A DNA stretch of 20,802 bases, taken from contig NW_003314394.1 in the NCBI RefSeq assembly GCF_000143415.4, positions 364,484 to 385,285 of the forward strand. Direction: 5' to 3'. The notes under the pieces are model-generated. The model was not told the origin of the DNA. It saw only the letters and a program-made list of their open reading frames with translations, and searched no databases. Of the stretch, positions 1-20,802 are shown one piece after another. The DNA is from Selaginella moellendorffii. Lineage: Eukaryota; Plantae; Lycopodiophyta. The translations under genes were made by a program, and so were the position numbers. Position 1 is the first letter of the stretch. Every line of letters begins with the position of its first letter.

Positions 1-24
1 GTGTAAGGGATAGGATCCTAACAT

Positions 25-36
25 TGGTATCAGAGC
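25..36 (+). promoter_or_regulatory. Primer-binding site (initiator tRNA-Met) of the TRIM
   Basis: TGGTATCAGAGC lies 1 nt after the LTR end (...AACA). Confidence 0.9.
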
Positions 37-209
37 CCAGTTCGATTCTCGTGGCTGACGAGTGGGGCAGGAATATTCTGAAGGAATATTCAACATGGTG
101 GATCTAGAGGGAGAACCAAGGTTTGGTAGACCCTAAGAGAAGGACCATGGTGACCGGATGGTGGCTTAAGTATGATCGCGGACGATCATTCCCTGACGAG
201 GGGGAGGAT

Positions 210-313
210 TGTTAGGCACCAGGTCAGGATAATAGGATAAGGAAAGGGCCCTACAATCAAGTGATCACCCCTTTAGCCAATTGGCTTAAGGTGTAAGGGA
301 TAGGATCCTAACA
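210..313 (+). repeat. 3' LTR of the TRIM
   Basis: TG...CA ends with a 7-bp inverted repeat, preceded by a polypurine tract. Confidence 0.88.
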
Positions 314-479
314 TAGCATGTCCCCAAGTCAGGAATAAAACTTATGGAGTTTGGGAATAAAACTCCTCCAAGTGGTCAAAAGTGGGGTTAAGTGGCTAAA
401 GTAGAATGGAAAAAATTAGTCACTTACAGAAAAGGTATGTAAATAATGCCAACAGTTCAATTCAAAGCTATGTTCAATG

Positions 480-1377
480 CCTTCCTTTCCAGCTTGTCAC
501 TTCTCTAGGTCTCTGTTTTTAGTGGGGACTTGACTTTGTTAGCCCGATCAACCCATCAAGCTCAAAAGGATAGCAATATATCATGGTTGTAATGGACTAC
601 TTCACAAAGTGGTTGAGGCCATTCCTCTGCAACAAGTAGATTAACAGTCTACAACAAAGTTTATTTATGAGTACATTGTTTACTGATTTGGAGTTCTTGC
701 AGTTTTGATTTCCAATCGTGGCAGCGACTTCCTTGGACAGGTGATGTAACATCTCTTCCAGCAGCTGCAAGTCAAGCACATGAAGAGCAGCAGCTACTAT
801 CTTGAGTGCAATGGCTAGGCAAAGTCCAGCAATAAGATATTTGAAGACCATCATTTCAAAGTTTGTGGAGGATCACCCAAGGCATTGGCATGAGCATTTG
901 GTTATGCTATTGTGGGCCTTTCAAACATCCTTCAAGACATTCATCTCTATGAGCCCATTCTCTCTTGTCTATAGGACAGAGGTCGTGCTTTTAGTGGAGA
1001 TCTAGATGCCATTGCTCTCACTTTCACTTTGATATGCAGCAGAGATGCAACTTAGCAATGAGGACAAGTTTCATGTATGTGATTTGGAGGTTCTTGCCTT
1101 GGAAGAATAGCGAAAAGCCATGACTAAACATCTTCTTTGAGGTAAGCAAAAGATCAAGTTAGTTATTGATCACCAGCAGTCAGTTGAACTAGTCAAGGAT
1201 AGCGATATTGTTCTACTCAAGGAGTTCACGCCACCTTCAAAGTTTTCTCCTCACTGGACCGGCCTTTACTTTGTCCAACGATACATTAGAAGTGGAGCAT
1301 ATATGCTAGTAGATACCAATGGACATGAGCTCCTACACACTCACAATCACTTTCACCTCAAACACTTCATTCAATGA
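480..1377 (+). pseudogene. Degenerate Ty3/Gypsy (non-chromovirus, Tat/Athila-like) integrase remnant
   Basis: Broken frames give WGLDFV.PI.PSS, MDYFTKW, ISNRGSDF, SSSYYLECNG*A..SNK, WHEHLVMLLWAFQT...SPFSLVYRTEVVL.VEI and KFSPHWTGLY (GPY/F-like). There are many stops and frameshifts, and no chromodomain. The start coordinate is approximate. Confidence 0.85.
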
Positions 1378-1455
1378 GGTGTTCCTTTTTGCTTCTTTTT
1401 CATTTACTTCCTATCTTTCACTTTACTGTCACAGTTTCTTTTTTTATTTTTAGAG

Positions 1456-1479
1456 AAGCTCTATTTCGTTAAAGTGGGA
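1456..1479 (+). repeat. Left TIR (AAGCTCTATTTCGTTAAAGTGGGA), preceded by TSD AGAG at 1452-1455
   Basis: Exact reverse complement of 12029-12052. Confidence 0.95.
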
Positions 1480-1897
1480 ATTGTCATTATCCCACTTGTA
1501 AAATAAGGTTTCCAAACCTTTATATAGTATATAAATATAACAAAATTCAACTGCATTGAGGCACATGCCATTTTATTTTAAACAAGGAAATGTCTACTCA
1601 ATCACTTCTCCTCCCCCTGCCACTGCTTCACCTCTCTCTTCTCCTTGTCATCGTCGTCCAATTTCTTTCCATCCTTTTAATATTGGCTCAGTTGCTCCGA
1701 GTCTAGGTGGAGCCCAAGTCCCCATTGAATCTTTACTTTCCCATTATTAATAAAACAACTTCGTAGACTTCCAATAACATGCTGTAACACTTCTAGTACA
1801 ATGCAAATCCTCTCAAAGAATTGTCTTTTAATATTAATACAATGGCATGGAACCCCATGCCATAATAAGTTACATTTTTAAATAAATACATGCCATC

Positions 1898-2760
1898 TCA
1901 GACTGTTATTTTTTGCCTCCAACGCCTATACAATAATCTTGGAATTTCATCACTCTCCACACTATCAGGATTTAAACCCAATAGTAATGCCATCTCTTCT
2001 CTAATACGTCCACGCTCATGTTCAGTGGTCGAAGAACCCATCCGGTTGAGCAGATTATGGAGATGCGGATAGTGCTTGGCTAGACAATATACATGCCATA
2101 AATGATGACTGGTGTCTGTCCGATCAAATGGCTTCGGATATACCGTTCCATCTGCCATTTGGTTGATTTCTGCAGCCACCTCCTGGACTGGCCGGTTCTC
2201 TATCACCATCGCTCCAAGCCGTTTTGCAAGGTCCCCCAGAACATACGGTTTCTTCTCCCTAGTTTCCATACTGCAAGAGATGGGGTGCACTGCATATGTG
2301 TGCGTGTTCGCTGCAGTTTTAATCGGCGAGTCATCGATGATGAGGATTTCACTTGAGCTAGCAGTCCGGTTCATCACTACAGCCTCTGGCTTGACGAAGA
2401 TGGGCTTGCTACCCCTCACATGGACCATAGTCAAGCAATCCTCCTGCGTTAGGAGAAAGTCAAATGGTAATATTACTCGCGTCTGATCGTGCATCATCTG
2501 TAGCAACGTTAATGCATTGTGGCGCATCATGGATGTCCAAACTCCCAATTGCAAATTGAACCCGGCCCTCTGTTTTAAGTGTCGCATGGTCATTATTAGA
2601 TCCCGCAGTTTCTCCCGTGTGATTAATGTGAATCTGTCTCTTTTGACCAACTTGCGACCGCAGGCTTTGGAGGGTGCAATGACATTCGAGGACGAGCCAC
2701 GCTCATGGGAGAAAAGGACACCGTTCAGATCAAAAACGATACAGTACCTTCGCCGTGACT
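1898..2760 (-). CDS. FCP1/NIF-type HAD-superfamily phosphatase-like domain (last exon of the accessory gene)
   Basis: Motif I CIVFDLNGVLF, motif II GVWTSMMRHNA, KPIFVK, and motif IV ILIIDDSPIKTAAN...VHP. This is the DLNG variant seen in plant/fungal FCP1-homology proteins. Confidence 0.8.
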
Positions 2761-4740
2761 CTGAAATGAAATGCGTCAGCATAAAAAATGGTACAAGTCA
2801 ATTTTACCATCTACAATATTAGCGAATGTTGCTCCCGATGGTCGTTGAGAGGGTTTTGGTCGAGGAAACGTGAAGGGCGGAAATACTCTCCTCTGCAATG
2901 TGGGGTCAATCGCATCCGATGGCGTGTGGGCACATGCCATTTCAGCTGTAGACTCTGGTACAACTGGCTCAACAGTGGCATGGGGTGGTTCCGATGGCGT
3001 GTGATCACACGCCATTTCAGCTGGTGCCTCCGTTGGCAAAGTGGACATGACCGAACAGGCAGCAGGGGCGGTGTAGGGAGGTTCCAACGGCGTGTAGTCA
3101 GACGATTGGGCACACGTTGAGTCCGTTGGAAATGAGGATACGACCGGCTCGGCGGCTGGGGCGGCCTCATGTGGGTCCAATGGTGCCTGGTCACCGTCAG
3201 TTGGATACGTGGACAAGATTGACTCAGTGGTATGGGCAGCATCAAGTGGAGCGTGGTCAGCTTGCTTGGCGTTGATATGGATAGTAGCCTCCACCAGCTC
3301 TGATGACTCTTGCAGCCAAGTAGAGTCCACTGGCGGATCCATATGCATGTCCAAATATCTCCCTTCGATTGAGATGGTATCCTCCCGTGCTACTAAAAAC
3401 AAACTCATTAGCACATTGAATCGACTATACTGTATTTACCATCAACTGCTATTGAGGAACTAGGACCGATATCACTTGAGCGCACTGCTGATTCTGAAGG
3501 ATTGGACATACGTTTCGACCCTTGCTTGGCACTATCCTTCCTCGACACTAAAGGCTAGAGTTTGTAAATTCAACTGAATAATCTCTACTTACCATTTGCT
3601 CTGCGACCTACATGGACAATGTTAGAAATGGTAAAAGGTTAGGAATGGATGTATTATTATTTACCTGATGGTTTGTCTTGTATGACCTTCCTCCGCCGCT
3701 CTTTGGCCACCTCAGGCTGGCCATCGTCGTCATCATCGTCGTCGTCGTTATTGTGATCGTCACCATTGTGAGGACCATCCAAGTCCTCTTTGTCCTCCTC
3801 TTCTTCGTCCTCCTCTTCTTTGTCCTCCTCTTCGTCCTTCTGCTCTTCCTGCTCATTATCTTTCTCTGGCTCCTCATCCCCCTCCTGCATTTCTTCCATA
3901 GGCTGCTCAGGCTGGATGGCTTATTCTTCCAGGACCATCTTGGGAAAATCATCTGGCCGAGTCTCCATCTCAAAATACAAGACATCCATAGCCTGTTTTA
4001 GTGCGTGACCTAGGACCGTATCCTCACCCGACTGTCTTAACATGGTTTCTACACGTTCTTGCACCCTTCGAAGATGACGAGATGAGAAAAACGTGGCCCT
4101 GCCTTGAAAAGCTTCCCTCATCCATTGTACCTCTCCATTGAGATTGGGGAAGGGGAGTCCGCCATAGGAATCTGAGTCATGAGGTGGTGACTGCCTGCTT
4201 TCACTCAGCCCTTGATCTGCAATGAATGGCATGAGCACACACGCCATAACCGCGAGGCATTACCTATCATCTTTTCGTTGCCCTTCTTCCTTTTCGAATC
4301 AAACGCCTCTGATCTCGACGACTGTCCAACGTGCTTTCGCTTTTTATGACCACTGTCAGTTTGAGCTTGGCTGGTGCTTGCCTGTTTTGCCTTTGAAGAA
4401 GTTTCTCCTGCAAGGAATGGCATGAGACCACACGCCATTGCAAATATAATTTGTACCTCCTTTTTTCCTATTGCTTTTCTGTTTGTCCTTCTTCGATGCG
4501 CCACCAGTGCGCTTTTCAGTCCTCGTGTCTAAATATTCACAACGATCTATAATCAAAATGGCGTGAGGCCTCACGTGACCTTACCTTGTGCAGGTTGTGA
4601 GCTCGGCCCAACATGGGTATCTTCAACAGTAGCTGTTAACTCCGTTTCAGCATCTGGGGGTGGCCACGCTCCTGCATACAGAGCTTGTGAGATAACATTT
4701 AAACTTAAAGTGTGTACTCACCAGGTTCGCAGAGAAGATA

Positions 4741-5450
4741 CTATTTTTCTTTGGCAACTGTAATTATATGCTCCATTGAAGTCATCTCTTCAATGGAGTT
4801 TGTCACCGCAACACACAGGACACCCTTGAGTAGTGCGGCTCGAAAGAATAGTCCGCCGCAGTTGTACTCGACAACGCATTTGCCCTTGGAGTCGGAAGCA
4901 GGTGACCCACCCGCTATTGCGTTGAAGACCCAGCTGAGCATTTCCCATGCTGCACTTGGAGCTTTCTTTGGATTCGAAAGCTCCATAGCCGTCTTCAGTT
5001 CCTCAGGCACGGGTAAATTGACCTCCCTCAGATCAATTCGATTGGCCTTGTCGAACGAAGCTGGGAAGTCACTCTAGTCCCAATCTGCTGCAGGACCAAT
5101 AACAAGGGCGAGTGTGAAGATGCGGACATTCGTCGGTATCTTCTTCTTAGCCATTATCCCATGGATCTCCCGCATCTCCTTGCCTTTCAACCGAGCCTTC
5201 ACCTCGTTCAAGGCCTTCCAGAACTTGTGATAGGATTCGGAGTCGTAGATCATATAGTGGACTGAAGATTCCACCTCTGCAAGTCCCACCATTAAGTCAA
5301 TGATGGAGCTGACTTCGTCTGCATGAGTGATCTCCTCGTTTGTGAAGTCCATCACACAAAAGATGTTCTTGACCTGCTCATCTCTGCGGGAAACGATGCT
5401 CCTCCACCTTTGATCCTCATCCGAATTCAAGTATACCCGGTAAGGTTCTC
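4741..5450 (-). other. Degenerate beta-class (N4C/N6A) DNA methyltransferase-like region of the accessory gene
   Basis: The order IFCVMDFTN ... KKAPSAAWEMLSWVF ... GKCVVEYNCGGLFFRAALLKGVLCVAVTN resembles DPPY ... KP..l..li ... gd.VlDpF.GSG...AA...gR..ig.E. The catalytic and SAM-binding residues are not conserved. By-eye similarity only. Confidence 0.4.
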
Positions 5451-6100
5451 GATAGGCCTCTGCTGCGGGGTCGAGCTGTTTCTGAAGCCGGCGGTCGACA
5501 TCAATCTTAATGAAATTTGGATACTGATCCAACTTCTCAGCTTTACTTTTCGTGGCATCCCACAGCAGATCGATGAACTTGGGGGCCCCCTTCACGTACT
5601 CGTCGATGTCTTCATTTGACAACTCCAGCGCTTCCATCATCTCTTGCGTGGTGTCGATGCTCACCCTCTCCACGGCCACTTGCTCGAAGATCCAATCCTT
5701 CAATAGCGCACGAGCTCTCAGAGTCGTGCACAAGTCCTCGTATGTCACAATATGGCCGGGAGTCATTTTGGTCTTGTTGAAGACAACCTCACCACGTAGA
5801 AGAGCATTAGCCACTGTCAGAAGGTCGTCGTCGTCTAGAGACCGCGAGAAACACAAGGCGTTGAGCTTCAAATCATTGGGCTTCCGGCCGTCCTCCACAC
5901 CCATTGAGTTTGGTAACTCCCCGTCATGGTACCTCCTCAGCACATCTACCCATTTGTCAAAAACAACTTTTGTCGCGAGTAGAATGTTATGGATGCTGAG
6001 TGTGTCATTGACCCCCAGTGTTTTCGAGAGAAGACTCGAGAATTCCTGCAATGGAAATGGCGTGAGGCCACATGCTATGCCACATAAAAACGAGGCTTAC

Positions 6101-6620
6101 CTGCCAGGCGCTAGTTGCTAGTGCACGTCCTTGTCCTGGTTTTTGTAGCTTCTTCAGTTGAACCCAGAGCTTCCGTGTTCGTGCCAATGTCTCGTGCAGA
6201 CCCGATTTGTAGCACGTTTCTTGCTTGACATTCTGCGCGTGGGAGATGTATATGATAGATCGGAGGGGCGAGTTGCCTTTTATCAGGCGGACAACTCTTG
6301 TCTTGAAGACTTTCTTCACCTCCTCGCCCACCATAATATCCACAACTACCTCTTGCATCACCAAGCTAGAATGCTGCCCGGAGACGGCATAGAACCGGAT
6401 GTTCTGATCGTCCAACACCTTCCTATTGATCAAGTCTGGAAACCTCATCTCGCCCTTCATTCGTCTGCGATGTCGGGTGTTACTGGACTTGCCAGCATCT
6501 TCTGCTTCAATTTCTCCACCCACTCATCAGATACTAGCCTGTGGTTGTATTTGCTTTGGATGTCGATACGGCTCACGTCGATTGTATATACTTTGTTGGA
6601 ATAGTAACAAGTACTATTAT
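6101..6620 (-). other. ParB/Sulfiredoxin-like domain of the accessory gene
   Basis: VYTIDVSRIDI...NHRLVSDEWVEKLKQKML ... FYAVSGQHS ... VVRLI ... IIYISHAQN matches the ParB pattern i.i..I ... R.......l..L..si ... y.ii.G.HR ... v.v ... l.eN. A frameshift near 6460 interrupts it. Confidence 0.6.
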
Positions 6621-7502
6621 CTGCGACGATTTTTGCTGCCTCTTCTTGCTCTTTCTGCTCTTTGCGGCTCTTCTTTTTGGTGGGTGTAGTGTTCGAACCC
6701 GAGGCAATGGCATCACTGAGTAGCTTCTTTTTTGGAGCAGGAGAGTCAGACGTCGGCTTGAGCTTGACCACCCTTTTCTGCTTCGAGGTAGTTTCCAGAT
6801 CGACCCCCTTCCCCTTCGCTTCGCGAACTGGAGTCACTCTCAACGGCTCAATGTTGGAATATAGTTTTTGAACATCGCCGTAGGTGAGGTCCGTGTATTC
6901 CATGTGATCTTCATAGACCCACAGCGTCTTTGAAATTGTGGGCCTCCTGGACAACCTCTCCCTAGCTCCCTCTAGGAATTCCTCATAGCCGCTGCCCCCC
7001 TCCGGGAAGCCGCTAGGATGTGCAAGGTGGATCTTGAAGGCAGACGCTGTCTCTACCACAAGTGCCAGTCCATATTCTTGCATGGAACTGCATGGAGTGT
7101 CTGTCACTTGGATGAGGATCCCCATGCATTCTTTTCTCCCACCATCTGTGTTGTACAGCCTCAGATCCTCGCCTTCCATCCCGAAAGTCCAACTGGTGAG
7201 CTCCTCCCCCTTCTTTGCATCCACATTGACAGTGGCTGGAAGAAGAACGCAATTCCTCGCCTGTTCAGAAATGCACAACAATTAGAGCTGACAGATGAAA
7301 AGCTAGCAGCTGGAAATAACGTGAGGCCACACGCCATTCACCACTGCATCAGATGTCTTGAGGCTGCATCCTAAGATGGCGTGAGGCTACACGCCATCTG
7401 TAACCGGACTGCACTCGAGAGCCCAATCGGTGCATGCCAATGTTGCTACTGAATGGCATGTGGCCTCATGCCATTTTCTACTTGGCCTAAAAGACTTACC
7501 AT

Positions 7503-8294
7503 TTGAAGCCGAATGGAGGCGTGACAACCGGACTCGCTGGCGAATGTGCACTGTGTGTGCAGCGGATGATGTGACAAAGTTCAACCTCCGACACAAAGTC
7601 TAGAAGCTACTCAGTTTGAAATTTGTCAGAGGAATCATAAGATCTGGTTTGTCAGAGGATTTGATGTGACGTTCAAGCGTGTGTTATTTTTGAATTCTCG
7701 AACTCATTCCTAGGTCTATCATTTTTGTGCGCCGTGTTCTTGGTTCCGCTGAGCGCAGTGAGCGCTGCTTGTGTAAGCGGCGTTGTGAGCTGTGGTTTAT
7801 GCGTCTACAAGCGGTTGCGGCATTGCGAGCGCTATTGCGAGCGGCAGTTTATGCGAGTGGCAGTTTGTGCGAGCGGCGCTACGAGCAGTTGCGGTGTTGC
7901 GAGCGGCGCTACGAGTAATTGCGGTGTTGCGAGCGGCACTGTCTTTGGTGTGGCTACCGCTTCCTCTTGATATTCGGCACTTGTGCTTCCTGGTATGTTC
8001 ACCATGGAATGGTTTAGAACCACATTTAGAAATGGCATGAGGCCACATGCCATCTTGGGCCCTTGCAATTTCATGGCTAGCGTATTGTCATGTATGTTTT
8101 TACTTGCCTGCAGCTGTGTGTATATCAAGATGGCATGAGGCCTCATGCCAATTTTGTGAATGCGAAATTTCACGTGGGTGTCAATAGCATGTTTGAATAA
8201 TGGCATGTGGCCTCATGCTATTTGGTATGTTATGATTTAGGCCATTCTCCAATCATTTTTTGTATGGTCTTAACTTCTTTTCTGCACTTTCAGA
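7503..8294. promoter_or_regulatory. Divergent promoter / 5'-leader region shared by the two transposon genes, with a probable 5'-UTR intron
   Basis: It lies between head-to-head ATGs (7502 -, 8295 +). A direct repeat tttgtcagagga is at 7622-7633 and 7648-7659. An acceptor tttcag ends at 8293, with candidate donors gtatgt at 7993 or 8225. Confidence 0.6.
7810..7940 (+). repeat. CpG-rich tandem repeats (TGCGAGCGGC core; 30-bp unit x ~2.3 at 7869-7937)
   Basis: gcgagcggcgctacgagcagttgcggtgtt / gcgagcggcgctacgagtaattgcggtgtt / gcgagcggc, preceded by shorter variants. Confidence 0.85.
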
Positions 8295-11200
8295 ATGGCC
8301 TTCAGGGTTGGGGAAAAGGTTTACATTTTGAATGGTGGGAAGAGAGTTGCAAAAGGGACCCTTGTGTCTATGGATCGGAACTTTGTTATACACTGTCAAA
8401 GGCTTGGGGAAGGCAATGCTGCTGTATCAGTAGAGACTGTCTTCGATGGGAATGTGGTCGCTATTGAACGAGGAGAGATGGTCGTCGGGGTAAATGTTGT
8501 TGTTGCCTTGAAAAATCTGCAGAAGAAAGCAGATGTTGGGGACAACGCAAGTGCGACGCATGTTCCCTCCGTGGATCTTAAGAACCGTGCTACATGGATT
8601 CAAGCAAAGGTGTTTCTAAACAACCCCGAGGGGGAGGTGGTAGCTGAGGGCTTAGCCACAGTTGTCGATCCAAGAGATGCGGTTGCTAATCAAGAATTGG
8701 GCTGGGATGATATTGGAGTTGCAATTTTAGAGGTTGTTGACACAGAAGAAAACAGTCTGACTATTGGAAGCATTGTGCGGTGGAAATTGAGGCACTTAGT
8801 GTTTGAGAATGTGAAGGATTCACAATCAAACACCACTACAACTGATGACAGAACATCTCTTCATGGGAAAAAAAAGTACACCTTCCTAAAGCGCAGCCAA
8901 AGGGATCTGAGCAACGAACCGAAAAGGCAGAAAATGGCGATGGAGGTTCGAATGGTCTCGACAGTTGCTTGTTGCAAGAGGAGGTGCTGTCAACATGCTG
9001 ATTGGGATGCTATTGAAGAGGAGAGAGCAAGATACAAGACATTGTCCTGGAAGGCAGCTCGCAATTTTGTGTATGAGGCATTACGGTCATCTGTTGATGC
9101 TTCAGAACATCAGGTGGGGGGCATGGTCTTCCAGAGGGGTTTGGTCTGCATGAAGGCATGGAGAATCATTTATGGAGTCCCTCGAAGCACATTCTACAGA
9201 ATCAAAACTGAGTTCGAGGAACAAAGGGTTCAACAGGTAGTCCATGGGAACGACGGTACGCACAAAACCAGGGGTCATGTTGTATATGGAGAGGCAATCT
9301 TCAAGAGGTTTGTCGAGACATGTAGCGAGCAGCAACCACATAAAACCCGCCTCTTGGAAGATGGAACACGAGACACCCAACGAGTTCTCCCTTCCATGTA
9401 TACCAAGGGGGCCATATTGGAAGATGTGAATCGGGAACTCCAGAGTAATGGCTACAGGAAGCTGAGCCAATCTAGATTTAGTAGATTGTGGAGCAACAGG
9501 TTCAGGGATGTGAGTATAGGAAAGTACTCCAGCTTTTCAAAGTGTGACGAGTGCACTGCTATCAAAATGGCTTTGTCGAAGAATTCTTGCAGCGCTCAAG
9601 AGCGAGAGACGTTGGTTAGAAGGCGGCTCGACCACAACATCGAGCAGAGAAGCTGCAGGACTGCATATTATCATAACAGGATTCTCTCCATGGAGAGACC
9701 TGACTCTTACCTCTGCATCATCCACGACAAAATGGACCAGAAAAAGACGTGCTTACCTCGACTCAATCCTGCCCCCAAGGCAATCTCTTCATCCATGCAG
9801 CTGCCTGTGTCTCTGTTTGGCATAATCGCTCATGGGCATGGTGCCCAGAACTATGGGAACTTCTTTGTACCTCTATGGGGTGGCGGGGGTGCAAACATGA
9901 TGATTGCGTCCCTAGCAAAACACTTAAGGTCTCTGCAAAGTGCGCAGACTGAGCTGAACGGCCAACCCTTGCATAAGGCCCTTGTCGATCGAACCCCATA
10001 CAGGGTTCAGCTGGAGGAGGAGCAAAGGCTTGCAGTATCGCGTGGGGCCCCATGCCATCCCAGTGAATATGTTGGCCGTCAGATTGTAGGGTTATCACGT
10101 GAGGCCTCATGCCATTCCGACGAGGCTGGTCGCCCGGTGAATGCACAGCCTCATCCAAACGAAGCAGAATCTCAAGGAAGTTCTTGCGGCCGATGTGGCC
10201 TTCCACCCCATCTTCTGCTCCAAACAGACAATGCTGGCAGTGAGAACAAAAACATGTACGTCTTCGCGTACTTGGCGATGCTTGTTGCCAAAGGCATATT
10301 TGAAACGGTTACACTTGGCTTTCTCATGGTTGGGCACACTCATGAAGACGTCGATGCCATGTTCAGTCACCTGGCAGAGTCCCTCCGGCGATCCAATGTC
10401 CTCACCCTCCCACAACTCTACGATGAATTCCAAAATTGCATCAAAGGCACTGTTGAAGCTGCACTTGTGACAGAGGTTCCAGACTTTAAGGGGTTTGTAA
10501 GAGGCTACATCAGGGACGGATCCGAAACGCTGATTGGCCACTCCAAGCCTCTTCAGTTTCATTTCAGCATGCGTGACGGTGCTCCAGTGATGAGGTACAA
10601 GATGAGAGAATGGGACACAGTGTGGCTGCCAGTGGACGGCATTGAACTCTTCAAGAGAGATCCCATAACTGGGGAACCTATGATTCCTCAGGGTTCCCCA
10701 CGGCCAATGCACCCGGATGGACTCAAAGACCAGGAAAGTATAGTGGCCGGGATTAGACAGCATATTGCCTTCTGGAAGAGGGGGTTGGTGTTTGGTGGAG
10801 AATCCTATTTTAAGAGGTGCAAGCCTTTGCTCGAATACTGGGAGAAGATTATATCTGCTATCCAAAATGGGCCGGTTGTATATGAAGAATTGGAAGAGTC
10901 CTTTTGGCCAGAACCCAGAGCACCAGATAGTAGCGGAACAATGTCCTCTGGAAATGCAGTGACAGATAACGATGTTGAGGATCATTATTGTGGGCCGAGG
11001 AACAAGAAGCCGGATTCAGCATTCAATCCAGTACAGGTCTGCAAAGGAATGGTCGTGCTTGTCAGACCCAGTAATAAAAAACAAATGATATGGGTGGGGC
11101 GCTGCATCACTGATGCAGAGGAGGACGCGGAAACTAACTCCTTCAATGTAACTGTGGAGTGGTTCAAGCCAAGTTCCGGATATACGAAGGATTGCCTAGA

Positions 11201-11436
11201 AAAGAGATGGGTGTTGAATCCAAGGGATCCCAGCATGAGCATATTGGTGGATAATGTTGTGCATGGTTGGATGCGGAAGCAGAGTGCCACCATCACCTTG
11301 CCAGACCATGCAAGAGATGCAGCAAGAGCATTCATAACCCGGGTTCAAGGTGAGATTCATTAATATTCCTTTACTAAGTTTCTAATGTATTTTATTTCAA
11401 GGTGAACAATCCGAATCTGAATCAGAGGAGGCGTGA
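8295..11436 (+). CDS. Sola-like / DUF7869-type DDD transposase, ~1029 aa (exons 8295-11349 and 11402-11436)
   Basis: Uninterrupted ORF with CCKRRCC, VCMKAWRIIYGVPRSTF (HTH-like) and SKCDEC..H (Zn). Putative catalytic aspartates lie in CIIHDKMDQKK, LLLQTDNAGSENKN and FLMVGHTHEDVDAMFS. A probable 52-nt phase-1 intron (11350-11401, gtgaga...ctaat...tttcaag) gives the C-terminus GEQSESESEEA*. Confidence 0.85.
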
Positions 11437-12028
11437 TGGCATGTGGCCCTTTGCACTAGTATATCTTAATACTGGTCTGAGAAATAGAATGGCATGTGCC
11501 CTCAGGCCTTTTACTAAATCACCTTTGAAAGAAATGCAAGCCTCTATGTCGTAAAAAAAAGGTACTAGAGAAATTCCTTAATAATATGAATGTTATTTAG
11601 TTTTATGAAAATACACTAAGGGTCAAATGAGTTAAATGACTTCTCCAGACTAGCAATGCCTCTTGCTACACCTTCACAATTAGATTCGTTAGAAAAAGAT
11701 AACATTGAATAATATCTAAATGTTCTCACCATTAAGTTATATGTCTGGCTAATAGGAATGACGTTCATCTTGGAAAGCTCACCACACGCTCAATGAACAA
11801 ACAAATAGTGTGTGCGCGCATGCCATCGCTCTTCTTTAGCTTCAGATTCGGCTTGTTCACCTTGACAATGAGATTTATTATACAACCAGATGGACTCAGT
11901 CTGGACACAAAGTCACCGCGCTAGTCACCATGCCCCAGATATGTCTAGCCCCTAGACAAAAAACATATAATTTCACGTCATTTTCAAATACTTGAAAATT
12001 TGTACCTAGTCCCATTTTACTGAATAAA

Positions 12029-12052
12029 TCCCACTTTAACGAAATAGAGCTT
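12029..12052 (-). repeat. Right TIR (TCCCACTTTAACGAAATAGAGCTT), followed by TSD AGAG at 12053-12056
   Basis: 24/24 match to the left TIR in inverted orientation. Confidence 0.95.
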
Positions 12053-13329
12053 AGAGGGTGTTTCTCCATTGGACTATAACTCTTGCCTTGGATTTCATGC
12101 TCAGGTTGCATTACCATTTGTATAGAAATTTTTCACTTGGCTCAGGCTATGTTCTAGGTTATTTGGCCCTTCCCTTACTATTACTCTACCCCACACATTC
12201 CCCCACCCATTCTATATCATCTACACTCACAGATCCACCACCAATCATTTTTAGTAGCATTTTCTACACTTACTTCCAAATGCCCGTCTTGCATCTTCCA
12301 TTCTTTCACCATTGTCCACATAGGTCATATTTACTCCATACCATGGACACAAATACACACACCGGTAGCAAAAGACATCACCTCATTTAAACATGTTGTT
12401 TTCAAAATATCATTATGACCATTTTCTGATGACGTGCTAGCTTTTCTAGAGTGACTTTCTTTCAACCAGATGAACCCATTCACTCAAAGCACCTAGGTGG
12501 ATTTTTAGGCAAGGCCACAGAAGTTGAAGCCACTTTCTCCTGCTCTAGCACTCAGTGGACATATACCACCTATCTTTACCAGCAATTCAGCGATTATGTC
12601 ATCCTTTTTTGTTGTGGTTTTCTTTAATCTGACATATCAGACTATAGGTTTGACACTTCTAGAGATGGCCACCTTCTCAAAGTGCCACCACCATCTTGGC
12701 ACTCCACCATATCACTCCATCTTTCATCATTTTTACACTTCCCACCCTTGGGTAATGCATTCCCTCTTCTACCTCTCTTTTTTTCTCGATTCGGCCAATC
12801 CTTACTTGAAGTCATCATGAGGCAATATTTGCATATTACACTTTCTTAAGGCAAAATTCAGGTACAGGTCTTTGGGTTCTCACTTTTTTTGCTTTTATTT
12901 TCTTTCTTTTTTCACACAGTTTGACTATAGAGATTTCTATTGGGTTTTCCACTCTATCTTCAAACTTCACCCCTACCCCTTTTCTGTCTTTTTCCATTTT
13001 ATTTTCCAGAGTTTCTACTAGTTCACGCAGTGACCAAGACTTGGCATTAGCAGCAAAGGTGCACTCTACACTTTTTGGGGGGTTCTCATGCATCTAGAGC
13101 TGGCAAGATCCACTGTGTGGGTGGGGGGGAGAATATTCCAATTCTTAGAATATTCTTTATCTTCCTTATATAAAACCCTTGCCCCACAAGGGCAAAGGGG
13201 GGGCATTTGTGGAGAGTATTAGAGCATTTTTTCGTATTTGAGCAAGTGTTGGGGGAGTGCCCTTCCTCCCCTCAGCAACTATTTGAAAGTAATTTTACCT
13301 TTAATAGACCAAATGAGAAAAAAAAAATG

Positions 13330-13600
13330 GTATAAACAGTGGAATGTGAAGTGGCATTTGTCCACCTCAAAGGAAAATTGAGGAAGGCTCTTATGTTAGT
13401 ACTACCAAACTTTGGTAAAAACTTTGAGGTAGAAATGAATGCTTTAGATTTTGTATTGGGCACAATTTTGAAGCAAGACAACTATCCAATGGTATTCTTC
13501 TTAAAATAGTTAGATAAGGCTCAACAAAAGTGCTCAAAAGAAAATATCATTAGCTAGAATGGCTAAAGATGTTCAAAACTATGTAAAAACATACCTAATA
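13330..13600 (+). pseudogene. Gypsy pol fragments (RNase H connection region and a small integrase piece)
   Basis: LVLPNFGKNFEVEMNALDFVLGTILKQDNYPMVFF..*LDKAQQ, then MAKDVQNYVKT. Boundaries are approximate. Confidence 0.7.
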
Positions 13601-13619
13601 TATTAGACATGTTCCTCCC

Positions 13620-14190
13620 ATGTCCTGTCCAAATGGATTAAGATATCATTGATGAAATCAGTAGTCATCTCCGGTATATTGCAAAGAACCTCATCCATCA
13701 TTTGCTAGAAAGTCGCTGAAGCATTATTCAAACCCAATAGCATCACCAAGAACTCATATAAAGAAAATGGTGTACGAAAAGTAGTATTCTTCGGCCATCA
13801 GTATTTGCTAGTACCCAGAAGTAAGATCTAGCTTGGTGAACCAACTACTTCTCCCCAGACGATCCAAGAGATTAGTAGTGTAAGGAAGAAGGTACATATT
13901 CAAGATTGTCACTTTGTTTAATGGAAGATAGTTGATGCAGAAATGAATATTTTCATCAAACTTCATTGTAAGATGAAGTTCACATGCCCAAGGATTTTGC
14001 AAATTTCGAATAACACCTTTTTTCAATATCTCCTTGATGTTTGCATGTAGAATCTTGATCTCTTTGGGTAACTAATGATGAATAGGAACTTTGATTGGAC
14101 GAGCATCCCCAGTTACAATTGGATGATATATGGCAATCTTAGCCCCAGACAATAGGTCAAATTGAAAGAGATCAACATATTCTTTCATAA
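13620..14190 (-). pseudogene. Degenerate Gypsy reverse transcriptase fragment
   Basis: FCINYLPLNKVT...YLLP...LLDRLGRSSWFTKLDLTSGY, TTFRTPFSLYEFLVMLLGLNNASATF and FINDILI (decayed YxDD). Boundaries are approximate. Confidence 0.8.
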
Positions 14191-14923
14191 GTGAGTTAAT
14201 TGTTACAACACAAAAACCGTTAGAGGGATCAGAAAAGGAAAGAGCGGAACAAGACAACAATATAGAAGGATGTAATGGGGAGACAAAAGTAATGGAAGCA
14301 GAGGTAAAAACGTAGGGACGAAGAGGTACAGAAGTGAGAAGAATGGATGAAATATAAGGAAGTATGACACAAGGGGATAAAGTCTCAAAATCACACTTGA
14401 TATGATTATGTTACAATTAATCTATACCAAAAATGAGGTCAAAAGCTTGACTCAGCATCACCCGCAATGACTACAATTCAAACTCGAGAATGCCTATATG
14501 CATAACTAAGTCCGCCTCATCCCATGCATATGCATATGTACGGTTGTTGCCATAAAGAATTGGTTTTGCCACACAACGTAAATGTAGATGGCAATATGTG
14601 GCAATAGGTCAAGCAATAGAAGATAAACTTGAACCTGTATGTAAGCTTTTGAATTTAGACTTCCTGGGAGGTCAGTCAACCTAATACTATTCAAACCCAA
14701 GGATGCTTAACCCTAAATATCCCAAGGCCCTTAACCAATTGGAAAAGAGGGTGCACTCTTATTCATGGGCCCTTTCCCTCTATATTTGAACTCCATAGAT
14801 CGTCTCTCGAATCATTCCCTTTAGTTGCTTACAATCCACCATGCTTCCTTGTAAGTTCACGCCCTCATGAACGAAAGCTGAGAGCCACAGCTCTCCCAAG
14901 AGCCCTGCTCTCTTAACACCCTA

Positions 14924-15863
14924 TGTAGCGCACCTGAATTTAGAGCCATACTCCAATCCCATTGCACTACGAACAAGGATCTGGTACAATCCCACGAGCA
15001 CCAACTCCCCGTATCCAGCACCTGCACGCAAAATGGTGTCAGACGGAGTCTGACACAATTTTGGCATACCGGTGGCCTAATGCGAGGAGGGTACTCCACC
15101 GACTAGAGCAGCGTGGAGCTTGGGCTTAGACCCAAGCCGGATGCAAAACAAGGAGCAACACAGCCCAGCGGGAGTCAAACTAATGTCTCAGGTGGTCGGA
15201 CATGCATTCCAACCACTATCTCTACTATACATTTGGAACCCCCCACAGCCCCCCCCCCCCCTCCCCCCCCCTCCCCCCTCCCCCTCTTTGAGGAACACAC
15301 GCTTTGGGCTTTCACCCCAAGCCTCCCTTAGTACCAGGAGTTAGTCTCTGGGACAAACTCGAAACTTACTAAATATGGAATGTCTTTAGATTGAGAATTT
15401 GGACACGGGACGAACACCATTGTGTTTAGGCTGATCTCTACATTCCATAGATATGCTAAATGAGCAAATCTAGACACTTTCCATAAATAGCATATGGGAC
15501 CGAAATGAGACCAACACTAAGGGCATGATAGCAAGGGTGTTTAGCAGACACGGTAAGCTATCATTTAGTGATATTGAGGGACTAGTCTCAATACGTAGGG
15601 GTTCTTGATACTAACAAGTGCAAGCTAATGACACGAGTTTCTCAAACCAGGCCAAGTATGCTCAACAAGAAACACATAAGGTTCCTACCTTATGTTTATC
15701 CGATTTAAGTACACGGTCATTGACCAGTTTCTCAACTAGCTCAAGTGGGAACAATAAAGGGAACCAACTGTATTGACCTTCTGCCGTCATGGCAGTAAGG
15801 AAAGAGTGTCTGTAAGGATTAGCCAACAAGTATCTTTCGACACCTGAAGTCACATTCGCGACA
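14924..15863 (-). repeat. 3' LTR (~940 bp)
   Basis: Ends TGTAGCG...CGCGACA form an imperfect inverted repeat. It abuts the PPT at 15864-15876, and its left end matches the sequence from 20756 onward. Confidence 0.8.
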
Positions 15864-15876
15864 CTCTCCCCCCCTT
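15864..15876 (-). promoter_or_regulatory. Polypurine tract
   Basis: A minus-strand purine run (plus strand ctctccccccctt) lies directly before the TG of the LTR. Confidence 0.8.
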
Positions 15877-16473
15877 GGGGAAGATTGACGTCCTAGTCGA
15901 TGTATACCTGAGTCTAGCAAACCGTCAAGGAAAAAATTTCGAAAGTTAACGGAAAGCACACTATGTGGAAAATAGACCGACTTAAATGAGTTATGGAACA
16001 ACCTCTCCTCTATGTCCAAAGACGTTAAGACTCAGACACCCTTTGGCTGTCGCCGATAAGGAAATGACTAATGGAGTTGGCCACCCTTGCTACTTTGAGT
16101 ACCACTCGGCTTACAAAGGAATGATACATCCCTGCCTGCAGGGACATAGGGAGAAGGCCAGAGGCCCAACTGCCCTTGAGCAAGAAATCAACCCCGTCGG
16201 GAAGATTTAGACAACTATTATAAACTGGCAGATTAAGTTGTTTACACGACCACTCCCTTTTTCGAAAATGAGTCATTGAGAGAGAGGCGGAGACTTGTGA
16301 TTAGTCTATAATAGTTATCCCCATGATTATAGATTGGACCCATGCAACGAAGTGCCAAAGTCAGCTTGCCAAAACTGACCCAAGTACGAATGAATGAAAG
16401 AAATGACACTTTGATTGATAGAAATATATTACTTTATTGATTTGCAAGATTTATTACAAGGTTTTTACAAAAA

Positions 16474-19400
16474 TTAGTCTTTATTACTATTCTCATACTC
16501 CGTGACAAGCTCATGAGCATGTGTAAGATTCCTAAGAGGTTCCCAAGTTAATTCACAAGTTGGGTAACCTTTCCACTTAACTAGATATTCCTTGGAATGA
16601 CCACCACTAGCTTTGCGAGACAAGAGAATCACTTTGACCTCATACTCCATGTCACCATTCACAACATCCGGAGGGGGACGAATGTCCACAGAGCGATTCG
16701 TAGCAACATGATATGGTGCTAGTAAACTGAAATGAAACACATCAGCCCTAGACCAACCTTGGCGTAGCTGCTCCGCATAAGTCTCAACAGCCAAGACCAA
16801 CATTTTGGACATAGGTTTCGGTACAACGATTTGTTGAGGAACCCCATGAGCATTCCCTTGCAGCATCTCCCATGGAGAACAGTCTATAGCACTGTGAAAT
16901 GTGTTGTTATAACATATTTCTGCTGTATCCAAATGCTCAACCCAATCGCGTTGGTCTGCCGCAACATAGTACCGCAAATAATCCTCAACTTGAGCATTCA
17001 CGCATTCGGTCTGCCCATCAGTCTGAGGATGATAAGCTGTACTAAATTTTATCTTGGTACCAAACAGCTGGAACAATGTGCCCCAAAACTTCCCTGTAAA
17101 CCTTGAATCCCTATCCGAGATCATTTTTTCGGGAAGACCACGAACCCGCACGACTTCATTGAAAAAGAGCTTTGCTGCTTGTTTCGCATTCACTGTTCCC
17201 ACAATTGGAATGAAGTGTGCAATCTTCGACAATCAATCCACAACCACCATCAAAGTATCATAACCCTTAGACTTTGGCAAGCAAGTGACAAAATCAAGTG
17301 TCACACAGGAACGGATATAATCCGCTATATCACCTTTCATACCAGACCAGAAAAATCCCTTTTTCAATGAAGCCAGAGTCTTTCGTTGTCCACCATGTCC
17401 CGCTGCTGGAACATCATGATATTCCTGCAGAAACAACTGTTGTAGATCCTTAGAGGGAAGATACAATCTTTCTTGTTTATAGAATATAAGCCCATCCCGA
17501 ACCGAGAAGTGAAGCTTTGCATTGGTGCGGTTAGCAACTTTCCCTGCCTCACTATCAGAGTTCTGCTTCGACAACTCTGCACGGCATAAGATTGCTTTCG
17601 CCAATGAATCACTTCCATACGAAGCCCAAACGTCCTCCAACCAGTCCAAACTGATTGCCGATATTGCCCAAAATTAAGCTTGACGACTGAACGCATCCGG
17701 AACAATATTGTCTTTACCAGGTTTATATATGATTTCAATATAATATCTAGAAAGCTTCTCTTGCCAACGAGCCTGCTTTGGCGTAAGCTTAGGTTGCGTA
17801 ATAAAGTAGCTTAGTGTGTTACTATCCGTATAAACCTTGGTATGTCCACCCAAGTAGTGTCTCCAGTGTTCTAGGGCCGACACTATAGCAAACATCTCTT
17901 TCTCATGCGTTGGCCATCTTCGTTGGGTCTCATCCAATTTCTTGGAATAAAACACAACGGGACAACCATGTTGCCTTAGCGTAACACCAACCACTTTGTC
18001 ACAATCTTGCTGTAACACGGCACCAATAGCATAACAAAATGCATCACAATGCACTTCGAAGGGTTTATCAAGATTTGGGATCTTGAGAACAAGAACCGTA
18101 GTCAAGATCTCCTTCAACCGTACAAAAGCATGCTAACAAGCTAGTGTCCAGTGAAACGGAATACTACTCTTCATCAACTCAGTCAATGGAAGAGCAATTC
18201 TTGCAAAATTGCAAACAAACTTGCAATAGTATCCCGCCAAACCAAGAAAGGAACGAATATCTGATACAGTGGTTGGAACTTCCCAGGACTTCACTACTTC
18301 CACCTTCCTTGGATTGACCTCAATTACGCCAGCACTAACTATATGTCCGAGAAAGTTTACGTGCAATTTTCCAAAAGCACATTTACTTTCCTTAGCATAC
18401 AGTTTGTGTTTGCGCAACTTCTGAAACACCAGCTCCAAGTGTTTCAAATGATCCTCCAATATTTTGCTAAATACTAGAACATCGTCGATGTATAGGACAA
18501 CAAATGTGTCCAAGTAATTTCTAAATATTCTATCCATCATAGTGTTGAACATTGCCGGAGCATTGCATAACCTGAACAGCATGACAAGGAACTCATAAGA
18601 TCCATACCGATCCTTAAAGGCTGTCTTCTCCACATTCTGATTTGCCACCTGTATCTGATGATACCCGGACTGCAAATCAAGTCACGTAAAATACTTAGCC
18701 TTTAAGAGTTGGTCAAACAATTCATCAATGCGAGGCAAAGGATAACTGTTTTTAACCGTGATCTTGTTGAGTGCCCAATAGTCAATACACATCCTAATAG
18801 TTCCATCCTTTTTCATAACAAAAAGGACCGGCGCTCTATAAAGTGACTTGCTTGGTCATATATGACCTTTGTCAAGAAGATCCGTGAGTTGCTTCTTGAG
18901 TTCAGCCATCTCTTTGATGTTCAACCGATATGGAGCTTTTGTAGGTGGTTTAGGACCCAGAATAACCTCAATTCGATGATCAACCTCACGACTAGGAGGT
19001 AGCCTTGGCGGAAAATCCTTTGGAAAGATATCTTGATTCCTCACCAACAACTCCAATATCCTCTTTGGTACAGGATCAACCCCGTCGCTGATTCGAACTG
19101 AGTCACCAACACCCTCAGCTTCCATCACTTGAACCCAAAAGGTATGACATCCCCTCTTAGCTGCTTTTTGAGCGGCCCTCGCAGTCAGGAACTTTGCATC
19201 CCAATCCTTTAAGGAACGCTTTTGCAACTGAAAGGATATATCAGGACATCCTTCTGACTTCAACGTGATATGACTTTGTCTAGCACCATAAATCTTTTTT
19301 ATATACTTGTTGAAGAAATCCATACCAAACACCATCTAAAAATCTGGTATTTTCAACACTACCAAGTCCACTTTTTCTTTCCACTTGGATATCTTTATTG

Positions 19401-20565
19401 GAACATCACTCATAAACTTTCTGGCTACTTGCCCACCTTTCGCAAACTAGAAGTGCATAGGCGACATTTGCTCAGCATTCAATCTTAACAACTTAACTAA
19501 GTCTTCAGATATCATGTTGTGTGTAGCTCCCATGTCAATCATCACTCGGATTCGGTGTCCATGAACAAAGCCTACTAGATACATCAACGGATCAGTATTT
19601 GCATTGAGTACATGAAAAGCTTGAGGAAAGCAACAAAAGTTACTCACCTCTTCTTCCTCATAGTCTGCATTGACCAACTTGTCAACCCCTTCAGCTTTAC
19701 CACCACTGTCTTCCCTCATGACATTAACCCGAGACCTTGTCTTATGCTTGTTAAGACATTCCAAAGACCTATGTCCCAACTCTCCACAATGGAAGCAATG
19801 ACCCACACTACCTATTCCGCTAGGAGCAAGTTTTGCAGATTGCTGCTACTTGCACCCACCAGGAGGAAGAACAGAGGGCCTAGGACCAGAAGAAGCTGCT
19901 GGTGGTCTCCAACCACCACCACCTTTGTTAACCGTTGCTTGTGAGCCTCCAGAGCGGAACCTGCCTTCCACACTCTATTTCCGATCACCTTGTTTATTCC
20001 TAGAATTTTTATTCTTATCTGAGTTACCAACATATGATTGCTAATATTGTTCCATGAGCGAGTGACTAAAGGCAACTTGCTGCGCTGCCTCCTTACACTC
20101 CAAGTACGTCTTTGGCTTAAACTTCAAAATCTCATTACAAGAAAGTGAACTTAAACCCTCCAGTTAATAACTCCGAGCATCTTCGTCACTCATATTTGCA
20201 ATCATAATGCACTTCTGAGCAAACGCATTAACGTAATGCATGAGATCCCCTCGTGCAACCAGGGGCAACTGTAGAACTTCATCGTCCTTAGAACTCGAAG
20301 AGGAGTCCGGTTGCTTAGGCTTAGCTGGTTTAGCTGCCTCAGCTTCTTTCTTCCTCTTCTTGTTCTCCTTCTTCAATTTGCGGACCTCCCTTTGCAAATT
20401 CTCAATCTCGACTTCCTGAGCCGTATGTTGTAACGCCGCAGCATCTGGCTCTTCCTCTTCCGACTTAGCCTCAGCCTCTTCCACAGCATCTCTAGCAGGA
20501 GTTTCCTCCTCTCGATTCACCCATCTAGAGGTTTCAGCATCATCAGCACAGTTCCTCTTCACCAT
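16474..20565 (-). pseudogene. gag-pol pseudogene of the chromovirus
   Basis: CCHC knuckle CFHCGELGHRSLEC; protease IDMGATHNMIS; RT VLYIDDVLVFS; RNase H FEVHCDAF..AIGAVL, EKEMFAIV and DNIVPDAFSR; integrase YHDVPAAGHGG, ISDRDSRF and YHPQTDGQTE; chromodomain YEVKVIL...EYLVKWKGYPTCELTWEP. Multiple stops, frameshifts and deletions. Confidence 0.93.
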
Positions 20566-20741
20566 CCTGCTAGCTGCATGCATGCCTCTATTAGTAACTG
20601 AACATGCATACAATGTTCTTACCGAATGGTGCTATCCAACTAATCCTACATAGGTCGCTTCGGATCTACTAGAAAAGTCTCTGCGTATGCAACTTGAGTT
20701 AGAAAATCCGACAAAAGTTGGATAGGAATCGCTGAGACAAT

Positions 20742-20753
20742 CCTTTGATACCA
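20742..20753 (-). promoter_or_regulatory. Primer-binding site (tRNA-Met-like)
   Basis: Minus-strand TGGTATCAAAGG lies 2 nt from the LTR end (...GCTACA). Confidence 0.85.
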
Positions 20754-20755
20754 AA

Positions 20756-20802
20756 TGTAGCGCACTTGAATTTGGAGTCGAACTCCAAGCCCGTTGTGCT
20801 AC
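20756..20802 (-). repeat. Inner end of the 5' LTR (partial)
   Basis: tgtagcgcacttgaatttggag... aligns without gaps to 14924-14970. Confidence 0.88.

Follow-up and report, generated by a model that had tools for sequence, protein, structure and literature searches.

Lineage-specific palindromes in a two-gene Sola-1 transposon of Selaginella and in its transposase-only relatives

Element-encoded proteins bind the 12-bp TNPA motifs of En/Spm, the subterminal repeats of Ac/Ds and Hermes and the internal palindromic repeats of piggyBac, assembling or regulating the transpososome. In Arabidopsis, the Mutator-superfamily element VANDAL21 encodes the anti-silencing protein VANC, which recognises short tandem repeat motifs that have accumulated in its non-coding DNA and that co-evolve rapidly with the lineage. 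Bacterial ParB-parS systems and the ParB-methyltransferase (MTase) fusions of phages and plasmids use a dyad-symmetric site similar in length to the palindrome described below. The Ectocarpus element Sola1-1_Ec32 is 21.5 kb long, has 282-bp imperfect terminal inverted repeats (TIRs) and a 4-bp target site duplication (TSD), and carries an opposite-strand gene for an 1104-aa accessory protein with ParB-like DNA-binding and DNA methyltransferase parts, which its authors suggest may bind and modify its own element (Genome Biol 2025, PMC12477816). In Plavaka elements of Bostrychia the ParB-like PAG3 lies beside inverted-repeat arrays, and self-binding has been proposed explicitly (10.1101/2025.02.11.637652). 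The initial annotation of our locus knew of no description of a transposon pairing a ParB-like protein with its own palindromes. The two-gene architecture and the idea of ParB-like self-binding are already in the 2025 literature, and this headline claim is not new.

The window, by which we mean the whole analysed stretch of 20,802 nt from Selaginella moellendorffii, contains a two-gene cut-and-paste transposon of 10,597 bp (1456-12052) bounded by TIRs. Its ends and transposase gene are:

1452-1455, no strand: left TSD, AGAG, read directly and the same as 12053-12056
1456-1479, plus strand: left TIR, AAGCTCTATTTCGTTAAAGTGGGA, from an inverted-repeat pair of 27 nt at 96% whose first 24 nt match perfectly
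12029-12052, minus strand: right TIR, exact reverse complement of AAGCTCTATTTCGTTAAAGTGGGA, read directly and found as an inverted-repeat pair
12053-12056, no strand: right TSD, AGAG, read directly
8295-11363, plus strand: Sola-1 DDD transposase of 1022 aa, a single intact ORF without stop (Pfam DUF7869, E=2e-42)

Both the perfect 24-bp TIRs and the 4-bp AGAG duplication had been annotated initially and can be read off the DNA; in a second copy, L001, the right end falls at the same base and is followed by unrelated flank. The Sola-type assignment was likewise borne out and could be narrowed to Sola-1 by the AGAG flanking both ends, the DUF7869 match and the core identity to Sola1-1_Ec32. By these sequence characters it is an autonomous DNA transposon and a member of Sola-1. 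Its transposase is intact, as previously annotated, and the DDD triad D478, D645 and D687 is conserved in the relatives' alignment A1 and in the Ectocarpus Sola-1 transposase, with 28 of 55 catalytic-core residues (about 51%, counted by eye) identical to the curated Sola1-1_Ec32 protein. Homologues at 27-36% identity keep the motifs IIHDKMDQKKT, LQxDN..ENKN and MVGHTHEDxD, and a paralogue, P0014, is 98% identical. Comparison with copy L001, at 17 synonymous and 15 non-synonymous differences, shows synonymous change in excess for this pair of sequences. Helix-turn-helix hints are weak and lie at the conserved GISKxTFYRYK motif.

Like Sola1-1_Ec32, the window element has closely similar catalytic motifs, a 4-bp TSD, AA termini, large size and a second gene on the strand opposite to the transposase. 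It differs in length (10.6 kb), in its 24-bp TIRs and in its accessory gene of about 1640 codons, which has an FCP1/NIF-like end, is a pseudogene and shows no ParB or MTase part to profiles. The passages of PMC12477816 considered here make no mention of dispersed palindromes. The termini read AAGCT..AGCTT here, AACCG..CGGTT in Sola1-1_Ec32 and AACATG..CATGTT in the relative L027, whose long, imperfect TIRs start with AACATG, so that only the leading AA is common to all. GTGGGAA was considered as a conserved end motif of the relatives and rejected as not general.

The second gene of the element is divergent from the transposase gene and has the following structure, in which exon numbers count the possible 5' exon (7260-6101 is exon 2 and 2760-1898 is exon 11):

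1898-7260, minus strand: accessory gene, about 1640 codons, divergent from the transposase (spliced frame, GT-AG junctions)
7511-7509, minus strand: possible additional (eleventh) 5' exon, ending at ATG
7260-6101, 6045-4722, 4671-4585, 4546-4457 and 4407-4264, minus strand: accessory exons, part 1 (GT-AG junctions)
4216-3665, 3607-3593, 3547-3440, 3392-2808 and 2760-1898, minus strand: accessory exons, part 2 (GT-AG junctions)
6455-6465, minus strand: frameshift by one in exon 2, within the part first labelled ParB-like, with no frame-restoring GT-AG intron
5074-5076, minus strand: in-frame TAG in exon 3 of the spliced frame
4741-4743, minus strand: in-frame TAG late in exon 3, the frame running on correctly over the next intron
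3921-3923, minus strand: in-frame TAA in exon 7 of the spliced frame
2300-2746, minus strand: FCP1/NIF-like HAD domain in exon 11 (Pfam NIF PF03031, 27 bits against a cutoff of 21.8, E=4e-6)

The ten exons and the possible eleventh agree with the 11-exon divergent gene annotated initially. All nine introns are short (38-57 nt), have GT-AG borders and are in phase 1, and from 6460 the ten joined exons leave 1376 codons open, the three stops excepted. With one frameshift and three in-frame stops, the accessory gene is a pseudogene in this copy, next to an intact transposase gene. A reassigned genetic code for TAG, TAG and TAA was rejected, the 1022-codon transposase ORF containing none, and so was the possibility that a tiny intron, not a frameshift, lies around 6460, where the sole GT-AG candidate of 48 nt leaves the frame unchanged.

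The protein had been annotated as ParB/MTase-like/FCP1, of which the FCP1 part stands and the ParB and MTase parts found no support in profiles, PDB or fold comparison. The PF03031 match spans residues 18-166 of exon 11, and the catalytic motif reads DLNGV in place of the canonical DxDx(T/V). Since P0055, the sole relative found, reads DMNGV at the same position, DLNGV is a conserved variant and not decay. P0055 itself was rejected as an accessory homologue, being a NIF protein of host type that is encoded among ordinary cellular genes on a gene-dense contig. No match to ParBc or a related profile was obtained in Pfam (E up to 10), NCBIfam, PHROGs, PADLOC or PDB sequences, in searches whose sensitivity is lowered by the frameshift that splits the domain. 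The candidate arginine box (GxxR / GERR) reads SGQHS, and an AlphaFold2 model of the ParB-like piece 6101-6460 had a mean pLDDT of 33, too low for use. Similarly, 5077-6096 and 4744-5073 gave no N6_N4_Mtase match in Pfam, NCBIfam, PHROGs, PADLOC or PDB, and profile A4 gave no MTase match in PDB. Word-based homologue searches with the exon regions 5077-6096 and 1901-2797 returned nothing relevant, their single hit being P0055.

Searched exhaustively with HMMER, 5077-6096 yielded six weak matches. P0050-P0053 align to the N-terminal part of this exon region and P0054 aligns poorly; P0049 was set aside as apparently spurious, having RTX repeats. P0051, from Selaginella, stands alone, without a transposase in its neighbourhood. 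A motif-I-like sequence (FxGxG) can be made out by eye some 40-50 residues ahead of where the homologous region ends (window, VVEYNCGG; P0051, VEYGCGG), and in place of the motif IV expected of such enzymes, (D/N/S)PP(Y/F/W), the window reads DFTN and P0051 DLRR. The AlphaFold2 model of P0051, of low confidence at motif I, had no Foldseek match in PDB. From these motifs we infer that the N-terminal half of the accessory protein resembles the ParB-plus-beta-class-MTase proteins of other algal transposons at the motif level only. The order of parts read by eye, a ParB-like part followed by an MTase-like one whose motif I is close to the C-terminus, is that of ParB-MTase fusions, from which the protein differs in lacking a ParBc or N6_N4_Mtase match and the arginine-rich CTP-binding box (GQHS) and in its motif IV.

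The palindrome ATGGCRTG-N6-CAYGCCAT has 16 matches in the window at up to 2 mismatches, all within 1842-11826, and 20 sites at up to 4 mismatches, compared with zero matches in any of 100 dinucleotide-preserving shuffles. Exact half-sites lie within the element in 29 of 29 cases, with 0 in the 10.2 kb of flank. Hence the count of about 19 copies of a 22-bp palindrome, confined between the TIRs, given in the initial annotation, holds as 16-20 sites that occur only in the element within this window. They are distributed as follows:

7316-8221, no strand: seven palindromes in the divergent intergenic/5' region directly upstream of the transposase ATG, at 7316, 7376, 7453, 8004 (degenerate), 8032, 8130 and 8200
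6057-6078, no strand: palindrome within the 55-nt intron 6100-6046
4226-4579, no strand: three palindromes at 4558, 4417 and 4226, one per intron in three successive introns (38, 49 and 47 nt) and each closely preceding the 3' splice site
2919-3015, no strand: two palindromes 75 nt apart, in frame in low-complexity exon 10, peptide AEMAC[AD]HTPS
10037-10115, no strand: two palindromes 57 nt apart, in frame in a length-variable transposase loop between the first and second catalytic Asp
1550-1863, no strand: two palindromes downstream of the accessory stop codon, at 1550 (degenerate) and 1842 (perfect)
11397-11443 and 11819-11865: 47-nt inverted repeat in the element's 3' region
11397-11865, no strand: three degenerate palindromes at 11436, 11489 and 11805, enclosed by or adjoining the 47-nt inverted repeat

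The densest cluster, 7316-8221, holds 7 of the 20 palindromes, all less than 1 kb ahead of the transposase ATG. The sites are also found in every tolerant stretch, namely mini-introns (4 of the 9 accessory introns), UTRs and two in-frame low-complexity coding loops; the transposase-loop pair (10037-10115) is also present in L001 and is read as coding sequence in P0014. Among the copies the outer half-site bases are kept and the 6-nt centre varies, while the two CpGs decay to TpG/CpA independently in each arm, a pattern in the DNA which suggests that the sites were once methylated. Rfam and tRNA scans of the whole window gave no match. The surrounding genome, repeat-rich, CpG-depleted and with short introns, is probably that of a bryophyte or other early land plant.

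Comparable arrays were found in Sola-1 relatives. At least ten of them (L002, L003, L008, L010, L024, L027, L030, L031, L036 and L050) carry one 7+7 dyad in 3-11 perfect copies within the 0.5-2.5 kb that precede the transposase, the position equivalent to that of the window's 7316-8221 cluster, whereas the ORF, downstream and far-flank regions of any locus reach at most 2 copies and 100 dinucleotide shuffles at most 1. Of the full-length relatives whose upstream sequence was long enough, about half show no array when 7+7 perfect matches are strictly required. The dyads are 18-26 bp long, differ between lineages, and are each confined to their own locus and its close relatives (L002/L003, with transposases 85% identical; L010/L009; L024/L019/L032/L037; window/L001). 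Those of L027, L030 and L031, which are 86-91% identical, differ by mirror-symmetric substitutions, and the L027 array is enclosed by the TIRs of that element. The arrays of L030, L031, L036 and L002 are plain tandem repeats, so part of their copy number would reflect tandem amplification. A tblastn search with all accessory exons found no accessory homologue in 84 related loci from other genomes, several of them with up to 10 kb of flank; L006 and L007 have only a 3.65-kb transposase unit in common. The claimed pairing of the accessory protein with a cognate palindrome is therefore not supported, as at least ten transposase-only relatives carry arrays of their own and 0 of 84 loci has an accessory homologue. 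Because transposase-only Sola-1 relatives have their own arrays without such a homologue, palindrome arrays may be a general trait of the superfamily, and their function probably lies with the transposon or its transposase and not with the accessory gene.

We consider it on balance probable that the locus is a Sola-1 element whose palindrome is the lineage's version of a Sola-1 cis element, read by the transposase, with the accessory gene as cargo. Sola-1 elements would generally carry several copies of a lineage-specific dyad, 18-26 bp long, in the interval from the left end to where the transposase begins, and the 22-24-bp palindrome of the window would be its own lineage's form, changing together with the transposase lineage. 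From this co-occurrence, the transposase is the most likely reader, presumably as a dimer that contacts the DNA with the Cys-rich and helix-turn-helix part at its N-terminus. As the TIR sequence is unrelated to the palindrome, it would need two specificities. The sites would concentrate the transposase on its own element, for end pairing, transpososome assembly or control of the divergent promoters, and in the window lineage they have additionally spread across introns, UTRs and coding loops. The accessory gene (about 1640 aa, with an FCP1/NIF-like C-terminus) would be lineage-specific cargo, dispensable for the existence of the palindromes. By analogy, this would be the mechanism of TIR transposons with subterminal repeats, which likewise have multiple short element-specific motifs inside their ends; the putative binding sites of the window differ in being long perfect dyads, placed element-wide and mainly upstream of the transposase, not at both tips. 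The locus shares with VANDAL21 the presence of element-specific motifs in its own non-coding DNA and their change with lineage, but VANC is unrelated in sequence, and the motifs here are 22-bp dyads with decayed CpGs suggestive of past methylation. Sites over the full 10.6 kb, accessory introns included, exceed the needs of end recognition and count against this favoured reading.

That element-wide spread would suit a role in coating or marking, and in the window lineage such a role could still fall to a ParB-like or MTase-like protein. If the accessory protein were a ParB-like dimer that binds the dispersed palindromes, it might load and spread for anti-silencing, transcription control or end bridging. 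The domain order expected of ParB-MTase fusions can be traced by eye in its N-terminal half, with a ParB/Srx-like segment (...VYTIDVSRIDI...RFYAVSGQHS) followed by the C-terminal motif-I-like VVEYNCGG...AALLKG, whose core is conserved in P0051, and palindromes lie in nearly every non-conserved segment, including 4 of 9 accessory introns. There are also precedents in the Ectocarpus Sola-1 element, which has an opposite-strand ParB-like/MTase gene with proposed self-binding (PMC12477816), and in red-algal Plavaka, where PAG3 adjoins inverted-repeat arrays (10.1101/2025.02.11.637652). The latter embodies the same self-binding idea as the initial annotation in a eukaryotic DNA transposon, but belongs to another transposase superfamily (Plavaka/KDZ-type), its PAG3 has a 2OG-oxygenase domain and not an MTase-like or FCP1 part, and its repeats are tandem arrays beside the gene, whereas ours are dispersed through introns and ORFs. 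We regard accessory binding as unlikely: transposase-only relatives have equivalent lineage-specific palindromes, a further difference from ParB-parS; ParB and MTase signals were absent from Pfam, NCBIfam, PHROGs, PADLOC, PDB and fold searches; GQHS replaces the arginine box and DFTN the DPPY of motif IV; the gene is broken here, yet palindromes and transposase are well preserved; and its homologue was found in 0 of 84 related loci. A combined reading is equally doubtful, in which fast-evolving lineage-specific dyads would form a Sola-1 self-recognition code that has here become element-wide, reaching splice-competent mini-introns and in-frame coding loops. An accessory protein directed at chromatin, with ParB-like, inactive MTase-like and FCP1-like parts, would then be coupled to this code, reading the same sites or acting at them.

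Dyad symmetry could instead be the sole constraint if the palindromes acted through hairpin or cruciform structure of DNA or RNA, expanding by slippage or tandem duplication, or feeding or attracting small-RNA pathways. Sequences wholly different between lineages always retain the symmetry, many arrays are tandem, the window's in-frame 57- and 75-nt tandem duplications carry the palindrome, and the mirror-symmetric changes in L027, L030 and L031 suit base pairing and dimer binding equally. However, the stems comprise only 8-9 bp with 6-nt loops and match no Rfam family, conserved outer half-sites around a variable 6-nt centre are the usual pattern of protein half-sites, and CpG-to-TpG decay that is independent per arm means that pairing is not strictly kept within the element, which makes this reading distinctly improbable. 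Sites for a host transcription factor, forming enhancer or promoter modules for both divergent genes, would fit the densest cluster in the divergent promoter region 7316-8221 and the relatives' arrays immediately upstream of the transposase ORF. A shared factor would not be expected to have a palindrome that differs per lineage, even within one sample (L002 and L003 versus other loci), and copies also occur in introns, coding loops and 3' of both genes; we hold this to be very improbable.

If palindrome arrays are general in Sola-1, they would offer a testable handle on self-recognition in a poorly studied superfamily, in which L027, L030 and L031 would represent natural specificity swaps among close relatives. 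The window, for its part, shows how such putative sites can colonise the introns of an element's genes and those coding loops that tolerate them.

The terminal inverted repeats (TIRs), target site duplication (TSD), transposase, divergent gene and palindromes inside the element that the initial annotation had described were all confirmed in the sequence. The element spans window positions 1456-12052: direct reading gave AAGCTCTATTTCGTTAAAGTGGGA as its first 24 bases, which recur in exact reverse complement at 12029-12052; both ends are bordered by AGAG. L001, a locus from a public read assembly, holds a second copy with 98% identity, whose right-hand end falls on exactly the same base and is followed by unrelated LINE-like sequence; the element boundary and its mobility are therefore real. 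This copy (L001 1-3577), inserted into reverse-transcriptase-like (LINE) sequence, is a deletion derivative in which two internal deletions removed window 8304-8545 and 10428-11918, with an additional 7-nt deletion at 10198-10204.

The transposase is encoded by an uninterrupted plus-strand ORF at 8295-11363 (1022 aa), which matched Pfam DUF7869 (E=2e-42). Its homologues form a small unnamed set with 27-36% identity and the shared motifs IIHDKMDQKKT, LQxDN..ENKN and MVGHTHEDxD. The curated transposase core of the Ectocarpus element Sola1-1_Ec32, QVDNTVAENKNNY...TVTLCFMMVGHTHIQIDQIFS (supplement, PMC12477816), is identical to the window transposase at 28 of 55 positions, counted by eye, and the same supplement lists a 4-bp TSD, AACCG..CGGTT termini and Repbase Sola1-1_PPa as best match. 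Because of this core match, and since a 4-bp TSD is listed there too, the window element is, judged by its sequence, a Sola-1 element. The catalytic triad D478, D645 and D687 consists of residues conserved in the homologue set and in Sola1-1_Ec32. Compared to L001, the ORF carries 17 synonymous and 15 non-synonymous differences (dN/dS roughly 0.3); a paralogue listed in UniParc, P0014, is 98% identical to the window transposase, and the family has been active recently. A conserved Cys cluster lies in the N-terminal half, where a helix-turn-helix was weakly detected as well. The N-terminus (window 8295-8800, plus strand) matched Pfam Transposase_23 (TNP1/En/Spm) below threshold (E=0.02), as did P0011 (E=0.097).

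The divergent accessory gene (minus strand, 1898-7260) comprises ten exons; its nine introns are GT-AG, 38-57 nt long and without exception phase 1. In the window copy the gene is broken by one frameshift and three in-frame stops.

Exons and lesions of the accessory gene (window positions)
7260-6101, minus strand, exon
6045-4722, minus strand, exon
4671-4585, minus strand, exon
4546-4457, minus strand, exon
4407-4264, minus strand, exon
4216-3665, minus strand, exon
3607-3593, minus strand, exon
3547-3440, minus strand, exon
3392-2808, minus strand, exon
2760-1898, minus strand, exon
near 6455-6465, minus strand, frameshift
5076-5074, minus strand, in-frame stop TAG
4743-4741, minus strand, in-frame stop TAG
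3923-3921, minus strand, in-frame stop TAA

Except for the three stops, the spliced frame is open over 1376 codons from 6460 on, a length that cannot be accidental. There may be an eleventh exon at the 5' end, reaching to the ATG 7511-7509.

The only accessory domain supported by search tools is a C-terminal FCP1/NIF-like HAD domain (window 2300-2746, minus strand; Pfam 27 bits, cutoff 21.8), which has DLNGV in place of the FCP1/SCP motif DxDxT/V. This variant is conserved, since P0055, the only relative found for the domain, carries DMNGV at the same motif; WT(S/T)MMRHNA and LLTQEDCL are likewise common to both, which points to a distinct and possibly non-catalytic NIF subfamily. The ParB and MTase-like labels initially given to the rest of the protein rest on by-eye resemblance, namely a candidate ParB box (...RFYAVSGQHS...) in which the arginine is absent, and a candidate MTase motif I (VVEYNCGG...AALLKG) accompanied by DFTN where DPPY is expected. 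Neither label was borne out by Pfam (E up to 10), NCBIfam, PHROGs or PADLOC, or by sequence and profile searches of the PDB. An AlphaFold2 model of the ParB-like piece 6101-6460 reached a pLDDT of 33, too low to judge the fold, and Foldseek returned no match for a modelled structure of P0051, a homologue from Selaginella. Very few homologues were found for the middle of the accessory protein; P0051 is the clearest of them and is homologous to the motif-I-like part as well. Its 451-aa gene stands alone among ordinary plant genes in Selaginella moellendorffii (GL377575.1; locus L004, 10001-11425), where neither a transposase nor a ParB-like or FCP1 part lies close by, and may represent a host relative or else a fragment that was domesticated.

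The palindrome ATGGCRTG-N6-CAYGCCAT occurs in 16 copies in the window at ≤2 mismatches, where none is expected, and in 20 at ≤4 mismatches. All copies lie within 1550-11826, and all 29 exact half-sites fall inside the element. Seven palindromes occupy the 1 kb separating the divergent genes, immediately 5' of the transposase ATG; another four are distributed over four mini-introns (6057, 4558, 4417 and 4226), one in each, directly before the 3' splice site and making up about half of the intron length. Two more, 75 nt apart, are in frame in a low-complexity accessory exon, two, 57 nt apart, are in frame in a length-variable loop of the transposase, and the remainder lie 3' of the stop codons of both genes. 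The palindromes thereby take up nearly every non-conserved-coding stretch of the element. L001 retains those matching window positions 8130, 8200, 10037 and 10094. R and Y mark the palindrome's two CpGs, and all four combinations occur, as independent CpG decay would give. The adjacent accessory introns 4456-4408 and 4263-4217 are alike at 28 of 31 bases around palindrome and 3' splice site, which suggests either an intron/exon duplication or an inserted unit of palindrome plus splice acceptor. Between the palindrome clusters of the divergent intergenic region, 7817-7938 holds a tandem repeat whose period is about 30 nt (GCGGYGTTGCGAGCGGCGCTACGAG...).

From other genomes we fetched 84 loci, each encoding a relative of the window transposase. 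Many of these come from environmental assemblies, probably of moss or peat samples. No accessory-exon homologue was found in any of the 84, several of which included as much as 10 kb of sequence to either side, and a comparison of two of them, L006 and L007, revealed a common part consisting of the 3.65-kb transposase unit only. Even so, in ten of these transposase-only relatives the stretch immediately upstream of the transposase holds 3-11 perfect copies of a single dyad, compared to ≤2 copies in control regions (ORF, downstream and distant) and ≤1 in dinucleotide shuffles. Dyad length ranges from 18 to 26 bp, and the sequence changes from lineage to lineage.

Dyads of transposase-only relatives
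L008: ATTTGGCCATATGGCCAAAT
L010: AAGGCTCAAACTTGGGTTTGAGCCTT
L036: CCCACGGGTGAACACCCGTGGG
L027: TTTCCTCTCGGCCGAGAGGAAA
L050: TACGAACGNNCGTTCGTA
L002 and L003: TTATCGTCGNNNCGACGATAA
L027 3795-4736: TTCCTCTCGGCCGAGAGGAA
L030 1111-1335: TTCCAGTCGACCCACTGGAA
L031 3-158: TTCCACTCGACCGAGTGGA

Each dyad is restricted to its own locus and close relatives. L002 and L003, with transposases 85% identical, have one dyad in common, while the dyads of L027, L030 and L031 (transposases 86-91% identical) differ by mirror-symmetric substitutions and constitute a natural series for testing the evolution of specificity. The L027 array is enclosed by imperfect TIRs of roughly 500 bp, and L036 has dyad copies 3' of the transposase as well.

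The palindromes are a property of the Sola-1 element type, follow the element lineage and are independent of the ParB-like gene. The initial interpretation is partly supported: the Sola-type two-gene element is borne out, the pairing of its palindromes with the accessory protein is not, as ten transposase-only relatives carry dyads of their own. The simplest candidate reader is the transposase, the one protein common to all these elements, which would recognize the palindromes as putative binding sites. With palindromes spread over the whole window element, the accessory protein could still have a role specific to this lineage, which we consider unlikely.

The architecture, of which the initial annotation knew no description, has a published precedent: a 2025 paper describes an opposite-strand gene encoding ParB-like plus DNA-MTase parts in the Ectocarpus Sola-1 element, proposes binding and modification of the element by proteins of this kind that it encodes, and cites previous studies of green and red algae (PMC12477816). 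In red-algal Plavaka elements, a ParB-like protein adjoins inverted-repeat arrays, and self-binding was proposed (10.1101/2025.02.11.637652). Unlike these, the window element has an FCP1/NIF-like C-terminal domain in its accessory protein, in which catalytic motifs are apparently lost, and palindromes within mini-introns and in-frame loops. The common occurrence of palindrome arrays among Sola-1 relatives with a transposase alone may be a new observation, as no earlier statement of it was found in the limited literature accessible to us.

The window element is surrounded by other repeats, and its CpG observed/expected ratio is 0.67, whereas the flanks range from 0.27 to 0.50. The left flank contains a perfect direct repeat of 24 nt, GTGTAAGGGATAGGATCCTAACAT, at 1-24 and 291-314. 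On the right, a decayed Ty3/gypsy chromovirus (16474-20613, minus strand) retains protease, RT, RNase H, integrase and chromodomain in several broken frames, and is flanked by a 58-nt direct repeat (14913-14970 and 20745-20802; 78% identity) that may represent its remnant LTRs.

Follow-up and report, generated by a model that had tools for sequence, protein, structure and literature searches.

Fixed-geometry palindromes in a Sola-like transposon of Selaginella moellendorffii as candidate parS-like sites for an element-encoded ParB-like protein

Introduction

According to a proposal in the accessible text of the source (PMC12477816), the accessory protein of the transposon Sola1-1_Ec32, from the brown alga Ectocarpus, binds and modifies the element that encodes it. 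This large Sola-type element has a 4-bp TSD, AA...TT termini and an accessory gene on the opposite strand, a layout shared with the Selaginella moellendorffii element described here; the domains of the Ec32 gene are ParB-like and N4C/N6A methyltransferase. Unlike our element, Sola1-1_Ec32 is 21.5 kb long with 282-bp TIRs, and the same text makes no mention of an FCP1-like domain. The string 'palindrom' has 0 matches in its main text (PMC12477816), and the element may hold unreported palindromes. Similarly, Plavaka (EnSpm) elements of red algae combine a ParB-like accessory protein, PAG3, with inverted repeats in one element, as our transposon appears to do; in Bostrychia, PAG3 lies beside inverted-repeat arrays, and self-binding is given as a proposal only in the text available (10.1101/2025.02.11.637652). 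Plavaka has a transposase of another superfamily, a 2OG-oxygenase partner domain and tandem arrays beside the gene, whereas our element has isolated sites throughout, also in mini-introns. The design of ParB-like self-binding is thus already proposed in print, for algae, and is known in kind, though still hypothetical; in the portions of the algal literature compared, it is a proposal without a defined site or test.

In Arabidopsis, binding and demethylation by VANC have been shown experimentally, and the motifs of VANDAL21 resemble our sites in being family-specific, in occupying non-coding positions (introns, intergenic DNA and the termini), and in differing between related families, as far as the source text at hand describes them (PMC5735166). 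VANDAL21 is Mutator-type with 8-9-bp non-palindromic motifs in tandem repeats (PMC5735166), whereas our element has a DUF7869 transposase and isolated 22-bp palindromes with unrelated flanks; its accessory protein is likened to VANC by its proposed role and by motif layout, not by sequence. Spm TnpA and the AtMu1 transposase also provide sequence-specific, element-encoded activation via clustered motifs, but these are short and terminal and the binder derives from a transposase HTH, according to the accessible part of the report (10.64898/2026.08.24.746577). In bacteria, ParB/parS and VirB pair a palindromic site with a dimeric ParB-family protein, VirB being an anti-silencer in the source text available (PMC10653881). 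Bacterial parS sites are 16 bp and CTP binding has been shown; no ParA-like family occurs among the scanned ORFs of our element, and its protein has a putative ParB fold and HTH only.

The window analysed here is a stretch of 20,802 nucleotides of S. moellendorffii DNA. In a literature search that covered few subscription papers and no Repbase Reports, we found no paper on its palindrome or on sites of this kind in a Sola element from a land plant.

A young Sola-like transposon

The window contains a transposon with the following boundaries.

1456..12052, no strand: Sola-like cut-and-paste DNA transposon, 10,597 bp (TIR pair, TSD, empty site)
1456..1482, plus strand: left TIR, 27 bp, palindrome half-site absent
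12026..12052, minus strand: right TIR, 96% complementary to the left TIR

The 4-bp TSD, AGAG, is found at 1452-1455 and 12053-12056, and sequencing contigs of runs X1 and X2 contain the empty site as a joint 1451>12053, with 4 letters common to both sides. The transposon belongs to a young, very abundant family: 28,956 of the 46,500 X1 contigs compared are at least 99% alike to it. The 27-bp TIR, the AGAG duplication and the empty-site joint agree with the TIR and 4-bp TSD of Sola1. Its hallmark AWWT target preference (PMC3845634) is not matched by AGAG at the single insertion seen, and one site cannot define a preference; Sola1-1_Ec32 is likewise not described as AWWT in the text available (PMC12477816). 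From the DUF7869 match and conserved acidic motifs only, the element is filed as Sola-like.

An uninterrupted transposase ORF and a broken accessory gene

8295..11363, plus strand: DUF7869 transposase ORF, uninterrupted, 1022 aa (Pfam E 2e-42; homologues, alignment)

We take DUF7869 to cover Sola transposases. Candidate acidic residues lie in IIHD (D478), QTDN (D645) and GHTHEDVD (E684-D687). The alignment also contains a conserved Cys-rich stretch that by eye appears HTH-like, and a length-variable insert occurs at about 9951-10200. Divergently oriented is a long accessory gene with the regions listed here.

1898..7499, minus strand: accessory gene, predicted >1,600 aa, 10 GT-AG introns (frame-continuity test over 9 introns)
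6101..6645, minus strand: weak ParB-like region with an SGQHS motif, split by a frameshift (phrog_1033, Atlas)
5475..6045, minus strand: conserved helical domain (4 usable homologues at 23-27%; block pLDDT 58-91)
4744..5475, minus strand: predicted inactive region, by eye similar to a permuted amino-methyltransferase (VMDFT, VVEYNCGG)
1898..2760, minus strand: FCP1/NIF-like HAD phosphatase domain with an FDLNG motif (Pfam NIF E 4.5e-6, above cut-off)

The gene model is a prediction with an undefined first exon; run X20, which is RNA only by guess, has no splice joint and 1 contig spanning the first predicted intron, and was counted neither way. In this copy the gene is broken by a frameshift near 6461 and by stops at 5076, 4743 and 3923, while other copies of the element differ at 3923 and near 6461.

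Weak matches, motif order and published precedent point weakly to a ParB identity for the accessory protein. The ParB-like region matches phrog_1033 (ParB-like) at a weak E of 0.047 and has Atlas scores of 0.90 for DUF3723 and 0.88 for ParB_N, both under the Atlas recognition mark; ParB-type leads come from each side of the frameshift in this domain and stand in the correct order. Sequence searches gave no Pfam and no PDB match for this region (the PDB rows were chance), and its single-sequence structure model (pLDDT 36) is unusable. SGQHS lacks the arginine of GxxR, which we take to be the ParB CTP motif. The confidently modelled helical domain comes after the ParB-like region, at the place where ParB proteins have a helix-turn-helix and helical bundle behind the NTP-binding domain, and had no clear match in searches against solved folds; dynein heavy chain N1 was rejected for it, as an Atlas match under the recognition mark. 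P0029 and P0034 were discarded as accessory homologues, being repeat-driven chance matches. Searches with two accessory segments found no homologue among longer proteins, and phages and plasmids, searched by tblastn with pieces of the accessory protein, returned chance rows only.

N4C/N6A methyltransferases of the PF01555 type are defined by a SAM-binding motif I and a catalytic (D/N/S)PP(Y/F/W) motif IV. We presume VMDFT and VVEYNCGG to be methyltransferase motifs, and the motif-I-like VVEYNCGG stretch is common to P0031 (pairwise E 1e-5). No family profile matched the region, and its structure model has a pLDDT under 50. PP(Y/F) was not found by eye in the window protein and 3 homologues, and because the region appears to lack this catalytic motif, DNA marking by methylation is not favoured. 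The frame-continuity test predicts that the FCP1/NIF-like domain is fused in frame to the accessory protein. No ParA-like family occurs among the element's ORFs scanned, and therefore this is not a partition system.

Geometry and sequence of the palindromes

The first-pass annotation had reported some 19 palindromes of the form ATGGCRTG-N6-CAYGCCAT, confined to the transposon, and this count was reproduced. The pattern has 8 exact matches and 16 at ≤2 mismatches, compared with 0 at ≤2 mismatches in 100 dinucleotide shuffles. Allowing ≤3 mismatches gives 18 sites, adding 1550 and 4558, and counting 11436 (left arm perfect, 4 mismatches) gives 19; 8004, the second row at 4 mismatches, was excluded as chance-like. 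Every one of the 19 lies inside 1456-12052, and no site at ≤4 mismatches occurs in the 10,205 flanking bases of the window. A repeated palindrome of fixed geometry in cis, as in ParB/parS, is thus present.

The site consensus is ATGGCRTGWGGCCWCAYGCCAT, with an 11-bp half-site consensus; written with its spacer, it reads ATGGCRTG-WGGCCW-CAYGCCAT. The spacer is indeed fixed in length, at 6 bp in 12 of 15 arm pairs (each arm ≤1 mismatch), but its sequence, previously thought free, has a WGGCCW core: of the 38 half-sites, 31 have A/T at position 9, 35 have G at position 10 and 27 have G at position 11. The CpG position has C in 37 of 38 halves beside a toggling G/A (22 CA, 14 CG, 1 TG, 1 CC), a pattern that plain decay would not be expected to give unless the copies share ancestry. 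Compensatory pairing between the halves is not seen: the sites have 159 paired positions, and shuffling of the right halves leaves 156 (P 0.25).

The flanks proved mostly unrelated, as first described: mean best identity is 29.0% over 171 pairs and 29.0% at random positions, and only two pairs have related flanks, 2919/2994 (a 75-bp duplication) and 11436/11805. A MITE or tandem repeat was rejected, in agreement with the first reading, as no shared flanking unit, TSDs or head-to-tail array surrounds each copy. Because the flanks are unrelated, the halves do not co-vary and conserved coding DNA is free of sites (see below), the palindrome points to a candidate double-stranded site for a dimeric protein, not to a hairpin or MITE. 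The predicted dimeric-protein site is consistent both with the fixed geometry and with the unpaired halves, as expected where a dimer binds double-stranded DNA.

Viral contigs contain 0 matches to the strict consensus, and a looser pattern occurs in about 1,200 stretches of 596 Gb of prokaryote DNA, near chance, both counts being uninformative on the host genome. No Rfam family matched.

Placement of the sites

The 19 sites are distributed as follows, none being assigned a strand.

1550..1571: left subterminal, 3 mismatches
1842..1863: 3' UTR of the accessory gene, exact
2919..2940: coding linker, exact
2994..3015: coding linker, 75-bp duplicate of 2919, exact
4226..4247: in predicted 47-nt intron 4217-4263, exact
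4417..4438: in predicted 49-nt intron 4408-4456, exact
4558..4579: in predicted 56-nt intron 4529-4584, 3 mismatches
6057..6078: in predicted 55-nt intron 6046-6100, 1 mismatch
7316..7474: three palindromes (7316, 7376, 7453) in predicted 239-nt intron 7261-7499
8032..8221: three palindromes (8032, 8130, 8200) in the DNA that separates the divergent genes, 74-263 bp before the ATG of the transposase
10037..10115: variable insert of the transposase, two palindromes (10037, 10094) that are read in frame
11436..11826: 3' UTR and right subterminal region, three palindromes (11436 weak, 11489, 11805)

Seven sites lie in predicted introns, eight in UTR, intergenic or subterminal DNA and four in coding linkers, by region labels that were drawn after the sites were seen. 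On the predicted gene model, 15 of 19 thus occupy non-coding positions of the VANDAL kind. That the sites avoid conserved domains was confirmed: conserved coding DNA, 6.2 kb in all, contains 0 of the 19. The four predicted introns of 47-56 nt in the accessory gene are mostly filled by their site, while 5 of the 10 predicted introns have none. Greater conservation of sites than of adjacent intron DNA is weakly indicated: none of 6 variable positions falls in the sites, which make up 66 of 211 bp (chance about 0.1).

Palindromes in related transposase lineages

The palindrome design recurs with different words in five other lineages, as clade-specific palindromes (L001/L003, L008/L010/L012/L014, L015/L032, L002 and L006). 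The palindrome type tracks the transposase tree, and in several relatives the motif occurs in tandem units. The palindromes of L006 occupy linkers, the 3' UTR and a gap that resembles an intron, L015 has arrays on either side of the transposase, and L014 has one directly upstream of it, with no accessory homologue detected in 10 kb upstream. An array together with a recognisable accessory gene was found in 0 of 80 related loci, where contigs are incomplete and 23%-identity homologues hard to detect, so that a missing gene counts as undetected, not absent. Arrays of at least 4 copies were seen close to the transposase in 10 of 56 non-redundant loci, and 3 of 25 distant segments also had one, which does not amount to a clear enrichment; giant elements may contain the distant arrays. 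No TIR/TSD pairs were found in 29 related loci. The sole relic of the helical domain (L054) accompanies a 3-copy family.

Candidate readers of the sites

We consider it about an even call that the 19 palindromes are family-specific, parS-like sites bound by the element's own putative ParB-like protein. A dimer of this accessory protein would dock on the double-stranded palindromes, load there and then coat the 10.6-kb transposon; we infer both the binding and the spreading. The likeliest purpose, by analogy with VANC for VANDAL and the ParB-family VirB in bacteria, would be to protect the promoters and ends of the element from host silencing, so that they stay usable. The same binding could alternatively lead to autorepression of both divergent genes. 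The full chain from binding to anti-silencing is less likely than not. The case for a ParB-like reader draws on the 22-bp geometry, the unpaired halves, the kept C of the CpG, the placement, a half-site that the TIR lacks and the ParB leads, and also on the layout of Sola1-1_Ec32, PAG3 beside inverted repeats and the clade-specific palindromes. Set against it are the weak ParB call, SGQHS without its arginine, the lack of both array and recognisable accessory gene in any of the 80 related loci, the arrays of L014 and L015, the L054 relic, the unclear enrichment of arrays near the transposase, the no more than suggestive conservation across copies and the site-free introns (5/10).

The element adds a candidate site that is precisely defined and a family that is young and very abundant, and the different palindromes of its relatives offer natural specificity controls; the idea is therefore open to a direct test. 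If it is true, a clamp of the ParB type works on eukaryotic chromatin, and VANC, TnpA and the transposase itself are not the only anti-silencing routes of plants. The most elaborate version is doubtful: a land-plant transposon with the parS-and-clamp logic of bacteria, whose ParB-like protein would load at 19 element-specific palindromes, several of them in purpose-sized introns of 47-56 nt, slide over the whole element and take to the element's chromatin, against silencing, both an FCP1-like phosphatase domain and a methyltransferase fold that is inactive, with site and reader co-diverging per lineage.

Because no relative showed both array and accessory gene, the main rival is that the palindromes are transposase binding sites, for transpososome assembly or activation of the element's own copies, and that the accessory gene is an unrelated passenger. 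This is possible, though we think it rather unlikely. Relatives without a detected accessory gene (L014, L015, L002, L006) do have arrays, the motif type follows the transposase tree, the Cys-rich and (by eye) HTH-like stretch is conserved, and the AtMu1 transposase binds and activates cognate copies in the accessible part of the report (10.64898/2026.08.24.746577). However, the half-site is missing from the TIR, no more than 5 of the 19 sites are found within 650 bp of an end, the 7 intronic ones are 2.7-6 kb from the nearest end, and the putative recognition helix of the transposase hardly varies between lineages with different palindromes. Gene absence in relatives is also weak ground, given incomplete contigs and distant homologues.

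A host transcription or chromatin factor, exploited by the element for tissue-specific expression, is an improbable reader. Three sites between the divergent genes, three in the first intron and CATG/CACG words in the arms would suit it, but unrelated palindromes in related lineages fit element-encoded readers better, and 22 constrained bases seem long for a host factor site. Single-strand structures, either RNA hairpins aiding the splicing of very short introns or DNA cruciforms, appear just as improbable. Of the four mini-introns with a site, two fold better than their shuffled versions (z -1.7 and -2.5), and a 3' splice site is 9-11 nt from the end of three sites; nonetheless, the other two mini-introns do not form the stem, compensatory pairing and an Rfam match are both missing, 12 of 19 sites are non-intronic and 5 introns of similar size have no site. 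Least probable of all is a neutral origin, in which a small internal repeat multiplied by duplication or conversion and left these copies as relics, a reading which one 75-bp duplication, tandem units in several relatives and the loss of 4190-4248, one site included, from about 1% of X1 depth might suggest, but against which stand flanks at background identity in 169 of 171 pairs, the fixed C beside a toggling G/A and the recurrence of the same design, in different words, in the five other lineages.

The palindromic site

Searching the window for ATGGCRTG-N6-CAYGCCAT yielded 16 matches at up to two mismatches (eight of them exact), compared with none in 100 shuffles. A relaxed search adds sites 1550, 4558 and 11436 for a total of 19, from which a four-mismatch match at 8004 was excluded. 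All 19 lie inside the Sola-like transposon (1456-12052), while the 10,205 flanking bases of the window contain none at up to four mismatches, confirming the first-pass annotation of a palindrome repeated about 19 times and confined to the transposon. Its proposal that the copies have unrelated flanks and did not arise by tandem duplication also holds: identity over 171 flank pairs equals the background (29.0% in both cases), the exceptions being a pair copied by a 75-bp duplication and a second, inverted pair, and Tandem Repeats Finder reports no array over the sites. The spacer was described as fixed in length and free in sequence. The former is supported (six nucleotides in 12 of 15 arm pairs), but the latter is not, as position 9 is A or T in 31, position 10 is G in 35 and position 11 is G in 27 of the 38 half-sites. 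Given these preferences, the site is written as ATGGCRTGWGGCCWCAYGCCAT. The two halves vary independently: paired positions number 159, and shuffles give 156 (P 0.25). Restricting the count to the three columns that vary gives 31 versus 26 (P 0.08). In the CpG of the half-site, the C is retained in 37 of 38 halves, and the base after it is A 22 times and G 15 times. Lone exact half-sites occur at 1889 and 2092, one of the two within the NIF exon. Palindrome half-sites also form the inner ends of a 47-bp inverted repeat (11397-11443 and 11819-11865, 83% complementary).

Site placement and the accessory gene

Coding features of the transposon
~7500 to 1898, minus strand: predicted accessory gene, nine GT-AG introns of 45-57 nt and a tenth upstream
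7261-7499: tenth predicted intron, upstream of the other nine
8295-11363: transposase ORF, 1022 aa, DUF7869 match

Seven sites fall in five of the ten predicted accessory-gene introns, those of 47, 49, 55 and 56 nt holding one palindrome each. Eight occur in UTR, intergenic or subterminal DNA, and the four coding-linker sites are split evenly between a proline-rich linker and a length-variable insert of the transposase. The suggested avoidance of conserved domains is borne out in regions that were drawn after the sites had been seen: conserved coding DNA makes up 6.2 kb, or 59%, of the element and contains none of the 19 (P 5e-8), and the non-coding 25% contains 15 (P 2e-6). Of the four mini-introns that carry a site, two fold the stem and two do not. 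The predicted introns within 2761-6100 (45-57 nt) are very short for a plant gene.

The accessory reading frame is continuous for 1377 codons across nine predicted introns with three internal stops, whereas each alternative frame in the two longest exons is interrupted by 19-26 stops. The stop at 3923 is peculiar to the window copy, and other copies carry additional letters near 6461, where the window copy is frameshifted. ParB-type matches flank this frameshift on both sides, but are weak (phrog_1033, E 0.047); Atlas scores the region 0.90 for DUF3723 and 0.88 for ParB_N, both under its recognition mark. The helical domain that follows (four usable homologues among six matches) is modelled confidently, and fold searches returned no match for the model. 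By eye, the next stretch resembles a permuted amino-methyltransferase without PP(Y/F); it matches no family profile, and its sole support is a motif that it shares with the homologue P0031. Acidic and low-complexity linkers then precede an FCP1/NIF-like domain with a Pfam match above cut-off. The ParB and methyltransferase labels are leads, strengthened by precedent yet short of proof. One such precedent is Sola1-1_Ec32 of Ectocarpus, which, according to the accessible part of the report, has an opposite-strand gene combining ParB-like and methyltransferase domains; the product is suggested to bind the element that encodes it (PMC12477816). Self-binding is likewise proposed, in the portion available, for Bostrychia Plavaka elements, in which inverted-repeat arrays adjoin a ParB-like gene (10.1101/2025.02.11.637652). 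Our literature search found no published description of the window's site, nor any land-plant Sola element described as carrying sites of this type.

Palindromes of related loci

Among 80 loci with related transposases, the window's palindrome never exceeds one match per locus at three mismatches. Several relatives instead repeat a palindrome of their own.

Lineage palindromes of related transposase loci
L001, L003: GCTCAAAC-N4
L008, L010, L012, L014: GGAAATCTA-N8
L015, L032 (joined to L015 by tblastx): CYCACGGG-N6
L002: TTTGGCCA-N2, 10 copies at up to three mismatches
L006: CGTCGGC-N5, six sites, located in linkers, a gap resembling an intron and the 3' region

These palindromes track the transposase clades (26 of 57 rows used), but closely related loci carry the same label, and the agreement therefore does not demonstrate co-evolution. 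Markov-resampled sequence attained four copies in 3 of 243 trials. Only 10 of 56 non-redundant loci have at least four copies no farther than 2.5 kb from the transposase, versus 3 of 25 distant segments, so that clear enrichment near the transposase is not seen. L004, L005, L007 and L009 have no clear array, and an array and a recognisable accessory gene occur together in none of the 80 loci. The linkage of accessory domains extends beyond the window, because L054 holds a decayed helical-domain relic 8 kb upstream of its transposase (E 6e-5), and FDLNG-type NIF relics lie near the transposase in L043, L059 and L077 (145 of 167 ORFs scanned, 21 loci). The domain order of L054 appears to differ from that of the window; a GQH word follows its relic at 750-1160 (weak, E 0.39). 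Separately, nine loci on AT-rich plant-like contigs (L016, L021, L023, L042, L048, L050, L053, L057 and L074) carry palindromic units arrayed in tandem, in most cases with a period of 45-60 bp, at 1.5-10 kb from the transposase.

Candidate readers of the sites

The palindrome array is a real feature, of a known but hypothetical kind of system. A long palindrome of fixed spacing whose halves vary independently, whose flanks are unrelated, and which is spread over the whole element in a sequence specific to the lineage, is as expected from selection by a dimeric reader that the element itself encodes. We favour the ParB-like accessory protein as this reader, at roughly even chances, because the half-site is absent from the terminal inverted repeat, seven sites lie deep within the introns of its gene and ParB proteins bind palindromes. 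The protein would load at the 19 points, spread and coat the element. Coating would likely counteract silencing, by analogy with VANC (PMC5735166) and VirB (PMC10653881) as described in the accessible parts of those papers; autorepression is the alternative outcome. That the transposase itself reads the palindromes is a serious rival, if a rather unlikely one, favoured by the arrays in relatives without a detected accessory gene and by the AtMu1 result, as far as the available text of that study goes (10.64898/2026.08.24.746577). Host-factor, hairpin and neutral readings divide the probability left by these two. The boldest reading, a parS-and-clamp anti-silencing system acting on plant chromatin, is rather unlikely.

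Sites across copies

Greater conservation of the sites across copies finds weak support in the data from sequencing runs X1 and X2 (one sample). Of the six positions in 7290-7500 with variation of at least 1%, none belongs to the three sites, which cover 66 of the 211 bp (chance about 0.1, calculated by hand). Among the 40 of 264 variants listed, 39 lie in the element and none in a site, versus about 1.5 expected. A 1-base deletion touching one site arm reaches about 1% of X2 depth. In about 1% of X1 depth, 4190-4248 (59 bases) is skipped, removing site 4226 and part of its intron.

The element and its surroundings

1456-1482 and 12026-12052: terminal inverted repeat, 27 bp
14913-20802, minus strand: decayed Ty3/gypsy element with protease, RT, RNase H, integrase and chromodomain

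AGAG borders the element on both sides. Its ends are fixed by an empty site, X1 and X2 contigs connecting 1451 with 12053 through four letters that both sides share; this may derive from a paralogous copy, since the flank is itself repetitive. The 4-bp target site duplication and AA...TT ends are shared with Sola1-1_Ec32, as far as its accessible description goes. The AWWT preference reported for Sola1 in the available part of PMC3845634 is not seen at the window's one insertion (AGAG), hence the name Sola-like. Homologues of the transposase are 27-40% identical, bar one 97% copy, and include Riccia among those named. Its N-terminal segments (8295-8810) weakly match Transposase_23 (En/Spm TNP1; E 0.009), with DUF8039 in homologues, and its conserved C-terminal domain (10980-11360) has no Pfam match.

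Of the 46,500 aligned X1 contigs, 28,956 agree to 99% or better, and the low-depth run X3 assembles the element, marking a young and very abundant family. A TTTAGGG-type repeat occurs at one contig joint. Together with the chromodomain Ty3/gypsy element in the flank and Riccia among the named transposase homologues, it suggests that the host is a plant, probably one without seeds. Where the window copy differs from the family, it mostly has A/T in place of G/C (X1: A>G at 35 and T>C at 29 places), a pattern of methyl-cytosine deamination, so that this copy was probably silenced. Observed/expected CpG is 0.67 within the element and 0.27 and 0.50 in the flanks. Loose contig ends at 7567, 3797-3836 and 8031-8150 reflect extra sequence in other copies or derivatives; near 7567, the expected place of the accessory gene's first exon, it exceeds 200 nt. 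Between the two divergent genes, GC-rich 15/16/30-bp tandem repeats (7776-7937) are a candidate promoter or leader.

Judging from sequence, the transposon inserted in older retroelement DNA. By eye, 1-1455 contains a direct repeat of 24 bp, with copies at 1 and 291, then a primer-site-like TGGTATCAGAGC, and decayed integrase-like sequence reaching the insertion point. The LTRs of the Ty3/gypsy element probably start at 14913 and 20745, where a 58-nt repeat occurs.
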